Shown: piece by piece, positions 1 to 64,000 of the stretch
Numbering within the stretch: the first letter of the stretch is position 1
Layout of the letters: every line of letters begins with the position of its first letter
Assembly: GCA_023819375.1 (NCBI GenBank)
Contig: JAMWDI010000001.1
Span: 107,685 to 171,684, forward strand
Source of the DNA: Candidatus Omnitrophota bacterium
Lineage (GTDB): Bacteria; Ratteibacteria; UBA8468; B48-G9; JAFGKM01
Direction: 5' to 3'
Length of the DNA stretch: 64,000 bases
Notes under the pieces: model-generated
Databases searched by the model: none
The model's input: the letters and a program-made list of their open reading frames with translations, nothing else
Told to the model about the DNA's origin: nothing
Program-made: the position numbers and the translations under genes

Positions 1-985
1 ATTTAAAAGTTCTCAAAATTAAAAACAACAAAAGTATAGAAGCAATATTTTTTACCTCTACCGGTATAAATTTACTTTGATGGTGGTGAATAACATTAAA
101 ATTATAATTAGAGTAAATTTTATCAATAATCAATCCGAAAATAATAGCCCACAAAATAATTGAGGATATATAAATTAAAAAATTTCTTTTACCAAATTTA
201 CCAAAAATAAAACTCAAAGTGACAGAATTTGTAGCAGGTCCCGCAAACAAAAAAACAAGACCTGCTCCTGGGGACATACCTTTTGATATCAACGAAGAAG
301 TAATTGGAATTGAACCAGTTGCACATACATACATAGGAATACTGATTATTAACATTAAAAAATAAGAAAACAACCTGTTGCCGAAATATTTCAATATTAT
401 ATTTTTAGGTATAAAAACTGAAATAAAAGCCCCTATAACAATACCAATTAAAATCCACTTACCTGTATCTTCAATTAATTCAAAAAATCCATAGTTAATC
501 ACTGTTTTTATTTTTTTAATTAACGATAATTTTTTAATCTCCTTATTGCAATTTTTACAAACTATTTTTTCTGAATAATGTTTCTTACTTTTATCAAAAA
601 TATTCACAATACTTCCTGCAAAAATTCCTGAAAAAAAAGAAGAGACAGGACGTATTATTGCAAAAACAGGACCCAAAAGTGAATAAGTTGCAAAAATTGA
701 ATCAATACCAGTTGTAGGAGTTGAAATTAAGAATGAAATTGTTGCTCCTTTACTTGCTCCCTCTCTATCCAGATGATTTGCAACAGGAATAACTCCGCAG
801 GAACACAAAGGGAGTGGAATACCAATAATTGCAGATTTTAAAACTGAACTTAAAGATGGTAATGACAAATAATTATAAATTTTTTCTTTTGGTATAATAA
901 TTTTCAAAATTCCAGAAATTAAAAAACCAAAAAGTAAATAAGGGCTCATTTCATTTAAAAGTCGCCAAAACTCAAAAAATAAATT
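1..985 (-). CDS. Permease, DUF318/ArsP-like family (partial; C-terminus lies beyond window start)
   Basis: Minus-strand ORF absent from the supplied track because it runs off the window edge. ATG at 985, 6 nt after the fur stop. Translation MIKNLFFEFWRLLNEMSPYLLFGF... is hydrophobic and multi-TM, with a PLCSCG motif typical of DUF318/ArsP permeases and an extra CKNC motif. Confidence 0.5.
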
Positions 986-990
986 TTTGA

Positions 991-1410
991 TCATTTTTTT
1001 GTTTTCAAAAGACATTCTTTGCAAGTTCCAATTAAATATATATGATGTTCTTCTACTTTATGCCCATTCACTTCTTTACATTTTATAATTGAACACATCT
1101 TAAAAATGTCATAGATTTTTTCACATTTTTTACATTTAAAATGTATGTGTGGTTTTTCAATAAAATCAAATTTAATTTGGTTTTCTTCAATTAAAATCTC
1201 TGAAAGTAATTTTTTTTGACAAAAAAGTTTTAAAGTATTGTAAACCGTTGTAATTGAAAGTGTTGGAATCTTTTTTACTAAATGTTTAAATATTTCATCA
1301 ACAGAAGGGTGAGTTTTATTCTCAATAAAATATTTAAAAACCTCAACTCTTTGGAAAGATGGTTTTATACCTTTCTCTTTGAATAACTTTAAAATTTCTT
1401 CTTTTTTCAT
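991..1410 (-). CDS. Fur-family metal-responsive transcriptional regulator (Fur/Zur/PerR not distinguished)
   Basis: 139 aa. N-terminal winged-helix region with SFQR motif, C-terminal His/Cys-rich metal sites (HIHFKCKKCEK, CKEC). Immediately upstream of the permease. Confidence 0.85.
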   Translation of the reverse strand: MKKEEILKLFKEKGIKPSFQRVEVFKYFIENKTHPSVDEIFKHLVKKIPTLSITTVYNTLKLFCQKKLLSEILIEENQIKFDFIEKPHIHFKCKKCEKIYDIFKMCSIIKCKEVNGHKVEEHHIYLIGTCKECLLKTKK

Positions 1411-1447
1411 ATTGTTTTAATTTTGTACTAATTACAATTTTAAAATA

Positions 1448-1475
1448 ATTTTATCTTTTTAAAAATTTTTGTCAA
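1448..1475 (-). promoter_or_regulatory. Sigma70-like promoter for the fur-permease operon (TTGACA, 16 nt, TAAAAT)
   Basis: On the minus strand, TTGACA at 1475..1470 and TAAAAT at 1453..1448, about 38 nt upstream of the fur ATG. GATAAAATTAT overlapping the -10 is a weak Fur-box-like sequence. Confidence 0.45.
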
Positions 1476-1492
1476 GTTAAATTTATAAAACC

Positions 1493-2293
1493 TTATTTTT
1501 CAAGGACTTCATTCATACTACCTGTTCTATATCCTTCAAGGTCAACTGTTATATATTTATAACCAAGCCTCTTAAATTTTTCTATAATCTTCTTTCTATA
1601 TTTAATCAACTTACTAATCTGATTCCTATCAACTTCAATTCTCGCCAATTCATTATAATCTCTTACTCTTACAATTTTAAATCCCAATGAATATAAAAAT
1701 CTCTCCCCTTTTTCAATTCTTTTCAACTTTTCCTCTACTATTTTTTCTCCATATGGTATTCTTGAAGCAAGGCAAGCCATTTGTGGTTTATTCCATGTTG
1801 GTAAATTTAACTTTTTTGAAATTTCTCTTATTTCCCTTTTTCCTATACCACAATCTTTAAAGGGAGAAATAACATTATAAATCTTTTTGGCCTTCTCCCC
1901 AGGTCTATAATCTTTTTCATCATCTTTATTTGTTCCATCAACAATAAATTTAAAATTATATTTCTTTTTTACTTCTTCAATTTTGCTGAATAATTCTTTT
2001 TTGCACCAAAAACATCTGTCAGGTGGGTTGTTGATAAAATTTCTATTTTTAAATTCCTCTGTTTTTAACTCAATTAATTTAACACCAAGTTTTTTACAGA
2101 AATCTTTTGCAAATTTCCTCTCTTCTTCTGGATAAACTGGAGAAATACCACAAACTGCAATTACATTATCTTTACCAAGAGTATCAACAGAAATTTTTAA
2201 CAAAAGAGAACTATCAACACCTCCAGAATATGCAACAATAATTTTTTCTAATCTTTTTATATATTCTTTTAACTTTTTAATTTTATCTACCAT
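1493..2293 (-). CDS. PP-loop ATP pyrophosphatase, LarE-like (TIGR00268-type) sulfurtransferase
   Basis: 266 aa. SGGVDSS PP-loop at the N-terminus, CxxC (DRCFWCKK) plus a conserved Cys in PQMACLASR. Last gene of the Fe-S/sulfur operon, start overlapping the nfu stop. Confidence 0.6.
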   Translation of the reverse strand: MVDKIKKLKEYIKRLEKIIVAYSGGVDSSLLLKISVDTLGKDNVIAVCGISPVYPEEERKFAKDFCKKLGVKLIELKTEEFKNRNFINNPPDRCFWCKKELFSKIEEVKKKYNFKFIVDGTNKDDEKDYRPGEKAKKIYNVISPFKDCGIGKREIREISKKLNLPTWNKPQMACLASRIPYGEKIVEEKLKRIEKGERFLYSLGFKIVRVRDYNELARIEVDRNQISKLIKYRKKIIEKFKRLGYKYITVDLEGYRTGSMNEVLEK

Positions 2294-2523
2294 TAATCTT
2301 CAACTTCGACAACTTCTTTTACTTCAGGAACTCTATCTTTTATAATAGCCTCTATTCTCATCTTCAAAGTTATTTGAGAAAAAGGACACCCTCTACAAGC
2401 ACCTGTTAATTTCACTTTAACAATTCCATCTTTTGCTTCAACTATTTCACAATCGCCACCTTCTGCTTGCAAAAAACCTCTTACATCTTCAATTGCTTTT
2501 TCAACCTTTTCTTTTAAATCCAT
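2293..2523 (-). CDS. NifU C-terminal domain (Nfu-type) Fe-S carrier protein
   Basis: 76 aa with the CxxC motif (TGACRGCP) characteristic of Nfu/NifU C-terminal domains. Confidence 0.75.
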   Translation of the reverse strand: MDLKEKVEKAIEDVRGFLQAEGGDCEIVEAKDGIVKVKLTGACRGCPFSQITLKMRIEAIIKDRVPEVKEVVEVED

Positions 2524-2542
2524 TTGGCCTCCTTTTATTCTA

Positions 2543-3277
2543 TTATTCTATGTCTTTCCCTAAAATTCCATTTTTTGTTAAATTTATATCTGGATATCCA
2601 TCATTTGCTGGTAAAATTTCTTTTGCTTTTCTAAATTCAACATGACCATCAACAAATAAATAATTTCTACTTCCTTCCCAACTCCACCATCCATTATTCC
2701 CACCTGTGTGATTATCAAGCCATTCTGCAATTATTATTTTTTTGGTAGGATATGCAACCTGTGAAATTTTTTGACCTACTGTAGGAAAAATTTTATTTTT
2801 ATCATATGTATAACTTTTGTCATCCATCTGGTTAATCTGTTCTGGAGAGTGATAAAAACTCATTGAATATCCATATGAAGTAGATTCCCATTTAGTTGGT
2901 GCAGTTTTATCAGAAGGACAGTGAAAAATATCTTTTGGTCTTGAAAATCTCTTTTTAATTTTGTCATAAGAATATGGATTTATATTTACAAAATAAGGGC
3001 CTATAAGAATTCTCCATCCACGTCCCATCCATAGCCAGTAACCTTCAGGAAATGGATCTTGATATGCAGGGAAAAAACCTTCATAATCATCCGTATACAT
3101 TGAAAACGCAATATATATCTGTTTTAAATTATTCATACATACTGCCTGTCTTGCCCTTTCTCTTGCTTTACTTAACGCAGGCAAAATTAAACTTGATAAA
3201 ATTGATACTATCATAACTACTACTAATAATTCAATTAAAACAAAACCATTACTTTTTATTTTTCTTTCTATAGTCAT
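2543..3277 (-). CDS. Prepilin-type N-terminal cleavage/methylation domain protein with DUF1559-like C-terminal region
   Basis: 244 aa. Short basic leader then G-FVLIELLVVVMIVSILSSLILP (class III signal). C-terminal NYLFVDGHVEF resembles the DUF1559 signature. Overlaps iscU by 29 nt. Confidence 0.65.
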   Translation of the reverse strand: MTIERKIKSNGFVLIELLVVVMIVSILSSLILPALSKARERARQAVCMNNLKQIYIAFSMYTDDYEGFFPAYQDPFPEGYWLWMGRGWRILIGPYFVNINPYSYDKIKKRFSRPKDIFHCPSDKTAPTKWESTSYGYSMSFYHSPEQINQMDDKSYTYDKNKIFPTVGQKISQVAYPTKKIIIAEWLDNHTGGNNGWWSWEGSRNYLFVDGHVEFRKAKEILPANDGYPDINLTKNGILGKDIE

Positions 3278-3638
3278 TAATTGCTGCTTTTAATCCTTCT
3301 TCTGCAAGTAATGAGCAATGTTTTTTTATTGGTGGAAGACCTCCAAGGAATTCAACCACATCTTTATTTGATATTTTTTCTGCTTCAGACAATGTCTTTC
3401 CTTTTGCAAGTTCAGTAACAACTGAACTTGTTGCAATTGCTGCAGCGCAACCAAAAGTTTCAAATTTTATATCCTCAATTATCTCTTCTCCCTTTTCATT
3501 TTTTCTAACTTTTATATATATCCACATTACATCACCACAAACAGGATTTCCAACTTTACCTATACCATCTGCATTTTCAATTCTTCCCATATTTCTTGGA
3601 TTTCTAAAATATTCAAGTACTTTTTCTGTATAGTCCAT
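3249..3638 (-). CDS. iscU: Fe-S cluster assembly scaffold IscU/NifU-N
   Basis: 129 aa. Three conserved Cys contexts (PVCGD, FGCAAAIATSS, KKHCS) as in IscU. Confidence 0.8.
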   Translation of the reverse strand: MDYTEKVLEYFRNPRNMGRIENADGIGKVGNPVCGDVMWIYIKVRKNEKGEEIIEDIKFETFGCAAAIATSSVVTELAKGKTLSEAEKISNKDVVEFLGGLPPIKKHCSLLAEEGLKAAINDYRKKNKK

Positions 3639-3673
3639 TTTTTATTTCCTGCTTTGAAGTTGGAATTTTGAAA

Positions 3674-4585
3674 TTAAACATATTCAAGCATCCTCTCAAG
3701 CGATACTTTTGCTTTCTCTAAAATATCTGGTTTTAAATTTATCTCATATTTTTCTTCTTTCAAAGATAAATATAATTTTTCAATTGTTATCTTTTTCATA
3801 TTTGGACATATTTTACCAGAACCAAGCGAATAAAATTCTTTCTCAGGATTTTCTTTTTTAAGTCTATGCAATAATCCTTCTTCTGTTCCTATTATAAATA
3901 TTTTTGAGTTTGACTCTTTTGCTCTTTTTAACATACCAGAAGTTGAATATATACCATCTGCAAGTTTTTGAATTTCTGGGTCACATTCAGGATGAACAAT
4001 TATTTCAGCATTTGGATATTTTTCCCTTGCTTTTTTTACCTCTTCTACAGTAAATTTTCTATGAACAAAACAATAACCATCCCAACATATTATCTCTTTT
4101 TCAGAAACTTTTTGCTTCACATACCAACACAGGTTTTTATCAGGCAAAAATATAATTTTCTTTGCAGGAACATTTCTTACAACTATATCAGCATTTGCAC
4201 TTGTACAACAAACATCTGATATACTTTTAACATCTGCATTTGTATTTACATAGGAAACAATCCAGGCATCAGGATATTTTTCTTTCATCTTTAAAACATC
4301 TTGGTATTTTGCCATATCTGCCAAAGGACATCCAGCATCTAAATCTGGAAGTAAAACTTTTTTATCAGGTGATAATATTTTTGCTGTTTCAGCCATAAAT
4401 TTAACTCCACAAAATACAATAATTTTTGCATCTTTAACTTGGCTTGCCTTTCTTGCAAGTTCAAGAGAATCACCAACAAAATCAGCCAAATCCTGAATTT
4501 CTGGAATTTGATAATTATGGGCAAGAATTATTGCTTCTTTTTCTTTTTTTAATCTTAAAATTTCCTCAATCATTTCTTCTCCCAA
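3674..4585 (-). CDS. nadA: Quinolinate synthase
   Basis: 303 aa with NadA-typical length and conserved blocks (ILAHNYQ, VHPEC, Cys ligands). Confidence 0.8.
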   Translation of the reverse strand: MGEEMIEEILRLKKEKEAIILAHNYQIPEIQDLADFVGDSLELARKASQVKDAKIIVFCGVKFMAETAKILSPDKKVLLPDLDAGCPLADMAKYQDVLKMKEKYPDAWIVSYVNTNADVKSISDVCCTSANADIVVRNVPAKKIIFLPDKNLCWYVKQKVSEKEIICWDGYCFVHRKFTVEEVKKAREKYPNAEIIVHPECDPEIQKLADGIYSTSGMLKRAKESNSKIFIIGTEEGLLHRLKKENPEKEFYSLGSGKICPNMKKITIEKLYLSLKEEKYEINLKPDILEKAKVSLERMLEYV

Positions 4586-5739
4586 AATGGACTCATTTTT
4601 CTTAATTTTTCAACTATCTTTGGTAATACATCAAGAACTTTATCAACATCTTCTTCTTTATTATATTTACCAAGGGAAAACCTTAAAGAACCATGCGCGA
4701 TTTCAGGTGGAATTCCAATTGCAAGTAAAACATGACTTGGTTCAAGTGAACCAGATGTACATGCAGAACCACTTGAAGCATAAATTTTTTCAAAATCAAG
4801 ATTTAAAAGAATACTTTCTCCTTCAACATATTTAACACACAAATTTAATGTATTATATAAGCGATTTTCAGGATGTCCATTTATAATAATTTCAGGTATA
4901 TTTTCCATTATTCCTTTTTCAAGTTTATCTCTTAAATATTTCACCTTCTTTGCCTCTTCTTCCATTTCTTCTTTTGCTATCTCGCAGGCTTTTCCAAGAC
5001 CTATAATACCTGGAACATTATAAGTCCCTCCTCTTTTTCCTTTCTCCTGTTCTCCACCGTGAATAAATGTCTCAATTTTTGTTCCTTTTTTTATATAAAT
5101 TGCTCCAACTCCTTTGGGACCATAAAATTTATGTGCAGATAAAGAAATTATATCAACTCCAAGTTTTTTCACAGAAACAGGAATTTTGCCAACTGTCTGA
5201 ACACAATCTGAGTGAAAATATATACCATTTTCTTTTGCTATTTTTGCTATTTCTTCAATTGGCTGGATTGTTCCTATCTCATTATTTGCATGCATTATTG
5301 TTATTAAAATTGTTTCTTTTTTAATTGATTTTCTTATAAAATCAACATCAACAACTCCATATTTATCAACTGGTGCATATGTAATTTCATATCCAATTTT
5401 ACTTAAAAATTTACAGGTATTCAAAACAGCATGATGCTCTATCTGACTTGTAATTATATGATTTCCTTTATTTTTTAAAGCAAAAGATATTCCCTTTATA
5501 GCCCAGTTATCACTTTCTGTCCCTCCAGAAGTAAAGAATATTTCTTCTGGTTCTGCATCAATCAATTCTGCAACTTTCTGCCTTGCTTTTTCTATTTCTT
5601 TTTTATTTTCTCTTGCTATTTCATAAATTGAACTGGGATTTCCAAATTTTTCAAAAAAATAATCTTTCATAACTTCTAAAACCCTCGGATCCGTTGGTGT
5701 TGTCGCATTATAGTCCATATAAATTGTTTTATTTTCCAT
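4570..5739 (-). CDS. iscS: Cysteine desulfurase (NifS/IscS class, PLP-dependent)
   Basis: 389 aa. PLP-lysine region SLSAHKFYGPKGVGAIYI and active-site loop SSGSACTSG. Overlaps nadA by 16 nt. Confidence 0.85.
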   Translation of the reverse strand: MENKTIYMDYNATTPTDPRVLEVMKDYFFEKFGNPSSIYEIARENKKEIEKARQKVAELIDAEPEEIFFTSGGTESDNWAIKGISFALKNKGNHIITSQIEHHAVLNTCKFLSKIGYEITYAPVDKYGVVDVDFIRKSIKKETILITIMHANNEIGTIQPIEEIAKIAKENGIYFHSDCVQTVGKIPVSVKKLGVDIISLSAHKFYGPKGVGAIYIKKGTKIETFIHGGEQEKGKRGGTYNVPGIIGLGKACEIAKEEMEEEAKKVKYLRDKLEKGIMENIPEIIINGHPENRLYNTLNLCVKYVEGESILLNLDFEKIYASSGSACTSGSLEPSHVLLAIGIPPEIAHGSLRFSLGKYNKEEDVDKVLDVLPKIVEKLRKMSPFWEKK

Positions 5740-5748
5740 TTTTAAATT

Positions 5749-6153
5749 TTAAATGGTTGATATCATTGCATTCGTTGGACATCCCTTTATGCATAATTCA
5801 CATGCAATACATTTTTCTGGTTCAAATTTAACTTCATATGTATTTCTATTAAGGTATAAAGCCCCTGTTGGACACAAAGCAATACAAACTGAGCAATCCG
5901 TACATCTTTCTTTTATCATTCTTATATCACTCTCTATTAGTTGAATTTTTACTCCTTTACTTTTTAATTCTTCTACCGCATCAAAAACATTTTTTTCTTC
6001 TCCTGAAAAAGCAATTACAAGTGTTCCTTCCTCTTCAGGAGAGACAAAGGCTTTTAAAATGTTAAATTCAAGATTGTATTTCCTCACAATAGTTGAAATT
6101 ATTGGCTTATCAACTAAAACTGGCGGGAAATGCATTACAAATTTTTTTTCCAT
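5749..6153 (-). CDS. NIL-domain / 2x[4Fe-4S] ferredoxin fusion protein (homocysteine biosynthesis partner type)
   Basis: 134 aa. N-terminal NIL domain (LEFNILKA) followed by two CxxCxxCxxxCP ferredoxin motifs. Sits directly downstream of the DUF39 gene, the classic pairing. Confidence 0.7.
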   Translation of the reverse strand: MEKKFVMHFPPVLVDKPIISTIVRKYNLEFNILKAFVSPEEEGTLVIAFSGEEKNVFDAVEELKSKGVKIQLIESDIRMIKERCTDCSVCIALCPTGALYLNRNTYEVKFEPEKCIACELCIKGCPTNAMISTI

Positions 6154-6154
6154 A

Positions 6155-7348
6155 TTATACCTCCTTCATTGGTTTAAATTTATATCCTGATTCTGGACCA
6201 GGGAAATAGAAAATTGGTTCAGTTAATAAAAATTCACCACTTTCAATCCACTTTTTTAAAATTTCTGCTATTTCTTTTGCCTTTTTATAACTTGACAGAG
6301 AACCGGTTGGAATTTCTTTTCCCATCAATTTTATCTTCCCACTTTTCAGTTGTGAGTAATTTACATAATCTAAAATATTTCCTGTTGAATTTGGATAATC
6401 ATAACTGTAATCAACTACAGGTGCATAAATCTCTTCATCAGGTATACTTACCCAATTTAATATTTCTTCATTCAAAATTGGTATTGGAATACCAACACCA
6501 ACTATTAAACTCGTTCCATATCCTGTTAAACTTGCTCCTTTTAAAAATTCTACTTTCATCTGTTTTAAATCACCAATTAAAGCAAGCGTTGCTCCAGGAA
6601 TAGTAGGTACTCCATTTTCCCTTCGTTTTACACCTGGATTATATTGAGTCCCCCACCAACAAACATACCCAATCCCTCCTCCAAGAAAAATCCTTGTCCC
6701 AAATCCAATAGTTTTCAAATATGGATCTTTTAAAAGTGGTGATAATTGCCCTGCTGAACAATAATTTGCATTTCCGAGATTTGGTTTTAAGACTCCCATG
6801 TAAGTATAAATTGTTTTATTTGAAAGATTGACTGCAACATTATAATTCTGATAACAATTTCTTGGATTAAAAAGTATTGCTTCATTTATATCATTTATTG
6901 TAATTTTTGTCTTTAAATATTTTTTTGGATAACAGTCAGTGCCATATGCATAGGCAACAAGTTCAATTTCTTTTCCACTTACTAAATCTTCAATTACATG
7001 TCCACCACCATATTTAAACTCGCCTGGATATTTAGTATTCCTTGGATCATCATCTGGCAAAGCAGTCGCTCCAAGATAAACATCAACAGCAGCAAGTCCA
7101 GAATAAGCAGGGACATTATTTAAATATACTCTTCCTCCACCCATTTTGATTTTTTCTTTTGAATGACCAAAATTTAAAAATACACCAGAAGAACACATAG
7201 GGCCAAAAGTTCCAGTTGTTACAACATCTACCTCTTTTGCGAGTTTTTTAACATTTGTAGATTTTTTTAATTCAATTATTTCATCTGCTGTTAAAACTAC
7301 TACTTCTCCTCTTTTTATTTTTTCATTTATTTCTCTTATCGTTTTCAT
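6155..7348 (-). CDS. DUF39/COG1900 homocysteine biosynthesis protein (putative aspartate-semialdehyde sulfurtransferase)
   Basis: 397 aa. GTFGPMCSSG-type glycine-rich core. Adjacent to a NIL-ferredoxin gene and between cysK and the cysteine desulfurase. Confidence 0.6.
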   Translation of the reverse strand: MKTIREINEKIKRGEVVVLTADEIIELKKSTNVKKLAKEVDVVTTGTFGPMCSSGVFLNFGHSKEKIKMGGGRVYLNNVPAYSGLAAVDVYLGATALPDDDPRNTKYPGEFKYGGGHVIEDLVSGKEIELVAYAYGTDCYPKKYLKTKITINDINEAILFNPRNCYQNYNVAVNLSNKTIYTYMGVLKPNLGNANYCSAGQLSPLLKDPYLKTIGFGTRIFLGGGIGYVCWWGTQYNPGVKRRENGVPTIPGATLALIGDLKQMKVEFLKGASLTGYGTSLIVGVGIPIPILNEEILNWVSIPDEEIYAPVVDYSYDYPNSTGNILDYVNYSQLKSGKIKLMGKEIPTGSLSSYKKAKEIAEILKKWIESGEFLLTEPIFYFPGPESGYKFKPMKEV

Positions 7349-7360
7349 TTTTAACTCCTT

Positions 7361-8272
7361 TTAAAAAACTGATAGATACCTTTCACCTGTGTCTGGCAAA
7401 ATAACAACTATTATTTTACCACTATTTTCTTTTCTTTTCCCAATCTTTATTGCAGCAAAAGTAGCAGCACCTGATGAAATTCCACATAATATCCCTTCTT
7501 CTCTTGCTAATCTTTTTGCTGTCTCTATTGCATTCTCGTCGGATACTTTTATTATTTCATCAATTACTTTTAAATTCAATACATCTGGTATAAAACCAGC
7601 ACCGATACCTTGAATTTTATGTCTTCCTGAAAACCCTCCAGATAAAACAGGAGATTTTTCTGGTTCAACAGCAACAATTTTTACATCTTTTTTCCTCTGT
7701 TTTAGCACCTCTCCTACGCCAGTTATTGTTCCTCCAGTCCCTACCCCAGCCACAAATATATCAATTTTCCCATCTGTATCTCTCCATATTTCTTCTGCGG
7801 TTGTCTTTCTATGTATCTCTGGATTTGCTGGATTTTTAAACTGTTGCGGCATAAACGAATTTTTATATTTTTTTAACAATTCTTCTGCTTTTTTTACTGC
7901 TCCTGTCATACCTTCATCTGCTGGTGTTAATACAATTTCAGCACCAAACAAAGATAATAATTTCCTTCTCTCTATACTCATACTCTCTGGCATTGTTAAA
8001 ATTAATTTATATCCTCTTTGTGCACATACAAAAGCAAGACCAATCCCAGTATTTCCACTTGTTGGTTCAATTATAACTGTATCTTTATTTATAAGTCCTT
8101 TTTTTTCAGCATCTTCAATCATACTTACTGCAATCCTATCTTTTACTGAACCACATGGGTTAAAAAATTCAAGTTTTGCATAAATCTCTGCGTAACATCC
8201 TTTCACAACTTTATTCAATTTTACAAGTGGAGTATTCCCAATCAATTCTGTTATATCCTTTGCAAATTTCAT
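7361..8272 (-). CDS. cysK: Cysteine synthase / O-acetylserine sulfhydrylase family (PLP-dependent)
   Basis: Track ORF 7361..8326; I prefer the ATG at 8272 ([19 protein letters not shown]), which has a GGGGAG Shine-Dalgarno 6-10 nt upstream. PLP-binding SVKDR, glycine loop [10 protein letters not shown]. Confidence 0.8.
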
Positions 8273-8288
8273 AAATTTCTCCCCATTT

Positions 8289-8738
8289 TTAGATTTCGTA
8301 AAAGATAACTTTTTTGTCTCTTTCATTCAATTCTTTTTGCTTTTTTATTAATTCATCTAGAGTTATATTATCAAGATATTCCAAAATTTTTTCTTTTATA
8401 TTACACCATAATTTTCTCGCCACACATATTTCACTTCTTTCACATATTTTGCTTTTTTCAACACATTCCGTTGGAGATATTGTGCCTTCAAGGATTTCAA
8501 TTATTTCTTTAATTTTAATTTCTGATGGATCTCTCAAAAAAGCATATCCTCCCTTGCCACCTTTTGCACTTCTTAAAATTCCTGCTTTTTTCAATGTAAG
8601 CATAATATGCTCAAGATATCTTTCTGATAAATTCTGCCTTTTTGCAATATCTTTAACAAAAATTGGTTTTCCTTTATAATAAACTCCAAGATCTATTAAT
8701 GCTCTTAATCCATACCTTGTTCTTGTTGAAATTTTCAT
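8289..8738 (-). CDS. Rrf2-family transcriptional regulator (IscR/NsrR-like, probable Fe-S sensor)
   Basis: 149 aa. N-terminal HTH ([11 protein letters not shown]), C-x6-C-x5-C cluster ([14 protein letters not shown]) matching the cluster-ligand spacing of Fe-S Rrf2 proteins. First gene of the operon. Confidence 0.85.
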
Positions 8739-8744
8739 TTTAGT

Positions 8745-8804
8745 TATTTATTATTTTTGTTATCATATTACTAATATTATACTTAAAATTTTAAAAAATG
8801 TCAA
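8745..8804 (-). promoter_or_regulatory. Consensus promoter (TTGACA, 17 nt, TATAAT) plus candidate operator for the Rrf2-led operon
   Basis: Minus strand: TTGACA (8804..8799), 17-nt spacer, TATAAT (8781..8776), then ATTAGTAATATGATAACAAAAATAATAAA. Contains the inverted repeat ATATTA-G-TAATAT. The same block recurs upstream of hcp. Confidence 0.55.
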
Positions 8805-9033
8805 ATTTTTTTCTTCCAATTAATTCCTTCCATTTTTTCTCGCCTATACATTCTTTTGCATATTTACACCAGTCAATACAGGATGGCATTTCTCTATAAA
8901 CATAACTTTTACACTTTGGACATCTTGTTCTTACTTCATCACTAAATATTTCAACTTCATATCCACATTTTTCACATTTTTTAACTTCAACTTTTAAAAA
9001 TCTTGGGTCTATTCCAGGACATTTCATAACCAA
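8791..9033 (-). CDS. Small Cys-rich zinc-ribbon/rubredoxin-like protein
   Basis: 80 aa with 8 Cys including CEKCGY and CPKC pairs. Overlaps the upstream ferredoxin-domain gene by 10 nt; last gene of the hcp operon. Confidence 0.4.
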   Translation of the reverse strand: MVMKCPGIDPRFLKVEVKKCEKCGYEVEIFSDEVRTRCPKCKSYVYREMPSCIDWCKYAKECIGEKKWKELIGRKKFDIF

Positions 9034-9854
9034 CCTTCCTCTAATATTTCTCCCTTTAAACTTATTACAACTTTTTTTATAGGAATTTTCTTACCACTTT
9101 TTTTAACCCCTTCTTCAACTATTTTCAAAAGACCACTGCAACAAGGAACTTCCATTATAGCAACTGTTATTGTATTTATATTGTTATTAGTAACTATTTG
9201 ACTTATTTTTTCTATATATCTATCAATACCTGTATCAAGTTTAGGGCAGGCAATTATAATTGTTTTCCCTTTTATAAAATCATTATGAAAATTACCATAT
9301 GAATATGCGGTGCAGTCAGCAGCAAAAAGCAAATCCACCTTTTTAAAATATGGAGCAGATGGACTTACAAGATGAAGTTGTATTGGCCATTGTTTAAGTT
9401 GAGATTTAATTTCTACATTTGGTTTACTCTCTTCAGTTTCTTCTCTTCTATCAACAATTTTCACTCCGGGACAACATGAAACTTCAAAAATTTCTGATAT
9501 GTCTATCTCAATATTTTTTTCTTTTAATACCTCAAGTGCCTGTTTTAGATATTCTGTTTCACCATGTTCTTTCAAATGTTTTAAATGAGCAATAATCGTA
9601 TTTTTCCCTTTTTTTATTATATTTTCCATTGTCTTTTTCTCATCATACTCTTCTGCTTCTTTTTCAACAATTTTTATTGCACCAACCGGACAACTACCGA
9701 TACAAGCACCAAGTCCATCACAAAATAAATCACTTATAAGTCGTGCTTTTCCATCTATAATCTGTAATGCACCTTCTGGACAATTGGGGATACACTTTCC
9801 ACATCCAGTACATTTTTCCTCATCAATTTCAATAATTTTTCTTTTCATAAACAC
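9024..9854 (-). CDS. 4Fe-4S dicluster ferredoxin-domain protein (putative Hcp redox partner)
   Basis: 276 aa. N-terminal CTGCGKCIPNCP and CDGLGACIGSCP motifs; C-terminal domain with CCPG and CCSG pairs. Immediately downstream of hcp. Confidence 0.55.
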   Translation of the reverse strand: MFMKRKIIEIDEEKCTGCGKCIPNCPEGALQIIDGKARLISDLFCDGLGACIGSCPVGAIKIVEKEAEEYDEKKTMENIIKKGKNTIIAHLKHLKEHGETEYLKQALEVLKEKNIEIDISEIFEVSCCPGVKIVDRREETEESKPNVEIKSQLKQWPIQLHLVSPSAPYFKKVDLLFAADCTAYSYGNFHNDFIKGKTIIIACPKLDTGIDRYIEKISQIVTNNNINTITVAIMEVPCCSGLLKIVEEGVKKSGKKIPIKKVVISLKGEILEEGWL

Positions 9855-9857
9855 CCC

Positions 9858-11162
9858 CTATTTTAAAATTTCCTTTAAATCCTTTTCTGGTTCTTCAACA
9901 AGTTTTAAATTAAATTCACTTACCAAATATTTTAAAATTTCTTCATTTATCCATGCAGGTATAATTGGACCTATTCTAATCCCTTTAATTCCAAGATATA
10001 ATAAAGACCATAAAATCGCTACTGCTTTCTGTTCCATCCACATTAAAAAATAAGAAACAGGTAAATCATTAATATCTTTAACATTAAAAAGTTCTGCCAA
10101 AGAAGAGATTATATCTATTCCAACTATTGCATCATTACACTGGCCTATATCTATAAGTCGTGGTACCCCTTCAATATCACCAAGAGCCAAATCATTAAAT
10201 CTAAATTTTCCACAAGCAAGAGTTATTACAATTGTATCCTTTGGTAATATTTCAACAAGTTTTCTAAAATATTCATTTTTATTTGTAGGACTATCACATC
10301 CTCCAATAACAAAAACTCTTCTTATTTTACCGTTTTCTATCAGTTCCTTTATTTTTTCTTTTGAAGACAAAATTGATGATAAAGAAAAACCAGTTGTTAA
10401 AATAGTATCTCCATTTTTTTCAGGTAAATCAGGTAATGTTTTTGCTTTTTCAATGACCTCTGAAAAATCATATCCAGTTATATGTTTAACTTCTGGAAGT
10501 CCTACAATGCCTGTTGTAAAAATTCTATCTTTATATTCATCTTTTGGAATTAAAACACAATTGGAACTTCCAACAATACAAGCAGGAATTTCTGAAAATA
10601 ATTTTTTCTGGTCATACCATGCCTTTCCCAAATTTCCAATAAGATTATCATATTTTCTTATGCCTGGATATCCATGAGCAGGTAAAAGTTCTGAATGAGT
10701 ATAAACATTTATTCCTTTATCTTTGGATTGTTTTAAAATTTCCTCAAGAACTTTTAAACTATGACCTGTAACTATTATACCTTTCCCTTTTCTTGTTCCT
10801 GTAAATACTTCAACTGACTCTGGTTCTCCATATGTTTCAATATGTGCTTTTTTTAACAATTTCATTGTTTCTATATTTATTTTTCCAATATCAAGGGCAA
10901 GTTTAATAAATTTTTCAGTATCAAAATTCACATTTGTTAATGTTGAATATAAAGTTTCAACAAGAAATTTCTCAAGTTTACTGTTTCTATATCCAAGTTC
11001 AGATGCATGATAAAGATAAGCACTTATACCTTTAAGACCAAAAATTAAATTATCCTGCAATCTTGATAATGTTGGACTTTTACCACATACACCATAATTT
11101 ATACATCCTTTTCCCTGACTTGTTTGACTACACTGATAACAAAACATTTTAAAATCTGCCAT
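9858..11162 (-). CDS. hcp: Hybrid cluster protein (prismane; hydroxylamine reductase)
   Basis: 434 aa. Hallmark N-terminal MFCYQCSQT...GC motif and multiple conserved Cys/His/Glu ligand blocks. GGAGG Shine-Dalgarno upstream. Confidence 0.85.
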
Positions 11163-11167
11163 ATTTC

Positions 11168-11228
11168 CTCCTTTTATTACTTTTATTATCGTTTTACTAA
11201 TATTACATTAAATTTATTTTTTTGTCAA
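11168..11228 (-). promoter_or_regulatory. Promoter (TTGACA, 17 nt, TAATAT) plus candidate Rrf2-type operator upstream of hcp
   Basis: Minus strand: TTGACA (11228..11223), 17-nt spacer, TAATAT (11205..11200), then TAGTAAAACGATAATAAAAGTAATAAA and GGAGG. The downstream block matches the Rrf2-operon element at 29 of 33 aligned positions. Confidence 0.5.
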
Positions 11229-11239
11229 GTGAATTTTTT

Positions 11240-11782
11240 TCAACATGTAAATAAAATTTTAAAACCAATGAGAATTAAAATTATTCCGGCAAAAAGTTCA
11301 AGTTTATTTCCAAAAAACTTTTTAATTTTCTCTCCAATATAAAAACCAATCAAACAGACAATGAAAGTTGTAAGACCAATTATTAAAGAAGGAGTTAAAA
11401 CCTGTATTTTTAAAAGAGAAAAGGTAAGGCCCACAGCATAAGCATCAAAACTTGTTGCCAAAGAGAGAAAGAATAAAACAGATAATTTTGCAATATCAAT
11501 TGTTTTTTTTAATTTACCCGATTCGTAAATTATTTTTATTCCAATTATAAATAAAATTAAAAAAGCAACAAGATGATCAAACTCAGAAATATATCTCAAA
11601 AATTTTATACCTGTTAAATATCCTAAAATTGGCATAAAAAATTGAGAAAAGCCAAATGAGAAGGATATTTTAAAACTATTAAGAATTTTCCTTTTAGCAA
11701 TTAATGTTCCAGAAATTACAGAAACAGAGAAAGCATCTATAGAAAGAGAAAGACCAATTAAAAAATTTATAAAAATGTTCAT
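11240..11782 (-). CDS. mntP: Manganese efflux pump MntP-like (DUF204 repeat membrane protein)
   Basis: 180 aa, hydrophobic, two DUF204-type repeats (LSIDAFSVSV and ATSFDAYAVG). Confidence 0.6.
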   Translation of the reverse strand: MNIFINFLIGLSLSIDAFSVSVISGTLIAKRKILNSFKISFSFGFSQFFMPILGYLTGIKFLRYISEFDHLVAFLILFIIGIKIIYESGKLKKTIDIAKLSVLFFLSLATSFDAYAVGLTFSLLKIQVLTPSLIIGLTTFIVCLIGFYIGEKIKKFFGNKLELFAGIILILIGFKILFTC

Positions 11783-11784
11783 TT

Positions 11785-12795
11785 GTGATAAAATATTTTA
11801 ATTTAAAATTTAGGAATTTAAAAATGATTTTCATTTTTACTCTTCTTTTTTCTTTTTATATGGGTTGGTCAATGGGGGCAAATGATGCAGCAAATTGTGT
11901 TGGTGCTGATATTGGTTCTGGTGTTATGAAAGTCAGAGAAGGAATAATCATAACAATCTTTTTCTCATTTCTTGGAGCAATTTTACTTGGCTCTAACGTA
12001 ATAAAAACAATAGGTAAAGGTGTTGTTCCTTTAGATATTTTACCTTATGATGTAGCAATTCTAATAAGTTTAACTGCACTATTTGGAGCAAGTACATGGG
12101 TTACAATAGCAACTTATAAAAAAATTCCTGTTTCAACAAGTCATTCAATAGTTGGTGCAGTTGCGGGAGCAGGACTTGCTTTTTCTACACCAATTTATTG
12201 GTATAAAATAGTTCAAATTGTAATATGTTGGATTTTAACACCAGTTGGTTCAGCAATAATTTCTTTTCTGATTTTCCCGATTATTAAATTTATTTTTAGT
12301 CTAAAACCTGTTAAAAAAATTGAAAAACAACTTGTAATTATTTTTATTTATCTTACAAGTGCTTATCTGGCTTTTTCTTGGGGGGCAAATGATGTTGCCA
12401 ATGCAACAGGAGTCTTGATTGGAACAGGTAGAATTACTCCAAAACTTGCAAGTTTAATTGGAGCAATTGCTATAGCAATAGGAGTTTCAACTTGGGGATA
12501 TAAAGTAATAGAAACAGTTGGTTTTAATATTATAAGATTATCACCCTTAATGACAATCGCAGCAGAAATTGGTTCTTCTTTAAATGTTCATCTTTATACA
12601 CATCTTGGTATCCCAGTTTCAACCTCTCATTCAATTGTTGGTGCAATATGGGGAATAGGTTTATATCAGGGTATAAAAGCAATAAATTTGAAGATAGCAA
12701 AAGAAATTATTTTGACATGGGCTATAACACCTTTGTTTTCAGGTATAATATCTTATGTGGTCACAAAATTAATTTTAATTTTTATAGGAGGTTAA
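11785..12795 (+). CDS. Inorganic phosphate transporter, PiT family
   Basis: 336 aa. Duplicated PHO4 signature GANDAAN / GANDVANATG, polytopic membrane protein. True start may be a downstream Met (about 11824). Confidence 0.8.
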   Translation: MIKYFNLKFRNLKMIFIFTLLFSFYMGWSMGANDAANCVGADIGSGVMKVREGIIITIFFSFLGAILLGSNVIKTIGKGVVPLDILPYDVAILISLTALFGASTWVTIATYKKIPVSTSHSIVGAVAGAGLAFSTPIYWYKIVQIVICWILTPVGSAIISFLIFPIIKFIFSLKPVKKIEKQLVIIFIYLTSAYLAFSWGANDVANATGVLIGTGRITPKLASLIGAIAIAIGVSTWGYKVIETVGFNIIRLSPLMTIAAEIGSSLNVHLYTHLGIPVSTSHSIVGAIWGIGLYQGIKAINLKIAKEIILTWAITPLFSGIISYVVTKLILIFIGG

Positions 12796-12797
12796 AA

Positions 12798-13466
12798 ATG
12801 GAAAAAACAAGAAATATTTTATTCTGGCTTGGACAAAAAGAGGAAAGAGAAATACTCAATGATGAACTTAAACATGTTGAAATATCTTTAAAATGTGTAG
12901 AAGAAATGAAAAATGCGGTTGAATGCTTTGTTAAAGGGAAAATAGAGGAAAAGAATACACATATAGCAAATGTAAAAAATTTTGAACATCTGGGAGATGA
13001 TATAAGAAAAAAAATTACACTTGAATTGTCAAAGGGCTTACTTTTTCCTCCGGATAGAGAAGACCTCTTAATTTTAAATGAAGGACTAAATGATATTGCT
13101 GATGGGGCAAAGGGAATTGCAAGATTACTTGAATTTTTTGAGGAAAAAATAACAGAAGATATGGGAAATTCTTTACTTTCATTTTCTATAATTACATTGA
13201 AAGCAGGAGAAAAACTCAAAGATGCAATTGATTCATTAATAAAAAATGATATTCAGAAATTACTTGAAGATTGTGCTAATATTGAAACACTTGAAGAAGA
13301 GGGAGATGACAGAAGACGAGAACTTATCAGAGAATTAATTAAAGAAAATTTATCTGCTCCAAAAGCAATTCTCCTTTATGAAATTATTGATACTATGGAA
13401 AATTTGACAGATAGTATAAAAAAAGCAGGTGATTTGGTTAGAATCTTAGGTATAAAATCAAAATGA
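12798..13466 (+). CDS. DUF47/PhoU-like phosphate transport regulator (Pit accessory protein)
   Basis: Track ORF 12648..13466; I place the start at ATG 12798 (MEKTRNILFWLG), 3 nt after the pit stop. Helical bundle with DUF47-like blocks; typical partner of PiT. Confidence 0.65.
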   Translation: MEKTRNILFWLGQKEEREILNDELKHVEISLKCVEEMKNAVECFVKGKIEEKNTHIANVKNFEHLGDDIRKKITLELSKGLLFPPDREDLLILNEGLNDIADGAKGIARLLEFFEEKITEDMGNSLLSFSIITLKAGEKLKDAIDSLIKNDIQKLLEDCANIETLEEEGDDRRRELIRELIKENLSAPKAILLYEIIDTMENLTDSIKKAGDLVRILGIKSK

Positions 13467-14314
13467 ATTCTTTTAATCCAGAAAGTTATAAAAAGAAAAT
13501 TTACAAAATAATTTCAAAATATAAACTAGTTCAAGAAAATGACAAAATCTTCATAGGGCTTTCCGGAGGAAAAGATAGTGGTTGTGCATGTTTTGTTTTA
13601 TCTGAATATATTAGAGAAAAAAAATTGAAATGTGAGTTAGTTGCTTTTTATATTAAACTTGGAGATTTTATACCTGAGAGAGTAATTGAAACAATTAAAA
13701 AACAAACTGAAGTAGCACAAATTCCTTTAAAAATTTATGATATTAAGGATTTTGGAATATCCTATAAAAAAATAGGAACACTTAATAGACCTATATGTAG
13801 TAGTTGTGGAACAATTAAAAGGTATCTCATGAATAAAATAGCAAGAGAAGAAGGTGCCACAAAATTATGTACAGGACATCATGGAGATGATTTTATTGTT
13901 TTTTTTATGAAAAATATTCTTGGAAAAAATATTGAATGGATCTCAAAATTTACTCCATTACTTGAAGGAAAAGGAAAACAACTTACAAGAATAAGGCCAT
14001 TATTTTTTGGCAATGGAGAAGATAATAAAAACTTCTGTGATTTTATAAATTTCCCTTATATTCAAGAAGATGTTTGTCCTCATTTTTTCCTGAAACAAAA
14101 AATTGATAAAAGAAGAGAAAAATGGTATGAAGTCATAAGAGAAATATCAAAATGGCAACCAAATTTTAGAGAATATTTTTTAGAAGGAATTATAGAAATT
14201 GCAAAAATTTTATCTTTAAATCAGAAAGAACCCTTGGAATGTAAAATATGTGGAGAACCAACGAATAAAGAAATATGCTCTTTTTGCAGGTTATTAAAAT
14301 TTCATAAAGATTAA
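13463..14314 (+). CDS. PP-loop ATPase of the TtcA/TtuA (tRNA thiolation) type
   Basis: 283 aa. SGGKDS PP-loop, CSSCG and GHHGDD motifs, C-terminal CxxC...CxxC zinc finger. ATGA overlap with the DUF47 gene. Confidence 0.55.
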   Translation: MNSFNPESYKKKIYKIISKYKLVQENDKIFIGLSGGKDSGCACFVLSEYIREKKLKCELVAFYIKLGDFIPERVIETIKKQTEVAQIPLKIYDIKDFGISYKKIGTLNRPICSSCGTIKRYLMNKIAREEGATKLCTGHHGDDFIVFFMKNILGKNIEWISKFTPLLEGKGKQLTRIRPLFFGNGEDNKNFCDFINFPYIQEDVCPHFFLKQKIDKRREKWYEVIREISKWQPNFREYFLEGIIEIAKILSLNQKEPLECKICGEPTNKEICSFCRLLKFHKD

Positions 14315-14367
14315 TTTTTGTCAAGTCTTTTGAAATTGTTGTAAATTAATGCAATATTAAAATTTTT

Positions 14368-14396
14368 TTATTAATTAAGTAATAAAATGATATAAT
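14368..14396 (+). promoter_or_regulatory. Extended -10 promoter (TGaTATAAT) for the subtilisin gene
   Basis: TG at 14388-14389 and TATAAT at 14391-14396, weak -35 TTATTA, strong AGGGGG Shine-Dalgarno before the ATG at 14421. Confidence 0.4.
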
Positions 14397-14420
14397 ATTA
14401 AAGTTTAAAAAGGGGGTAAA

Positions 14421-16415
14421 ATGAAAAAAATAAAAGATTTAATTTTCTTTAGTTTCTGGATTTTTATTTTGCTTTTCCTTGGAAATTTAAATGGTTCTGA
14501 TACTTGGATTCCTGTAAAAGGAAAAGATTTATTTGTTCCAGGAGAATTTATTGTACAATATCGCCCAGAAAAAACATCTTTAACTGAAATTAAAAGTTTT
14601 TTTATTTCCAAAAATTTAGAGATAAAAAAGGTAGGAGTATATGCTCCAATAGTTGTATGTAAAGGAAGAAATTTAGAAGAGGTCAAATCTAAATTACTTC
14701 CAAATCCAAATATTGTAAGTATAGAACCTAATTACATAGCATATTTACCAGAACCATGTTACTCTGGAGAACTTAAACAAAATGAAAATATTGAAATTTT
14801 AACTCAAACATCTGATTCGCTTTTATCATATCAGTGGGGATATTATAAAATATGGGCACACTTAACAAAAGATGTCCCTTCTAATGCTCCTACCATTGCC
14901 ATTTTAGATACAGGTGTCTGGTATGACCATCCTGATTTAAAAGGTAAAGTTATAAAAGGACCAGATTTTGTAAATGGAGACAATGACCCTCTTGATGACC
15001 ATGGACATGGAACTCATGTTGCAGGAATTGCTGCTGCTATATCAAATAATGGAATAGGAATTGCTGGAATTTCACCAAAAAGTAAAATTTATGCTGTAAA
15101 AGTTATAACTGCCCAAGGATGGGCAACATATGCAGATATTGTTGATGGTATTTATCATGTTTCAAATAGGTCTGATGTCAAAATTATTAATATGAGTTTC
15201 GGAGGGCCACATTCACAGATTCTTGAAAATATGATAAATTATGCATTCAGTAAAGGAAAAATATTAGTTGCAGCAGCAGGTAATGAAAATACTTCAATTC
15301 CTTCTTATCCTGCAGGTTATGACTGTGTAATTGCTGTTGCTGCTTCCGACGAATATGATTGGAAGGCAGATTTTTCAAATTATGGCAACTGGGTTGATAT
15401 TGCTGCTCCTGGTGTAGATATAATTTCAACAGTCCCTGGATATATTTATGGAATAGATTATGGAATTTGGGATGGAACTTCAATGGCTGCACCTTTTGTT
15501 TCAGGTGCCTGTGCAAGAATTCTTGCTCAATATCCAAATCTTACAAATATTCAAGTTGAACAAATATTAAAAAATAATGGAGATAATTTACCTCCGTTAA
15601 GATGGCCAGAAGGAACCAATTTCAAACGATTAAATCTTTATAAATCTCTGAGTGGAACTTCAAGTCCAGATGCTTCTGTAAGTGCTTATATTACAGATGC
15701 AATAACAGGACTTCCTCTTGTGGGAGCAAAATTCAGTGCCTATTTAGGGAATACACTGGTTGCTTATGATTACGTACCAGTTGAAGGATATTCTTTTTTT
15801 GTTATAGAAGATTTGGTTGAAACAGGAAATTATATTTTTAAAATTACAAAACCGAAATATGCTAACTTTCAAACTCCACCTAAAAATTTATCTTATGGAA
15901 GTAATTATTTAGGAATAATTCCTGTTCCACCTTCAACAGGAGGCTGGCAACTTGTTATATCTTGGGATATGACAGAAGAACTACCAGATTTTGATTTATA
16001 CTTATGGTTGCCTTCCTCTCAACCATACATTGTTGGACCAGAATTTCCAGGAAGTACCCGTTTCTTCCCTTGGGCAAGATATAATAGAGATTCTGCTCTT
16101 GATTATATACCTGTGGAATCAATAAGTGTCAAAAAAACTCTTCAAGGTACTTATACTATTGCTGTTTACAATACAGAAGGGGGAAATAATTTTAAAATTT
16201 CTAATATGCGTGCATTTATTTATTACAATAATAGTTTGAAATATATTATTGAAGCACAAAATGGTTTTGGAAATGGCACAGAAGATTGGTGGGTTATAGG
16301 TAGTTTTTCAGGTAGTACCTTTATACCTTTTAATTATTTTACAAATGAATGGCCAGGCCCTTATAATTTGAAACATAAATTCTCAATACAGAAAAAAGAA
16401 AAAATTATAAAATAG
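14421..16415 (+). CDS. Secreted subtilisin-like serine protease (peptidase S8) with C-terminal extension
   Basis: 664 aa. N-terminal signal peptide; catalytic triad motifs AILDTGV (Asp), HGTHVAG (His), GTSMAAP (Ser); about 250 aa of additional C-terminal domain. Confidence 0.9.
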   Translation: MKKIKDLIFFSFWIFILLFLGNLNGSDTWIPVKGKDLFVPGEFIVQYRPEKTSLTEIKSFFISKNLEIKKVGVYAPIVVCKGRNLEEVKSKLLPNPNIVSIEPNYIAYLPEPCYSGELKQNENIEILTQTSDSLLSYQWGYYKIWAHLTKDVPSNAPTIAILDTGVWYDHPDLKGKVIKGPDFVNGDNDPLDDHGHGTHVAGIAAAISNNGIGIAGISPKSKIYAVKVITAQGWATYADIVDGIYHVSNRSDVKIINMSFGGPHSQILENMINYAFSKGKILVAAAGNENTSIPSYPAGYDCVIAVAASDEYDWKADFSNYGNWVDIAAPGVDIISTVPGYIYGIDYGIWDGTSMAAPFVSGACARILAQYPNLTNIQVEQILKNNGDNLPPLRWPEGTNFKRLNLYKSLSGTSSPDASVSAYITDAITGLPLVGAKFSAYLGNTLVAYDYVPVEGYSFFVIEDLVETGNYIFKITKPKYANFQTPPKNLSYGSNYLGIIPVPPSTGGWQLVISWDMTEELPDFDLYLWLPSSQPYIVGPEFPGSTRFFPWARYNRDSALDYIPVESISVKKTLQGTYTIAVYNTEGGNNFKISNMRAFIYYNNSLKYIIEAQNGFGNGTEDWWVIGSFSGSTFIPFNYFTNEWPGPYNLKHKFSIQKKEKIIK

Positions 16416-16424
16416 TTTTGAAAT

Positions 16425-17630
16425 TTAAGAAGTTATTTTATATTTTTTCAAAACACCTATTTCTGGTAATTTCCCAACAAGTGGTTTTGCATATTCAATA
16501 AATTTTTCAGTTACCCAGTTCCCTTCTACATTTATGAACTCATCTGGCATACTCCTTGTCTCTTTTGCAACACTTTCAAGAGGAACAAGTTCATAATAAA
16601 CTTTATATTTTTTCCCTTTTTCTCTTTTTATTGAAACAGAACCACTTTCATATTTTCCAACTGCATATTTCACTGCAAGTTCACCAACTTTATATGCTTC
16701 TTTTACATCAACCTCTGAATAAATTCCTGGAAAAGATCTCTGTAAATATCCAAATGTATCTGCTCTAACTCTACTTATTTTAAGTTCTCTCCTAACCAAA
16801 TCAGCAAGCAAGTCACCTAAAGCACCTGTTCCACTTAATTGAATATTTCCATGAGAATCAACTTCTTTTGTAAATTTTGCAACAATAGGTTCACCCTTTT
16901 CATCTGCAATACCTTCTGAAACAGCAACGAGACATCTTCCATATTTTTTATAAACTTCATCAACATCCTTTAAAAATTTCTCAACAATAAAGGGTCTTTC
17001 TGGAAAATAGATTAAATGAGGAGCATCATCCTCATAAATTTTTGCCAATGCACTCGCAGCAGTTAAAAATCCTGCGTGTCTTCCCATAATAACATCTATT
17101 TTAACGCCTGGAAGTGATTTGTTATCAAGATTATCGCCAATTATAGCCATAGCAACAAATTTTGCTGCAGAGCCATATCCTGGTGTATGGTCATTTTCCT
17201 TTAAATCATTATCAATTGTTTTAGGAATATGAAAACATTTAAATTCATAACCAACCTTTTTTGCATTTTCATTTAAAATATAAGCAGTTTCTGCTGAATC
17301 ATTTCCACCGATATAGAAAAAGTATCTTATATTATATTTCTGCATATTTTTAAAAATTTCTTCACACTCCTCTTCAGTAGGTTTTTTTCTTACACTTCCA
17401 AGAGCAGCACAAGGAGTATATGCAACCTTTCTCAAATCAGAAATCCTTTCTTTTCTTAAATCAATAATATCTCCCTGCAAAATGCCTTTTATTCCAAACA
17501 ATGAACCATAAATTCCCTCTATTTCTTTATGTTTTTTTGCTTCTAAAATTGCTCCAACTAAACTCTGATTTATCACAACAGTTGGTCCTCCACTTTGTGC
17601 TATTAACATATTTCCTTTCAATTTAGCCAT
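16425..17630 (-). CDS. pfp: 6-phosphofructokinase, probably pyrophosphate-dependent type
   Basis: 401 aa PFK fold (GGPTVVIN, PKTIDNDL, MGRHAGF). GGNDS in place of the ATP-type GGDGS suggests PPi dependence. Confidence 0.75.
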   Translation of the reverse strand: MAKLKGNMLIAQSGGPTVVINQSLVGAILEAKKHKEIEGIYGSLFGIKGILQGDIIDLRKERISDLRKVAYTPCAALGSVRKKPTEEECEEIFKNMQKYNIRYFFYIGGNDSAETAYILNENAKKVGYEFKCFHIPKTIDNDLKENDHTPGYGSAAKFVAMAIIGDNLDNKSLPGVKIDVIMGRHAGFLTAASALAKIYEDDAPHLIYFPERPFIVEKFLKDVDEVYKKYGRCLVAVSEGIADEKGEPIVAKFTKEVDSHGNIQLSGTGALGDLLADLVRRELKISRVRADTFGYLQRSFPGIYSEVDVKEAYKVGELAVKYAVGKYESGSVSIKREKGKKYKVYYELVPLESVAKETRSMPDEFINVEGNWVTEKFIEYAKPLVGKLPEIGVLKKYKITS

Positions 17631-17652
17631 TAAAAACCTCCTTTTAATAAAA

Positions 17653-17681
17653 ATTATAACATAAACTGCAGAAAAATTGAA
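17653..17681 (-). promoter_or_regulatory. Putative promoter for the phosphofructokinase gene
   Basis: Minus strand: TTCAAT (17681..17676), 17-nt spacer, TATAAT (17658..17653), then AAGGAGG Shine-Dalgarno before the ATG at 17630. The -35 lies in the first copy of the tandem repeat. Confidence 0.4.
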
Positions 17682-17716
17682 AGTTTTCTTTAAAAAATTG
17701 AAAGTTTTCTTTAAAA
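17675..17716. repeat. Perfect 2 x 21-bp tandem direct repeat (AATTGAAAGTTTTCTTTAAAA), each unit a near-palindrome
   Basis: Read directly: 17675-17695 and 17696-17716 are identical. Each unit is TTGAAAG-TTTT-CTTTAAA, with the arms matching as an inverted repeat at 6 of 7 positions. In the PFK/GGDEF divergent intergenic region. Confidence 0.8.
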
Positions 17717-17726
17717 GAGGTATTAT
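17698..17726 (+). promoter_or_regulatory. Promoter for the GGDEF gene (TTGAAA, 17 nt, TATTAT); near-leaderless
   Basis: TTGAAA at 17698-17703 (inside the second repeat copy), TATTAT at 17721-17726, ATG at 17736, so a predicted leader of only a few nt and no Shine-Dalgarno. Confidence 0.4.
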
Positions 17727-17735
17727 ATCTTTTAA

Positions 17736-18980
17736 ATGGAGGAAAGAAAATTAATAATAAGATTGAGTGAAATTTTATTATTTATAGTATTTACTACTGT
17801 TCTATTTTATGCTTTTGCTTTTTCTGAGCCTTTAAAACCATTGAAATTAATTTTAAAAGAGATGTTGCCCTCCTTAGGAATTACTCTGTTTTTTCTTTTT
17901 TTATGTTTTAGAACTATTGAATACTATCATAATCAGATTTTAAAACAAAAAAAATTGAATGAGGAATTAAACGATTCTTTATTCAAATTAAGTTCAGATT
18001 TAAAAATTGAGAAACTGCTTCAAAATTCACTTGAAATTCTAATGAAGTTTTACGAAGGAGATATTGGAATATTATCAATAATTGGGGATGATCTAAAAAA
18101 ATTTGTTTCGACAGATGTAATTACAATAAACATTAATAATAAGTCAAATATTGAAAGGTTTGAAAAAAATAAAAATTGTGTTTATGTGACAATTTCGCCA
18201 GATAAAATTTCGGTTAAAGAAGAAAATTTAATAAAAAAATTAATTAATGAGTATGGATTACAAAGTTGTATGGGTATAATTGTTTTTCCCATTTATACAG
18301 AAAAAGTGACAAAAGCAATAGGTATTATAGGGATTTACAAGAAGAAAAAGAAAGAAATTTTAAGAGATATTAGTAAAATCAAAATAATTAGTGAAGTTTT
18401 TATGCAACATTTAAATCTTGAAATTGAAAATTCTCTTTTAAATGAAAAATTGAATTATGCTTCAATAACAGATGCTTTAACAGAAGTTTATAACAGAAGA
18501 TATTTTAATATAAGATTGAAAGAAGAATTTGCAAGAGCAAAAAGAGAGGGATATCCTGTCTCAATAATGATTTCAGATCTTGATAATTTCAAAAAATATG
18601 TTGATACTTATGGCCATCCTATGGGAGATATTATTTTAAAAGAACTTGCCAATTTACTTAAATATTCTATCAGAGAAACAGACATACTTTGTAGATTTGG
18701 TGGAGATGAATTCGCTTATATTCTACCTTTTACTCCAAGTAAAGAAGCCCAGATAGTTGCAGAAAGATTAAAATCAAATGTAGAAAACTATAGATTTTTG
18801 AAAGAATATATAAATGATAAAGATGTAAAATTAACATTAAGCATTGGAATTGCAACTTTTCCAGAACATGGAAATACTGAAGAAGAAATTTTGTCAAAAG
18901 CAGATAATGCTCTTTTTCAAGCAAAAAATATAGGAAAAAATTTAGTTATAGTTTATAGTGAAAATGGAGGAACAAAATGA
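17736..18980 (+). CDS. Diguanylate cyclase (GGDEF domain) with N-terminal membrane/sensor region
   Basis: 414 aa. N-terminal TM helices, central sensor-like region, C-terminal GGDEF domain with RFGGDEF active-site motif. Confidence 0.85.
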   Translation: MEERKLIIRLSEILLFIVFTTVLFYAFAFSEPLKPLKLILKEMLPSLGITLFFLFLCFRTIEYYHNQILKQKKLNEELNDSLFKLSSDLKIEKLLQNSLEILMKFYEGDIGILSIIGDDLKKFVSTDVITININNKSNIERFEKNKNCVYVTISPDKISVKEENLIKKLINEYGLQSCMGIIVFPIYTEKVTKAIGIIGIYKKKKKEILRDISKIKIISEVFMQHLNLEIENSLLNEKLNYASITDALTEVYNRRYFNIRLKEEFARAKREGYPVSIMISDLDNFKKYVDTYGHPMGDIILKELANLLKYSIRETDILCRFGGDEFAYILPFTPSKEAQIVAERLKSNVENYRFLKEYINDKDVKLTLSIGIATFPEHGNTEEEILSKADNALFQAKNIGKNLVIVYSENGGTK

Positions 18981-19540
18981 TCAAGGAAATTCCGTTACTT
19001 TTATATTTGAATTCACTAACTTTTATAATTTGGATAATTACAACTATTCTTTTCAGAATTAAAAAAGTAAAAGGATTTGTTGCATTAATTCTATCATTGA
19101 TATTTACATTTTTTGTTTTTTATTATAATTATCTCATTTTGTTTGAAAAACCAACCTTACAAAGTTTTGAAAAATATGAAAATATGGGAAAAATAATTTT
19201 AAAACCACGAGTTGAAGAACATAAAGAAAGCCCTGAAATTTTTCTATTTGTAAAAATAAATGATAGTGTAATTAAAATAGGACTTGGTGATGAAATTGAA
19301 ATCAAAAAAAATACTACTTTTACAATTGAAGATGTTGAAGGAATTGATAAAGAAAATTTAAAAGTAAATTTTGTTGGTTTTGTTGGAAATCAAAAATATA
19401 ATGATGGTCAAGATATTGGATATAAAATTAATTATAAAGATTTGAGAAAAAATAAAGCAATTGAAAAGGATAAATATGAAATTGAGATTAAAAAGAAAGA
19501 TAAAAAAATTGGATCTGTTTTCGTTAAATTTGTAGATTGA
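18977..19540 (+). CDS. Hypothetical membrane-anchored protein
   Basis: 187 aa. Two N-terminal hydrophobic helices then a Lys/Glu-rich soluble domain. ATGA overlap with the GGDEF gene. No recognisable family. Confidence 0.4.
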   Translation: MIKEIPLLLYLNSLTFIIWIITTILFRIKKVKGFVALILSLIFTFFVFYYNYLILFEKPTLQSFEKYENMGKIILKPRVEEHKESPEIFLFVKINDSVIKIGLGDEIEIKKNTTFTIEDVEGIDKENLKVNFVGFVGNQKYNDGQDIGYKINYKDLRKNKAIEKDKYEIEIKKKDKKIGSVFVKFVD

Positions 19541-19541
19541 A

Positions 19542-20450
19542 ATGGTTTCTTATCTTATGTTAGAGTTGTCTGAAATTGAAAAACGTTCTTTTTTGCTTTT
19601 TGAAAAGTTGAAAAATTGTAATTTATGTGGTTGGGAATGTAATATTGATAGATATTCTAAAAAATCTCATTGCAGAAGTGGGATTGAACTTAAAATTTCA
19701 AGTTATGGACCACATTTTGGAGAAGAAAGGATAATTTCTGGAAAAAGAGGATCAGGAACCATATTTTTCACAAATTGCTCATTAAAATGTGTTTACTGTC
19801 AAAATTATGATATAAGCCAACTTGGAAATGGATATGTAATTTCAGAAGAGGATCTTTCAAATATAATGCTTAAATTACAAAATTTAGGATGTCATAATAT
19901 TAATCTTGTCACACCAACTCATTTTTTGCCTCAGATTTTAAAGGGAATTTTTCTTGCAATAAAAAAGGGCTTGAAAATTCCATTTGTGTATAATTGTGGC
20001 GGATATGAAAATGTAGAAACACTAAAAATTCTGGATGGTATAATTGATATTTATATGCCAGATGCAAAATATGGAGATAACGAAAAAGGTAAAAAATACT
20101 CTGGAATCCCTGATTATTGGGATAAATGCAAAAGGGCCTTGATTGAAATGAAAAGACAAGTTGGAGATATAGTTTTAAATGAAGAAAAAGTTGCAATAAA
20201 AGGACTTTTAATAAGACATCTTATTCTTCCAAATGATATTTCCTCAACAGAAAAAGTTTTAAAATTTATTAAAGAAGAACTTGGTGAAAATACCTGGATA
20301 AGTTTACTAAGTCAATACCATCCTGAATATAAAGCCTATATGTATCCAGAAATAGATAGAAGAATTACTTACGAAGAATATTATAAATCTGTTGAAATTG
20401 TTGAAAAAATTGGTTTGAAAAATGTTATTTATCAGGGATTTTTAATATGA
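19542..20450 (+). CDS. Radical SAM protein, PflX/COG1313-like (putative activating enzyme)
   Basis: 302 aa. CxxxCxxC radical SAM motif (CSLKCVYCQN), N-terminal Cys cluster (CNLCGWECN), ISSYGPHFGEE block. Confidence 0.55.
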   Translation: MVSYLMLELSEIEKRSFLLFEKLKNCNLCGWECNIDRYSKKSHCRSGIELKISSYGPHFGEERIISGKRGSGTIFFTNCSLKCVYCQNYDISQLGNGYVISEEDLSNIMLKLQNLGCHNINLVTPTHFLPQILKGIFLAIKKGLKIPFVYNCGGYENVETLKILDGIIDIYMPDAKYGDNEKGKKYSGIPDYWDKCKRALIEMKRQVGDIVLNEEKVAIKGLLIRHLILPNDISSTEKVLKFIKEELGENTWISLLSQYHPEYKAYMYPEIDRRITYEEYYKSVEIVEKIGLKNVIYQGFLI

Positions 20451-21118
20451 AAAAAAGCATAATTATAAGTTTTGAAGGTATTGATGGTTGTGGAAAAACG
20501 ACAATTGTTAAAAAATTTTATAAATATTTAAAAAAGAAAAAATTAGATGCAATAGTTCTTCACGAACCAGGTTCTACGCATGTTGGAGAAAAAATAAGAA
20601 GAATTTTACTTAATAAAAATATAAGCATAAACAAATACTGTGAATTATTTCTATATCTGGCAAGTAGAATACAATTAATTGAAGAAAAAATTAAAAAATA
20701 TTTTGACAAAAATAAAATTATTATTTTAGATAGATACATTGATTCTACTTTTGCCTATCAAGGATATGGAAGAAAAATCCCATTGAAATTTATTGAAAAA
20801 ATACACAAAAAACTTATTTCTCCAAAATTTATTCCTGATATTACATTTTTAATTGATGAGAAACCAGAAAACTTAATAAAAATTCTTAAAAACAAAAAGG
20901 CTGATAGAATAGAAAAGGAATCTATTGAATTTCAGAAAAGAGTAAGAAAGGGGTATTTAAAACTTGCAACGAAAAACAAAAGGATCAAAATAATAAGAAG
21001 AGAAGATGAAGAAACAACTTTTAAAAAAGTTTTAAAGGAATGGGAGACTTTCTTAAATGAAAACAGAGGAAATAAAAAAATTTTTTCTAAAATCAAAGGA
21101 AAAAAACAGAATATTTAA
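20447..21118 (+). CDS. tmk: Thymidylate kinase
   Basis: 223 aa. P-loop FEGIDGCGKTT, DRY-like block LDRYIDS, lid region. Confidence 0.85.
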   Translation: MKKSIIISFEGIDGCGKTTIVKKFYKYLKKKKLDAIVLHEPGSTHVGEKIRRILLNKNISINKYCELFLYLASRIQLIEEKIKKYFDKNKIIILDRYIDSTFAYQGYGRKIPLKFIEKIHKKLISPKFIPDITFLIDEKPENLIKILKNKKADRIEKESIEFQKRVRKGYLKLATKNKRIKIIRREDEETTFKKVLKEWETFLNENRGNKKIFSKIKGKKQNI

Positions 21119-21908
21119 TGCATATATAATTTATGGGGGGAACAAAAAAGAAAGAGAAGAAATTGCTCTTTTTTTTGCTGGTGTTTTGAATTGTAAAAAT
21201 GAAAATTACTGTGAAAGTTGTGAAAATTGTAAAAAAATAAAAAATAAAAGCCATCCAGACATAAGATGGGTTATTCCAGAAAAAAGCATTCTTTCAATTG
21301 ATGATGTGAGGGAAATCAAAAAAGATCTTTTTATTCAGCCATATTCAGGTAAATATAAAATTTATATTTTTCAAATTGAATATATAAAAGAAGAAGCAAG
21401 CAGTGCTTTTTTGAAAATTTTAGAAGAACCACCTCCTTATGGAATTTTAATTCTTCTTGTTCCAAATATAAATTTCCTACTTCCCACAATTATTTCAAGA
21501 TGTTTTAAAATTTATTTAAATTATAAATTACCAGATTATAATAAAGAAATGGAAAAGGCAAAAGAAGAATTCTGGGAACTGATAAAAGATGTTGAAAATA
21601 AAAATTTCTTTGATTTTTTCAAAAAAATAGATTTTATGAGCAAAAACAAAGAAAGAGAAGAAGTGGAAAAATGGATAGAGGATATATTGTATTACATAAG
21701 AGATTTATTTTTACAACTGAATAATTTCCCTCAAAGTTTTTTAATAGATAAAAATTTAAAGAATGAAAAACATTGGACCTTTGAAATTTCTTTAATAGAA
21801 AAGATATGGAATATAAAACAAAGAATAAGGTATAATATAAACGTAAAACTTGCACTGGAAAATATAGTATTTCAAGTTATTTTAAATAGTTTAAAATTTG
21901 ACAAATAA
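21057..21908 (+). CDS. holB: DNA polymerase III delta-prime subunit
   Basis: 283 aa. AAA+-like N-terminus (NAYIIYGG), Cys-rich zinc module (CKNENYCESCENC), typical position after tmk. Overlaps tmk by 62 nt; start uncertain. Confidence 0.7.
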   Translation: MKTEEIKKFFLKSKEKNRIFNAYIIYGGNKKEREEIALFFAGVLNCKNENYCESCENCKKIKNKSHPDIRWVIPEKSILSIDDVREIKKDLFIQPYSGKYKIYIFQIEYIKEEASSAFLKILEEPPPYGILILLVPNINFLLPTIISRCFKIYLNYKLPDYNKEMEKAKEEFWELIKDVENKNFFDFFKKIDFMSKNKEREEVEKWIEDILYYIRDLFLQLNNFPQSFLIDKNLKNEKHWTFEISLIEKIWNIKQRIRYNINVKLALENIVFQVILNSLKFDK

Positions 21909-21911
21909 AAT

Positions 21912-21995
21912 GCCGAAGTGGCGGAATGGAAGACGCGCCAGGTTCAGGACCTGGTGAGGTAAAACCTCGTAGGGGTTCAAATCCCCTCTTCGGCA
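21912..21995 (+). tRNA. tRNA-Leu (anticodon CAG), class II with long variable arm
   Basis: Manual cloverleaf: acceptor GCCGAAG/CTTCGGC, D-stem GCG/CGC, anticodon stem CCAGG/CCTGG with loop TTCAGGA (anticodon CAG, G37), variable arm TGAGGTAAAACCTCGTA, T-arm AGGGG-TTCAAAT-CCCCT, discriminator A. No encoded 3' CCA. Confidence 0.8.
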
Positions 21996-22006
21996 ATAAT
22001 TAATTT

Positions 22007-23389
22007 CTAACAATCTTCAAAAGTAAAACCTCTTTTGAAAATTTTTAAAGTTTTCTTTACGACTTCGCCATCATAAAGTATATTAGAATTATTTTTTATT
22101 TCTTCCAATGCTCTTTCCAGTAAAAGTTTTGGTCTATAAGGTCTATGAGAACTCATTGCCTCAACAACATCTGCAACAGACAGAATTCTTGATTCCAAAA
22201 TAATCTCTTCACCCTTCAATCCAAACGGATATCCACTACCATTTAATCTTTCATGATGTTGAATAATAATCTTAGCGATATCCCATGGAAATTCTATATT
22301 TTTAACGATATTAGCACCATATTCAGGATGCATTTTTATAAAATCCCATTCAATATTATTTAATTTACCAGGTTTGGCAAGAATATCTGTTGGGATATAA
22401 ATTTTTCCTATATCATGTAACAAAGAAACAATCTTCATTCCTTCAATCAAACTCCCTGAAAATCCTAATTCTTTTGCAATTTCTACTGACAATTTTGCCA
22501 CTCTTTTTTGATGATTAAAAGTATATGGATCCCTTTGTGTTAACGTTTCAGACAAAGCCATCACTGCTTGATTTAACATCCTTTTTGTACTATTTATAGC
22601 CTCCCTCAAATTTTCAATCATCATTTTCCTTTCGGTAACATCTCTAAAACATAATAGAATACCTTCTTCATTAATAAAATTAATTTTTTTCCCTATTGTT
22701 TCTATAAAAAATCTTGCTCCTTTACTATCTCTTATTTCATGTTCTATAAAATAACCACTTTTATTTTTATTTACAAGTTTCAGATTCTGCTCAAATTCTT
22801 CTTTATTTATAATAAAATCAAAAAGATTTTTTCCGATAAAGTTTTCAACTTTATCATACCCAAATAAATTTGCTCCTATAAAATTTGAAAAAAGAACCCA
22901 GCCTTCTTTATCAATAACGACTATTCCATCAAGAAGTGTTTCTGTTAAAATCTTATATTTCTCTTCAGATTCTTTTATTTTCAAAAAAGAAACTTTTTCC
23001 TCTGTAATATCTCTTACTATTGCTACTCTTAAAGTTTTATCTTTATATTTAATATTCTTAACTTTAACCTTAAGAATAATTTCCAAGCCATCCTTTCTGG
23101 TACATCTTGTCTCAAATTCGCCTTCCTTTTCTTCTTTTAATATTTCCAACCAAAAATTTTTTTCACTTTCACTACATAAATCCCATATTTTTTTCCCAAT
23201 TATCTCATTTTTCTCATATCCAAAAATTTCTGCATATTTTTCATTGCAATATATAATTTCTCCTCTATAATTAATACTGAACCCCTCTCCAATCATCAAA
23301 CATATATTTTTCAAAATTTCATTATTTAAAAACCCCTTCTCTATTTCTTTTCTCAATATTTCTAACTCATCTTTATTATTCTTTTTCAT
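22007..23389 (-). CDS. PAS-domain sensor with HD-GYP domain (putative c-di-GMP phosphodiesterase)
   Basis: 460 aa. Two PAS-like regions, C-terminal HD domain (LLHDIGK) and HHERLNGSGYP HD-GYP signature. Confidence 0.8.
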   Translation of the reverse strand: MKKNNKDELEILRKEIEKGFLNNEILKNICLMIGEGFSINYRGEIIYCNEKYAEIFGYEKNEIIGKKIWDLCSESEKNFWLEILKEEKEGEFETRCTRKDGLEIILKVKVKNIKYKDKTLRVAIVRDITEEKVSFLKIKESEEKYKILTETLLDGIVVIDKEGWVLFSNFIGANLFGYDKVENFIGKNLFDFIINKEEFEQNLKLVNKNKSGYFIEHEIRDSKGARFFIETIGKKINFINEEGILLCFRDVTERKMMIENLREAINSTKRMLNQAVMALSETLTQRDPYTFNHQKRVAKLSVEIAKELGFSGSLIEGMKIVSLLHDIGKIYIPTDILAKPGKLNNIEWDFIKMHPEYGANIVKNIEFPWDIAKIIIQHHERLNGSGYPFGLKGEEIILESRILSVADVVEAMSSHRPYRPKLLLERALEEIKNNSNILYDGEVVKKTLKIFKRGFTFEDC

Positions 23390-23400
23390 TTTTGTAAAGA

Positions 23401-24345
23401 TTATATTTTAACATAATTGAAACTTGCATCAAACATATTTTCAAGTAAAAAACTGCTTATTGTTATTCCTCTAATTTCATTTATTTCAATTTCTTTTGGT
23501 ATTAAAATTTTAATTTCTTCATCCCTTTTTTCTTTTATAATTCCCAAAACTATATCCTCAAAAAATTTATTTTTTAAACAACATAGAAAACCTTTTAAAT
23601 CAATTTCAAAGACATCAGAAAATTTATTTAAATTCTTAAAATTTATCATTTTTATTGAAACTTCATTCAGTTTAATAATCAATTCTTTCAAGTTTTGAAA
23701 ATATTTACTAAATATTTTCTTTCTATAATTTGCTCTTTCTTCCATACTTTTTACAGGAATATTTTCTATTTTAATCCTTTCATATTTCATACCAGAATAC
23801 TTCAAAAATCTTACAATTTCTTCAAGTTCATTTTCTTTTTCAAGAAGAATAATAAAATCAGGTTTTAAAATTTCAATTTTATTAATTTTCAAAGATATTG
23901 CAAGTTTATCTCTTATATACCCAGTTGTATCAACTAAAATTTTCCCATTTTTATTTTCAAGATAATTGTTTATTTTAATCACACCTGTCAAAAATTCATT
24001 AATTGAAAAAGATGGTGCAATTATTCCTGTAAAATATAATTTTTCTGGATTTAAATAAAAATCATCTCCAATTTTTTCTTTCAATTTTGCATAACCAATT
24101 GTTGTTGGAGGACCAACATGAGATTGTCCTATATCACAATCAAAAATATATACTTCCTCTTTTTCAAATAAAAAATTTGCAATATTTTTTATTAAAGTTG
24201 TTTTTCCTGTATCACTTCCACCTATAAACATTATTTTTTTTATTTCTTTTTTAAGAAATATTTCAAATTCTTCTTTTTTTAAAACTTCAAATTCTTCCAT
24301 TTTGCAACTAAATACCCTATTATTTTGTAAATTAATTTTCCACAC
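23401..24345 (-). CDS. Clp1/Grc3-like P-loop polynucleotide kinase family protein
   Basis: 314 aa. Walker A GGSDTGKTT followed by FDCDIGQSHVGPPTTIGYA, matching the Clp1 D-x-D-x-GQ 'clasp'. Start uncertain; overlaps the agmatinase gene. Confidence 0.5.
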   Translation of the reverse strand: MWKINLQNNRVFSCKMEEFEVLKKEEFEIFLKKEIKKIMFIGGSDTGKTTLIKNIANFLFEKEEVYIFDCDIGQSHVGPPTTIGYAKLKEKIGDDFYLNPEKLYFTGIIAPSFSINEFLTGVIKINNYLENKNGKILVDTTGYIRDKLAISLKINKIEILKPDFIILLEKENELEEIVRFLKYSGMKYERIKIENIPVKSMEERANYRKKIFSKYFQNLKELIIKLNEVSIKMINFKNLNKFSDVFEIDLKGFLCCLKNKFFEDIVLGIIKEKRDEEIKILIPKEIEINEIRGITISSFLLENMFDASFNYVKI

Positions 24346-25172
24346 ATTAAAGAAGAGGAAGTAAATATCTTTGAGGGAGAAAGTTCTACAAGATCAAAAC
24401 CACAAATTTCAATGTCTTTCCTAAAAATTAAATTTTTCAAAAATTCATTTGTTTCCTCCCAGTAAAAGCCCCCAGGTTCAGGTGTTCCAGTTTCTGGAAT
24501 TAGTGATGGATCAAAAAAATCAACGTCAATTGAAAGATAATATTTTCCAGACGGTATCTCATTTATTATCTTCTCCATCCATTTTTCTTTTTTCATTTGA
24601 TAAGAATAATAAATTTTTATTTTTCTATTACCTTTTAAAAACTCAAATTCCTCTTTACTTATACTTCTAACCCCTAAAATGTAAAGACTGCAATTCTCTT
24701 CATAAATTCTTTTGTTAACACAGGCATGGGAATATTTTGTTCCATTATATTTTTCTCTTAAGTCAGAATGGGCATCAAGACATATATAATTTAAATCATT
24801 AAAATACCTTTTATATGCTCTGAATAATCCCAAAGTTATTGTGTGTTCTCCTCCAATTCCAATAACAAATTTATTTTTTTTCAAATAAGAAGATATTTTT
24901 TTTTCTATTTTCTTGATCATTTTCTCAGGAGAAGAAAAATCAATTTCAAGTTCGTCTTCAGTTTTTATCCCTATTTCATAAGGTTCAATTTCAAGTTCTT
25001 CATCAAAAAGTTCAAAATTTCTTGAAGAGTAAATTATACTGATAGGAGCAAATTTTGTTCCTGAATTACCAGTAAGTGTACATTCATATCCAATAGGAAA
25101 AATTATAAATTTTGCTTTTTCAAAAGACACTTCTGGTATAGAAAGAAAATTAAAAGGAATTTTGTTCTCCAT
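24279..25172 (-). CDS. speB: Agmatinase / arginase-family ureohydrolase
   Basis: 297 aa. Mn-binding motifs GGEHTIT, DAHSDLR, SIDVDFFDP. Confidence 0.75.
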   Translation of the reverse strand: MENKIPFNFLSIPEVSFEKAKFIIFPIGYECTLTGNSGTKFAPISIIYSSRNFELFDEELEIEPYEIGIKTEDELEIDFSSPEKMIKKIEKKISSYLKKNKFVIGIGGEHTITLGLFRAYKRYFNDLNYICLDAHSDLREKYNGTKYSHACVNKRIYEENCSLYILGVRSISKEEFEFLKGNRKIKIYYSYQMKKEKWMEKIINEIPSGKYYLSIDVDFFDPSLIPETGTPEPGGFYWEETNEFLKNLIFRKDIEICGFDLVELSPSKIFTSSSLMCGKLIYKIIGYLVAKWKNLKF

Positions 25173-25212
25173 TTTACTTTTATTTTTTTTATGTTAATAT
25201 TATACAATAAAT

Positions 25213-26880
25213 ATGGAAAGAAAAGAATTAGGACAGATTTTACTTGAAAAGGGTTTAATTACGCTTGAACAATTAAATGAAGCACTTGAATTACAAAATG
25301 AAACAAAAAAATTTCTGGGAGAAATACTTATTGAAAAAGGTTATATAAAAAAAGAAGATATCTGGCAAGCATTAACTGAACAAAAAAAAGCAGATTCTGT
25401 GTCTCTATCAAAACTAAAAGGTTTAAAGCCAGAAATTGTAAAAATTATAGATGAAAATATAGCAAGAAGGTTTATTTGTATTCCAATAGCAAAAGAAGAT
25501 GATATTTTGGTAGTTGCAATGAAAGATCCAGCCGATATAGTTGCAATAGATACTTTAAGAAGACTAACAGGATATAAAATTAAAGTAGTTAAAGGTGATG
25601 AAAAAGAAATAATTGAGTTTTTAGATAAATTTTTCTCTAGTTTTGACACTTTTCCAGAAACAATTTCAGAACTTGAAGAAATTTCAGAAGAAAAAGAAGA
25701 ATTAGACGTAGATCAACTTAAAGTTGCTGCTGAAGATGCACCTGTGATTAAATTTGTCAATTCTTTATTTGCAAATGCTATTGAAAAAAGAGCCACGGAT
25801 ATTCATCTTGAACCAGGTGAAAGAAATGTTTATATAAGATTCAGAATAGACGGTGTCCTTTATAATTTTACTTCACCTCCAAAAAGTTCATATCCTGCAA
25901 TTGTAACAAGAATTAAAATTTTATCAAATCTTGATATTGGAGAAAGAAGATTACCACAGGATGGAAGATTTAAGATAAAATTAAGAGAAAAAGAAGTTGA
26001 CGTAAGAGTTTCAACTCTACCTACTATTTATGGGGAAAAGGTAGTTTTAAGATTATTAGATAAAGAAAAACTTGTTTTAGATTTAGAAATGCTTGGATTT
26101 GAAAAAGAAGAATTAGAAAAATTCAAAAAAGCATTGAAAAGACCATATGGAATGATAATAGTAACAGGACCAACTGGAAGTGGGAAAACAACAACTTTGT
26201 ATTCTGGATTGAGTTTTATAAACACCCCTGAAAAAAATATAATTACAATTGAAGATCCTGTTGAATATCAACTTGAAGGAATAAATCAGGTTCAGGTTAA
26301 ACCTAAAATAGGATTAACATTTGCAAATGTATTAAGACATATTTTAAGACAGGACCCAGATGTAATTATGGTTGGCGAAATAAGAGATTTAGAAACTGCT
26401 CAAATAGCAATTCAAGCCTCTTTAACTGGACATCTTGTTATAACTACTTTACATACAAATGATACTGTATCTACAATTTCTAGACTTTATTATATGGGCG
26501 TAGAACCATATCTTATAGCAGACGCAGTGACTATTGTTATTTCACAAAGATTGGTAAGAAAAATTTGTAGTGAGTGCAAAATAATTGATAAGAAAGATAC
26601 AGAAACACTTAAAAATTTAGGATATAAAGAATTTATTGCATATAGAGGGAAAGGATGCTCTTTTTGTAATTACACAGGGTATTATGGAAGAATAGGAATT
26701 TTTGAAGTTTTAGAATTTACAGAAGGGATAAGAGAAATGATTCTTAATAAAAAAAGTGATGACGAAATACGGGATTATGCTATAAAACTTGGCATGAAAA
26801 CTTTAAAAGAATCTGCTATAAAAAAGGTCATTGATGGAATTACATCTCTTCCTGAAGCAATGACGGTAACAATTATATGA
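25213..26880 (+). CDS. pilB: Type IV pilus assembly ATPase PilB (GspE family)
   Basis: 555 aa. N-terminal T2SE_N domain, Walker A GPTGSGKTT, Asp and His boxes, C-terminal CxxC...CxxC tetracysteine. Confidence 0.9.
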   Translation: MERKELGQILLEKGLITLEQLNEALELQNETKKFLGEILIEKGYIKKEDIWQALTEQKKADSVSLSKLKGLKPEIVKIIDENIARRFICIPIAKEDDILVVAMKDPADIVAIDTLRRLTGYKIKVVKGDEKEIIEFLDKFFSSFDTFPETISELEEISEEKEELDVDQLKVAAEDAPVIKFVNSLFANAIEKRATDIHLEPGERNVYIRFRIDGVLYNFTSPPKSSYPAIVTRIKILSNLDIGERRLPQDGRFKIKLREKEVDVRVSTLPTIYGEKVVLRLLDKEKLVLDLEMLGFEKEELEKFKKALKRPYGMIIVTGPTGSGKTTTLYSGLSFINTPEKNIITIEDPVEYQLEGINQVQVKPKIGLTFANVLRHILRQDPDVIMVGEIRDLETAQIAIQASLTGHLVITTLHTNDTVSTISRLYYMGVEPYLIADAVTIVISQRLVRKICSECKIIDKKDTETLKNLGYKEFIAYRGKGCSFCNYTGYYGRIGIFEVLEFTEGIREMILNKKSDDEIRDYAIKLGMKTLKESAIKKVIDGITSLPEAMTVTII

Positions 26881-27947
26881 GCATTATAAATATCAATGAT
26901 ATTCTTAAATTCGCTGTTGAAAAAAAAGCATCAGATATTCATATTCTTGCAAAGTTAAGACCTCACATAAGAATAAATGGAGAATTGCAACCAACTCCCT
27001 TTCCAGTTTTATCAAATGAAGAATGTAAAAACCTTGTTTATTCTATTTTAAATGAGGAGCAAATAAAAATATTTGAAAAAACAAAAGAACTTGATTTTTC
27101 TTATGGAATAGAAGGTATTGGGAGATTTAGAATAAATTTGCATTACCAGAGAGGAACTATAGGAATAGCAATAAGACCGATAAAGGATACAATTCCAACT
27201 TTTGAAGAACTTGGGCTTCCTTCCGATGTTATAATAAAAATGCTATCAAATCCTTATGGATTGATTCTAATTTGTGGACCAACAGGAAGTGGCAAGTCAA
27301 CTACTCTTGCCTCAATGATAGAATATTTAAACGAAACAAAACCACTTCACATAATTACAATTGAAGATCCCATAGAATATCTTTTTAAATACAAAAAATC
27401 TATAGTAGAACAAAGAGAACTCGGACAGGACACATATTCCTTTGCAGAGGCATTAAAAAGAGTTTTAAGGCAAGATCCAGATGTTGTTTTAATTGGAGAA
27501 ATGAGAGATAAAGAAACAATTGAATCTGCTTTGAGAATAGCAGAAACAGGACATCTCGTTCTTTCTACCTTACACACAGGAGAAGTTGTTCAAGCAATGG
27601 GAAGAATTGTAAATGTTTTTCCGGGTGAGCAACAATTAACAATAAGAACACAACTTTCACTTGTGCTAATAGGTGTAATTGTTCAACAATTAATTCCGCG
27701 GAAAGATGGAAAAGGCAGAGTTCTTGCAACTGAAATTATGGTTGTAACACCAGCAATTAGGAGTTTAATCAGGGAAGGGAATTTTGCTCAGATTTATTCA
27801 CAAATTCAACTTGGAGGAGAATATGGAATGAAAACAATGAATTCTTCTTTAATTTCACTTTATAAAAAGGGTTTAATTTCTAAGGAAGACATGATAAGTA
27901 GAAGTCCGAATATAAAAGAGTTAAAATTATTGTTAGGAGAAAAATAA
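26877..27947 (+). CDS. pilT: Type IV pilus retraction ATPase PilT
   Basis: 356 aa. Walker A GPTGSGKST, TIEDPIEY, GEMRD, HLVLSTLHT motifs. ATGA overlap with pilB. Confidence 0.9.
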   Translation: MSIININDILKFAVEKKASDIHILAKLRPHIRINGELQPTPFPVLSNEECKNLVYSILNEEQIKIFEKTKELDFSYGIEGIGRFRINLHYQRGTIGIAIRPIKDTIPTFEELGLPSDVIIKMLSNPYGLILICGPTGSGKSTTLASMIEYLNETKPLHIITIEDPIEYLFKYKKSIVEQRELGQDTYSFAEALKRVLRQDPDVVLIGEMRDKETIESALRIAETGHLVLSTLHTGEVVQAMGRIVNVFPGEQQLTIRTQLSLVLIGVIVQQLIPRKDGKGRVLATEIMVVTPAIRSLIREGNFAQIYSQIQLGGEYGMKTMNSSLISLYKKGLISKEDMISRSPNIKELKLLLGEK

Positions 27948-29173
27948 TGGCAAAATATTTCTATATTGCAAGGGATATTTCAGGTAGTAAGAAAGAAGGT
28001 ATTATTGATGGAGATTCAACAAGTAAAGTTATTTCTCTTTTAAGAAATCAAAATTTATATCCTGTTGAAATAAAATTAATTGGAGAAAAAGGCCTTGATG
28101 AAATTATAACAAAAGAAGAAAAAATAAGTAAAAAAGGAAGGGTATTATTAGGAGAACTAGCAATTTTTTCAAGACAACTTGCCGTTATGCTTGATGCTGG
28201 AGTTCCAATAATAGATGCTATTTCAGACCTTAAAGAGCAAACAAGCAATAGATATTTTGCTTACATTCTTGAGAATATAAAAAAAGATATTCAAACAGGA
28301 AAAAGTTTTTCAAGTGCAATAAGTAAATATCCTAAAATCTTCTCTCCTTTATATGTTGCTCTTGTTAAAAGTGGCGAAGAAAGTGGCAATCTTGTAGGAG
28401 TAATGTCAGAACTTTCATCTTATATAGAAGATCAAATTATTTTATTAAGAAAATTAAGACAGGCTTTAAGTTATCCAACTGTAATTTTTATATTTTTTAT
28501 TGGTGTAATTTCTTTTGTTTTCTTGTTTTTAATACCTAAATTTCAATCAATTTTTTCAAGTTTTGGAGCAAAACTTCCAGGATTAACCTTGTTTATTTTT
28601 AAAATAAGTGGTTTATTTTTAAAGTTTTTACCAATTTTTATTTTTTTCCTTTTCTTTCTTGGAGTTTTTTTATACTTTTATAAAAATACTAAAATTGGAA
28701 GGAAACAAATAGATACTGTCAAATTAAAATTTCCTTTTCTTGGAAAACTTATGTTGAAAATTTCTCTTGCAAGATTTTCAAGTTCGCTTGCCACTCTTCT
28801 TGCAGGAGGAATAAGTATAACAAATGCTCTTGAAATAGTCGCAAAAGTCAGTGGTAACGTTATAATTGAAAATATTATAAACAAAGTAAAAAAAGGAATT
28901 ATTGAAGGAAGGGTATTAAATGAAGAATTAAAAAAACATAAAATTTTCCCATCAATTTTAATCCGAATGGTTCGTGTGGGAGAAGAAACAGGAAAATTGG
29001 AAGAAATGTTGCTCAGAGTTTCAAGATTTTTTAAAGACGAGGTTGACGCTACTATTAATATTCTTACCACCATAATTGAACCAATTTTAATAATAGGACT
29101 TGGTATTGTTGTAGGTATTGTGGTTCTTGCAATTTACTTGCCTATATTTAAACTTGCAGGAACTTTAAGATAA
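27947..29173 (+). CDS. pilC: Type IV pilus inner-membrane platform protein PilC (GspF family)
   Basis: 408 aa. Duplicated GspF domains, three TM segments, conserved EETG motif. Confidence 0.85.
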   Translation: MAKYFYIARDISGSKKEGIIDGDSTSKVISLLRNQNLYPVEIKLIGEKGLDEIITKEEKISKKGRVLLGELAIFSRQLAVMLDAGVPIIDAISDLKEQTSNRYFAYILENIKKDIQTGKSFSSAISKYPKIFSPLYVALVKSGEESGNLVGVMSELSSYIEDQIILLRKLRQALSYPTVIFIFFIGVISFVFLFLIPKFQSIFSSFGAKLPGLTLFIFKISGLFLKFLPIFIFFLFFLGVFLYFYKNTKIGRKQIDTVKLKFPFLGKLMLKISLARFSSSLATLLAGGISITNALEIVAKVSGNVIIENIINKVKKGIIEGRVLNEELKKHKIFPSILIRMVRVGEETGKLEEMLLRVSRFFKDEVDATINILTTIIEPILIIGLGIVVGIVVLAIYLPIFKLAGTLR

Positions 29174-29182
29174 GTGTATAAT
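29154..29182 (+). promoter_or_regulatory. Putative promoter for the pilin genes (TTGCAG, 17 nt, TATAAT)
   Basis: TTGCAG at 29154-29159 inside the pilC 3' end, TATAAT at 29177-29182, AGGAGGTG Shine-Dalgarno at 29201-29208 before the ATG at 29214. Confidence 0.4.
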
Positions 29183-29213
29183 AAAAATATAAAAGAAGAA
29201 AGGAGGTGAAAGA

Positions 29214-29588
29214 ATGAAAAAAAATAAAAAGAAAGGTTTTACTTTGATTGAATTGATGACAGTGGTAATTATTGTTGGAATTTTAGCGTCAGTTGCTGTT
29301 CCTCTTTATAGAGGACAAGTCAAAAGAGCAATGGCAGCAGAAGGAGCAGCATTACTTGGTTCTGTAAGAACTGCTGAAAGAGTCTATTATGCTGAACATG
29401 GAAAATATACAGATGATAAAACAAAACTGGGGATAGATACAACTGGAAACAAATATTTTAAAGATTATACGATTACACTTACAGGTGGAGGCACTGGATT
29501 TATCGCAACAACAACTGGAGAAGGAGATGCTGCAGGAATTACTGTATCCATTGACCAGGATGGAAATTTAACTTATTCTGGAATTTAA
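29214..29588 (+). CDS. pilA: Type IV major pilin (copy 1)
   Basis: 124 aa. Leader MKKNKKKG then FTLIELMTVVIIVGILA (class III signal, Glu at +5); small Gly/Thr-rich C-terminal domain. Confidence 0.85.
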   Translation: MKKNKKKGFTLIELMTVVIIVGILASVAVPLYRGQVKRAMAAEGAALLGSVRTAERVYYAEHGKYTDDKTKLGIDTTGNKYFKDYTITLTGGGTGFIATTTGEGDAAGITVSIDQDGNLTYSGI

Positions 29589-29608
29589 ATTAAAGGGAGG
29601 GACAAAAA

Positions 29609-29983
29609 ATGAAAAAAAACAAAAAGAAAGGTTTTACTTTAATTGAGTTGATGACAGTGGTAATTATTGTTGGAATTCTTGCTGCTATTGCTGTTCCTCT
29701 TTATAGAAGCAATGTCAAAAGAGCAATGGCAGCAGAAGGAGCAGCATTACTTGGTTCTGTAAGAACTGCTGAAAGAGTCTATTATGCTGAACATGGAAAA
29801 TATACAGATGATAAAACAAAACTGGCAGTAGATACAAGTGGAAACAAATATTTTAAAGATTATACGATTACACTTACAGGTGGAGGCACTGGATTTGTCG
29901 CAACAACAACTGGAGAAGGAGATGCTGCAGGAATTACTGTATCCATTGACCAGGATGGAAATTTAACTTATTCTGGAATTTAG
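29609..29983 (+). CDS. pilA: Type IV major pilin (copy 2, tandem paralogue)
   Basis: 124 aa, same architecture as copy 1, own AGGGAGGG Shine-Dalgarno, TAG stop instead of TAA. Confidence 0.85.
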   Translation: MKKNKKKGFTLIELMTVVIIVGILAAIAVPLYRSNVKRAMAAEGAALLGSVRTAERVYYAEHGKYTDDKTKLAVDTSGNKYFKDYTITLTGGGTGFVATTTGEGDAAGITVSIDQDGNLTYSGI

Positions 29984-29993
29984 AAATAAAAAT

Positions 29994-30911
29994 ATGATTT
30001 TAAAAACATGTATTGATTTTAATGAGAAATTTATTAAGATCATTGAAGGTTTTGAAAAAAAATCAAATTTATATATAACAAATATTGGAAAAATTGAAAG
30101 CCCTATTGAAGATCTAAAAAAAATAACAAGTGAAGATGTTGAAATTTTAGGGAATTTTTTAATAGATTATTTCAAAAAAAATAAATTTAAAGGGAAATTT
30201 GGAATATTTACAGTAAATGATGTTGATACAATTTATCATTATTTTGAATTACCTAATCTACCCGAAAATGAAATTGAAAATGCAATAAAATATGAAGGTG
30301 TTCAGTTAATACCAGATTTTATTGAAAATTATGAATATGATTATATTTCCTTTCATATAAACAATAAAAGAAATATTACACTTATTGCCTACCCTAAAAA
30401 TAAAGTTGATTTATACTGTCAAATATTAACAAAAGTAAAGTTGAAACCAATTATAATGGATGTTGCAGGAATTGCACTTTTAAATAGTTTTTTATATTTC
30501 AATCAAACTAAAGATATTGTTTGTTTTCTCAACTTTGGTTTTTCAATTACAAATTGTGTTATTTATTTAAAAGATAAATTTCTGTTCCTCAGAGATATTC
30601 CTGTTGGATTAAAAAACTTAAAAGATAAAGAGTTAATAGAGGAACAGATAAATGAGTTAAGCGAAGAAATAAATATTTCTATAAAATATTTCCAGAATAA
30701 AGTTGGTATTCCTGTTAAAAAAATTTATCTTACAGGATTGGAAAACCAAATTCCTGAAATTAAAGAAAAAATTGAAAGAAATTTAGAACTTCTATGTGAA
30801 TATTATAATCCATTTTTTTATCTTCCAGAAAACGCAATACTTTCTGAGATAAAAAAAGAAGGATCATTTTATTCTACGTGTTTTGGATTATTAACACGAA
30901 AAATAATATGA
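29994..30911 (+). CDS. pilM: Type IV pilus assembly protein PilM-like (actin-fold)
   Basis: 305 aa, position and sequence pattern consistent with PilM; ATGA overlap with the following gene. Confidence 0.6.
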   Translation: MILKTCIDFNEKFIKIIEGFEKKSNLYITNIGKIESPIEDLKKITSEDVEILGNFLIDYFKKNKFKGKFGIFTVNDVDTIYHYFELPNLPENEIENAIKYEGVQLIPDFIENYEYDYISFHINNKRNITLIAYPKNKVDLYCQILTKVKLKPIIMDVAGIALLNSFLYFNQTKDIVCFLNFGFSITNCVIYLKDKFLFLRDIPVGLKNLKDKELIEEQINELSEEINISIKYFQNKVGIPVKKIYLTGLENQIPEIKEKIERNLELLCEYYNPFFYLPENAILSEIKKEGSFYSTCFGLLTRKII

Positions 30912-31498
30912 TTGAAATAAATATTTTGAAAAAGAGATGGGAAAAATATAGAAAAAAATTTTTAATTGTTAAAATAGTTATTTATTATTTTGCAGGTTTA
31001 ATTTTAATTTTTTTCTTATGTTCGGTCATATTTTTTTCAAATAAATTTATAATAAATGGCATTAAAAAAGAAATTAAAACTCTCGAAAACAAAATAGCGG
31101 CAGAAAAAAATCTCATTGAAAACATAAAAGAAATTAATGCAAAATTACAGACTCTTTGTAAAAAATGCTCTTTATATGAAGATGAATATAAAAATAGGTT
31201 ATTATGGAGTAAAAATTTAGCGGTAATTTCTGAATCAGTACCATCTGGTATGTGGATAAGTAAACTTTCCTACCAAAGGGCATTCTCTGAAAGCGAAAAG
31301 AATATTACAATTATTGTTGAAGGCTTTATTTCTCCTTATTATATCAAACCAGAAAAAGGTTGTTTAATTTTTATCAATAATTTAAAAGCAAATGGAAAGA
31401 ATCTTTTTGACAAAGTATTACTTAGTGAAATAACAAAAGGATTAAAAGAAGATAATGAGGTTTATTATTTTAAATTTGAAATTAAGGTAAAAAAATGA
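30908..31498 (+). CDS. pilN: Type IV pilus assembly protein PilN-like
   Basis: Start placed at ATG 30908 (MIEINILKKR), overlapping the pilM stop. Single N-terminal TM helix then coiled-coil/periplasmic domain. Confidence 0.5.
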   Translation: MIEINILKKRWEKYRKKFLIVKIVIYYFAGLILIFFLCSVIFFSNKFIINGIKKEIKTLENKIAAEKNLIENIKEINAKLQTLCKKCSLYEDEYKNRLLWSKNLAVISESVPSGMWISKLSYQRAFSESEKNITIIVEGFISPYYIKPEKGCLIFINNLKANGKNLFDKVLLSEITKGLKEDNEVYYFKFEIKVKK

Positions 31499-32025
31499 AA
31501 GGATCACCAACTTTTATTAAAAAATGGGTTTTATGGATAATTTTAAGTTATGTTTTTTTTATAAGCCTATTTTTGGTTTTTGTTTTTATTCCTCAAAGAA
31601 ATCAAATTTTCAAATATAAAACCGAGAAAAATTTACTTGAATATAATTATTTAAAATTAAAAAATAATCCACAATTTTTACGATCAATAAAAGATTTAGT
31701 TGAAATTGCAGAAAATAAAATTTACAATTTTGAGTGGTTTACTTTTTATGACGATCCCAATATTGCTCTATATGATTATTTAGAAAATCTATCCTCACAA
31801 GCAGGAATTGAAATTATTTCCATAAAAGGCATTCCAGATAAAAATGAGTTATATTATCTCTGGGAAGTAAAATTACAAGGAGATTTCAAAAATTTTGTCT
31901 CTTTTGTTTATCTTATTGAAACTGGAAAAAAATATTTGAAAATTGAAGAAATAGAAATTATTTCAGGAGAAAAAGGCGAAAGTTTTTATAATTTAAAACT
32001 TGCAGGGCTGAGAGGAATAAAATAA
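31495..32025 (+). CDS. pilO: Type IV pilus assembly protein PilO-like
   Basis: 176 aa, single N-terminal TM helix, ATGA overlap with pilN, conserved position in the pilMNOPQ order. Confidence 0.5.
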   Translation: MKGSPTFIKKWVLWIILSYVFFISLFLVFVFIPQRNQIFKYKTEKNLLEYNYLKLKNNPQFLRSIKDLVEIAENKIYNFEWFTFYDDPNIALYDYLENLSSQAGIEIISIKGIPDKNELYYLWEVKLQGDFKNFVSFVYLIETGKKYLKIEEIEIISGEKGESFYNLKLAGLRGIK

Positions 32026-32029
32026 AAAA

Positions 32030-32539
32030 ATGGAGAGAAAAAAACTAACTTTACTTGTTTTAACTATAGTTTTAATACTTCTTTGGGCATGGCAATTAAA
32101 ACCAAAAAAGAAGAAAATAAATATTGAACCTATAATTGAAGAAAAAGAAATTATTGCTGGAATTAATTTAAGAGAAATAGAAGAAAATTTTTCAGAAATA
32201 AAGAAAAAAATAGTTGAAATTGAAAATATTAATAAAGCCAACATTGGAAAGATTACAATTCAAAAAAATCCATTGAAACCCTGGATTTTAAGAAAAGAAT
32301 CTCTAACAAAAGAGGAGAAAGAACCTGAAAAACCCAATTTTAAAATATCTGGAATTGTTCAAGGTAGCAAAAAATCTTATGTAATAATTGATAATGAAGT
32401 AAAAGAAGAAGGAGAAACAATTGGAAATTTTATAATTTTTAAAATCTACCCCGAAAAAGTTATTTTGAAAGATATGACTGGAAATTTTTTTACCTTAAAT
32501 TTTGAATTTGAACAAGGAGGAAACAATGAAAAACAGTAA
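32030..32539 (+). CDS. PilP-like pilus assembly protein
   Basis: 169 aa, N-terminal hydrophobic anchor, C-terminal beta-rich region (FKISGIVQGSKKSYVIIDNE). Positioned before the secretin. Confidence 0.4.
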   Translation: MERKKLTLLVLTIVLILLWAWQLKPKKKKINIEPIIEEKEIIAGINLREIEENFSEIKKKIVEIENINKANIGKITIQKNPLKPWILRKESLTKEEKEPEKPNFKISGIVQGSKKSYVIIDNEVKEEGETIGNFIIFKIYPEKVILKDMTGNFFTLNFEFEQGGNNEKQ

Positions 32540-33848
32540 GAAATTAACCCTTTTTATTCTTTTTTTATTGATAGGAATCCTTTGTTATTGTGAAGAAAAA
32601 TTAACAATTACTTTTTATCAAACAAAACTTGCTCATGTTTTACAGATATTGAGTAAAAAAACAGGTATAAAAATAATAACAAGTAGTGAATTAGGAGAAA
32701 AACCAATAAGTGCATATCTGGAAAATGTAACAGGAGAAGAAGCAATTGATTCTATATTAAAAGCAAATGGATTATATAAAGAAAAACTTCCAGATAGTGA
32801 TGTTTATATAGTTAAGGAATTTAAAGAAACGCCAAAATTAATATCTGAAGTTATATTTTTACAATATTCAAAAGCAGAAGATCTCGGAAAAGTTTTGACA
32901 CCACTGTTAAGTAAAAATGGGAAAATAATAATTGATACAAGAACAAATAGTTTAACAATTCAAGATACAGAAGAAAATTTGAATGATTTGAAAAGAGTTA
33001 TAAGTTTACTTGACAGAAGTATTCCCTGTGTCCAGATTGAAGCGGTTTTAGTTGAATTGACAGAAGACGGGCTTAAAGATCTTGGAATTAAATGGAATGT
33101 TGAAGCCACTTTGACAGGAGGGGCAAAAGATGTAACTTTTCCATGGATGGGACCTTCTTTAGAACATGAAATTGTGAATCCAAGACAAGGCACAATAACT
33201 GGACAAGGAGCTGTCGTTTCTACTGGACCTCAATTTATTCTTGGTACTTTATCTTTTCAAGCACTTACTGCTACTTTAAAATTACTTGAGGTTAAAGGAG
33301 AGGCAAACATTCTTGCAAATCCAAGAGTGACGACTTTAAATGATACACCTGCAACAATAAAAATAACAAAAAATATGGCAGTTGCTGAAAAAGTCATTTA
33401 CACATATGCAACAGCAGGAACAATGGCTCCTACTACAAAAGAACCAATTTTTGCTGAAGTAGGTGTGACATTAATTGCAACACCTCATGTAAATGAAAAA
33501 GGAGATATAATTTTAGAAGTTGAACCAACAGTTTCTTCAGCAGAAAGATCGCCATTTTTTGCTGAAGCAGTTGACACAAATATAAGAACTGCAAAAACAA
33601 AAGTTAAAGTAAAAGATGGAGAAACAATTGTAATAGGAGGACTTTTAAGAACAGAAAAGACCAAAAACAGCACAAAAGTTCCAATCCTTGGGGATATTTT
33701 TCCTTTCCTTTTTAAAAACAAAACACAAACAAATAAAAAAACAGATCTTGTAATATTCTTAACTCCAAAAATAATAACGGAAAAAGAGTTAAAAGAAATA
33801 GTGGAAAAAGAGAAACAAAGATTTGAAGAGAAAGATGAAAAAAAATAG
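32526..33848 (+). CDS. pilQ: Type IV pilus secretin PilQ
   Basis: Start placed at ATG 32526 (MKNSKK) with GGAGG upstream. Secretin C-domain motifs (GETIVIGGL, VPILGDIFPFLF, LVIFLTPKII). Confidence 0.85.
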   Translation: MKNSKKLTLFILFLLIGILCYCEEKLTITFYQTKLAHVLQILSKKTGIKIITSSELGEKPISAYLENVTGEEAIDSILKANGLYKEKLPDSDVYIVKEFKETPKLISEVIFLQYSKAEDLGKVLTPLLSKNGKIIIDTRTNSLTIQDTEENLNDLKRVISLLDRSIPCVQIEAVLVELTEDGLKDLGIKWNVEATLTGGAKDVTFPWMGPSLEHEIVNPRQGTITGQGAVVSTGPQFILGTLSFQALTATLKLLEVKGEANILANPRVTTLNDTPATIKITKNMAVAEKVIYTYATAGTMAPTTKEPIFAEVGVTLIATPHVNEKGDIILEVEPTVSSAERSPFFAEAVDTNIRTAKTKVKVKDGETIVIGGLLRTEKTKNSTKVPILGDIFPFLFKNKTQTNKKTDLVIFLTPKIITEKELKEIVEKEKQRFEEKDEKK

Positions 33849-34227
33849 TGGATATTCACTTGTTGAAATTTTAGTTTCAATTTTAATTTTAACAATAGGA
33901 ATTTTTGGAACCCTTTATTATTTTTTTTACAGTCAAACAAATTTAAACTTAGAAAGGCACAGAAGAACAGCATTGCAAATTGCTCATTCAAGAATTGAAT
34001 TCCTTAGAACTGTAAATTATAATAATCTTATGGATTATGTTGAAAATGGGGTAGAAGTTGATATAGATGAAATTAAAGGAAGAAGATTTACAATAATTGA
34101 AGATATTAATGATCCTGAAGATGCAGATACTAATCCTGATTATAAAAAAATAACAGTTAAAGTTGTCTGGTATGAAAATAAAAGAAATAATGAAGTAGTT
34201 TTACGAACTTTAATAGCGCCATGGTAA
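33823..34227 (+). CDS. Minor pilin / pseudopilin (prepilin-type N-terminal methylation domain)
   Basis: 134 aa with G-YSLVEILVSILILTIGIFG class III signal. Confidence 0.6.
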   Translation: MKRKMKKNSGYSLVEILVSILILTIGIFGTLYYFFYSQTNLNLERHRRTALQIAHSRIEFLRTVNYNNLMDYVENGVEVDIDEIKGRRFTIIEDINDPEDADTNPDYKKITVKVVWYENKRNNEVVLRTLIAPW

Positions 34228-34469
34228 AAAAAAGTGGATTAACTATTATTGAAATGATTGTTGCATTAGTAAGTGGAATTGTTATTATCTTAACTGTTGG
34301 ATATATTCTTTATTATAGTAATAAAACATATAGAAGAGAAGAGAAAATTATGGAATTAAAAAGAGAAGCAGTGTTTGGTGTCAGATTTATAGAAAGGAAA
34401 ATAAGAGAAAAGAAACCAGAACAAATTGAAATTCAGGAATCAGGAAGAAAATTAATTATTAAAAAATAA
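34221..34469 (+). CDS. Minor pilin-like protein (prepilin-type N-terminus)
   Basis: 82 aa with G-LTIIEMIVALVSGIVII class III signal. Confidence 0.5.
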   Translation: MVKKSGLTIIEMIVALVSGIVIILTVGYILYYSNKTYRREEKIMELKREAVFGVRFIERKIREKKPEQIEIQESGRKLIIKK

Positions 34470-34473
34470 AATA

Positions 34474-34502
34474 TTGACAAAATAATTTCAGTAGGGTATT
34501 AT
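34474..34502 (+). promoter_or_regulatory. Internal consensus promoter (TTGACA, 17 nt, TATTAT) within the pilus locus
   Basis: TTGACA at 34474-34479, TATTAT at 34497-34502, AGGGGGAA Shine-Dalgarno at 34511-34518, TTG start at 34521. Confidence 0.5.
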
Positions 34503-34520
34503 TTTTAAAAAGGGGGAAAT

Positions 34521-35009
34521 TTGAAAAAAAGTTATTTATTTTTAACTGAAATATTATTACTTACTTTTATACTTGCAGGATGTGAATGTGGTCCTGGAAT
34601 ACCAGAAGAACCAATTGATAGACCTGAACCAGAATTACCACCACCTTCTCCACCTACTCCACCACCTTCTACTACTCAAGATGAATATTTCCAACTTGAA
34701 GGGAATAATCTTGTTTATTTTGATGGAAAAAATAAATATTATTTAATAAAAGGAAAAGTTGAAAGTGTAAAATTTGAAAAAGTAAAAGGAGATGGGAATT
34801 CTTATTATATAAGTGTAAATTTAAAACTAAAGGATGGACAAATAATAACCAATCTGGATTCAATAATTGCCTTAAGGAACATAAACAGAACTGTAAATTC
34901 GGGAACATCTTCAGGTGGTTCAGTTGATCCAGGTGGAGGTACTTCTCCACCACCTAATTTTGAACCAATAGAACCACCAGAAGTTGGCCCAGTAATACCA
35001 CCATATTAA
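34521..35009 (+). CDS. Lipoprotein with proline-rich linker (pilus-locus associated)
   Basis: 162 aa, TTG start. Lipobox LAGC, Pro-rich tracts (PPPSPPTPPPS; C-terminal PPPNFEPIEPPEVGPVIPP). Confidence 0.5.
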   Translation: MKKSYLFLTEILLLTFILAGCECGPGIPEEPIDRPEPELPPPSPPTPPPSTTQDEYFQLEGNNLVYFDGKNKYYLIKGKVESVKFEKVKGDGNSYYISVNLKLKDGQIITNLDSIIALRNINRTVNSGTSSGGSVDPGGGTSPPPNFEPIEPPEVGPVIPPY

Positions 35010-35010
35010 A

Positions 35011-36009
35011 ATGAAAAAAGGGATTGCTTTAATTTCAGTAGTAATGATTGTTATGATACTTACATTAATGGGTCTTGCTTTTTTGAATATGTCTGGTCTT
35101 GAAAATATATTATCTAAAAGACAAAATTTTTATTTAAAAGCCCTTAATATTGCAGAAGCAGGACTTGAAAGAGCCTTGTGGAAATTAACGAAACAGCCTA
35201 ATTGGAGAAGTGGATGGAATAACATTTCTTTTGATGATGGGTATTATAAAGTAACTCTATCAGATCAATCAGATGGAACAATCTTAATAATTTCTACTGG
35301 ATATTGTAAAAATATAAGTAAGACAGTAAAAGCAACTGTAAGAGTTTCGTCTTCCTCATCTTCTCCTTCGATATCTTTTACATTAGGAACATCTTTGGGT
35401 AATCTTGGAGATTTTCCAGGATCTTATGGAGACATAGGACAAAGTTTTACAACTGGCTCATCTCAAATAAAGGTTGCAAGAGTGGAAATGCAAATAAAAA
35501 AGGACAACCCAAACGTAAGTGATATTTATATGACTATAAGAAGTGGAAGCACAGTTGGTCAAATTTTAGGAACAAGCAATATAATACCAAATTCTCAAAT
35601 TCCTTCTGGAAATGCTTTATGGATTTCTTTTAATTTTGATCCCCCTGTTTTACTTCAACCAAATACAAAATATTATTTAAGATTATCTTCAATTCCGCCT
35701 TCTACAAATCCATATTCAGGAGCACAAGGTAAGATACACCTTGTCTATGCAAATCCTTCATATAGAAGAGTTGGAGGAGGACATACGAGTAGTGATATAG
35801 GAGATGGATTACCAAGTTATGATGAACCTGGTTTTGTTGAAGTAAGTCCGTATGTATATGGTGAAGCATATAGATATATAGGAAGAAACAATAATCCATC
35901 ATATCCAGGTGAAGTTTTAAATCATGATTTTAATTTCAGGATTTTTAGTACTTCAAGTGGAAGCGTAAACATAATAAACTGGACTGAAGAACCATACAAT
36001 AATTTTTAA
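35011..36009 (+). CDS. PilX-like minor pilin / pilus-associated protein
   Basis: 332 aa. N-terminal PilX_N-like hydrophobic segment (GIALISVVMIVMILTLMGLAFL), Ser-rich tract. Confidence 0.5.
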   Translation: MKKGIALISVVMIVMILTLMGLAFLNMSGLENILSKRQNFYLKALNIAEAGLERALWKLTKQPNWRSGWNNISFDDGYYKVTLSDQSDGTILIISTGYCKNISKTVKATVRVSSSSSSPSISFTLGTSLGNLGDFPGSYGDIGQSFTTGSSQIKVARVEMQIKKDNPNVSDIYMTIRSGSTVGQILGTSNIIPNSQIPSGNALWISFNFDPPVLLQPNTKYYLRLSSIPPSTNPYSGAQGKIHLVYANPSYRRVGGGHTSSDIGDGLPSYDEPGFVEVSPYVYGEAYRYIGRNNNPSYPGEVLNHDFNFRIFSTSSGSVNIINWTEEPYNNF

Positions 36010-36011
36010 TT

Positions 36012-37148
36012 ATGTTTACTATTTTCATTCCATATAGAATTTGTCCACTTGGGGCTCATATTGATCATCAAAAAGGGAAAGTCCTTGGAATTACTATTGA
36101 TAGAGGAACTATTCTGAAATTTGAAAAAATAGAAGGAAAGATAAAATTAAAAAGTATAAATTTTAATGAAGAAGTTGAATTTGAAATCAATGAAGAATTG
36201 GATAAAGAGGGAAAATGGTTTGATTTACTTAAAGGTTGTGTTTATATATTAAGAGATACTTTCAAAATTAAGAATGGAATTAAAGGAGAAATTCTGGGTC
36301 AACTTCCAAGTGGTGGCATTGGTTCCTCAGCAAGTTGTGGTCTTGCTTATCTGCTTGCTCTTGAATATGTAAATAACTTAAATATTCCTAAAGAGGAAAA
36401 CATTTTTTTATTTCAAAAAGTAGAAAATGAATATCTTAATGTTAAAAGTGGAATTCTTGACCAGTCAACAATTTTATTAAATAATAGTGACAAAAATTCA
36501 ATACTCTATCTTGATTGTAGAGATATAAAATATGAAAACGTTAAATCCAAAAATGAGATTGATTATTCTATTGTTATGGTCTACTCAGGGATTGAGAAAG
36601 TATTGCATGATACAGGCTATAACAAAAGAGTTGAAGAATGTAAAATGGCAGGGAAGCAAATTTTAGAATTTTTGGGCAAAAATTATGAAGGAGATATTTA
36701 TTTGAGAAATATTGATAAAGAGGTTTTTTTAAAATATAAAGAACAATTGCCAGAAAATTTAAGAAAAAGGGCTGAACATTTTTATAGTGAAATGGAAAGA
36801 GTTGAAAAGGGAATAGAATTTTGGAAATCAGGAGAAATAAAAGAATTTGGGAAATTAATTAAAGAATCTGGAGAAAGTTCAATAAAAAATTATGAGTGTG
36901 GAGGAAAAGAATTGATTAAAATTTATGAAATTCTAAATTCAATTAGGAATGTTTATGGGGCAAGATTTTCAGGGGCAGGGTTTCGTGGCTGGTGTTTTGG
37001 ATTTATTAAAAATGAAGAAAATGTAAAAAAAGAAATTAAAGAAATATTAGAAAATGAATATTTAAAGATTTTCCCACAATATAAGGAAAAATTTAAGATT
37101 ATTTTTGTGGATAAAAAACTTTCAATAGATATTAAGTCATTTATCTAA
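36012..37148 (+). CDS. GHMP kinase, galactokinase-like
   Basis: 378 aa. Galactokinase-type N-terminal signature (RICPLGAHIDHQKG), GHMP ATP-binding motif PSGGIGSSASCGLA. Confidence 0.7.
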   Translation: MFTIFIPYRICPLGAHIDHQKGKVLGITIDRGTILKFEKIEGKIKLKSINFNEEVEFEINEELDKEGKWFDLLKGCVYILRDTFKIKNGIKGEILGQLPSGGIGSSASCGLAYLLALEYVNNLNIPKEENIFLFQKVENEYLNVKSGILDQSTILLNNSDKNSILYLDCRDIKYENVKSKNEIDYSIVMVYSGIEKVLHDTGYNKRVEECKMAGKQILEFLGKNYEGDIYLRNIDKEVFLKYKEQLPENLRKRAEHFYSEMERVEKGIEFWKSGEIKEFGKLIKESGESSIKNYECGGKELIKIYEILNSIRNVYGARFSGAGFRGWCFGFIKNEENVKKEIKEILENEYLKIFPQYKEKFKIIFVDKKLSIDIKSFI

Positions 37149-38147
37149 TAAGATTTTTGGAACAACTTCTGAATTTTCAATAAACTCTGGAAATTTCCTT
37201 TCAACAAAAACTCTTCTTAAATTATTAACTGTAAAGTCCCCCATTTTTTTAATTGTCTCATAAGTATACCTTCCTAAATGAGGCATAATTATTACATTTT
37301 TAAACTTCAAAAGTGGATTATCTTTTAATATTTGTTTCATCTCAATTGCATCTTCTGCATATCCCCCGATTTTTCCTGATTTGAGATACTTTATAAGACT
37401 TTTTTCATCTATTAAATCTTTATGAGACGTATTAACAATTATAACTCCCTCTTTCATAATTTCAAATTCTTTTTCTCCTATCATATGATAGGTTTTTTCA
37501 TTTAAAGGGCAATGAAAAGAAATAATATCACAATTTTTACAGATATTTTCTAAACTGGAAGGCATTGCACTTCTTTTTATAATTTCTTCTTCTGTAAGTA
37601 ATGGATCATACGCATAAACATTCATTCCAAAGCCATTTTTTAAAATTTCACAAACTCTTGTTCCAACATTGCCTATCCCCAAAAGTCCTACGTTTTTATC
37701 TTTTAATTCAATTCCAACCAGTTCTATTCTTCTTCCCCATATTTCATTTTTCATAAACTCATAATTTTGATTTAATTTCCTTGCCATTAAAAGTATTAAT
37801 CCCACTGTATATTCAGCCATGGCATTTCTTTGTATCTCAAGTGGAAATCTACAAACTATTATTCCAAATTCTGTTGCAGATTTTATGTCAATATTTGAGT
37901 CTGCTATACCATGTCTTGAAATAATTACAAGTTTTTTCAAATTTTCAAGAATATTTCTGGAATAATAAGGTGAAAGTCCTATAATTAATCCATCAAAGTC
38001 AGATAATTCTTCAATTATTCTTTTTTCAGAAACATCGGAAGGAAAATTAATTCTTTCAACTTCTGAAAATTCTTTTAATTTTTCAATATGCTCAGGATAA
38101 ATTATCCCAAAACTTGTAGAATTAACTATTGCAATTTTATACTTCAT
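37137..38147 (-). CDS. D-isomer-specific 2-hydroxyacid dehydrogenase family protein (NAD-binding)
   Basis: Track ORF 37137..38174; start placed at ATG 38147 (MKYKIAIVNS) with AAGGAG Shine-Dalgarno. Rossmann GLLGIGNVG; overlaps the LarA-like gene. Confidence 0.7.
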   Translation of the reverse strand: MKYKIAIVNSTSFGIIYPEHIEKLKEFSEVERINFPSDVSEKRIIEELSDFDGLIIGLSPYYSRNILENLKKLVIISRHGIADSNIDIKSATEFGIIVCRFPLEIQRNAMAEYTVGLILLMARKLNQNYEFMKNEIWGRRIELVGIELKDKNVGLLGIGNVGTRVCEILKNGFGMNVYAYDPLLTEEEIIKRSAMPSSLENICKNCDIISFHCPLNEKTYHMIGEKEFEIMKEGVIIVNTSHKDLIDEKSLIKYLKSGKIGGYAEDAIEMKQILKDNPLLKFKNVIIMPHLGRYTYETIKKMGDFTVNNLRRVFVERKFPEFIENSEVVPKILLDK

Positions 38148-39405
38148 TTTTATCTCCTTTTTTATAAAGTTCATCTATGTCAGGGATATAACCATCTTTT
38201 CTTCTATACAGAATTTCTCCTGCATTTTTTACAACTAAAATTCCCTCATTTTCTTTATTTTCAAATTCTTCTATTTTTATAAGGTTGTAATCCATGTAAC
38301 CCAAGTTAACTTTTTTACAAATTTCTTCAGAAATTGAGGTTGCAAGTATAACTTCAATCCTTGGTTTTTCAATTCCATTAATATATGTTCCTATCCCTTT
38401 CACATGAGTTGAATGAGCAAGTATACATCCCGGATAATTTTTAAACTTATTCCATTGTTTCAAAAAATAATCTCTCGTGTGATATCCAATTTTCATTAAA
38501 TCTTTTCCATGGGTATACGAAATTTCCTTTACATGGGGTGCATAAATTATTAACTTCCCTCCATCTTCTACAACAGGTTCAAGTTTATACATACATTTTC
38601 CAGCAGTCCATATGTCTTCATACATTTCTGGTGCTATTGAAATTACAAAATTATAACTTCTATCAACATATTTGATATTAATCTGACTTGACAAATCTGC
38701 TGCTTTTTCCCATGCATCTACTTCTCCAATGAATAATCCCATTACTTTTTTTCCCTTTATAACACTACAAATTAACGTCTTTGGGATTTTTATAAAATTT
38801 GCTGCAATATTCAATAAATCTCTTACCGGTGTCTTTTTGAAGCCATTTATTTTTGGATTTGTAATTAATGCTCCAAGCCAGTGAAATTTATTTAGAAATT
38901 TTGGTCCAGAAATTCCCGGAAAAAAATATTTGTATCCACCAGAAAAGCCGACTACCTCGTGAGGAAATACAGGACCGTAGATAATAATTTCATCATAATT
39001 TAAAATCAAGGAATTAATTTCTATTTCTATTTTTTCATCCATTAACCCATTTGTTATTCTTTTCACATCTAATCTTTCAATAACTCCTATTTTGATTAAT
39101 TTTTCTGTTTTATTCCATTCATGTTGATAAATATTAAAATACTTTTCTTCACCATTTAGATGTAAGAAATTTTTTACTTTTTCCTCCGACATAATAGGAT
39201 GTGTCCCAAGTGCAATTAGGAAATCAAGTTTTTTAACTTTTGATGATAAAATATCAATCAAAAATTTAAAGAATAGATATGTTGGACCTGAACGAGTATT
39301 ATCTGGAATTATTACAATTATCTTTTTGTTTTTTAAATCCCTTTTATTAAGTTCTTTTTGGCAGATTTCATATATTTCTTTTTCAGAAAGTTCTTTTGTA
39401 TTCAT
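38137..39405 (-). CDS. LarA-like nickel-pincer-nucleotide (NPN) cofactor-dependent 2-hydroxyacid racemase/epimerase family protein
   Basis: 422 aa. PDNTR motif, ALGTH block, GFSGGYK with a His 17 residues later, consistent with the cofactor-tethering Lys and Ni-ligand His of LarA. Confidence 0.6.
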   Translation of the reverse strand: MNTKELSEKEIYEICQKELNKRDLKNKKIIVIIPDNTRSGPTYLFFKFLIDILSSKVKKLDFLIALGTHPIMSEEKVKNFLHLNGEEKYFNIYQHEWNKTEKLIKIGVIERLDVKRITNGLMDEKIEIEINSLILNYDEIIIYGPVFPHEVVGFSGGYKYFFPGISGPKFLNKFHWLGALITNPKINGFKKTPVRDLLNIAANFIKIPKTLICSVIKGKKVMGLFIGEVDAWEKAADLSSQINIKYVDRSYNFVISIAPEMYEDIWTAGKCMYKLEPVVEDGGKLIIYAPHVKEISYTHGKDLMKIGYHTRDYFLKQWNKFKNYPGCILAHSTHVKGIGTYINGIEKPRIEVILATSISEEICKKVNLGYMDYNLIKIEEFENKENEGILVVKNAGEILYRRKDGYIPDIDELYKKGDKNEV

Positions 39406-39436
39406 TTTTGAATTCTTAGAATTTAGTTATTTTATT

Positions 39437-39847
39437 TTACCTCTTTTTAGCCGCCATATCCACTATTTCGTTAATTAGATAAATTATCTCTTCTATTTTA
39501 GGATCTAAAATTATCCCCAAATCTTTTGGAATTTCTCCATATCTTTTAAGTTTCTCACTTTTTAAGTCATTCAAAATTTCCCATATTTTTGCACATCTGG
39601 AATTGACAATTGCAGTTTCTGCCATTTCTTCTTCTTTAATATTAAATTCTTTTTTTAAATCTTTAAGGACTTTTTTTATTTTACTTATTTTTAACATCAC
39701 TTCTTTTTCGTCAATTTGCTTTTTAATTTTCAAAAAAATTCTTTCCCTTTTCTCAAATATCAATTCAATCTCAATTAAAAGTTCCTCAACTGTTGATAAA
39801 TTGGACAAAAAAACATTTTTAATTAAATCAACTTTTGCCTTTTTCAC
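39437..39847 (-). CDS. Hypothetical coiled-coil protein
   Basis: 136 aa, Lys/Glu-rich heptad-like sequence, no recognisable motif. Confidence 0.35.
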   Translation of the reverse strand: MKKAKVDLIKNVFLSNLSTVEELLIEIELIFEKRERIFLKIKKQIDEKEVMLKISKIKKVLKDLKKEFNIKEEEMAETAIVNSRCAKIWEILNDLKSEKLKRYGEIPKDLGIILDPKIEEIIYLINEIVDMAAKKR

Positions 39848-40428
39848 TGTTTTATTGCTATCAAAAATATTGCTTTTATAAATGAAAATAAAATATATAA
39901 AAATAAAAAAGTCGAAAAAATGTAAAAAGGATTCTTTTGTTTTTTAAATGAAACAATAAAAGGAGTTTCTTTTTTATAAAGCCAATATTCATTTCCAAAT
40001 CTTCTTAAAAGAATTTTTTCTTCAATCATTTTAGAATAAAGAAAAATAAAAATTATTACACCAAAAGAAAGAAAAAGAAAAGAAATATTTTCAAAAAGAA
40101 AACTAAAAGCAAAAAATAAAAATGAATATCCAAGATACATTGGATTTCTACAAAAAGAATAAACCCCTTCTTTTACAAGCATTTGAGGTGGATCATTAGG
40201 CATCATTGTTCCTTTCCCAAATACATGAAGACAATAAATTGAAGAAATTGTAAAGTATAATCCGAAAAACAGATATATTAAAGATACTAATAACTTTATT
40301 ATAATATTTTGAGGAAACAAAAATTGAAATTTTTCTCCTGTAGGAAAAACAACATAAAATAAAATAGGGATAATTACCCATTCCCATAAAACACCAAGAA
40401 AAATATTAAGAATCCTTATTTTTTTCAT
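39844..40428 (-). CDS. Isoprenylcysteine carboxyl methyltransferase (ICMT)-family membrane methyltransferase
   Basis: 194 aa polytopic membrane protein with CRNPMYLGY motif typical of the ICMT/PEMT family. Confidence 0.55.
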   Translation of the reverse strand: MKKIRILNIFLGVLWEWVIIPILFYVVFPTGEKFQFLFPQNIIIKLLVSLIYLFFGLYFTISSIYCLHVFGKGTMMPNDPPQMLVKEGVYSFCRNPMYLGYSFLFFAFSFLFENISFLFLSFGVIIFIFLYSKMIEEKILLRRFGNEYWLYKKETPFIVSFKKQKNPFYIFSTFLFLYILFSFIKAIFLIAIKQ

Positions 40429-40882
40429 TTTTAAATTTTAATATTAAAATATATGAAATTAAAAAAGTCAAAATTCCTCCACAAAAAGCACAAAAAAAAC
40501 ATCCTGTTACAAGTGGTTTTCCAAAAGTTATAATTGAATAATATACAAAACTTTTAATATTTTTAAAATCATGAATAGTAAAATTTGTTTTTGTGTTTAA
40601 AATAAATGACCCAACTTTATAACAAAAATAATAAGTAAAAGGAATTTGATAAGGAATACCTGTGGGTATTGAACCTCCAATGAATGTTGCAATAAAACTT
40701 AAATTAAATAATTTTGAGAATAAATAACATAAAATTGTTTGAAAACCAATTGTTGGGGTAAAACCAATGAAAACTCCTATAGATAAAGAAATAGCAAGTT
40801 TTAAGGGTTGATTTTTAAAAATATTTAATTCTTTTCTCCATTCTTTTTTTAAATAAGATAAACTCACTCTTTTAATATTCAA
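40406..40882 (-). CDS. DUF2062-like small membrane protein
   Basis: 158 aa with Gly/Pro-rich TM segments (GVFIGFTPTIGFQT); often linked to glycosyltransferase loci. Confidence 0.4.
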   Translation of the reverse strand: MNIKRVSLSYLKKEWRKELNIFKNQPLKLAISLSIGVFIGFTPTIGFQTILCYLFSKLFNLSFIATFIGGSIPTGIPYQIPFTYYFCYKVGSFILNTKTNFTIHDFKNIKSFVYYSIITFGKPLVTGCFFCAFCGGILTFLISYILILKFKNEKNKDS

Positions 40883-42179
40883 CTTTTATAACCTCCCATG
40901 GTATAAAATCATAATTTATTCCTCCAATTTTTATGTTTGATGAAAAAAATAGATATTCAGGATATTTTAATTCAGAAATTTTTATTTTAAAACTGACCTT
41001 ATCTTTCAACTTTTCATACTTGAGATCCTTATAAAAATTTGAATTTACAGAGGTTATAAATTCATTTTTTCTTTTTAAGTTTATTTTAAGTTTAGGCATT
41101 TTAGAAAATTCAATGTTCTTTTTAAATGGAAAGAAGTAAAAAACATACTCTGTTGGGCCTAATATTTTAATTTTGTGAATAAATTCGATTTTTAAAAATT
41201 CATCATCTTTTATTAAATTTATATAAAATGGATAAGATAAATTTTTGTAATTCTCAAATTCGGCTTCTTTTTCACTCTCAAAAACAAGATTTTTTGTTAA
41301 AATCAAGTCATTTTTTGTATAAAATATTTCATTTTTTTTAACAAAAGAAAAAAACCATTTTTTTCTAAACATCATTTGAGAAGTAAAACATTCAAGAGAT
41401 ATCTTCTTTTTTTTAACTTCTTCATTACTCAATGGAACAATATATGTTTTAAATAGTAAGAAAATCTCTGGAAGAAATAATTTTTCTGAGTTTTTTAAAG
41501 GATAATTTCTAAAATGAATTAAATAAATGTAAACTTCAGGATTTAACCCTTCTATTTCTAAAAGAGATGCTCTAACAAAATTATAAAGTGCTCTATGATC
41601 AACATTTGTATCAAAAGGAGAAGTTATAAATATTTTAGAAGGCCTAATCTCATTTATTATCTTCTTTATATCTTCTAAAATACTTTCACCTTTATAAGGT
41701 TTCCCAAAAGAGTAATTTTCTTTATAAGGGACATAACTTGCTTTTGTTAAAAAACTTCTAAAAGGTTTTTTATTTTCACCCCAGTAATTTTCCCATATTT
41801 TAAGAGTCCCAAAATCAGGGTAACCAAGAAAAATTAAGTTATTCTCCGAAACTCCGAGAATTTTTGTTGCTTTTATAGATTCCTTTCTTCTAATTTCTCC
41901 TAATTTTATATAATCAGAAGGGTTTAAAATTATCTTTTTTTCATAAATCCTGTAAGGTAATTGATTATGATCTCCATTTGTTAAATAAACAATATAAACT
42001 TCGCCTTTCTTTTTTATTACTTTTTGAATTAACCCTCCACAACCTAAAATTTCATCATCAGGATGGGGAGCAAAAATAATAATTTTTTCATTTTCATTAA
42101 TTTGCAAATTTCTAATACTTCCCCAGCAAAGAGAAATCAATGTTGAAATTAACATTAATATTTTTTTAAAATTTTTCAT
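40872..42179 (-). CDS. PIG-L/LmbE-family N-acetylglucosaminyl deacetylase with C-terminal extension
   Basis: 435 aa. Signal peptide, PIG-L motif FAPHPDDEILGCGG, HxxH-type metal site; about 200-aa C-terminal domain of unknown function. Confidence 0.6.
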   Translation of the reverse strand: MKNFKKILMLISTLISLCWGSIRNLQINENEKIIIFAPHPDDEILGCGGLIQKVIKKKGEVYIVYLTNGDHNQLPYRIYEKKIILNPSDYIKLGEIRRKESIKATKILGVSENNLIFLGYPDFGTLKIWENYWGENKKPFRSFLTKASYVPYKENYSFGKPYKGESILEDIKKIINEIRPSKIFITSPFDTNVDHRALYNFVRASLLEIEGLNPEVYIYLIHFRNYPLKNSEKLFLPEIFLLFKTYIVPLSNEEVKKKKISLECFTSQMMFRKKWFFSFVKKNEIFYTKNDLILTKNLVFESEKEAEFENYKNLSYPFYINLIKDDEFLKIEFIHKIKILGPTEYVFYFFPFKKNIEFSKMPKLKINLKRKNEFITSVNSNFYKDLKYEKLKDKVSFKIKISELKYPEYLFFSSNIKIGGINYDFIPWEVIKVEY

Positions 42180-42181
42180 TT

Positions 42182-43738
42182 TTACTTATGCCTTCCATTT
42201 TTACTTATATCTTCTAAAAATCTCTTCGCTAAAGTAAATCCAGGGTCTATTTCTAATGTTTTATACAAGTATTCAAGCATTTTCTGTTTATCTCCCATAT
42301 CATAATAAACAAGAGCCATTAAAAAATTACTTTTTGGGTCATTTGGTAAAATTTTTAAGTAATCCAATGCCTTTTTATATGCCTCTTTAATTTTTCTTTC
42401 TCTTAAATCTTTTTCTATCCCTTTTGCACTTAAATATCCGAAAATTTTTTTACTCTCTTCAGGAAGTAAATCTCCTGGAATTACATTAAAAAAATAAGCG
42501 AAAAGAAAAGAAAAAATAAAAAATAGAAATGGTTTTAATAGTTTTTTATTATTAAATATCTCCCTTTTAGACCACACAATTAAATAGGAAGAAGTAATAA
42601 AAAAACAGGCTACAGCAGGAAATCTATATCTGTCTGTGATGAAAAATAAAACAACCCATAAAATGTTTGATAATGTAAAAAATATAAAAAGTGAATTTCT
42701 CCTAAAATTTTTAAAAAATAAAAACAATCCAGAAATGCCTAATGGAAAAACAAAACCCAATTTTATAAATGCTATCTTTAAAAAAGGAATTAATTCTTCC
42801 ATTAAATAAACATTCATATTTTGAGGCCACTCATAACTTGTAAAAAAAAGATGAATTTTTCTTAAAAAAAGTTTCCAAAATTGAATAGAAGATGGCGAAA
42901 GAAGATGTCCCTTGGGATAGTGAAAAAGTCCTATTGAATCTGAACTATTACCAATTCTCCAATTTTCAGGACCATTTGAACATATCGGAACAAAAACTTT
43001 TCCAATATACCAATTTCTTATGGTTATAGGTAGTATTACACAACCACTTATAAAAATTAGAATAAAAAATATGAAAATTTTATTTTTAATAGATGACATT
43101 TTTCCAGATATTAATTTTGTTTCAGGATATATTAAAAGCCCTATAAATAAAAATGGTATAAAAATTCCAATTGTAGGTTTAGCAAGAGCAGAAAATCCGA
43201 GTAAAACACCAGATATAATCCACCAGAGAAGATTTTTTTTCTGAAGAGCAATATAAATTGAGGTTATAAAAGAAATATAAAGAAGTGTTATTAAATTATC
43301 ACTTAAAATTGAAGAAGAATAAACTACAAAAGTTCTGTAAAATGCACATAGAAAACATGCAACGATTCCTGTCAAATCATCAACTAATAGTTTACCTAAT
43401 AAATATATAATAAAGCATAAGAAAACATCAAGCAAAATCTGAATAAAATAAATTCCAAATAAGTTTCCTTGAACAAAAAAATAAACCATTGATAAAAAAT
43501 AAGGATAAAATGGAGCCATATAGAATACTTTTCCATCGACATAAAAAGGATGCCTTAATATATCTTCTGCCCATAATATGAATGTTTTTTGGTCATGCTT
43601 ATCCATTATATAGGGGTCAAAATAAACTGTATTTTTTAAGAATATCAAATAAACTAATCTAATAATAAATCCACAAAACAATATTACCCCTACCAATATT
43701 TTTTTCCCATTTCCTATTTTTCTTATCCTTTTAACCAT
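42182..43738 (-). CDS. Polytopic membrane glycosyltransferase (ArnT/PMT, GT39/GT83-like) with C-terminal TPR repeats
   Basis: 518 aa, more than 10 predicted TM helices in the N-terminal two thirds, C-terminal TPR-like repeats. Confidence 0.5.
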   Translation of the reverse strand: MVKRIRKIGNGKKILVGVILFCGFIIRLVYLIFLKNTVYFDPYIMDKHDQKTFILWAEDILRHPFYVDGKVFYMAPFYPYFLSMVYFFVQGNLFGIYFIQILLDVFLCFIIYLLGKLLVDDLTGIVACFLCAFYRTFVVYSSSILSDNLITLLYISFITSIYIALQKKNLLWWIISGVLLGFSALAKPTIGIFIPFLFIGLLIYPETKLISGKMSSIKNKIFIFFILIFISGCVILPITIRNWYIGKVFVPICSNGPENWRIGNSSDSIGLFHYPKGHLLSPSSIQFWKLFLRKIHLFFTSYEWPQNMNVYLMEELIPFLKIAFIKLGFVFPLGISGLFLFFKNFRRNSLFIFFTLSNILWVVLFFITDRYRFPAVACFFITSSYLIVWSKREIFNNKKLLKPFLFFIFSFLFAYFFNVIPGDLLPEESKKIFGYLSAKGIEKDLRERKIKEAYKKALDYLKILPNDPKSNFLMALVYYDMGDKQKMLEYLYKTLEIDPGFTLAKRFLEDISKNGRHK

Positions 43739-43759
43739 TTAACCAATTGTTCAATTGAT

Positions 43760-44077
43760 TCAAAACTTTTTATCTTTTATCTTTTCTACATATTTTTCTA
43801 AAGTATTGAAAATTTTCACAACTGCTTTATCTTTAATAAAATACTTTTTTACATAACTTTCTGTTTCATATCTAACCAAATCTATCTGTCTAAGATTCCT
43901 AAGAGTTTTTGAAATACTCGCAATTGTAAGGCCAAGTTTTTTACTCATTCCAGTAGGAGTCATTTTTCCTTCTATTATTAGCATTTTCATTATCTGATAT
44001 GCTGTTGGATTTCCCAAAACTCTACATATTCTTGATGCTCTATATTCTTTTTCTGGCATTCTTCTTTTCTTTCCCAT
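43760..44077 (-). CDS. ArsR/SmtB-like winged-helix transcriptional regulator
   Basis: 105 aa, wHTH pattern (ASRICRVLGNPTAYQIMKML...LGLTIASISKTLRNL). Confidence 0.55.
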   Translation of the reverse strand: MGKKRRMPEKEYRASRICRVLGNPTAYQIMKMLIIEGKMTPTGMSKKLGLTIASISKTLRNLRQIDLVRYETESYVKKYFIKDKAVVKIFNTLEKYVEKIKDKKF

Positions 44078-44089
44078 TTTACCAATTGG

Positions 44090-45106
44090 TCAAATAATTA
44101 AATCATTGACACAAAGAAAATCAGTTTTATAGTAAGTTACTACGTCTGCAATAATATCTTTTATTGAGTAATTTAAATGGAAATCAACAATTTTTTTTAT
44201 TTTGCTTAAATCAGGAATTCTCTTCATCATGTCTTCAAATCCCTTTTTATAAATATTTTCAGGATTTATAAATTTAATCTCTGATTCACTTTTGGTTATT
44301 TCTTTTATAAGTAAGGCCAGATCCTTTATTTTAATTTCATTTTCACTCCCTATATTAAATACTTCTCCATAACTTTCATCTTTGTAAATTAATTTCAATA
44401 TTATTTCGACTACATCTTTCACATGGATAAAACATCTTGATTGTTCACCATCCCCAAAAACAGTTATAGGTTGTCCTGTTAATGCCTGTTTAACAAAACG
44501 TGGTATAACCATACCATATCTATCTGTCTGCCTTGGGCCAACAGTGTTAAATAACCTTACTATAATAACTGGTAACCCAAATTCTTCCTGAAAAGCAAAG
44601 GCAAGAAATTCATCAATTGCCTTTGCGCAAGCATATGACCATCTTTTCTTTTTTGTTGAACCAATAACTATATCTGCTTCTTCATTAAAAGGAACATTTA
44701 AATTTTTTCCATAGATTTCAGATGTTGATGTTATTAAAATTCTTTTTTTATATTTTGCACATAACTTTAAAACATTACATGTTCCCTCAATATTTACAAG
44801 AATCGATTCAATTGGATTTTCTATAACTTTTTTCACACCTACAATTGCAGCAAGATGGAAAACAAAATCAACTTTTTTTATAAGTTCTTCAAGTATATAT
44901 TCATTTAAAATTGTATCAATGAAAAGAAAAAATTTAGGATTGTCTAAAAGTGTTGAAATGTTTTTTAACCTTCCTGTTGAAAGATCATCTATAACAAAAA
45001 CAGTTTTTCCTTGATTTATAAGTTCCTCTGCAAGATGAGAACCAATAAAGCCACATCCTCCTGTTATTAAAAATCTCTCCATTTTATTCAGATTTTCTAA
45101 CTTCAA
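44090..45106 (-). CDS. NAD-dependent nucleotide-sugar epimerase/dehydratase (extended SDR)
   Basis: 338 aa. Rossmann [11 protein letters not shown], catalytic YxxxK (YACAKAI). Confidence 0.85.
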
Positions 45107-45848
45107 TGCCCTTTGATTTTAAATAATTTTTAATTTCTTGAATTGTAAGGATTCTAAAATGCAGAAGAGATGCAAGTAAAATTGCACTTGCTTTCCCTTC
45201 TACAATCGCTTCATATAAATGTTCAAGTTTTCCTGCTCCTCCAGAAGCAATTACAGGAATATTCACAGATTCACTAACTTTTTTCGTCAATTCTATATCA
45301 TATCCCTCTTGAGTTCCGTCTCTATCTATACTGGTTAAAAGTATCTCGCCTGCTCCTAAATCTTCAACTTTTTTCGCCCACTCAATAACATCAAGTCCGG
45401 TTGGTGTTTTTCCACTTTCAATGTAAACTTCCCATTTATCCTTGTCTATTTTTTTCCCATCAATAGCAACAACTATACATTGACTTCCAAATCTTTTTGC
45501 TCCTTCTTCAATAATTTTAGGATTTCTTACAGCAGAAGTATTTATTGATACCTTATCTGCACCGTTTGAAAGTAAATCTTCTATATCTTTTATTGTGGAA
45601 ATTCCTCCACCAACAGTAAATGGAATAAACACAACATCAGCAACTTTTTTAACAACTTCAACCATAGTTTTTCTGCCTTCAATTGTAGCACTTATATCAA
45701 GAAAAACAATTTCATCTGCTCCTTCTTTGCAATAATAAGAGGCATTTTCAACAGGGTCGCCTGCAATTCTTAAATTTTCAAATTGTACTCCTTTCACAAC
45801 TTTGCCATTTTTTACATCTAAACAAGGAATAATTCTCACTGCAACCAT
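45084..45848 (-). CDS. hisF: Imidazole glycerol phosphate synthase cyclase subunit HisF (or sugar-pathway paralogue)
   Basis: 254 aa (beta/alpha)8 barrel with [16 protein letters not shown] start and phosphate-binding SGGAG, TSID blocks. Confidence 0.8.
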
Positions 45849-46444
45849 TTTCCCTCCAATAAATTTTTTAAAAATAATAAACCAATTTTTCCACTTTTTT
45901 CTGGATGAAATTGAACTCCAACAATATTTTCTTTTGAAATGACTGACGGAAAATTTATTCCATATTCTGTTTCTCCTATAATTAAACTTTTATTGGTTTT
46001 AACATAATATGAGTGTGCAAAGTAAAAATAGGAATTATCTTGAATATTTTCAAAAAAATTCTCTCTTTTTAAAATTTTAACTCTATTCCAACCCATATGA
46101 GGAACTTTCAAATTTTTATCCTTAAATTTAATTACTTTTCCTTTTAAAATTCCCAATCCTTCCTTATTGCCTTCTTCACTCCATTCAAAAAGTAATTGAA
46201 ATCCAAGACAAATGCCAAGAAAGGGCATTCCTTTCTCTATCCATTTTTTTATTTCATTTCTCAAATCTGTTTCTTCTAAATATTTCATTCCTGAAGCAAA
46301 ATGTCCGACTCCAGGAAGAATCAAAAATTTTATTTTATTTAAAACTCTAAGATTTTCAATTAAAATAACCTCTTTGCCAAGATATCTTATTGCTGAAATT
46401 ACACTATAGATATTTCCTACATTATACTTTACAATCCCAACCAT
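45836..46444 (-). CDS. hisH: Imidazole glycerol phosphate synthase glutaminase subunit HisH (class I GATase)
   Basis: 202 aa. LPGVGHF, catalytic GICLGFQ, VPHMGWN and HPE motifs. Overlaps hisF. Confidence 0.8.
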
Positions 46445-46459
46445 TATCTTTTTTAAAAA

Positions 46460-47398
46460 TTATACATACTCAATTGTACTTGGTGGTTTTGGAGTTATAT
46501 CATATAAAACTTTAACAACACCAGGAACTTCTTTTAATATTCTATCTCTAATTTTAAATAATCTATCCCAAGGAATTTTTACTACCTCTGCAGTTAAAGC
46601 ATCTTCTGAAATAACTGCTCTAATACTTATTATATCTCCAAGTAATCTTTTACCTTCAACAATTCCTGTTGCTTTATCAGAAAAAAGGACAGGAAATGCT
46701 TGAAAGATTTCTTTTTCTTTAAGTTCTTCTTCTACTATTTTTGTCGCTTTTCTTATTTTTTCTACCCTATCTCTTGTAACTTCACCTAAAATTCTCGTTG
46801 CAAGTCCTGGACCTGGAAAAGGTTTTCTTTCATATACTTTTTTGGGTAACCCCAACTCTTTTGCAACCTCTCTCACTTGAGGTTTAAAAAGTTCTTTCAA
46901 GGGTTCTATAATGGTAAGACCAAAAAAAGCAGGATTTAAGCCTATTTGAGAAAGGACATTATGTTGTGTTTTTATCCCTTTTTGAGTTTCAATAATATCT
47001 GCTGCAATTGTTCCTTGAATTAAAAAATCTGCAGAATAACTCCTCACTGCTTGGCCAAGAATTTTGTAAAAAGTTTCTCTAAATGCCTTCCTTTTTTCTT
47101 CTGGATCTATTTTTCCTTTTAAAGAGTCAAAAAAATTATCCTCAACATCCCATACTTCAAGTTCAATTTCATATTTTTTCAATACCTCTTTTACTTCTTC
47201 TGCCTCATTTTCTCTCATTAAACCATCATTTATAAATAAAACTACAAGATTATCCCCTATTGCTTTTTTGGTAAGAACTGCACAAACGGTACTGTCTACT
47301 CCTCCAGATGTTGCAACTAGTGCTTTTTTATCCTTAATTTTTTTCTTCAGTTCTTCAATTTTTTCTTTTATAAACTTTTTTGGACTAAATTTCGCCAT
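46460..47398 (-). CDS. guaA: GMP synthase ATP-pyrophosphatase subunit (GuaA subunit B type; no fused GATase domain)
   Basis: 312 aa. PP-loop SGGVDS, QGTIAADIIE, EPLKELFK, PFPGPGLATR, DITPKPPSTIEY motifs of the GMP synthase C-terminal domains. Confidence 0.8.
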   Translation of the reverse strand: MAKFSPKKFIKEKIEELKKKIKDKKALVATSGGVDSTVCAVLTKKAIGDNLVVLFINDGLMRENEAEEVKEVLKKYEIELEVWDVEDNFFDSLKGKIDPEEKRKAFRETFYKILGQAVRSYSADFLIQGTIAADIIETQKGIKTQHNVLSQIGLNPAFFGLTIIEPLKELFKPQVREVAKELGLPKKVYERKPFPGPGLATRILGEVTRDRVEKIRKATKIVEEELKEKEIFQAFPVLFSDKATGIVEGKRLLGDIISIRAVISEDALTAEVVKIPWDRLFKIRDRILKEVPGVVKVLYDITPKPPSTIEYV

Positions 47399-47624
47399 TT
47401 ATTTCCCCTCCTTTCTATATTAAAAATTTTTCGAATCTGTCCCTTTCTTTTTTCTATTTTTATCTTTTAAAATAATTTACCCCAGATTTCATGTCAAAAA
47501 GATACTATTGGATTATCTTTATTTTATCATACAAATTAAGAAGTTCAAATTTATATACATTTAAATATTTTTTGTAAAAATAGGGAATTTTACTTTTTAC
47601 ATTGCTAAACTACTTGTTAATATC

Positions 47625-48845
47625 TTAAAATAATGTCATTTCTTCAAAATTATTCCTATCCTCAATTTTAATTTCTATTTTCCCAAACTCTCCATCATAA
47701 CCAGGTTTTATTATCACATTGCCATCTCTCACTTTTTTTATACCCCCAAATATTTTCTCATCAATTTTACTCCTCAGTTCCTCCTCATCTGCTTCGAGAA
47801 GAACATATAATTCTGTTCCAATTTTATTTATAATATCAAAATAACTTTTTTGAACTATTTGAGAAGTTATTTCTTTATTCAAAACACAACTTATTATTTG
47901 ATCAAGTGGAACAAGTTTCTTAAATGGAACATATTTTTGTGGCTTTTCGTCTAATTTCCTATCTGCAAGTTCTTCAACTCTATGCATTACTCCAACAGTA
48001 ACTTTTTTCCCACAAACAGGACAGAGATAATTATTTTTTTTTGTTTCTTCTGGGGAAAGACAAACTCCACAATTTCTGTGGCCGTCATAGTGATATTTCC
48101 CTTCTTCTGGAAAATATTCAATAGTCATTTTAAAATTTTTATTTTTTAGTATTTCTATAAGTTGTTTAAAATCAAATTTATCAAAAAAAACATTTGCTTC
48201 TCTCCCTATCTTTGAAGGCGAATGAGCATCAGAATTTGAAATTAAAGAATATCTGTCTAACCTTGACAATCTCCAGTTCATTTCAGGATCGCTACTTAAA
48301 CCTGTTTCAAGAGCAAAAATTTCACTCGTTAAATCTCCAAAACAATCTTCAATTCTATCAAAACCAGAATTAGAACCAAAAAGAGAAAAATGTGGTGTCC
48401 AAATATGGGCAGGAACAACAAAACCAAATTCATCCACTTCTTTTAAAATTTCTAAAAGTTCTCTTGCAGAAAGTTGTAAAGTTGGACGTCCATCAGCATT
48501 TAAATCACCATACTTTTCAATATTTCTATTGAATTTTTCAACTTTTTCAATAGTTGAGATAAATATTATATTATGAACCTTTTTTGTAACACCTTTATAC
48601 TCAAAAATATTGCATACCTCTCCTGTCAGAATAAAATCAATTCCACCATACTGATAAATGCCAAATCGTTCTGTTTCTTTAAGATTTCTTTTTAACTCAT
48701 GAAACCAGTAAAAATGTGTAATATCTCCCGTTCCAAGGAGATTAATACCCTTATATTTTGCCCACTTCACAAGCCCATCAAGTTCCATATCTTTACTTGT
48801 TGCTCTACTATATTTTGAATGAATATGGAAATCAGCAATATACAT
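47625..48845 (-). CDS. PHP-domain nuclease, endonuclease Q (EndoQ/TIGR00375)-like
   Basis: 406 aa. N-terminal PHP motif YIADFHIHSKYSRATS, further His/Asp metal-ligand blocks, C-terminal zinc finger (CPVCGKK). Confidence 0.55.
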   Translation of the reverse strand: MYIADFHIHSKYSRATSKDMELDGLVKWAKYKGINLLGTGDITHFYWFHELKRNLKETERFGIYQYGGIDFILTGEVCNIFEYKGVTKKVHNIIFISTIEKVEKFNRNIEKYGDLNADGRPTLQLSARELLEILKEVDEFGFVVPAHIWTPHFSLFGSNSGFDRIEDCFGDLTSEIFALETGLSSDPEMNWRLSRLDRYSLISNSDAHSPSKIGREANVFFDKFDFKQLIEILKNKNFKMTIEYFPEEGKYHYDGHRNCGVCLSPEETKKNNYLCPVCGKKVTVGVMHRVEELADRKLDEKPQKYVPFKKLVPLDQIISCVLNKEITSQIVQKSYFDIINKIGTELYVLLEADEEELRSKIDEKIFGGIKKVRDGNVIIKPGYDGEFGKIEIKIEDRNNFEEMTLF

Positions 48846-48847
48846 TG

Positions 48848-49336
48848 TTAAATTTCCTTTTTAAATTCTTTTTTCAAAATTTTGGCAAGTTGGTCAAGTG
48901 ATTGAGGTATTATTTTTGTATTTGATATTACAGGCATAAAATTTGTATCTCCTTGCCACCTTGGAACAATATGAATATGTATATGATCTTCAAGACCTGC
49001 TCCTGATACCTTACCAAGATTTAATCCTATATTGAATCCTTCTGGATTTAGAATTTTCTTTAAAACTTTTACTGATTTCTGTAATAATAAAATCAACTCA
49101 TTAATCTCTTCTTCCTTTAAATCTTCTATTTCTTTAATATGTCTGAAAGGAGCAAGCATTATGTGACCATTATTGTAAGGGAAAATATTCATTATGATAA
49201 AATTATTTTTCCCTTTATAGACAACATACTTATTTTTTTTTAAGTTTACACTTTCACAGAGAAAACACTTATTTTTTTTGACTTTAATGATGTAACCAAT
49301 TCTCCAAGGAGCCCATATTATATCTCTGAAATTCAT
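48848..49336 (-). CDS. HIT-family nucleotide hydrolase/transferase
   Basis: Track ORF begins at a TTG (49372); first ATG is at 49336 (MNFRDIIWAPWR). Histidine triad HIHIHIV. Confidence 0.6.
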   Translation of the reverse strand: MNFRDIIWAPWRIGYIIKVKKNKCFLCESVNLKKNKYVVYKGKNNFIIMNIFPYNNGHIMLAPFRHIKEIEDLKEEEINELILLLQKSVKVLKKILNPEGFNIGLNLGKVSGAGLEDHIHIHIVPRWQGDTNFMPVISNTKIIPQSLDQLAKILKKEFKKEI

Positions 49337-49381
49337 TTTTAAAATTTTAATCCATATAAAAAAATTTTTCAAAAAACTCTT

Positions 49382-50521
49382 TTAACTTAATTCCTTATAA
49401 ATTTCTAAAGTTCTTTTTGCTGTATTTTCCCATGTAAACATTTCACTTCTTTTTAATCCTTTCTCTATTAATTTTTTTCTTAATTCATTATCTTCTATTA
49501 ATTTCAATATAGCCCACCCTATCTCTTCTTCATCTCTTGGATTAACAAGTAAAGCAGCATCTCCTGCCACCTCAGGCATAGATGATACATTTGAAGTTAT
49601 AACTGGAACTCCGCATCTCATTGCTTCAAGTATCGGAAGTCCAAAGCCTTCATATAAAGAAGGATAAATAAATATATCAGAACCACTATAAAGTAAAGGC
49701 AGATCTTGATAAGGAACATAATTTGTAAGAACAATGTCTTTTCTGACTCTCACCGGTAACTCATTCAATTTTTTTAAAAACTCCTTTTTTTTCCATCCCA
49801 ATTTACCACAAATAACAAGTTGATAATCAGGTATCTTTTCTTTAATTTTTGCAAAAGTATTTACCAACCTTATATGATTTTTCTTGGGTTCAACAGTACA
49901 AACACACAACAAGTATTTTTTATAAATTCCGTATTTTCTTTTAATATTTTCAATTCTTTCTTTATCTTCAACTCTATGAAAAAAGTCATCAACTCCTTCA
50001 TAAACAACACTTATTTTTTCTGGTTTAACATTAAAATAATTTATTAAATCTTCTTTTGTTGAATTTGAAACAGTAATTATTTTATCTGATTTTCTTATGG
50101 CACGTATAACAGCAAATTTAAATGTTTCAACTTCTAAGGGATGAAACCAAGAAGGAAAAATGATATATCCTAAATCATGAAAGGTTATAATTTGTTTACC
50201 ATAAATATTTAAACAATAATAAGGCTGAACAAGTATGTGAATTAAATCAAATTTTCCATGTAAAATTTCAACTGGAAAAATCATTTGAAGTGAAGAAACT
50301 AATTTATTTGGAAGTATTTTAACAGATATATAAAAGTTTTCTGATTTAATTTTTCTTTGTAGATAAAATTTTTCTTTATATTTTTCAATACTACATCCAA
50401 ATAGAATATAAAGATTTTCCTTGTCTATCTTAGCAAGATTAGTTACAAGATAATAAGCATACCAACTAATGCCGGTTTTTCTTTTTACAAGAAAACATGA
50501 TATATCAATCCCTATTTTCAT
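49382..50521 (-). CDS. Glycosyltransferase family 4 (GT-B, group 1)
   Basis: 379 aa. E-x7-E region YEGFGLPILEAMRCGVPVITS. Confidence 0.85.
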   Translation of the reverse strand: MKIGIDISCFLVKRKTGISWYAYYLVTNLAKIDKENLYILFGCSIEKYKEKFYLQRKIKSENFYISVKILPNKLVSSLQMIFPVEILHGKFDLIHILVQPYYCLNIYGKQIITFHDLGYIIFPSWFHPLEVETFKFAVIRAIRKSDKIITVSNSTKEDLINYFNVKPEKISVVYEGVDDFFHRVEDKERIENIKRKYGIYKKYLLCVCTVEPKKNHIRLVNTFAKIKEKIPDYQLVICGKLGWKKKEFLKKLNELPVRVRKDIVLTNYVPYQDLPLLYSGSDIFIYPSLYEGFGLPILEAMRCGVPVITSNVSSMPEVAGDAALLVNPRDEEEIGWAILKLIEDNELRKKLIEKGLKRSEMFTWENTAKRTLEIYKELS

Positions 50522-51194
50522 TTTTTATTTGATTTTTAGCCATATAAAGCCAGATAAAAAAAATATTAGGGACTTTTAAGAATATCTGTAAATACATTTT
50601 ATAAAATGCAATTGCTCCTTTTATTCTACTTTTCATCTTTTCTCTTTTTGATATAAATCTTAATCCTTTACACCTTACATTCATAAATTTTAATCTGTTT
50701 TTAACAATGTATTTATCAATTAATGCTTCAACAGCAAAACGAGAATTTTCCAGTCCTTTTATATTTTCAAAAATTTCCCTTTTTATTGCTCTTTCACCCG
50801 AAAAAATATCTATTTTAAAAAATGGTTCGTTACTGTTATCCCTATAAGAAATAGTCATATCAACTTTTCCTTCAATTACTGGTAATAACAAATCTTCAAT
50901 ATGTTTACATGTTAAGCCCTGAAGATCTGCATCTAAAAATAAAATTATGTTGCCTCTTGAATTTTCCACTCCAATCTTCATTGCTTTGCCCTTTCCATAA
51001 TTTCTATCCAGATTAATCACCTTTGCACCTGCTTTTAAGGCTATTTCACTTGTTCTATCATTTGAACCATCATTAACAACTATTATTTCATCAACAAAAT
51101 TACTTTTCTTTACGACATTCAAAACATTTAAAATCCTATATTCCTCATTATAAGCAGGAATCACAACGCTCACCATGTAATCTTTTCTCTCCAT
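50505..51194 (-). CDS. Glycosyltransferase family 2 (polyprenyl-phosphate sugar synthase-like)
   Basis: 229 aa. VVIPAYNEE, NDGSNDRT, DADLQ (DxD) motifs. Confidence 0.8.
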   Translation of the reverse strand: MERKDYMVSVVIPAYNEEYRILNVLNVVKKSNFVDEIIVVNDGSNDRTSEIALKAGAKVINLDRNYGKGKAMKIGVENSRGNIILFLDADLQGLTCKHIEDLLLPVIEGKVDMTISYRDNSNEPFFKIDIFSGERAIKREIFENIKGLENSRFAVEALIDKYIVKNRLKFMNVRCKGLRFISKREKMKSRIKGAIAFYKMYLQIFLKVPNIFFIWLYMAKNQIKNENRD

Positions 51195-52578
51195 TCTTTA
51201 ACGAAAGCAACTTTTCTTTATTTTCTATTATATATTTTTTAAGTATTTTTTTCTTGTTTGGTAATTTATTTTCTACTACAAGATTTTCAAGATGCTCCTT
51301 TATTATACCAACTTTTTTACCTTGTGGGATTTTTAAAATTTCCATAATATCAAATCCATTTATTGCAAGTTTAAAAGATGAAAGTTTATCTTTTTTATTA
51401 ATCTCTTTAATTCTTTCTTCTAATTTTGCCAATCTTGTCAATGCTTCCTTAATTTTTTGAGGATTCCTACTTGTCAAATCACTTTTTGCGATTATAAAAA
51501 GGGCTTTCATATCTTTACCAACTTCTCTTATAAATCTTCTTATTGCACTATCTGTTGGATTTTCTTTTGCAAGAAGATGGGGTCTTAAATGAAATCTTAT
51601 AAGTTTCCCTATAAATCTTGAATTTTCTTCTCCAATTTTCAATCTTTTACAAATATTATAAGCCAATTTTTCTCCTACAAATTCATGTCTATGAAAACTA
51701 ACTTTTCCTTTTTCAATCTTTAAAGTGTAGGGTTTTCCTATATCATGGAGTAAAGCAGAAAGTCGTATATAAACATTTTTTGTAAGTTTTGAAGTATTAT
51801 CAAGTGTTTTTAAAGTATGAGAAAACAAATCTTTACAAGGATGGTCAGTCCTTTGCTCTTTTAAATTGGCTATTTCTGGAAGAATAATTTCAAGAAGGCC
51901 TATTTTATCCATTAATTCAAAACCAATTGAAGGATGAGAACATTCAAGTATTTTCATAATTTCATCTGCAATTCTTTCTTCACTAACAATCTTTATTCTT
52001 TCCTTATTTTTCTTCATTCCCTCCAAAGTATTTGGTTCAACTTCAAATTTAAATTTTGTTGCAAATCTTACTCCTCTTAAAATTCTTAAAGGGTCATCAT
52101 AGAAAGTTTTATCTGGATCTATAGGAGTTCTTATAATTTTCTTTTTTATATCAATTCTACCATTAAAGGGATCAAGTATCTCCCCTGTTATTAAATTCTG
52201 GGCTATTGCATTTATAGTAAAATCCCTTCTTTTAAGATCTTCATAAATTGATGCTTTTTCTACAAAAGGTTTTCTAGAATCCTCAGGATAACTCTCTTTT
52301 CTGGCAGTTGCAAATTCAAGTTTAATATCATTTACTTCTATCATTGCAGTCCCAAATCTACCGTAAAATATTGGTGATGGCAGACTAAACATTTCCGCAA
52401 ATTCCTTTGCAATTTGTAAAGCATCTTCTTCCATTACAAAATCTATATCTTTACTTTTTCTCTTCAAAATTTTATCTCTAATATATCCCCCAACAAGATA
52501 TATTTGAATGTTTTTCTTTAAAGCAAACTCCCTCATTTTTTCTATTATTTCTTCTGATTCAATTCTTTTCTTTTTCAT
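51148..52578 (-). CDS. cca: tRNA nucleotidyltransferase (CCA-adding enzyme) with HD domain
   Basis: 476 aa. Pol-beta-type head (YLVGGYIRD, DIDF), RRDFTINA, C-terminal HD domain (LLHDIGK). Confidence 0.8.
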   Translation of the reverse strand: MKKKRIESEEIIEKMREFALKKNIQIYLVGGYIRDKILKRKSKDIDFVMEEDALQIAKEFAEMFSLPSPIFYGRFGTAMIEVNDIKLEFATARKESYPEDSRKPFVEKASIYEDLKRRDFTINAIAQNLITGEILDPFNGRIDIKKKIIRTPIDPDKTFYDDPLRILRGVRFATKFKFEVEPNTLEGMKKNKERIKIVSEERIADEIMKILECSHPSIGFELMDKIGLLEIILPEIANLKEQRTDHPCKDLFSHTLKTLDNTSKLTKNVYIRLSALLHDIGKPYTLKIEKGKVSFHRHEFVGEKLAYNICKRLKIGEENSRFIGKLIRFHLRPHLLAKENPTDSAIRRFIREVGKDMKALFIIAKSDLTSRNPQKIKEALTRLAKLEERIKEINKKDKLSSFKLAINGFDIMEILKIPQGKKVGIIKEHLENLVVENKLPNKKKILKKYIIENKEKLLSLKNGEKRLHGERCDSCL

Positions 52579-52937
52579 CTTTCAATTCCATATATAACTT
52601 CTTCTATTTCAATAAAGTCAACCTTATAACCCTTTAAAAGTTTTTTCAAATTGCCTTTACCAATTGAATTAATTGGAACTATTAAATTTTGAGAAATTAA
52701 GAAATTCTTTCCAACTTTTACATATCCACCATTTTTACCAGACAATAATACACCTATGTATCCTTTTTCATCCTTGCATAAATAACCATTTACTGGTGTA
52801 TTTGTGAAGTTTGAAAAATTGCCCCACACACTACAAACCCTCATTCTTCTTATTTTTCCTATTTCATCCCTTATTTTTATACTTTTTATCTCAACCTTAT
52901 TTAATCCTATTTCAAATTTACCTATTTTTTTCCACAT
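52575..52937 (-). CDS. Hypothetical protein
   Basis: 120 aa, ATGA-type overlap with cca, Gly/Lys-rich, no recognisable motif. Confidence 0.3.
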   Translation of the reverse strand: MWKKIGKFEIGLNKVEIKSIKIRDEIGKIRRMRVCSVWGNFSNFTNTPVNGYLCKDEKGYIGVLLSGKNGGYVKVGKNFLISQNLIVPINSIGKGNLKKLLKGYKVDFIEIEEVIYGIER

Positions 52938-54108
52938 TTTTCATATTTATTTTTTGTAAATATAAAAAAATCAAAGAAATGATTTCTACAATGAAAACAT
53001 AAAACCAAATAATTTTAAAATTTCTTTCATATAAAAAGCCAACAATTCCACTGCCAATAAAAAGTCCAAATCCATAAATAGTATTGAAAATTCCATATAC
53101 AAATCCTCTTTGACTAATTCTTACTAAATCTGCAATAACTGCCCTTAAAATCGTTTCATGACACCCTATAATTATACCCAAAATTATTACTCCTAATAGA
53201 GGAAAATTGAGATTAAAAATTAAAACAGGGATAAATATTGTAAAAACTGGAACAACAATCAAAGTTTTAAATTTTATTCTATCATATAAATTTCCTATAA
53301 TTAACGCGATAATTCCATCGATTGCCATAGAGAGTGTATAAAAAAGAGGAATGTTAGAAAGAGGGATAGTATTTTTAATATGATAAGCAATAATTGGAAA
53401 GTTTACAAGACCCACTATTGAAAAAAATATAAAAAATAAATAGAAAATCAGTGAATAATTTGGACTTTCTTTATCCTGTTTAATTTCTTTTATCTCAACA
53501 GCAAAACTGTAAATTTTTTTTAAGATAATAATTACGCAAACAAGAAAAAAACATGGAAACCACATCAAATGAAAGGCAAAAGAATAGTTTCCAAATTTTT
53601 TAAGTGAATAAAAGAATATAAATGGACCTAAAAATGCTCCAATCTGATCCAGTACCTCGTGAATACCAAAACTTTTTCCATATCCAATATTCTTACCAAC
53701 AATTGAAATTAAAACATCTCGTGCAGGTGTTCTAATAGCCTTTCCAGTTCTTTCAATTAGTAGCAATAAAACTGCAATTTCCCAACTTTTTGCAAAAGCG
53801 AGCAATGGAAGAAAACAAATTGAAAGATATCCTATAATTGTAAATAACCAATATGACTTTTTTTTGTCAGAAAAATATCCAGTAAAAAATCTTAAAGAAT
53901 ATGTTAAAAACTCACCTAATCCAGAAAAAAAGCCAATTATGAAAGCACTTGCCCCAAGAGAAGCAAGAAAAGGGCCATTTATACTTCTTATTCCTTCATA
54001 AACAATATCACCGAATAAACTTACTAAACCAAAAAGTAGTATTATATAAAATGCTTGATTTCTCATAAAGTAAAGTTTACTATACTTGACATTTAAAGAC
54101 AAATCCAA
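52918..54108 (-). CDS. Major facilitator superfamily transporter
   Basis: 396 aa with about 12 hydrophobic segments in two six-helix halves. Confidence 0.7.
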   Translation of the reverse strand: MDLSLNVKYSKLYFMRNQAFYIILLFGLVSLFGDIVYEGIRSINGPFLASLGASAFIIGFFSGLGEFLTYSLRFFTGYFSDKKKSYWLFTIIGYLSICFLPLLAFAKSWEIAVLLLLIERTGKAIRTPARDVLISIVGKNIGYGKSFGIHEVLDQIGAFLGPFIFFYSLKKFGNYSFAFHLMWFPCFFLVCVIIILKKIYSFAVEIKEIKQDKESPNYSLIFYLFFIFFSIVGLVNFPIIAYHIKNTIPLSNIPLFYTLSMAIDGIIALIIGNLYDRIKFKTLIVVPVFTIFIPVLIFNLNFPLLGVIILGIIIGCHETILRAVIADLVRISQRGFVYGIFNTIYGFGLFIGSGIVGFLYERNFKIIWFYVFIVEIISLIFLYLQKINMKNVEKNR

Positions 54109-54136
54109 TAAAATTAAAATTATGGAGGTATAGGAA

Positions 54137-55114
54137 ATGAAAAAAGAGATTGTTGCTTTATTAGAATACTGGGAAAAAGAAAAAGGGATTGAAAAAAGTT
54201 ATTTAATAGAATCTCTTGAGGATGGACTTTTGACTGTTTATAGAAAAAAAGCAGGACTTCCTGAAGATATCAGAATAAAAATAGATTGTGAAAGTGGAGA
54301 TATAAAATTCATTAATGAAAAAGGCGAAGAAGTTCCTCCACCTAATTTCCCATGGGCAAGAATCGCTGCTCAAACTGCAAGACAAGTTTTACTTCAAAAA
54401 ATAAGAGAAGCCGAAAAAAATACTATATACAAGGAATTTAAAAAACTTGAAGGAGAAATTATAAGCGGAATTGTTGAAAGATTTGAAAATGAAAATATTG
54501 TTGTTACTATTGGGAAAAAGGCAGAAGGACTTCTTCCTCATCATCACAGACTTGCAAATGATCACTTTAGAATTGGTGATGGAATAAAATGTTATCTTCT
54601 TGAAGTTAGACCACCTTCTAAAGGAAATTATCAGTTAATACTTTCAAGAACACATCCAGATTTTGTAAGGAAACTACTTGAAAATGAAATACCTGAAATA
54701 AAGGAGAAAATTGTTGAAATAAAGGCACTGGCAAGATTTCCAGGAGATCTTACTAAAGTTGCTGTATATTCAAATAATGAAAAGGTTGATCCTGTAGGAA
54801 CGTGCATAGGAGATAAGGCAGCAAGAATTAAAAATATAGTAAAAGAATTGAAAGGAGAGAAAATAGAAGTTATTCCGTGGGATGAGAATATAGTTAATTT
54901 TATAAAAAATTCCTTAGCACCAGCCAAAACAAAGGAAGTTTATATAAATGAAGAAAAAAAAGAGGCAATTGTAATTGTTGATGATGACCAATTATTCCTT
55001 GCAATTGGCAAAAAAGGACAAAATGTTCGTCTTGCTTCAAAATTGACTGGCTGGAACATTAAAGTCTTTAAAACATCTGAATATAAAAAGGAAACTGCTG
55101 AAAATTTAAAATGA
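54137..55114 (+). CDS. nusA: Transcription termination/antitermination factor NusA (short form, no C-terminal AR repeats)
   Basis: 325 aa. S1 domain ([11 protein letters not shown]), two KH domains ([27 protein letters not shown]). Immediately upstream of infB. Confidence 0.85.
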
Positions 55115-57051
55115 GAATATACGAATTATCTAAACAATATAATAAGCCGATAAAAGAAATTTTAGAAATTTTAGAAAAGATTGGAATTAAAGGCAAAAAG
55201 TCTTTAAGTTCTCTAAAAGATGAAGAATTAAAAAAAGTTGAAGAAGTTTTTAAAAAAGAAGAATTAAAAAAAGTTGAAGAAAAACCTGTTGAAGAAAAAA
55301 AGAAAATTATTTTTAAAGGAAATGAAACAGTTAAAGAAATCGCTGAAAAAATACAAATTCCACCAAATGAAATCTTGAAATATTTATTAAATTTAAAAAT
55401 TGTTGTCAATGTAAATCAAAAACTTGAAAAAAGTGTAATTGAAAAAATCTGTGAAAAATTTAATATATTACCTGTTTTTGAAGAAGAAAAAATAATATTA
55501 CCTGAAAAAAAGAAAGAAGAACCAGAACCAATTTTTGTTAAAAGAGCTCCAGTAGTTACAATTATGGGACATGTTGATCATGGGAAAACAACAATACTTG
55601 ATAAAATACGCAAAAGTAGAATTGCTGAAAAGGAAGTTGGACAAATAACCCAAAAAATAGGTGCTTATAAAGTCAATCTTCCCGAGGGTTCCATCGTTTT
55701 TCTTGATACACCAGGACACGAAGCATTTACAGCAATGAGAGCAATGGGTGCTAAAGTAACAGATATTGTAGTTCTTGTTGTAGCTGCTGATGAAGGTGTA
55801 AAACCTCAAACTATTGAAGCATTAAATCATGCAAAATCAGCAAATGTCCCTATAATAGTTGCAATAAATAAAATTGATAAACCGAATATAAATCCTGAAA
55901 TAATTAAACAACAACTTTCTGAACACGGATTAATTCCAGAAGAATGGGGCGGAGACACTGTTTATGTAAAAGTTTCTGGATTAACAGGCGAGGGAATTAA
56001 TGAACTTCTTGAAATGATACTTCTTGTTGGAGAAATGCTTGAATTAAAAGCCCAAATAAATTGCAAAGGAGAAGGAACAGTTATTGAATCATCTTTGGAT
56101 AGATTTAGAGGACCTGTAATAAGTGTAATTGTTGAAAAAGGAAAATTAAAAGTCGGAGACCCATTTATAGCAGGAACTACTTGGGGAAAAATTAGAGCAA
56201 TGTTTGATGACTGGGGAAATCGTTTAGAAGAAGCAGACCCCTCTACTCCTGTTGAAATATTGGGTGCACACGATATTGTGGTTCCAGGAAGTAAATTTAA
56301 AGTTGTTGACTCAGATAAAGAAGCAAAAGAATTTGCAGAAAGGATTGAAGAAGAAAGAAAAAAAACAGTTATACCTGTCAAAAGATTAAGTTTGAAAGAT
56401 CTGTATGAAGAGATTAAAAAGGGAGAAGTTAAAGAATTAAATATAATTCTTAAAACTGATTTTTATAATTCCATAGATGCAATCAAAAATGTAATAAGCA
56501 AAATTCCTCAAAATGAAATAAAAATTAATATTCTTCATGCTGGAACTGGACCAATAAGTGAATCGGATGTTCTACTTGCTTCAGCCTCCAATGGTATTAT
56601 TCTTGGATTTAAAGTACCTGTAGATCCTAAAGCAAAAGAAATAGCCAAAAAAGAAAATGTTGAAATAAGAACTTATGAAATTATCTATGATATTGGAGAT
56701 GAACTTGTTAAAGCAATTGAAGGAATGCTTGAACCAGAAATTAAAGAAGAATTACAAGGACAAGCCCTTGTAAAAAAGGTGTTTAAACTTTCAAAAAATT
56801 TAGTTGTAGCAGGATGTCTTGTTGTTGATGGTAAAGTAATAAAAAATTCAAAGGTTAAAATTGTAAGAAATGGAAAAATAATCTTTGAAGGCGTTCTTTC
56901 AAGTTTAAAAAGATTTAAGGAAAGTGTAAATGAAGTAAGTTATAACAATGAATGTGGAATAGGAATTGATAATTTTTATGATTTTCAAGAAGGGGACATA
57001 ATACAATGTTATGCCCTTGTTGAAGTTCCTAGAAAACTAAAAGGAGTTTAA
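55111..57051 (+). CDS. infB: Translation initiation factor IF-2
   Basis: 646 aa. G-domain motifs [22 protein letters not shown] overlap with nusA. Confidence 0.95.
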
Positions 57052-57053
57052 AA

Positions 57054-57389
57054 ATGGATTGTGTATTTTGTAAAATAATAAAAAATGAGATAAAAAGTGA
57101 AAAAATTTACGAAGATGAGGATGTCATATGTATAAGAGATATAAATCCACAGGCACCAATCCATATTTTAATAATTCCTAAAAAACATATTGAAAAACTT
57201 TATCAAACAGATGAAATTGAACTTCTTGGAAAAATGTTAAAAATTGCATGCTTAATGGCAGAAAAAGAAAAAATCAAAGAGTCAGGATTCAGAATAGTTA
57301 TAAATACAAACAGAAATGCAGGCCAAAGTGTAGAACATATTCATTTTCATCTTTTAGGTGGAAGGGTAATGCTTTGGCCACCTGGTTAA
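57054..57389 (+). CDS. Histidine triad nucleotide-binding protein (HINT-like)
   Basis: 111 aa with HIHFHLLGG histidine triad. Confidence 0.8.
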   Translation: MDCVFCKIIKNEIKSEKIYEDEDVICIRDINPQAPIHILIIPKKHIEKLYQTDEIELLGKMLKIACLMAEKEKIKESGFRIVINTNRNAGQSVEHIHFHLLGGRVMLWPPG

Positions 57390-57415
57390 AAAATATAATA
57401 TGAATTTTTATAAAA

Positions 57416-57979
57416 ATGAAAAAGAAACTTTTTTATTTTTTACTGTTTTTTTTGTTTTTCCTAACATCTTGTGGAAAGAAAGAAGAAAAGGATGTTAAAA
57501 GTTCAGAAGAAGAAAAACTTTCAGAATTTTCTTTAAAACAATTTTCACATAAATATCTTCTCATTGTTAATGGGGAAAGTGCAGAAATTTTAGAAAATAA
57601 GAATATAAAAGTTTCTTCTCCTTCTTTTTCACTGAAGACTTCAGACGAAATAATTGAAATAAAAACGGATAAATTGGGAAAAGGAGAAATTAAAGTTGAA
57701 CCTGAGACAAAGCAAATTAAAGAAATAACAATAACTGGAAAGATTTTAATTTTATATAAGGACAAAAAGGAAGAGAAAATAACAATGGAAATATCATGCG
57801 AAAAATTAACTTATATTGATGAAAAAAAAGAAATGATATTTGAAGGAAATCCTCTTATTAAAAGAGGAAAAAATAAATTTTCAGGTGATAGGATTATTTA
57901 CAATATTGAAAAAAATATCATAGAAATAAAGGGAAATGTGAATGTTGAAATATTTCCTGAAGAAAAATCTGGTAAATAG
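57416..57979 (+). CDS. Lipoprotein, possibly LptC/OstA-like
   Basis: 187 aa. Lipobox LTSCG, beta-rich Lys/Glu-rich body ending in a GNV motif. Family assignment tentative. Confidence 0.35.
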   Translation: MKKKLFYFLLFFLFFLTSCGKKEEKDVKSSEEEKLSEFSLKQFSHKYLLIVNGESAEILENKNIKVSSPSFSLKTSDEIIEIKTDKLGKGEIKVEPETKQIKEITITGKILILYKDKKEEKITMEISCEKLTYIDEKKEMIFEGNPLIKRGKNKFSGDRIIYNIEKNIIEIKGNVNVEIFPEEKSGK

Positions 57980-58838
57980 TTTGGTTTTAATTATTTTTTC
58001 TGTTTTTTATGCGTTTTCACAGAATTTATATATTAAACTACTTGATGGTGAAGTTATAAAAGAAATTGAACTTGAGGAATATATTGCAGGAGTTGTTTCA
58101 GAAGAAATGAGTGATAAATATCCAATAGAAGCGTTAAAAGCACAAGCAGTTATCTCAAGGACTTATTTGCTCTGGAAAATAAAAACAAATAAAAACAATA
58201 GTTATGACATTGAAAATTCAGTCTATAATCAAGTTTATAAGCCTTGTAGAAGTGAAAAAATAAAACATGCTATTGAAGAAACAAAAGGAGAAATTTTAAC
58301 AACTTTTAATGGTGAAATAATGCCTGTCTTTTTTCATGCCTGTTGTGGCGGCAAAACAGCAATTCCTTCAGATGTCTGGAGTGGAAATTATAATTTTATT
58401 TCTTCAATTGAAGATCCATATTGTAAAAATTCTAAATATACTCACTGGGAAAAGAAAATTCCAAAAGATTATTTATCTCAACTTTTTGGGTTTAAAATTT
58501 TAAAAGTAGAAATAATAGAAAGAGATATTTCTGGAAGAGCAAAATTTTTGCAAATTATTGGAGAAAATGGTATAATTAAAAAATTTAAAGGGAATGAATT
58601 TAGATTAAAGATAAATGGAAGAAAATTTTATTTCCACAATCCATATATAATTCCAAGTACTTTATTTGATATTGAAGACAATGGCAATATTATAATTATG
58701 AAAGGGAAAGGATATGGCCATGGTGTTGGAATGTGTCAGGAAGGTGCAAAAAAAATGGCTGAAATTGGATTTAATTATAAAGAAATATTAAAATTTTATT
58801 TCCCTGAACTGGAAATAAGGAATTTTTATAAGAATTAA
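57942..58838 (+). CDS. SpoIID/LytB-domain protein (peptidoglycan remodelling)
   Basis: 298 aa. Signal peptide, SpoIID-family blocks (AQAVISRTYLL, FHACCGGKTA, GHGVGMCQ). Confidence 0.75.
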   Translation: MLKYFLKKNLVNSLVLIIFSVFYAFSQNLYIKLLDGEVIKEIELEEYIAGVVSEEMSDKYPIEALKAQAVISRTYLLWKIKTNKNNSYDIENSVYNQVYKPCRSEKIKHAIEETKGEILTTFNGEIMPVFFHACCGGKTAIPSDVWSGNYNFISSIEDPYCKNSKYTHWEKKIPKDYLSQLFGFKILKVEIIERDISGRAKFLQIIGENGIIKKFKGNEFRLKINGRKFYFHNPYIIPSTLFDIEDNGNIIIMKGKGYGHGVGMCQEGAKKMAEIGFNYKEILKFYFPELEIRNFYKN

Positions 58839-58852
58839 AAAGGAGTAAGAAT

Positions 58853-59149
58853 ATGGATATTAAAATCCATTCAGAAGTTAAAATAGACAAAGTATTTGAG
58901 GATTATATAAAAGAAAAAATTGAAAAACTGCAAAAGTTTATTTTTGATAATGGCTACGTAGAGTTTCATATAAGAAAAGATGGTTCTTTATTTTTAACTG
59001 AATTTTATTTGCATTCAAAAAATTTAAAGGTTTTTTTAACAGAAAAAAGCAACGATCTTAATAGAAGTGTTGAAATTTTACTTGACAGAGCAAAAGAAAA
59101 AGTGAGAAAACTGCATGATAAAATTGTAAACAAAAAGGGGGAAAAATGA
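58853..59149 (+). CDS. hpf: Ribosome hibernation promoting factor / RaiA family
   Basis: 98 aa with typical size and fold pattern; followed by ptsN as in the conserved hpf-ptsN arrangement. Confidence 0.75.
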   Translation: MDIKIHSEVKIDKVFEDYIKEKIEKLQKFIFDNGYVEFHIRKDGSLFLTEFYLHSKNLKVFLTEKSNDLNRSVEILLDRAKEKVRKLHDKIVNKKGEK

Positions 59150-59619
59150 AAATTGTTGATTATCTTAAAGAGGACCGAATAATAATTAATTTAAAAAGTA
59201 GAGACAAAAAGGGAGTTTTGAAGGAATTGATAAGTTTATTAGAAAAAAATGGTTATGTTAAAGATGGAGAAAAGATACTTGAAACTGTGATGGAAAGAGA
59301 AAAACTTGGCTCAACAGGAATTGGACAGGGAATAGCAATACCACATGCTAAAACAGACCAAATTAACGATATTATTTGTGCTCTTGGAATATCAAAAAAT
59401 GGTGTTGATTTTGATTCCCTTGATGGAGAACCAGTTTATATTATATTTTTAGTCCTTGCACCAATAAAATCTATAGGACAACATTTAAAAACCCTTGCCA
59501 AAATTGCAAGACTTTTAAAAGACAAAGTTTTTAGAACTTCACTAAGAAATTGTAAAACCCCTGAAGAAGCATTAAAAATTATTAAAGAAGATGAAGAAAA
59601 ACTAAATAGTTTGACTTAA
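59146..59619 (+). CDS. ptsN: PTS EIIA-Ntr type regulatory protein (PtsN)
   Basis: 157 aa. EIIA-2 fold with GSTGIGQGIAIPHAK phospho-His region. ATGA overlap with hpf. Confidence 0.8.
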   Translation: MKIVDYLKEDRIIINLKSRDKKGVLKELISLLEKNGYVKDGEKILETVMEREKLGSTGIGQGIAIPHAKTDQINDIICALGISKNGVDFDSLDGEPVYIIFLVLAPIKSIGQHLKTLAKIARLLKDKVFRTSLRNCKTPEEALKIIKEDEEKLNSLT

Positions 59620-59620
59620 A

Positions 59621-61330
59621 ATGAAAAAATTAAAAGGTTTCGGAGCATCTCCAGGAATTGGTATTGGAAAGGCAGAAAAAATAATAAGTGATACTTTTTC
59701 TGTTTATGAAGGAAAAAAAATACACAGTAGCAAAGTAGAAGAGGAAATAAAAAGATTTTATGATGGAATTAAAAGAACCCAAGAAGAAATTTTAAAAATA
59801 AAACAGGCGACAGAAAAACTAGCAGGAAAAGAATATTCAGAGATATTTTCTTTTCATATTTCAATACTTCAGGATAAAAATTTAATAGAAAAAATTGAAA
59901 AAATAATAAAAGAAGAGAAAGTATCTGCTGAAAGCGCCTTGAAAAAATTTGTTATAAATTTAAACAGGGATATTTCAGAAAGTAAATTTCTAAAAGAAAG
60001 AAAAAAAGAATTGCTTGATATTTTTGAACAGATACTTATAAACCTTACAAATAAAGACGAAGAAATAAAATTATTAAAAAACAAAATAATAGTTGCTAAT
60101 GACCTTTCTCCTACTCAAACAGTTTCAATAAATAAAAAATACATAAAAGGATTTGTAACTTCTATTGGAACAGAAACTTCACATACAGTTATCATAGCCA
60201 AAGCACTTGAAATACCTGCTGTTGTTGGAGTTGAAAATGCTATGGAAGTTATAAAAGAAAATGATACATTATTAATTGATGGTTATGAAGGTATTGTAAT
60301 AGTCAATCCAACACCTTCTGAAATTGAGAAGAGAAAATTAAAAGAAAAAAAGATTGCGCAAATAAAAAAGAAGATATATATATTAAAGAATTTAGAAACT
60401 TCCACACTTGATAAAAAGAAGGTTGAACTTTATGCAAATATTGAACTTCCTGAAGAAATTGAATCTGTTATAAAATATGGAGCAGAAGGAATAGGTCTTT
60501 TTAGAACTGAATATTTATATTTAAAAAGGAAGGATTTACCATCTGAAGAGGAACAATTTCTTTCTTATATGAAAATAATTGAAAAAATGGGGAAAAAACC
60601 TATCATTATAAGAACAATTGATGTAGGTGGAGACAAATTTATATCTTCTTTTAAAGGCCCGGAAGAGTTGAATTCCTTTTTAGGATTAAGAGGTATAAGA
60701 TTCTGCCTTGTTAAAAAAGAGATTTTTTTAACACAATTAAAGGCAATTTTAAGAGCAAGTTATTATGGAAATTTGAAAATTATGTTTCCTATGATAACAA
60801 CAAAGGAAGAAGTTATTGAAGCTAAAAAAATAGTAGAAATTGCAAAACAAGAATTGAGAGAAAAAGGAATTAAATTTAATGATAACATTGAAATAGGGAT
60901 TATGATTGAAACACCATCTGCTGCTTTAATTTCTGATGAACTTAGTAAAGAAGTAAATTTTTTCAGCATTGGTTCTAATGATTTAATCCAATATACACTT
61001 GCAATTGATAGAGTAAATGAAAAATTATCTTATTTATATAAACCCTGCCATCCATCTATTCTTAAATTAATAAAATTAACTATTGAAAATGCAAAGAAAA
61101 ATAATATAAAAGTTGGAATATGTGGTGAAATGGCTTCTATTCCTGAAATTGCCTGTTTATTAGTTGGAATGGGAATAGATGAGTTAAGTATGGCTCCTGT
61201 TGCAATTCCAAATGTAAAAGAAAAAATTATTAAAAATTACTATGAAAAAATGAAAGAAGTGGCTGAAAAATCTTTAAACTTTAATTCACATGAAAAAATA
61301 ATAGAATTTCTGAAGGAAAGTTTAAATTAA
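59621..61330 (+). CDS. ptsI: Phosphoenolpyruvate-protein phosphotransferase (Enzyme I)
   Basis: 569 aa. Phospho-His domain (GTETSHTVIIAKALEIPAVVG), PEP-utilising TIM barrel (GSNDLIQYTLAIDR). Confidence 0.9.
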   Translation: MKKLKGFGASPGIGIGKAEKIISDTFSVYEGKKIHSSKVEEEIKRFYDGIKRTQEEILKIKQATEKLAGKEYSEIFSFHISILQDKNLIEKIEKIIKEEKVSAESALKKFVINLNRDISESKFLKERKKELLDIFEQILINLTNKDEEIKLLKNKIIVANDLSPTQTVSINKKYIKGFVTSIGTETSHTVIIAKALEIPAVVGVENAMEVIKENDTLLIDGYEGIVIVNPTPSEIEKRKLKEKKIAQIKKKIYILKNLETSTLDKKKVELYANIELPEEIESVIKYGAEGIGLFRTEYLYLKRKDLPSEEEQFLSYMKIIEKMGKKPIIIRTIDVGGDKFISSFKGPEELNSFLGLRGIRFCLVKKEIFLTQLKAILRASYYGNLKIMFPMITTKEEVIEAKKIVEIAKQELREKGIKFNDNIEIGIMIETPSAALISDELSKEVNFFSIGSNDLIQYTLAIDRVNEKLSYLYKPCHPSILKLIKLTIENAKKNNIKVGICGEMASIPEIACLLVGMGIDELSMAPVAIPNVKEKIIKNYYEKMKEVAEKSLNFNSHEKIIEFLKESLN

Positions 61331-61344
61331 AAGGAGAAATAAAT

Positions 61345-62370
61345 ATGAATCTTATTGAAAAAAACATTAAAAAATATGATAAAAATGACATGTTTTCTCT
61401 TTTGAAAAACTTTCCTAAACATTGTTATGAAGGCTATAATGTTGAAACACCTTTAGTGGCAAAAAAATTTAAAAAAATCATATTTACAGGAATGGGGGGT
61501 TCTGGAATTAGTGGAGATATTATGAAAATTTTATTAGAAGAAAAAAATATTCCTGTTTTTGTTGTAAAAGATTATGTGTTACCCTCTTTTACAGATGAGG
61601 AAAGTTTGGTTATTGCTGAAAGTTATTCTGGAAATACTGAAGAAACATTGAATACATATAAAATTGCAAAGGAAAGAAAAAGTTTAATTCTATGTGTTTC
61701 AAGTAATGGAGAACTGGAAAAATTATGTCAAAAGGATAATATTCCAATAATTAAAATTCCCTTAGGATTACCCCCCAGATGTGCCTTTGGATATCTTTTT
61801 TTCACTGTATATAAATTTTTTGTAAATCTTAACATTTTGTCAAAACTCGACAATGGTTTTTTCAAAAAAATAGAGAACTGGACAAATGAATTTCTACCCT
61901 CAAATGAAAATAACAGAGGAATAGAAATTGCTGGTAAATTTTTTAAAAAAATACCATTGATTTATTCAGAAAATAGATTTTTACCCGGTATTTTAAGATG
62001 GAAAACTCAAATTGCTGAAAATTCTAAAAATTTTTGCTTCATAAATGTTTTGCCAGAAATGAATCATAATGAAATAATGTCTTTTTATTTTCCTAAATAT
62101 TTTTTGAAGAAGTTGATTGTTCTTTTTGTAATATCTGGACTTGAAAATGAAAGAATTAAAAAGAGAATTGATATAACAAAAGATCTTATTTCCAACAAAA
62201 TAAATGAAGTCTTGATGATAGAATTAAAAGGAGATACCATATTAGAAAAACTTTTATATTTAATAATATTTGGTGACTGGGTGAGTTTTTATCTCGCAAT
62301 CTTAAATAAAATAAATCCAACTGAAATTAGAGAAATTGATATATTAAAGGAAAAACTTAAAGGAGGTTAA
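61345..62370 (+). CDS. Bifunctional phosphoglucose/phosphomannose isomerase (SIS-domain)
   Basis: 341 aa. SIS phosphosugar-binding motif [13 protein letters not shown], second SIS-like half. Confidence 0.65.
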
Positions 62371-62372
62371 AA

Positions 62373-63515
62373 GTGAAAAATTACTATTATTTTACATCAG
62401 AATCGGTTTGCGAAGGACATCCAGATAAAATTTGTGACCAAATTTCTGATGCTATACTTGATGAAGTTTTAAAACAGGATAAAAATGGAAGAGTTGCTTG
62501 TGAAACTTTAACAACAAGAGGATTAATATTTGTTGCAGGAGAAATCACAACTACAGGATATGTTGATATTCCAGAAGTTGCAAGAAATTTACTAAAGGAA
62601 ATAGGGTATACAGATCCTTCTTATGGTTTCCAATATGAATCAGTTGGAGTAATTACTGCTATTCAAGAACAAGCACCAGAGATTGCTGCAGGTGTTGATA
62701 GAGGTGGTGCAGGAGATCAGGGAATGATGTTTGGATATGCAACAGATGAAACTCCTGAACTTATGCCTTTACCAATAACTCTTGCTCATAAACTTGTAAT
62801 GCGTTTGGCTGAAGTAAGAAAAAAGAAAATTATTGATTATTTAAGACCGGATGGAAAATCACAGGTAACAGTTCTATATGAAGATGGTAAACCTATAAGA
62901 GTAGAAAGTGTTGTTATTTCTGCGCAACATAATCCAGATGTTTCTCAGAAAAGAATAAAAGAAGATATCATAGAGATTGTTATAAATTATGTTATTCCAA
63001 AGGAAATGCGAAGCCCAACTATGAAAATATTTATAAATCCAACAGGAAGTTTTGTCATTGGAGGTCCAATGGCAGATACTGGTGTTACAGGAAGAAAAAT
63101 TATTGTTGATACATATGGTGGAGTTGGAAGTCATGGTGGTGGATGCTTTTCAGGGAAAGATCCCACTAAGGTTGATAGATCTGGTTCTTATATGGCAAGA
63201 TATCTTGCAAAAAATATTGTCGCTGCAGGAATTGCTAAAAAATGCGCTATTCAAATCGCCTATGTTATTGGACAAGTAGAACCTGTTTCTTTAATGGTAA
63301 ATACTTATGGAACTGGTATTATCCCTGATCACGAGATTTTAAATATAATAAAAGAAAATTTTGACCTTTCACCAAGAGGTATTATTAAAAAATTGGATCT
63401 TTTAAGACCTATTTACAAAAAAACTGCCTGTTATGGACATTTTGGAAGAAACGACGAAGATTTTACATGGGAAAAAACTGATTCTGTAGAGATTTTCAAG
63501 AAAAATATTAAATAA
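62373..63515 (+). CDS. metK: S-adenosylmethionine synthetase
   Basis: 380 aa, GTG start after GGAGG. Signatures [41 protein letters not shown]. Confidence 0.95.
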
Positions 63516-63516
63516 A

Positions 63517-64000
63517 ATGGATTATTCAATAAAAGACATAAATCTATTCAAAGAAGGTGAAAAAAAAGTTAGATGGGCATTTGATCATATGCCAGTTTTA
63601 AAAAAGTTAAGAGATATATATTCAAAAAATAAAATTTTTAAGAATTATAAAATAGGAGCATGTTTACATATAACATCTGAAACTGCAAATCTTGTCTTAA
63701 ATCTTAAAGAGGCAGGTGCTGAAGTTTTCTTATGCGCTTCAAATCCTTTAAGCACTCAAGATGAAATTGCAGCATATCTTGTAAAAATGGGAATTTCTGT
63801 TTTTGGTAAAAAGGGGGAAAGCAGTAAAGAATATTATAAAAATATTGAAGAAGTGAGCAAAAGATTACCACATTTCATAATTGATGATGGAGGAGATTTG
63901 ATTATCTTTATTCATCAAAATGAAAAATATATGAAAAATGTAATTGGAGCAACAGAAGAGACAACAACAGGGGTTATCAGATTGAAAAACTTACATAAAC
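63517..64000 (+). CDS. ahcY: S-adenosyl-L-homocysteine hydrolase (partial; 3' end beyond window)
   Basis: ATG at 63517, 1 nt after the metK stop. GACLHITSETANL, CASNPLSTQD, DDGGDL, EETTTGV motifs. Runs off the window end. Confidence 0.9.
   Translation, partial: MDYSIKDINLFKEGEKKVRWAFDHMPVLKKLRDIYSKNKIFKNYKIGACLHITSETANLVLNLKEAGAEVFLCASNPLSTQDEIAAYLVKMGISVFGKKGESSKEYYKNIEEVSKRLPHFIIDDGGDLIIFIHQNEKYMKNVIGATEETTTGVIRLKNLHK

Follow-up and report, generated by a model that had tools for sequence, protein, structure and literature searches.

The window analysed here, a stretch of 64,000 nucleotides (64 kb) from a Candidatus Omnitrophota bacterium, carries a hisH–hisF pair between guaAB, a gene for a stand-alone GMP synthase subunit, and genes for sugar modification. 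The locus raises the question of whether this pair serves histidine biosynthesis or, as a preliminary description had suggested, the amidation of a nucleotide sugar. The preferred reading, to which a probability of about 0.8 is assigned, is that HisH and HisF form an ordinary imidazole glycerol phosphate (IGP) synthase encoded beside an archaeal-type GMP synthase subunit, within a conserved Omnitrophota gene block that has lost purF and carAB; the identities of the three proteins, their catalytic residues, and the synteny were established by the comparisons below. The features concerned are as follows.

44090–45106, minus strand: gene for an SDR epimerase/dehydratase (UDP-xylose synthase / ArnA C-terminal-like; PF01370, PF16363)
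45084–45848, minus strand: hisF, 254 aa, cyclase subunit of IGP synthase
45836–46444, minus strand: hisH, 202 aa, glutaminase subunit of IGP synthase
46460–47398, minus strand: guaAB, 312 aa, stand-alone ATP-pyrophosphatase subunit of a two-subunit GMP synthase, divergent IKTQHN subfamily
47469–47497, minus strand: promoter-like site, TTGACA-17-TATTTT, in the 226-nt gap upstream of guaAB, located by a consensus scan and direct reading of the sequence

The open reading frames of hisF, hisH, and guaAB had exactly the coordinates given in the preliminary description, and the overlap of hisH with hisF reported there was found to be 13 nt. Such an overlap is as expected for translational coupling. 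guaAB was located upstream of hisH with a spacing of 15 nt, and its ATG was preceded by a ribosome-binding site, GGAGGGG. The 226-nt gap upstream of guaAB gave no match to any Rfam family, riboswitches and leaders included. The promoter-like site in this gap is a consensus match in AT-rich DNA and might be a putative promoter. Transcription of guaAB, hisH, and hisF as one unit, starting from a promoter ahead of guaAB, is probable.

The SDR gene is a co-directional neighbour directly downstream of hisF and lies outside the enzyme pair. In public gene calls it started at an ATG 1 nt past the hisF stop codon, which gave a protein of 330 aa. Its best NCBIfam matches were far under the cut-offs (LegB, 178 vs 475; PRK11908, 159 vs 294). 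It was followed by genes for ArsR, a PMT_2 (ArnT-like) glycosyltransferase, and a PIG-L deacetylase, while GT4 and GT2 glycosyltransferases were encoded on the upstream side at 49382–51194, so that the sugar epimerase and glycosyltransferase-type neighbours were present as first described. The three proteins are known enzymes and are already annotated so at NCBI, as HisF (MCM8771634.1), HisH (MCM8771635.1), and a 'glutamine-hydrolyzing GMP synthase' (MCM8771636.1).

A tblastn search of the 64-kb window with HisZ, HisG, HisD, HisB, HisA, HisI, and HisE of a Bacillus-type operon found only hisH and hisF. Pfam labels identified no other his gene in the window together with 10 kb of left flank and 7.5 kb of right flank (about 81 kb), in agreement with the earlier remark that no further histidine-pathway gene is nearby; hisA, hisB, hisC, hisD, hisG, hisI, and hisE were found neither in these 81 kb nor in about 30 clade loci. 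Other Omnitrophota had full hisD-B-H-A-F-I operons. In contrast to hisA-linked IGP synthase genes, the pair was detached from hisA and placed between guaAB and envelope glycan genes. Because no other his gene was present in the loci searched, only the intact PRFAR-site residues of HisF point to the rest of the pathway, and the remaining his genes would be located elsewhere in the genome. A literature search for histidine or purine auxotrophy in Omnitrophota returned nothing relevant, and a search by accession connected one sample with a hot-spring study.

HisH passed the TIGR01855 model with 226.7 bits (cut-off 105.4). An alignment with T. maritima HisH (1gpw_B) showed that the protein kept the Cys-His-Glu class I triad, tested as Cys84-His178-Glu180 (GICLG, FHPEKS), and the PHMGWN segment, and it carried the Trp and Lys residues of the HisF interface. 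The canonical reference comprised 54 HisF and 80 HisH sequences. A scan of genome contigs with HisH, in which the universal pattern GVQFHPEK dominated, supplied a panel of 80 canonical his operons; neither the source genome nor close relatives were among the matches listed. HisH retained 41 of the 43 positions conserved in the 80 operon-encoded HisH proteins.

HisF passed the TIGR00735 equivalog model with 381.1 bits (cut-off 294.55), compared with 401.6 bits for a control HisF from a Bacillus-type his operon of Niallia. It retained 66 of the 69 positions conserved in the 54 operon-encoded HisF proteins, for which the canonical range was 61–69, and was 50–64% identical to HisF within hisH-hisA-hisF operons of many phyla. 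Its scores against the reconstructed LUCA-HisF and T. maritima HisF were 338.5 and about 285 bits, respectively. At all 16 functional positions checked, including Asp11 and Asp130, HisF was identical to T. maritima HisF, and both aspartates were also kept in 16 of 16 clade HisF proteins. The gate residues Arg5, Glu46, Lys99, and Glu167 were present, together with both phosphate-site motifs. The residue roles in T. maritima numbering (catalytic Asp11 and Asp130, ammonia gate, and PRFAR phosphate site) are those described in the 1THF and 1GPW literature. The pair therefore passed both models of the T. maritima IGP synthase (1GPW; TIGR01855/TIGR00735) and shared its catalytic and gate residues.

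The sugar-amidation reading holds that HisH, HisF, and the upstream PP-loop enzyme would amidate a nucleotide sugar, with acetamidino formation, for the envelope glycan of the neighbouring SDR and glycosyltransferase genes. The gene order, PP-loop ATPase-hisH-hisF, mirrors that of real WbuX-HisH-HisF2 and was the same as in the WbuX/WbuY/WbuZ and AglZ/HisF2 systems (TIGR03573, TIGR03572, NF038364; Sphingomonas locus, PMC11340318). Sugar-modifying genes are near in both cases, and sugar genes flanked the trio in every lineage. Furthermore, HisF reached 295.2 bits on the WbuZ model TIGR03572, just 4.5 bits under the cut-off of 299.7. However, the Niallia control from a his operon scored much the same on this model (288.9 bits), and on the AglZ/HisF2 model NF038364 the values were 239.4 bits for HisF and 238.7 bits for the control against a cut-off of 310. 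Four genuine sugar-locus HisF-like proteins (loci L177–L180) were compared; they gave 233–257 bits on TIGR00735, under the cut-off, and matched only 44–53 of the 69 canonical positions, and in all four Asp11 was replaced (Leu, Leu, Glu, and Leu), whereas HisF of the window kept both Asp11 and the canonical residues. WbuX was encoded beside hisH in three of the four sugar loci (L178–L180), with none in the stretch of L177 shown. The PP-loop protein of the window, in contrast, is of the GuaA type and had no TIGR03573 (WbuX) match at E ≤ 1e-5, where a real WbuX scored 280 bits, and a blastp alignment of GuaAB with real WbuX covered the PP-loop region only (E = 5e-4). In addition, purF and carAB part guaAB from hisH in relatives, and the adjoining sugar genes varied while a housekeeping backbone was conserved. 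The assignment of HisH and HisF as WbuY/WbuZ-type paralogues was thus not supported by residues, scores, and synteny, and a sugar-amidating role is extremely improbable.

Residues of HisH were tried as a discriminator between biosynthetic and sugar-locus proteins and failed, with 41 of 43 positions retained here and 35–41 in the sugar-locus copies. In a neighbour-joining tree of HisF, the four sugar-locus sequences did not form one group (2 of 100 bootstraps), and their long branches were basal or scattered. Since this tree could not decide on a 'sugar clade', the sugar-locus question was judged by residues and HMM scores. Asp11 of HisF, combined with the score on the HisF model, provides a simple test that parts biosynthetic HisF from sugar-locus HisF2/WbuZ. 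Such a residue test matters because the gene order alone, a PP-loop gene, hisH, and hisF beside sugar genes, would mislead.

GuaAB scored 343.9 bits on the TIGR00884 model (guaA_Cterm), marginally over the cut-off of 338.75, and its close relatives scored 309–327 bits, below the cut-off. It contained the PF00958 GMP_synt_C domain (92.9 bits) without a GATase domain, and its best solved relatives were subunit B of M. jannaschii (6jp9, 287.9 bits) and the P. horikoshii protein (2dpl, 275.5 bits), which confirmed its initial description as a GuaA-type ATP-pyrophosphatase of the split archaeal type. As in the archaeal two-subunit GMP synthases (MJ1131/MJ1575, PH1347/PH1346; 6JP9, 2DPL), the protein is a stand-alone ATPPase of ~310 aa, and the PP-loop, lid loop, dimerisation domain, and KPPxTIE C-terminal loop are common to both. 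The differences are that the host is bacterial, that the lid loop reads IKTQHN and the C-terminus EYV, and that no GuaAA was found in the loci examined. The PP-loop SGGVDS, the KPPSTIE segment, the equivalents of Pf Asp371 and Glu374, and the equivalent of Mj Arg249 were kept.

In the lid loop, Lys, His, and Asn were retained, and the sequence was IKTQHN instead of IK(T/S)HHN. The latter motif was called invariant in a review of GMP synthases, in which the bacterial enzymes were described as two-domain proteins (PMC10526850). IKTQHN was present in all of the best 120 homologues of GuaAB, and of the 124 family representatives whose motif could be read, 20 had the lid-loop Gln. The variant therefore marks a broad subfamily rather than an oddity of one locus, and IK(T/S)HHN is not truly invariant. 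GuaAB is accordingly predicted, from its sequence, to be the ATP-pyrophosphatase of GMP synthase in a divergent subfamily.

The same divergence could be read as that of a paralogous ATP-pyrophosphatase which acts on another substrate, possibly with the neighbouring amidotransferase genes, and which is not a GMP synthase. Beyond the uniform IKTQHN motif, the clade has EY(I/V) at the C-terminus in place of E(W/F)E, and a loop that reads GVxGDxR in the family has turned into GIVEGKR. On TIGR00884, IKTQHN-type proteins scored 300–370 bits versus 441–461 bits for HHN-type stand-alone subunits, and NCBI names for clade members vary among QueC, ExsB, ATP-binding protein, and GMP synthase. The H388A mutant of PfGMPS was greatly impaired (PMC10526850). 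However, the GMP synthase architecture was whole: the dimerisation domain was present, KPPxTIE kept the Lys and Glu that contact XMP, the loop of the neighbouring chain kept its Arg, and the catalytic helix and lid kept their Asp, Glu, Lys, His, and Asn. The breadth of the Gln variant among family representatives also argues against a separate function, as do the Altiarchaeota, which share the GuaAB clade (63% identity), carry the Gln variant, and do have GuaAA. The neighbours in relatives were purine and pyrimidine genes, namely purF and carAB, with purA also next to guaAB in locus L093, and no second GMP synthase was seen in the DNA examined. A function other than GMP synthesis is therefore considered very unlikely.

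In order to place the three genes in their wider context, more than 30 metagenomic loci with GuaAB proteins 66–85% identical to that of the window were compared. The shared order was CCA-HIT-MJ0043-(LpxK)-GuaAB-[PurF]-[CarA-CarB or CarB C-half]-HisH-HisF, followed by SDR-PMT_2 or Elm1-GT9 according to lineage. An SDR gene after hisF was limited to the closest lineages (L091 and L102), and the other lineages had Elm1-GT9. The GT2 and GT4 genes between the CCA-enzyme and HIT genes were confined to the lineage of the window. The flanking sugar genes thus differed among relatives, whereas the housekeeping backbone was conserved. The most frequent and most complete arrangement had purF and carA-carB between guaAB and hisH.

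These arrangements suggest that the Omnitrophota lineage inherited a block of glutamine-using biosynthetic genes, guaAB-purF-carA-carB-hisH-hisF, and that the lineage of the window then lost purF and carAB from it, which would account for the adjacency of guaAB and hisH. Envelope glycan genes would have been inserted or swapped in each lineage on a backbone of the CCA-adding enzyme, HIT, MJ0043-like, and lpxK genes through to Elm1 and GT9.

The GuaAA glutaminase subunit was found neither in the window and its 17.5 kb of flanks nor in about 180 related loci. Among the best 120 relatives of the M. jannaschii or Altiarchaeales GuaAA, none was bacterial by name and the named matches were all archaeal; two unnamed GuaAA-like matches were checked and were archaeal as well. 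The exclusively archaeal matches among these best 120 are suggestive, though not proof, of an absence in the clade. The ammonia source for GuaAB, either a GuaAA subunit or free NH3, would be located elsewhere in the genome. A PF02540 protein of 266 aa (1493–2293) was considered as an ammonia-type NAD synthase and rejected, since NCBIfam identified it as LarE (329.5 bits); its support for a general use of free ammonia was dropped for this reason.

Alternatively, HisH might serve two synthases, HisF and the stand-alone GuaAB, and replace GuaAA as the ammonia supplier in the clade. A parallel is provided by Bacillus, in which one TrpG/PabA glutaminase is shared by anthranilate and aminodeoxychorismate synthases. 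The synthases of that known shared glutaminase are homologous, whereas HisF and GuaAB have unrelated folds, and a dual glutaminase interface of this kind is, to our knowledge, without precedent. The guaAB gene adjoined or overlapped hisH in at least nine loci (the window, L091, L097, L098, L102, L118, and L124–L126), which span GuaAB identities of 75–100%, and in L097 the guaAB-hisH pair was kept with no hisF within 8 kb. The lack of GuaAA in every locus and among the best-listed Altiarchaeales GuaAA relatives, together with its presence in Altiarchaeota of the same GuaAB clade, is also consistent with a replacement. However, purF and carA-carB part guaAB from hisH in the commonest arrangement, so that the adjacency looks like a secondary gene loss. 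In L110, guaAB was not followed by hisH or hisF, and in three more distant lineages (L129, L139, and L175) guaAB was paired with hisF while hisH was not nearby. HisH itself showed no deviation from canonical HisH. In addition, ATPPase subunits are able to use free ammonia (PMC10526850), and the absence of GuaAA covers loci rather than whole genomes. The sharing of HisH is thus regarded as very unlikely. If it were true, one class I glutaminase would supply two structurally unrelated synthases, a new kind of sharing, and this partnership would be what the repeated, fusion-like proximity of guaAB and hisH reflects.

With HisH and HisF as an ordinary IGP synthase, HisH would hydrolyse glutamine, and the ammonia would travel through the HisF barrel and react with PRFAR to give IGP and AICAR. 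GuaAB would adenylate XMP and then aminate it to GMP. The three genes would be adjacent as the remainder of the inherited block of glutamine-using genes. For an uncultured bacterium, a correctly annotated IGP synthase together with one subunit of a split GMP synthase matters little in itself. The two-subunit GMP synthase is described as archaeal in the literature. It is widespread across Omnitrophota and neighbouring candidate phyla, and the subfamily that occurs there departs from the 'invariant' motif. Outside the window, the 10 kb on its left side contained oxidative-stress genes.

The guaAB, hisH and hisF genes were arranged consecutively on the minus strand, and their coordinates, together with the hisH/hisF overlap, agreed exactly with the preliminary description:

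46460–47398, minus strand: guaAB, GuaA-type ATP-pyrophosphatase, 312 aa (TIGR00884, GMP_synt_C)
45836–46444, minus strand: hisH, 15 nt downstream of guaAB (TIGR01855)
45084–45848, minus strand: hisF, overlapping hisH by 13 nt (TIGR00735)

Against the NCBIfam cut-offs, HisF scored 381.1 bits on TIGR00735 (cut-off 294.55), HisH 226.7 bits on TIGR01855 (105.4), and GuaAB 343.9 bits on TIGR00884, guaA_Cterm (338.75). The three products are known kinds of enzyme, already annotated as such by NCBI under the names HisF, HisH and glutamine-hydrolyzing GMP synthase (MCM8771634–36). The source is an uncultured Omnitrophota bacterium known from hot-spring metagenomes, with a G+C content of ~28%. An SDR epimerase/dehydratase gene was located directly 3' of hisF, followed by ArsR, PMT_2 (ArnT-like) glycosyltransferase, PIG-L deacetylase, DUF2062 and PEMT genes. 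Upstream of guaAB were genes for an MJ0043-like protein and a HIT protein, with GT4 and GT2 glycosyltransferases beyond. The 226-nt gap 5' of guaAB contained a TTGACA-17-TATTTT site and a strong ribosome-binding site, and no Rfam element was detected in it.

The hisH–hisF pair was indeed isolated from other his genes, as had been noted earlier. When Bacillus-type operon HisZ, G, D, B, A, I and E were searched against the 64-kb window by tblastn, the only matches were to hisH and hisF. No other his gene was present among the Pfam labels of called genes in the window and its 17.5 kb of flanks (10 kb left, 7.5 kb right), nor in ~30 related loci. Other Omnitrophota (loci L019, L063 and L090) carried hisD-hisB-hisH-hisA-hisF-hisI operons.

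The preliminary description had suggested that the pair might consist of sugar-amidation paralogues of the WbuY/WbuZ type. The comparison set comprised four genuine sugar-locus hisH/hisF pairs on plasmids of Agrobacterium, Sphingomonadaceae, Azospirillum and Rhodobacteraceae. The three components of such systems, a PP-loop ATPase, a HisH-type glutaminase and a HisF-type barrel, also occur together in a Sphingomonas locus described in the literature (PMC11340318). On the HisF, WbuZ and AglZ models, the window HisF scored 381, 295 and 239 bits, similar to the control HisF from a Niallia his operon (402, 289 and 239 bits, respectively), and the HisF model gave 233 and 257 bits, below the cut-off, for the two sugar-locus proteins scored. 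The window HisF kept 66 of the 69 positions that are ≥92% conserved among 54 operon-encoded HisF (canonical range 61–69; sugar-locus proteins 44–53). The catalytic Asp11 was present in the window HisF and in 16 of 16 clade members; the four sugar-locus proteins instead had Leu, Leu, Glu and Leu at this position. The window HisF was identical to T. maritima HisF at all 16 functional positions checked. HisH could not discriminate between the two types, because the sugar-locus copies retained the same conserved residues. In a neighbor-joining tree, the HisF clade of the window was nested on short branches among operon HisF; the tree was otherwise not decisive, since the sugar-locus sequences were not monophyletic.

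The partner protein also differed. In three of the four sugar loci, hisH adjoined a gene for WbuX, the PP-loop partner of these systems. The PP-loop protein adjoining hisH in the window had no WbuX match; a real WbuX scored 280 bits on TIGR03573 and was linked to GuaAB by blastp through the PP-loop only. The HMM scores, the HisF residues including Asp11 and the missing WbuX partner set the window apart from the sugar loci, and the sugar-amidation assignment is not supported. The hisH–hisF pair is instead predicted from its sequence to be a biosynthetic IGP synthase within a lineage-conserved housekeeping block.

This block was recognized in the gene contexts of three of the nearest GuaAB homologues and of 80 loci from a metagenome scan aimed at a clade-specific stretch. 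The nearest homologues, which came from Omnitrophota, Ratteibacteria, unclassified MAGs and Altiarchaeales, were all stand-alone proteins of ~311 aa. Where GuaAB was ≥66% identical to that of the window, a single backbone was found, CCA-HIT-MJ0043-like-(LpxK)-GuaAB-[PurF]-[CarA-CarB or CarB C-terminal half]-HisH-HisF, followed 3' of HisF by either Elm1-like and GT9 heptosyltransferases or SDR and PMT_2. The guaAB gene abutted or overlapped hisH in the window, L091, L097, L098, L102, L118 and L124–L126, and purF and/or carAB lay between them in other lineages. Given this variation, the most parsimonious reading is that nucleotide and histidine enzymes that consume glutamine are encoded in a conserved block, and that purF and carAB were lost from it in the lineage of the window. 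Among L092, L093 and L099–L126, relatives carried a conserved guaAB-purF-carA-carB-hisH-hisF glutamine-amidotransferase cluster located between lpxK and the Elm1/GT9 LPS-core genes. The backbone had two exceptions, L097 (described below) and L110, where Elm1 directly followed guaAB. At L093, L100, L108, L115–L117 and L119, the part of CarB present in the cluster was a C-terminal half of 519 aa alone, and CarB therefore appears to be split.

The sugar genes around the block are variable passengers. The genes after hisF differed from lineage to lineage, and only in the lineage of the window did GT4 and GT2 genes (49382–51194) separate the gene for the CCA-adding enzyme from that for HIT. The CCA and HIT genes were directly adjacent in L091, a relative at 85% identity, and in other clade members, so the GT4/GT2 pair represents a lineage-specific glycan-gene insertion into the housekeeping backbone. 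The MJ0043-like/TIGR00375-family protein (47625–48845; 213.6 bits, short of the 326.6-bit cut-off), of unknown function, adjoined HIT upstream of lpxK/guaAB throughout the clade.

Locus L097 (198–6660) was the sole lineage in which hisH was kept beside guaAB but not beside hisF. No hisF was found within 8 kb of its guaAB-hisH pair, which was followed by genes for a B12-binding radical SAM protein, a DegT/RfbH-like aminotransferase, a GDP-fucose-synthase-like SDR and a WecB-like epimerase. Distant lineages, with GuaAB 55–64% identical to that of the window, showed diverse contexts, among them four loci at 59–63% identity. Canonical hisF overlapped guaAB by 4 nt at L129 (2–1545) and L175 (1720–3419) and adjoined it at L139 (2277–4125). 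L137 (2–7397) contained two GuaAB-like genes, 44% and 59% identical, with hisF between the former and a purF-like gene, ~5 kb from the latter. No hisH was found on contigs L137, L139 and L175.

GuaAB contained the GMP_synt_C domain without a glutaminase domain, and its best solved relatives were the subunits B of M. jannaschii (288 bits) and P. horikoshii (276 bits), ahead of fused bacterial enzymes, which supports its earlier description as a split-type subunit. A review describes bacterial GMP synthases as two-domain proteins and assigns the two-subunit form to many archaea (PMC10526850). The window clade departed at three motifs from features called invariant in that review. The lid loop (residues 142–147) was IKTQHN in all 120 nearest homologues listed, not IK(T/S)HHN; the H388A substitution strongly impaired PfGMPS (PMC10526850). 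Residues 245–251 were GIVEGKR in place of GVxGDxR, and the C-terminus (residues 304–312) carried EY(I/V). In an exhaustive representative search, the Gln variant of the lid loop was carried by 20 of the 124 readable family representatives, many with a length of 366–405 aa. Gln-type proteins scored 300–370 bits on TIGR00884, compared with 441–461 for two HHN-type stand-alone proteins (309 and 322 aa) recovered by that search. The catalytic Asp and Glu, the lid Lys, His and Asn, the inter-chain Arg, and the Lys and Glu of KPPxTIE were all retained in the clade. By these residues, GuaAB was filed as a putative divergent subfamily of GMP synthase ATP-pyrophosphatase.

A separate glutaminase subunit, GuaAA, that could supply ammonia to GuaAB was sought with an HMM of the N-terminal domains taken from 65 fused GuaA proteins chosen as representatives. 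In the window and ~180 loci, it gave only HisH and CarA cross-matches (≤78 bits), and M. jannaschii GuaAA (query 100% identical to 2LXN) found nothing better. In database searches with M. jannaschii and Altiarchaeales GuaAA, every named protein among the best 120 matches was archaeal, and two unnamed matches lay in archaeal contexts on inspection. This absence is meaningful because Altiarchaeota, which share the GuaAB clade of the window (63% identity), do have GuaAA. In the loci and matches covered by these searches, the bacterial clade showed no co-inherited GuaAA; a divergent one may be encoded elsewhere in the genome, and such an undetected GuaAA is the likeliest of three candidate ammonia sources. 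GuaAB may also use free ammonia directly, of which the ATP-pyrophosphatase unit alone is capable (PMC10526850). Borrowing of the adjoining HisH as a glutaminase was considered very improbable, since the fuller gene order in relatives separates guaAB from hisH, HisF and GuaAB have unrelated folds, and HisH has nothing unusual.

Elsewhere in the window, a LarE sacrificial sulfur transferase (1493–2293; 329.5 bits on TIGR00268) and, 36 kb from it, a LarA N-terminal domain (PF09861) protein beside a 2-hydroxyacid dehydrogenase (38137–39405) are scattered parts of a nickel-pincer cofactor/lactate-racemase-like system. A methanogen-type homocysteine biosynthesis protein (PF01837, HcyBio), with a weak match to methanogenesis marker 16, was encoded in this bacterial genome with a NIL/ferredoxin protein and a PALP enzyme (5749–8326). 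The 10 kb to the left of the window (L183, 4711–12679) contained a dense run of oxidative-stress genes typical of an anaerobe, encoding rubredoxin, flavo-diiron protein, rubrerythrins, ferritins, desulfoferrodoxin, peroxiredoxins, glutaredoxin and thioredoxin reductase.

Follow-up and report, generated by a model that had tools for sequence, protein, structure and literature searches.

A full-length endonuclease Q homologue from a widespread, mainly bacterial clade in an Omnitrophota-type genome

The locus described here lies within a 64 kb stretch of DNA that was analyzed as a whole (the window), and consists of a gene predicted to code for an endonuclease Q (EndoQ) family protein together with the genes and spacer that flank it:

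46460..47398, gene for the ATP-pyrophosphatase of GMP synthase (TIGR00884, 343.9 bits, above cut-off)
47399..47624, minus strand, AT-rich spacer of 226 nt from endoQ to the GMP synthase gene (sequence and consensus scan)
47625..48845, minus strand, endoQ open reading frame, 406 amino acids plus stop codon with an ATG start, predicted EndoQ-family lesion-specific endonuclease
48848..49372, minus strand, upstream HIT-family gene related to Ap4A phosphorylase/ATP adenylyltransferase (NCBIfam match)

The endoQ reading frame is intact and real according to the ORF listing of the window, and its GC content of ~0.28-0.29 is the same as that of the remainder of the window. An earlier note on this DNA had described a HIT-family gene on one side and the upstream region of a GMP synthase gene on the other, and these are indeed the neighbors. 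The best NCBIfam match of the HIT gene is ATP adenylyltransferase (E=5e-47). Only 2 nt separate the end of this gene from the EndoQ ATG, and the two genes are probably co-transcribed. Public gene callers place the start of the HIT gene later, which results in a product of 162 amino acids. The spacer on the other side contains sigma-70-like hexamers at 47548-47521 and 47497-47469 as well as a strong AGGAGG ribosome-binding site. Promoter-like matches across the region number 48, which is barely above the shuffle expectation of 37.8 ± 7.0; neither kind of scan, for promoters or for terminators, is informative in DNA this rich in AT. An Rfam scan detected no family in the spacer and only one tRNA, which is located elsewhere in the window. 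Finally, a survey of the whole window revealed neither a further base-repair gene nor any marker of mobile elements. There are thus no repair genes nearby that would back a pathway, which counts against an EndoQ reading of the gene.

The TIGR00375 profile search that the earlier note had proposed as a check returned a match of E=5e-63 covering profile positions 2-374 of 374, with a score of 213.6 bits that falls below the curated whole-protein cut-off of 326.6 bits for this NCBIfam hypothetical equivalog. The Pyrococcus furiosus enzyme (PfuEndoQ, PDB 5zb8/7k30) is matched with E=1e-56, with query residues 4-395 aligning to Pfu residues 5-385 at 36% sequence identity over 374 columns. Together these two matches indicate a similarity far above chance. 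Regarding the cut-off, other members of the clade to which the window protein belongs score 180-222 bits, the Bacillales YqxK-type protein scores 264 bits and PfuEndoQ(5-385) scores 430 bits. Since the Bacillales YqxK-type EndoQ also falls below the cut-off while PfuEndoQ passes, the cut-off delimits the archaeal clade and does not define EndoQ function. NCBI already holds an identical protein (P0001) from a Candidatus Omnitrophica MAG under the name 'endonuclease Q family protein', so the identification as EndoQ is not new. A precomputed match to Pfam PF27218 (MJ0043_C) is on record for this identical protein and for all listed relatives. A direct Pfam-A scan of the window protein gave no PF27218 match, and its sole PHP-type match was a weak, sub-threshold one to PHP_C.

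This PHP_C match, together with metal ligands that are common to such enzymes, is what speaks for a generic PHP phosphoesterase acting on nucleotides or RNA (similar to YcdX, RNase AM or BAD_1165) in place of a DNA lesion endonuclease. However, this alternative is effectively refuted by the predicted structure and by the residues discussed below. The AlphaFold model of the window protein (pLDDT 89.9, pTM 0.89) superposes on 5zb8 in all three domains with TM 0.85/0.87 and an rmsd of 2.3 Å over 404 columns, and on the dU-DNA complex 7k30 with TM 0.82, while the next-best structural matches are generic PHP enzymes at TM ≤0.36 that cover the N-terminal domain only. [quoted passage not shown] The protein is therefore placed with EndoQ and not among generic PHP phosphoesterases devoid of EndoQ domains, the placement that the earlier note had named as telling against its reading. 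The alignment and, over ~400 columns, the model both contain the three-domain EndoQ architecture, with the EndoQ domain limits taken from PMC5961232, and on these two grounds the window protein is a full-length EndoQ homologue:

48111..48845, minus strand, PHP catalytic domain, residues 1-245 (residue mapping onto PfuEndoQ)
47910..48110, minus strand, predicted Zn-binding domain, residues ~246-312 (aligns to PfuEndoQ 239-303; confidently modeled)
48012..48080, minus strand, predicted zinc ligands H256, C259 ... C275, C278 with a CPVCG knuckle (alignment and conservation)
47661..47909, minus strand, C-terminal helical domain, residues 313-395, which includes a conserved PGYDGEFGK hairpin (aligns to PfuEndoQ 304-385; high-pLDDT helices)
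47628..47660, minus strand, disordered C-terminal tail, residues 396-406, ending in EMTLF (pLDDT <50)

The PHP metal ligands of PfuEndoQ (His8, His10, Glu76, His84, His139 and Asp193) have been described as completely conserved among homologues (PMC5961232), and all six map onto the window protein as H7, H9, E76, H91, H147 and D206. This bears out the metal-ligand blocks that the earlier note had seen downstream of an N-terminal PHP motif; the motif that it quoted, YIADFHIHSKYSRATS, corresponds to residues 2-17. The six ligands are invariant in sets of 30 and of 113 relatives, and a Gln is found at position 7 in two of 81 cross-phylum sequences. R120 and H208, which are also invariant among relatives, align with PfuEndoQ Arg114 and His195, two residues that are essential for activity and that set EndoQ apart from three-metal PHP enzymes (PMC5961232). 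In generic PHP phosphoesterases, ligands of a third metal occupy the places of the EndoQ Ser and Arg (PMC5961232); retention of R120 and of the EndoQ-specific pocket in the window protein, where BAD_1165 has third-metal ligands, is thus a further argument against a generic enzyme.

The pocket that receives the deaminated base in PfuEndoQ is formed by His139, Thr142, Glu167, the main chain of Leu168, Gly169, Leu170, Ser171, Asn191 and Asp193 (PMC5961232 and PMC8307549). Among these positions H147, T150, E180, G182, L183, S184, N204 and D206 are conserved in the window protein, with T150, E180, G182, L183, S184 and N204 aligned to Pfu T142, E167, G169, L170, S171 and N191, respectively, and Pfu L168, a main-chain contact, is replaced by T181. 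PfuEndoQ residues H139, G169 and S171, which sterically exclude T and A according to PMC8307549, are present as H147, G182 and S184. Catalytic and pocket residues are invariant or nearly so throughout the sets of 30, 81 and 113 relatives. Mutations that nearly abolish PfuEndoQ activity affect E76, H84, H139, D193, R114, H195 and K243, along with G169 and L170 for dI (PMC5961232). Every one of these positions is kept in the window protein and is invariant in up to 113 relatives. At R201 the change is a conservative one, to K212. With DNA-complex contacts drawn from PMC11354406, PMC8438529 and PMC8307549, the Zn-binding domain residues K243 and Y244 are retained as K250 and Y251, both invariant in 113 relatives, and two moderate-effect contacts differ from Pfu (R251 is N258 and K276 is T283). 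Pfu Trp144 is His152 in the window protein. A lost DNA wedge was considered for this substitution and rejected, given that a His also occupies this position in the Bacillales-type protein, that Trp and His alternate within the clade and that, according to a later paper (PMC11354406), DNA-complex structures show no side-chain wedging and did not confirm the wedge model.

By homology with PfuEndoQ, the PHP domain would hold the catalytic metal ions through H7, H9, E76, H91, H147 and D206, and a deaminated base (uracil or hypoxanthine, and probably also xanthine or an abasic site) would be extruded into a rigid pocket composed of H147, T150, E180, G182, L183, S184 and N204 in which H147, G182 and S184 would keep out T and A on steric grounds. 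Hydrolysis would then take place at the phosphodiester bond immediately 5' of the lesion, leaving a 3'-OH nick that could initiate glycosylase-independent (alternative/nucleotide-incision) excision repair. Because the active site and the pocket are conserved, we infer that the window protein incises 5' of dU, dI, dX or an AP site, and we give a probability of about 0.85 to the gene coding for a functional bacterial endonuclease Q. This agrees with the EndoQ-like PHP nuclease that the earlier note had proposed, given an ORF at exactly 47625-48845, the full-length PfuEndoQ match, the three-domain model and the conserved pocket. Counting against a functional EndoQ, besides the missing repair neighbors, are the TIGR00375 score, a His as the predicted first zinc ligand, the changed contacts at N258, T283 and His152, a clamp motif that has lost its Gln, and our finding no biochemically tested member of the clade. 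Functional analogues that perform glycosylase-free, lesion-specific nicking at deaminated bases are endonuclease V (Nfi) and the uridine-endonuclease ExoIII (Mth212), both of which have folds (RNase H-like and EEP, respectively) that are unrelated to EndoQ; structural comparison of the window model revealed no homology to either one. Mth212 also cuts 5' of dU (PMC4357722 and PMC8307549), and the bond that EndoV cleaves is the second one 3' of the lesion (PMC5961232 and PMC8307549).

The 'C-terminal zinc finger (CPVCGKK)' of the earlier note is only partly correct. The motif does exist at residues 275-281, but it belongs to the central Zn-binding domain, which is C-terminal to the PHP domain, and does not form the C-terminus of the protein. 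Likewise, the CPVCG knuckle expected of an EndoQ zinc finger is present, but H256-x2-C259, and not a CxxC pair, most likely makes up the first half of the site. The alignment to Pfu C249/C252/C268/C271 is ungapped with a constant offset of +7, which places H256 at Pfu Cys249 and C259 at C252. None of the 113 close relatives departs from H256, C259, C275 and C278, and 80-81 of the 81 cross-phylum sequences have the same residues. We also considered C259-x2-C262 as the first knuckle of a Cys4 site and rejected it: position 262, a Cys in the window protein, is Cys in only 14/81 cross-phylum sequences, and Arg is its commonest residue. Since C262 is not conserved and His256 aligns with Pfu Cys249, the conserved zinc site is probably a His-Cys3 site (H256, C259, C275, C278) and not a classic Cys4 site, and it is probably this site that would hold the Zn-binding domain together.

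The window copy of the tail keeps T-L-F of its terminal EMTLF and is without the conserved Gln of the clade consensus QxxLF, so that EMTLF is best described as a degenerate, putative beta-clamp-binding motif. An exact terminal QxxLF is present in 73/113 close relatives and in 51/81 cross-phylum homologues, and L405 and F406 are near-invariant. Members labeled as DPANN terminate instead in a PIP-like QxxLxxFF. Judged from these sequences, the tail motif tracks the clamp type of the host, with QxxLF in bacteria and QxxLxxFF in DPANN archaea, and the enzyme is probably anchored to the beta sliding clamp by its flexible tail. We do not regard the motif as a new observation, since Shiraishi et al. 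2016 (PMC4858679) had already pointed out such a beta-clamp motif for the bacterial homologues of EndoQ.

When the window protein is compared with the P. furiosus and T. kodakarensis enzymes (PF1551, TK0887; PDB 5ZB8, 7K30-7K33), the three-domain architecture is common to both sides, as are the PHP ligands, R114/H195, the lesion pocket, K243/Y244, the CPxCG knuckle and a disordered C-terminal tail with a sliding-clamp motif (putative in the window protein), at TM 0.82-0.87. There are several differences from PfuEndoQ. The predicted first zinc ligand is His256 in the window protein versus Cys249 in Pfu, the beta-hairpin that follows E76 is seven residues longer, three residues are inserted near position 160, H152 takes the place of W144, and neither R251 nor K276 is conserved. 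The tail motif is of the bacterial beta-clamp type (EMTLF; QxxLF in the clade) as opposed to the Pfu PIP box QRTLLQYI, and the host is a low-GC Omnitrophota-type bacterium and not a hyperthermophilic archaeon.

The Bacillus-type EndoQ (B. pumilus EndoQ, B. subtilis YqxK) was represented by a Brevibacillus laterosporus homologue obtained by tblastn on a replicon of this organism (L084:3989-5170), which we take to be the YqxK orthologue on the gene order of the B. subtilis locus. Similar to the window protein, this type is bacterial, has the same three domains and catalytic residues, has a His where Pfu has W144, does not reach the TIGR00375 cut-off and is coded by a gene that follows a nucleotide-hydrolase gene (NUDIX there, HIT here). 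However, the two proteins are only 27% identical, and the Brevibacillus protein keeps a Cys4 site (TACQGC...CPACG), has no terminal QxxLF and has an inserted, divergent N-terminal motif (HIHIGGTMSGK...). The window protein is nearer to the archaeal enzyme than to the Bacillus type.

The window protein belongs to a large clade that is neither of the archaeal type nor of the Bacillus YqxK type. In the sequence databases the clade is present in at least 600 species-representative genomes and forms ~980 clusters at 50% identity (E≤1e-30), with members in Omnitrophota, WOR-3, Nitrospirota, Thermodesulfobacteriota, Planctomycetota, Firmicutes, CPR bacteria and DPANN archaea. The 'archaeal-type' label used in the earlier note is therefore misleading, given a clade that is mainly bacterial and very widespread. 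We found no literature report in which a member of this clade was tested biochemically; the EndoQs that have been characterized (Pfu, Tko, Mac, Bpu) either reach an identity of only 27-36% or fall into other clades.

The gene contexts of the relatives bear on what job the enzyme performs. In many lineages, same-clade EndoQs are fused to complete UvrD/PcrA helicases, which is consistent with a nick-then-unwind role in repair. Other relatives, at 11-17 of 80 loci, are within pyrimidine de novo operons (pyrR-pyrB-pyrC-endoQ-pyrK-pyrD-pyrF/carB), and HIT-endoQ adjacency occurs at eight of the 80 loci (the close relatives L004-L006 and several WOR-3 loci). One could envision from the operons that the EndoQ fold has shifted to a different job, either mainly as an AP endonuclease or as a replisome-tethered nuclease for misincorporated dUMP/dIMP that is tied to the nucleotide pool. 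In line with such a shift, the clade is distinct from all characterized EndoQs, the window gene lies beside a HIT nucleotide enzyme and GMP synthase much as a NUDIX hydrolase gene is the neighbor in Bacillales, the clamp motif implies that the enzyme acts where replication or repair synthesis takes place, and B. subtilis YqxK is enriched on abasic-site DNA (PMC10220248). We nevertheless consider this shift unlikely. Pfu G169, which is G182 here, is needed for cleavage at hypoxanthine but not at an AP site (PMC5961232), so that the invariance of G182 and of the remainder of the base pocket argues for retained base recognition, and operon context is circumstantial and differs between lineages.

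It has to be regarded as highly improbable that the primary role is defense against phages with uracil-containing DNA and not genome repair. The gene has housekeeping neighbors with no defense-island or mobile-element features in the window, and a role in repair is suggested by the conserved clamp motifs and by the fusions to UvrD. Our search found no phage-borne homologue and one plasmid-labeled copy, and the latter is in the gene order of the chromosomal yqxK locus of B. subtilis.

We thus retain endonuclease Q as the reading of the window gene. Significance for the window itself is small, in that a DNA-repair gene was rightly recognized and its product was already named in NCBI. For the family, we tentatively propose, at somewhat less than even odds, that the His-Cys3 clade may be the principal bacterial/DPANN EndoQ, a clamp-tethered nickase, often fused to UvrD or located in pyr operons, that would carry out glycosylase-independent, replication-coupled removal of uracil and hypoxanthine co-regulated with nucleotide synthesis. 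If true, this would overturn the literature view of EndoQ as an essentially archaeal enzyme with few bacterial outliers. Testing a single member of the clade would address whether bacteria commonly use incision at uracil and hypoxanthine without a glycosylase as a mainstream repair route. PfuEndoQ is already in use for deamination assays, and a characterized clade member could yield a mesophilic EndoQ for this purpose.

The coordinates and motifs that led the earlier note to propose an EndoQ-like PHP nuclease are those of a single ORF in the ORF listing, and profile matches bear out both of the genes between which it was said to lie:

47625..48845, minus strand: endoQ, 406 aa, beginning MYIADFHIHSKYSRATS and containing YLCPVCGKKVT.
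48848..49372, upstream of endoQ: HIT-family gene, closest to ATP adenylyltransferase/Ap4A phosphorylase models.
46460..47398: GMP synthase ATP-pyrophosphatase (C-terminal) unit, guaA-B, 312 aa, above the TIGR00884 cut-off.

The endoQ start is located 2 nt past the HIT gene stop with a purine-rich AAGGA immediately upstream, and between endoQ and the next gene are a 226-nt AT-rich spacer and an AGGAGG ribosome-binding site. The GC content of endoQ is that of the surrounding DNA. The zinc finger CPVCGKK is also present, although the C-terminal position ascribed to it is not, as residues 275-281 are mid-protein, C-terminal to the PHP domain.

Profile, structural and residue comparisons all support the EndoQ identity of this protein. 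Specifically, the TIGR00375 (NCBIfam) search that had been proposed as a check gave a match spanning model positions 2-374 of 374, its full length (E=5e-63, 213.6 bits), though below the curated cut-off of 326.6 bits, and a local Pfam-A scan gave a weak PHP_C match and nothing else. A sequence search of the PDB returned only entries of Pyrococcus furiosus endonuclease Q (PfuEndoQ; 5zb8, 7k30-33) at E=1e-56, with residues 4-395 aligning to PfuEndoQ chain residues 5-385 at 36% identity over 374 aligned columns. An AlphaFold2 model built with 30 relatives as input (pLDDT 89.9, pTM 0.89) has disorder confined to residues 396-406, and its best Foldseek match in the PDB is apo PfuEndoQ (TM 0.85/0.87, rmsd 2.3 A, 404 columns), with the dU-DNA complex 7k30 at TM 0.82. 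The alternative that this is a generic PHP phosphoesterase without the zinc finger and additional domains of EndoQ was rejected, as such enzymes are far behind in Foldseek (3e0f at TM 0.36, then RNase AM and YcdX) and none is among the PDB sequence matches; the full-length PfuEndoQ and fold matches therefore argue against it. An identical protein with a precomputed Pfam PF27218 (MJ0043_C) match is already in NCBI (assembly GCA_023819425.1) under the EndoQ name, and the window gene is supported as a new member of this known enzyme family, with its activity and substrate range predicted by homology.

Residue roles defined experimentally in PfuEndoQ (PMC5961232, PMC8307549) map onto the window protein as follows:

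Metal ligands: PfuEndoQ H8, H10, E76, H84, H139, D193; window H7, H9, E76, H91, H147, D206.
Essential pair: PfuEndoQ R114, H195; window R120, H208.
Lesion pocket: PfuEndoQ T142, E167, G169, L170, S171, N191; window T150, E180, G182, L183, S184, N204.
Main-chain pocket contact: PfuEndoQ L168; window T181.
DNA-contact residues: PfuEndoQ K243, Y244, R201; window K250, Y251, K212.
Moderate-effect basic residues: PfuEndoQ R251, K276; window N258, T283, not conserved.
Proposed wedge: PfuEndoQ W144; window H152.

Across alignments of 30, 81 and 113 relatives the conserved positions vary little or not at all, and the non-conserved basic positions N258 and T283 are adjoined by invariant R257 and K280/K281. 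We also considered whether the W144 to H152 change disqualifies the protein, and rejected this because PMC11354406 describes DNA-complex structures in which the base is flipped without a side-chain wedge, and because His also occupies this position in the Bacillales-type (YqxK-type) EndoQ; within the clade W and H alternate. By homology, duplex DNA would be bent in the cleft of the enzyme's three domains and the deaminated base extruded into a pocket beside the PHP metal site, where H147, G182 and S184 would shut out thymine methyl and adenine amino groups. The enzyme would then hydrolyze the phosphodiester directly 5' to the lesion, and the nick, ending in a 3'-OH, would be repaired by strand displacement or excision followed by resynthesis and ligation.

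The third zinc of PfuEndoQ is held by C249, C252, C268 and C271 (PMC5961232). Alignment to this region is ungapped with a constant +7 offset, and the equivalents of these ligands are therefore H256, C259, C275 and C278:

48012-48080 (residues 256-278): predicted zinc ligands H256, C259, C275 and C278, from alignment and conservation.

None of these four residues varies among the 113 close relatives, and each is kept in 80-81 of 81 homologs from many phyla. Pairing of C259 with C262 as a CxxC motif was rejected, as position 262 is Cys in only 14 of the 81 cross-phylum homologs and is most commonly Arg. Most likely, then, the clade is characterized by a His-Cys3 structural zinc site (His-x2-Cys...Cys-x2-Cys), whereas PfuEndoQ and the Bacillales type have Cys4, an arrangement retained by the Brevibacillus laterosporus protein.

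The protein terminates in a short tail:

47628-47660 (residues 396-406): C-terminal tail ending EMTLF, predicted disordered.

The canonical bacterial beta-clamp-binding pentapeptide is QL[SD]LF, and we take the QxxLF tail of the clade to be this motif. An exact QxxLF terminus is present in 51 of the 81 cross-phylum homologs, and in ~10 more it lies 1-3 residues short of the terminus or reads QLSFF; close relatives end in QxxLF (73/113) or ExxLF (27/113, mostly EQTLF) with the L and F near-invariant. Members from MAGs labelled as DPANN archaea (L035, L049, L050, L063, L080) have PIP-like ends, QxxLxx[FY][FL], such as QKSLDEFF, QKGLSSFF and QRGLGEYL, indicating that the tail tracks the sliding-clamp type of the host. 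The Thermococcus kodakarensis enzyme binds PCNA via a C-terminal PIP box and has its activity stimulated by PCNA, the PfuEndoQ PIP box is QRTLLQYI, and beta-clamp motifs in bacterial EndoQ homologs were noted previously (PMC4858679); the clade-wide motif is thus a confirmation of that report and not a discovery. Clamp binding by the window protein itself is plausible but uncertain, since its degenerate EMTLF keeps T-L-F without the Gln.

The literature examined greatly understates the size of the family. All 8000 scored candidates of a homolog search (8000/8000; at least 8000 homologs) fell at E<=1e-5, and searching 1.84 billion cluster representatives exhaustively yielded 3366 clusters at E<=1e-3, 2061 at 1e-10 and 979 at 1e-30. 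The clade motifs LSSDPxMNW and EGKYH[YF]DG occur in at least 600 species-representative genomes, with carriers in Omnitrophota, WOR-3, Planctomycetota, Nitrospirota, Thermodesulfobacteriota, Firmicutes, Aminicenantes, CPR/Patescibacteria and DPANN archaea. Identity between the window protein and the Bacillales-type EndoQ of B. laterosporus is only 27%, and the latter has its own divergent N-terminal motif; its locus order, nudF-endoQ-spoIIM-fur-xerD-deoB, is presumably that of the B. subtilis yqxK locus. Because TIGR00375 scores are graded by clade (PfuEndoQ 430 bits, Bacillales type 264, window clade 180-222), the missed cut-off is explained by clade structure rather than by a lost function. 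The window protein falls in a third clade; our literature search turned up no published test of any of its members, and the clade differs from the characterized enzymes in its probable His-Cys3 site, beta-clamp-type tail and sub-cut-off score. No phage-borne homologs were found, and the one plasmid-labelled match is in a Brevibacillus yqxK-like gene order that we take to be chromosomal in B. subtilis.

The window is ordinary bacterial chromosome with genes for NAD, Cys/Met and His biosynthesis, a type IV pilus cluster, tmk-holB, one tRNA, a CCA-adding enzyme, two glycosyltransferases, nusA-infB, PTS genes and metK; within these 64 kb we found no mobile-element markers and no UDG, EndoV, ExoIII, UvrD, PolA or ligase. 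GMP synthase is split (45836-47398), with the ATP-pyrophosphatase half alone at 46460-47398 adjoined by a 202-aa class-I glutamine amidotransferase, hisH-like (45836-46444), and then hisF. A second, small HIT gene adjoins infB (about 57054-57389, converted from L001). The 314-aa product of 23401-24345 (minus) contains a P-loop domain of Clp1 type (PF16575, E=3e-31); the best-known members of this family are RNA/polynucleotide kinases of eukaryotes and archaea, and here it occurs in a bacterial genome. Several 160-330-aa ORFs in or after the type IV pilus/secretin cluster (30878-32539, 34521-36009) have no Pfam match at E<=1e-8 and may be divergent, PilN/O/P-like assembly components.

The order CCA-GT2-GT4-HIT-endoQ/guaA-B-hisH-hisF is common only to the three closest species (L004-L006). 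A HIT gene adjoins endoQ in 8 of the 80 relatives' loci (L004-L006, L022, L033, L038, L066, L079); this HIT family is Ap4A-phosphorylase-like and occurs in close relatives and several WOR-3 genomes. A same-strand pyrimidine de novo operon ordered pyrR-like PRTase, pyrB, pyrC, endoQ, pyrK, pyrD, then pyrF or carB contains the gene in 11-17 of the 80 loci, as listed here for many Omnitrophota-type genomes:

L009, L011, L012, L016-L019, L021, L023-L030, L042: endoQ in the pyrimidine operon.

An Fpg/MutM gene is near or downstream in three of these (L017, L018, L042). Nine loci have a SLOG-family gene. In the Brevibacillus locus a NUDIX hydrolase gene (L084:3423-3986) precedes endoQ. Speculatively, these recurring nucleotide-metabolism neighbors may reflect co-regulation of the enzyme with nucleotide pools.

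EndoQ of this clade is very often part of a helicase fusion. Many homologs, and the majority of the 150 top cluster representatives, are 1000-1200 aa long; the latter share may be inflated if, as we assume, the longest members are chosen as representatives. Pfam matches place a complete UvrD/PcrA helicase C-terminal to the EndoQ module in Anaerotruncus massiliensis and in Pirellulaceae and Moorellaceae MAGs, and fusions are located at:

L065:6001-9225, L073:6001-9192, L069:5995-9471: EndoQ-UvrD/PcrA fusions.

Further fusions are found at L058, L060, L076, L078, L082 and L083 and in most of the homologous proteins P0121-P0269, and in such proteins the clamp motif forms the end of the fusion. 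Some entries bear the older name "DNA helicase UvrD", which the fusion accounts for; no description of the fusion was found in the literature searched. This domain arrangement points to processing of the EndoQ nick by a UvrD-type helicase. What the finding adds is modest, namely the unappreciated breadth of the clade and its helicase fusions.
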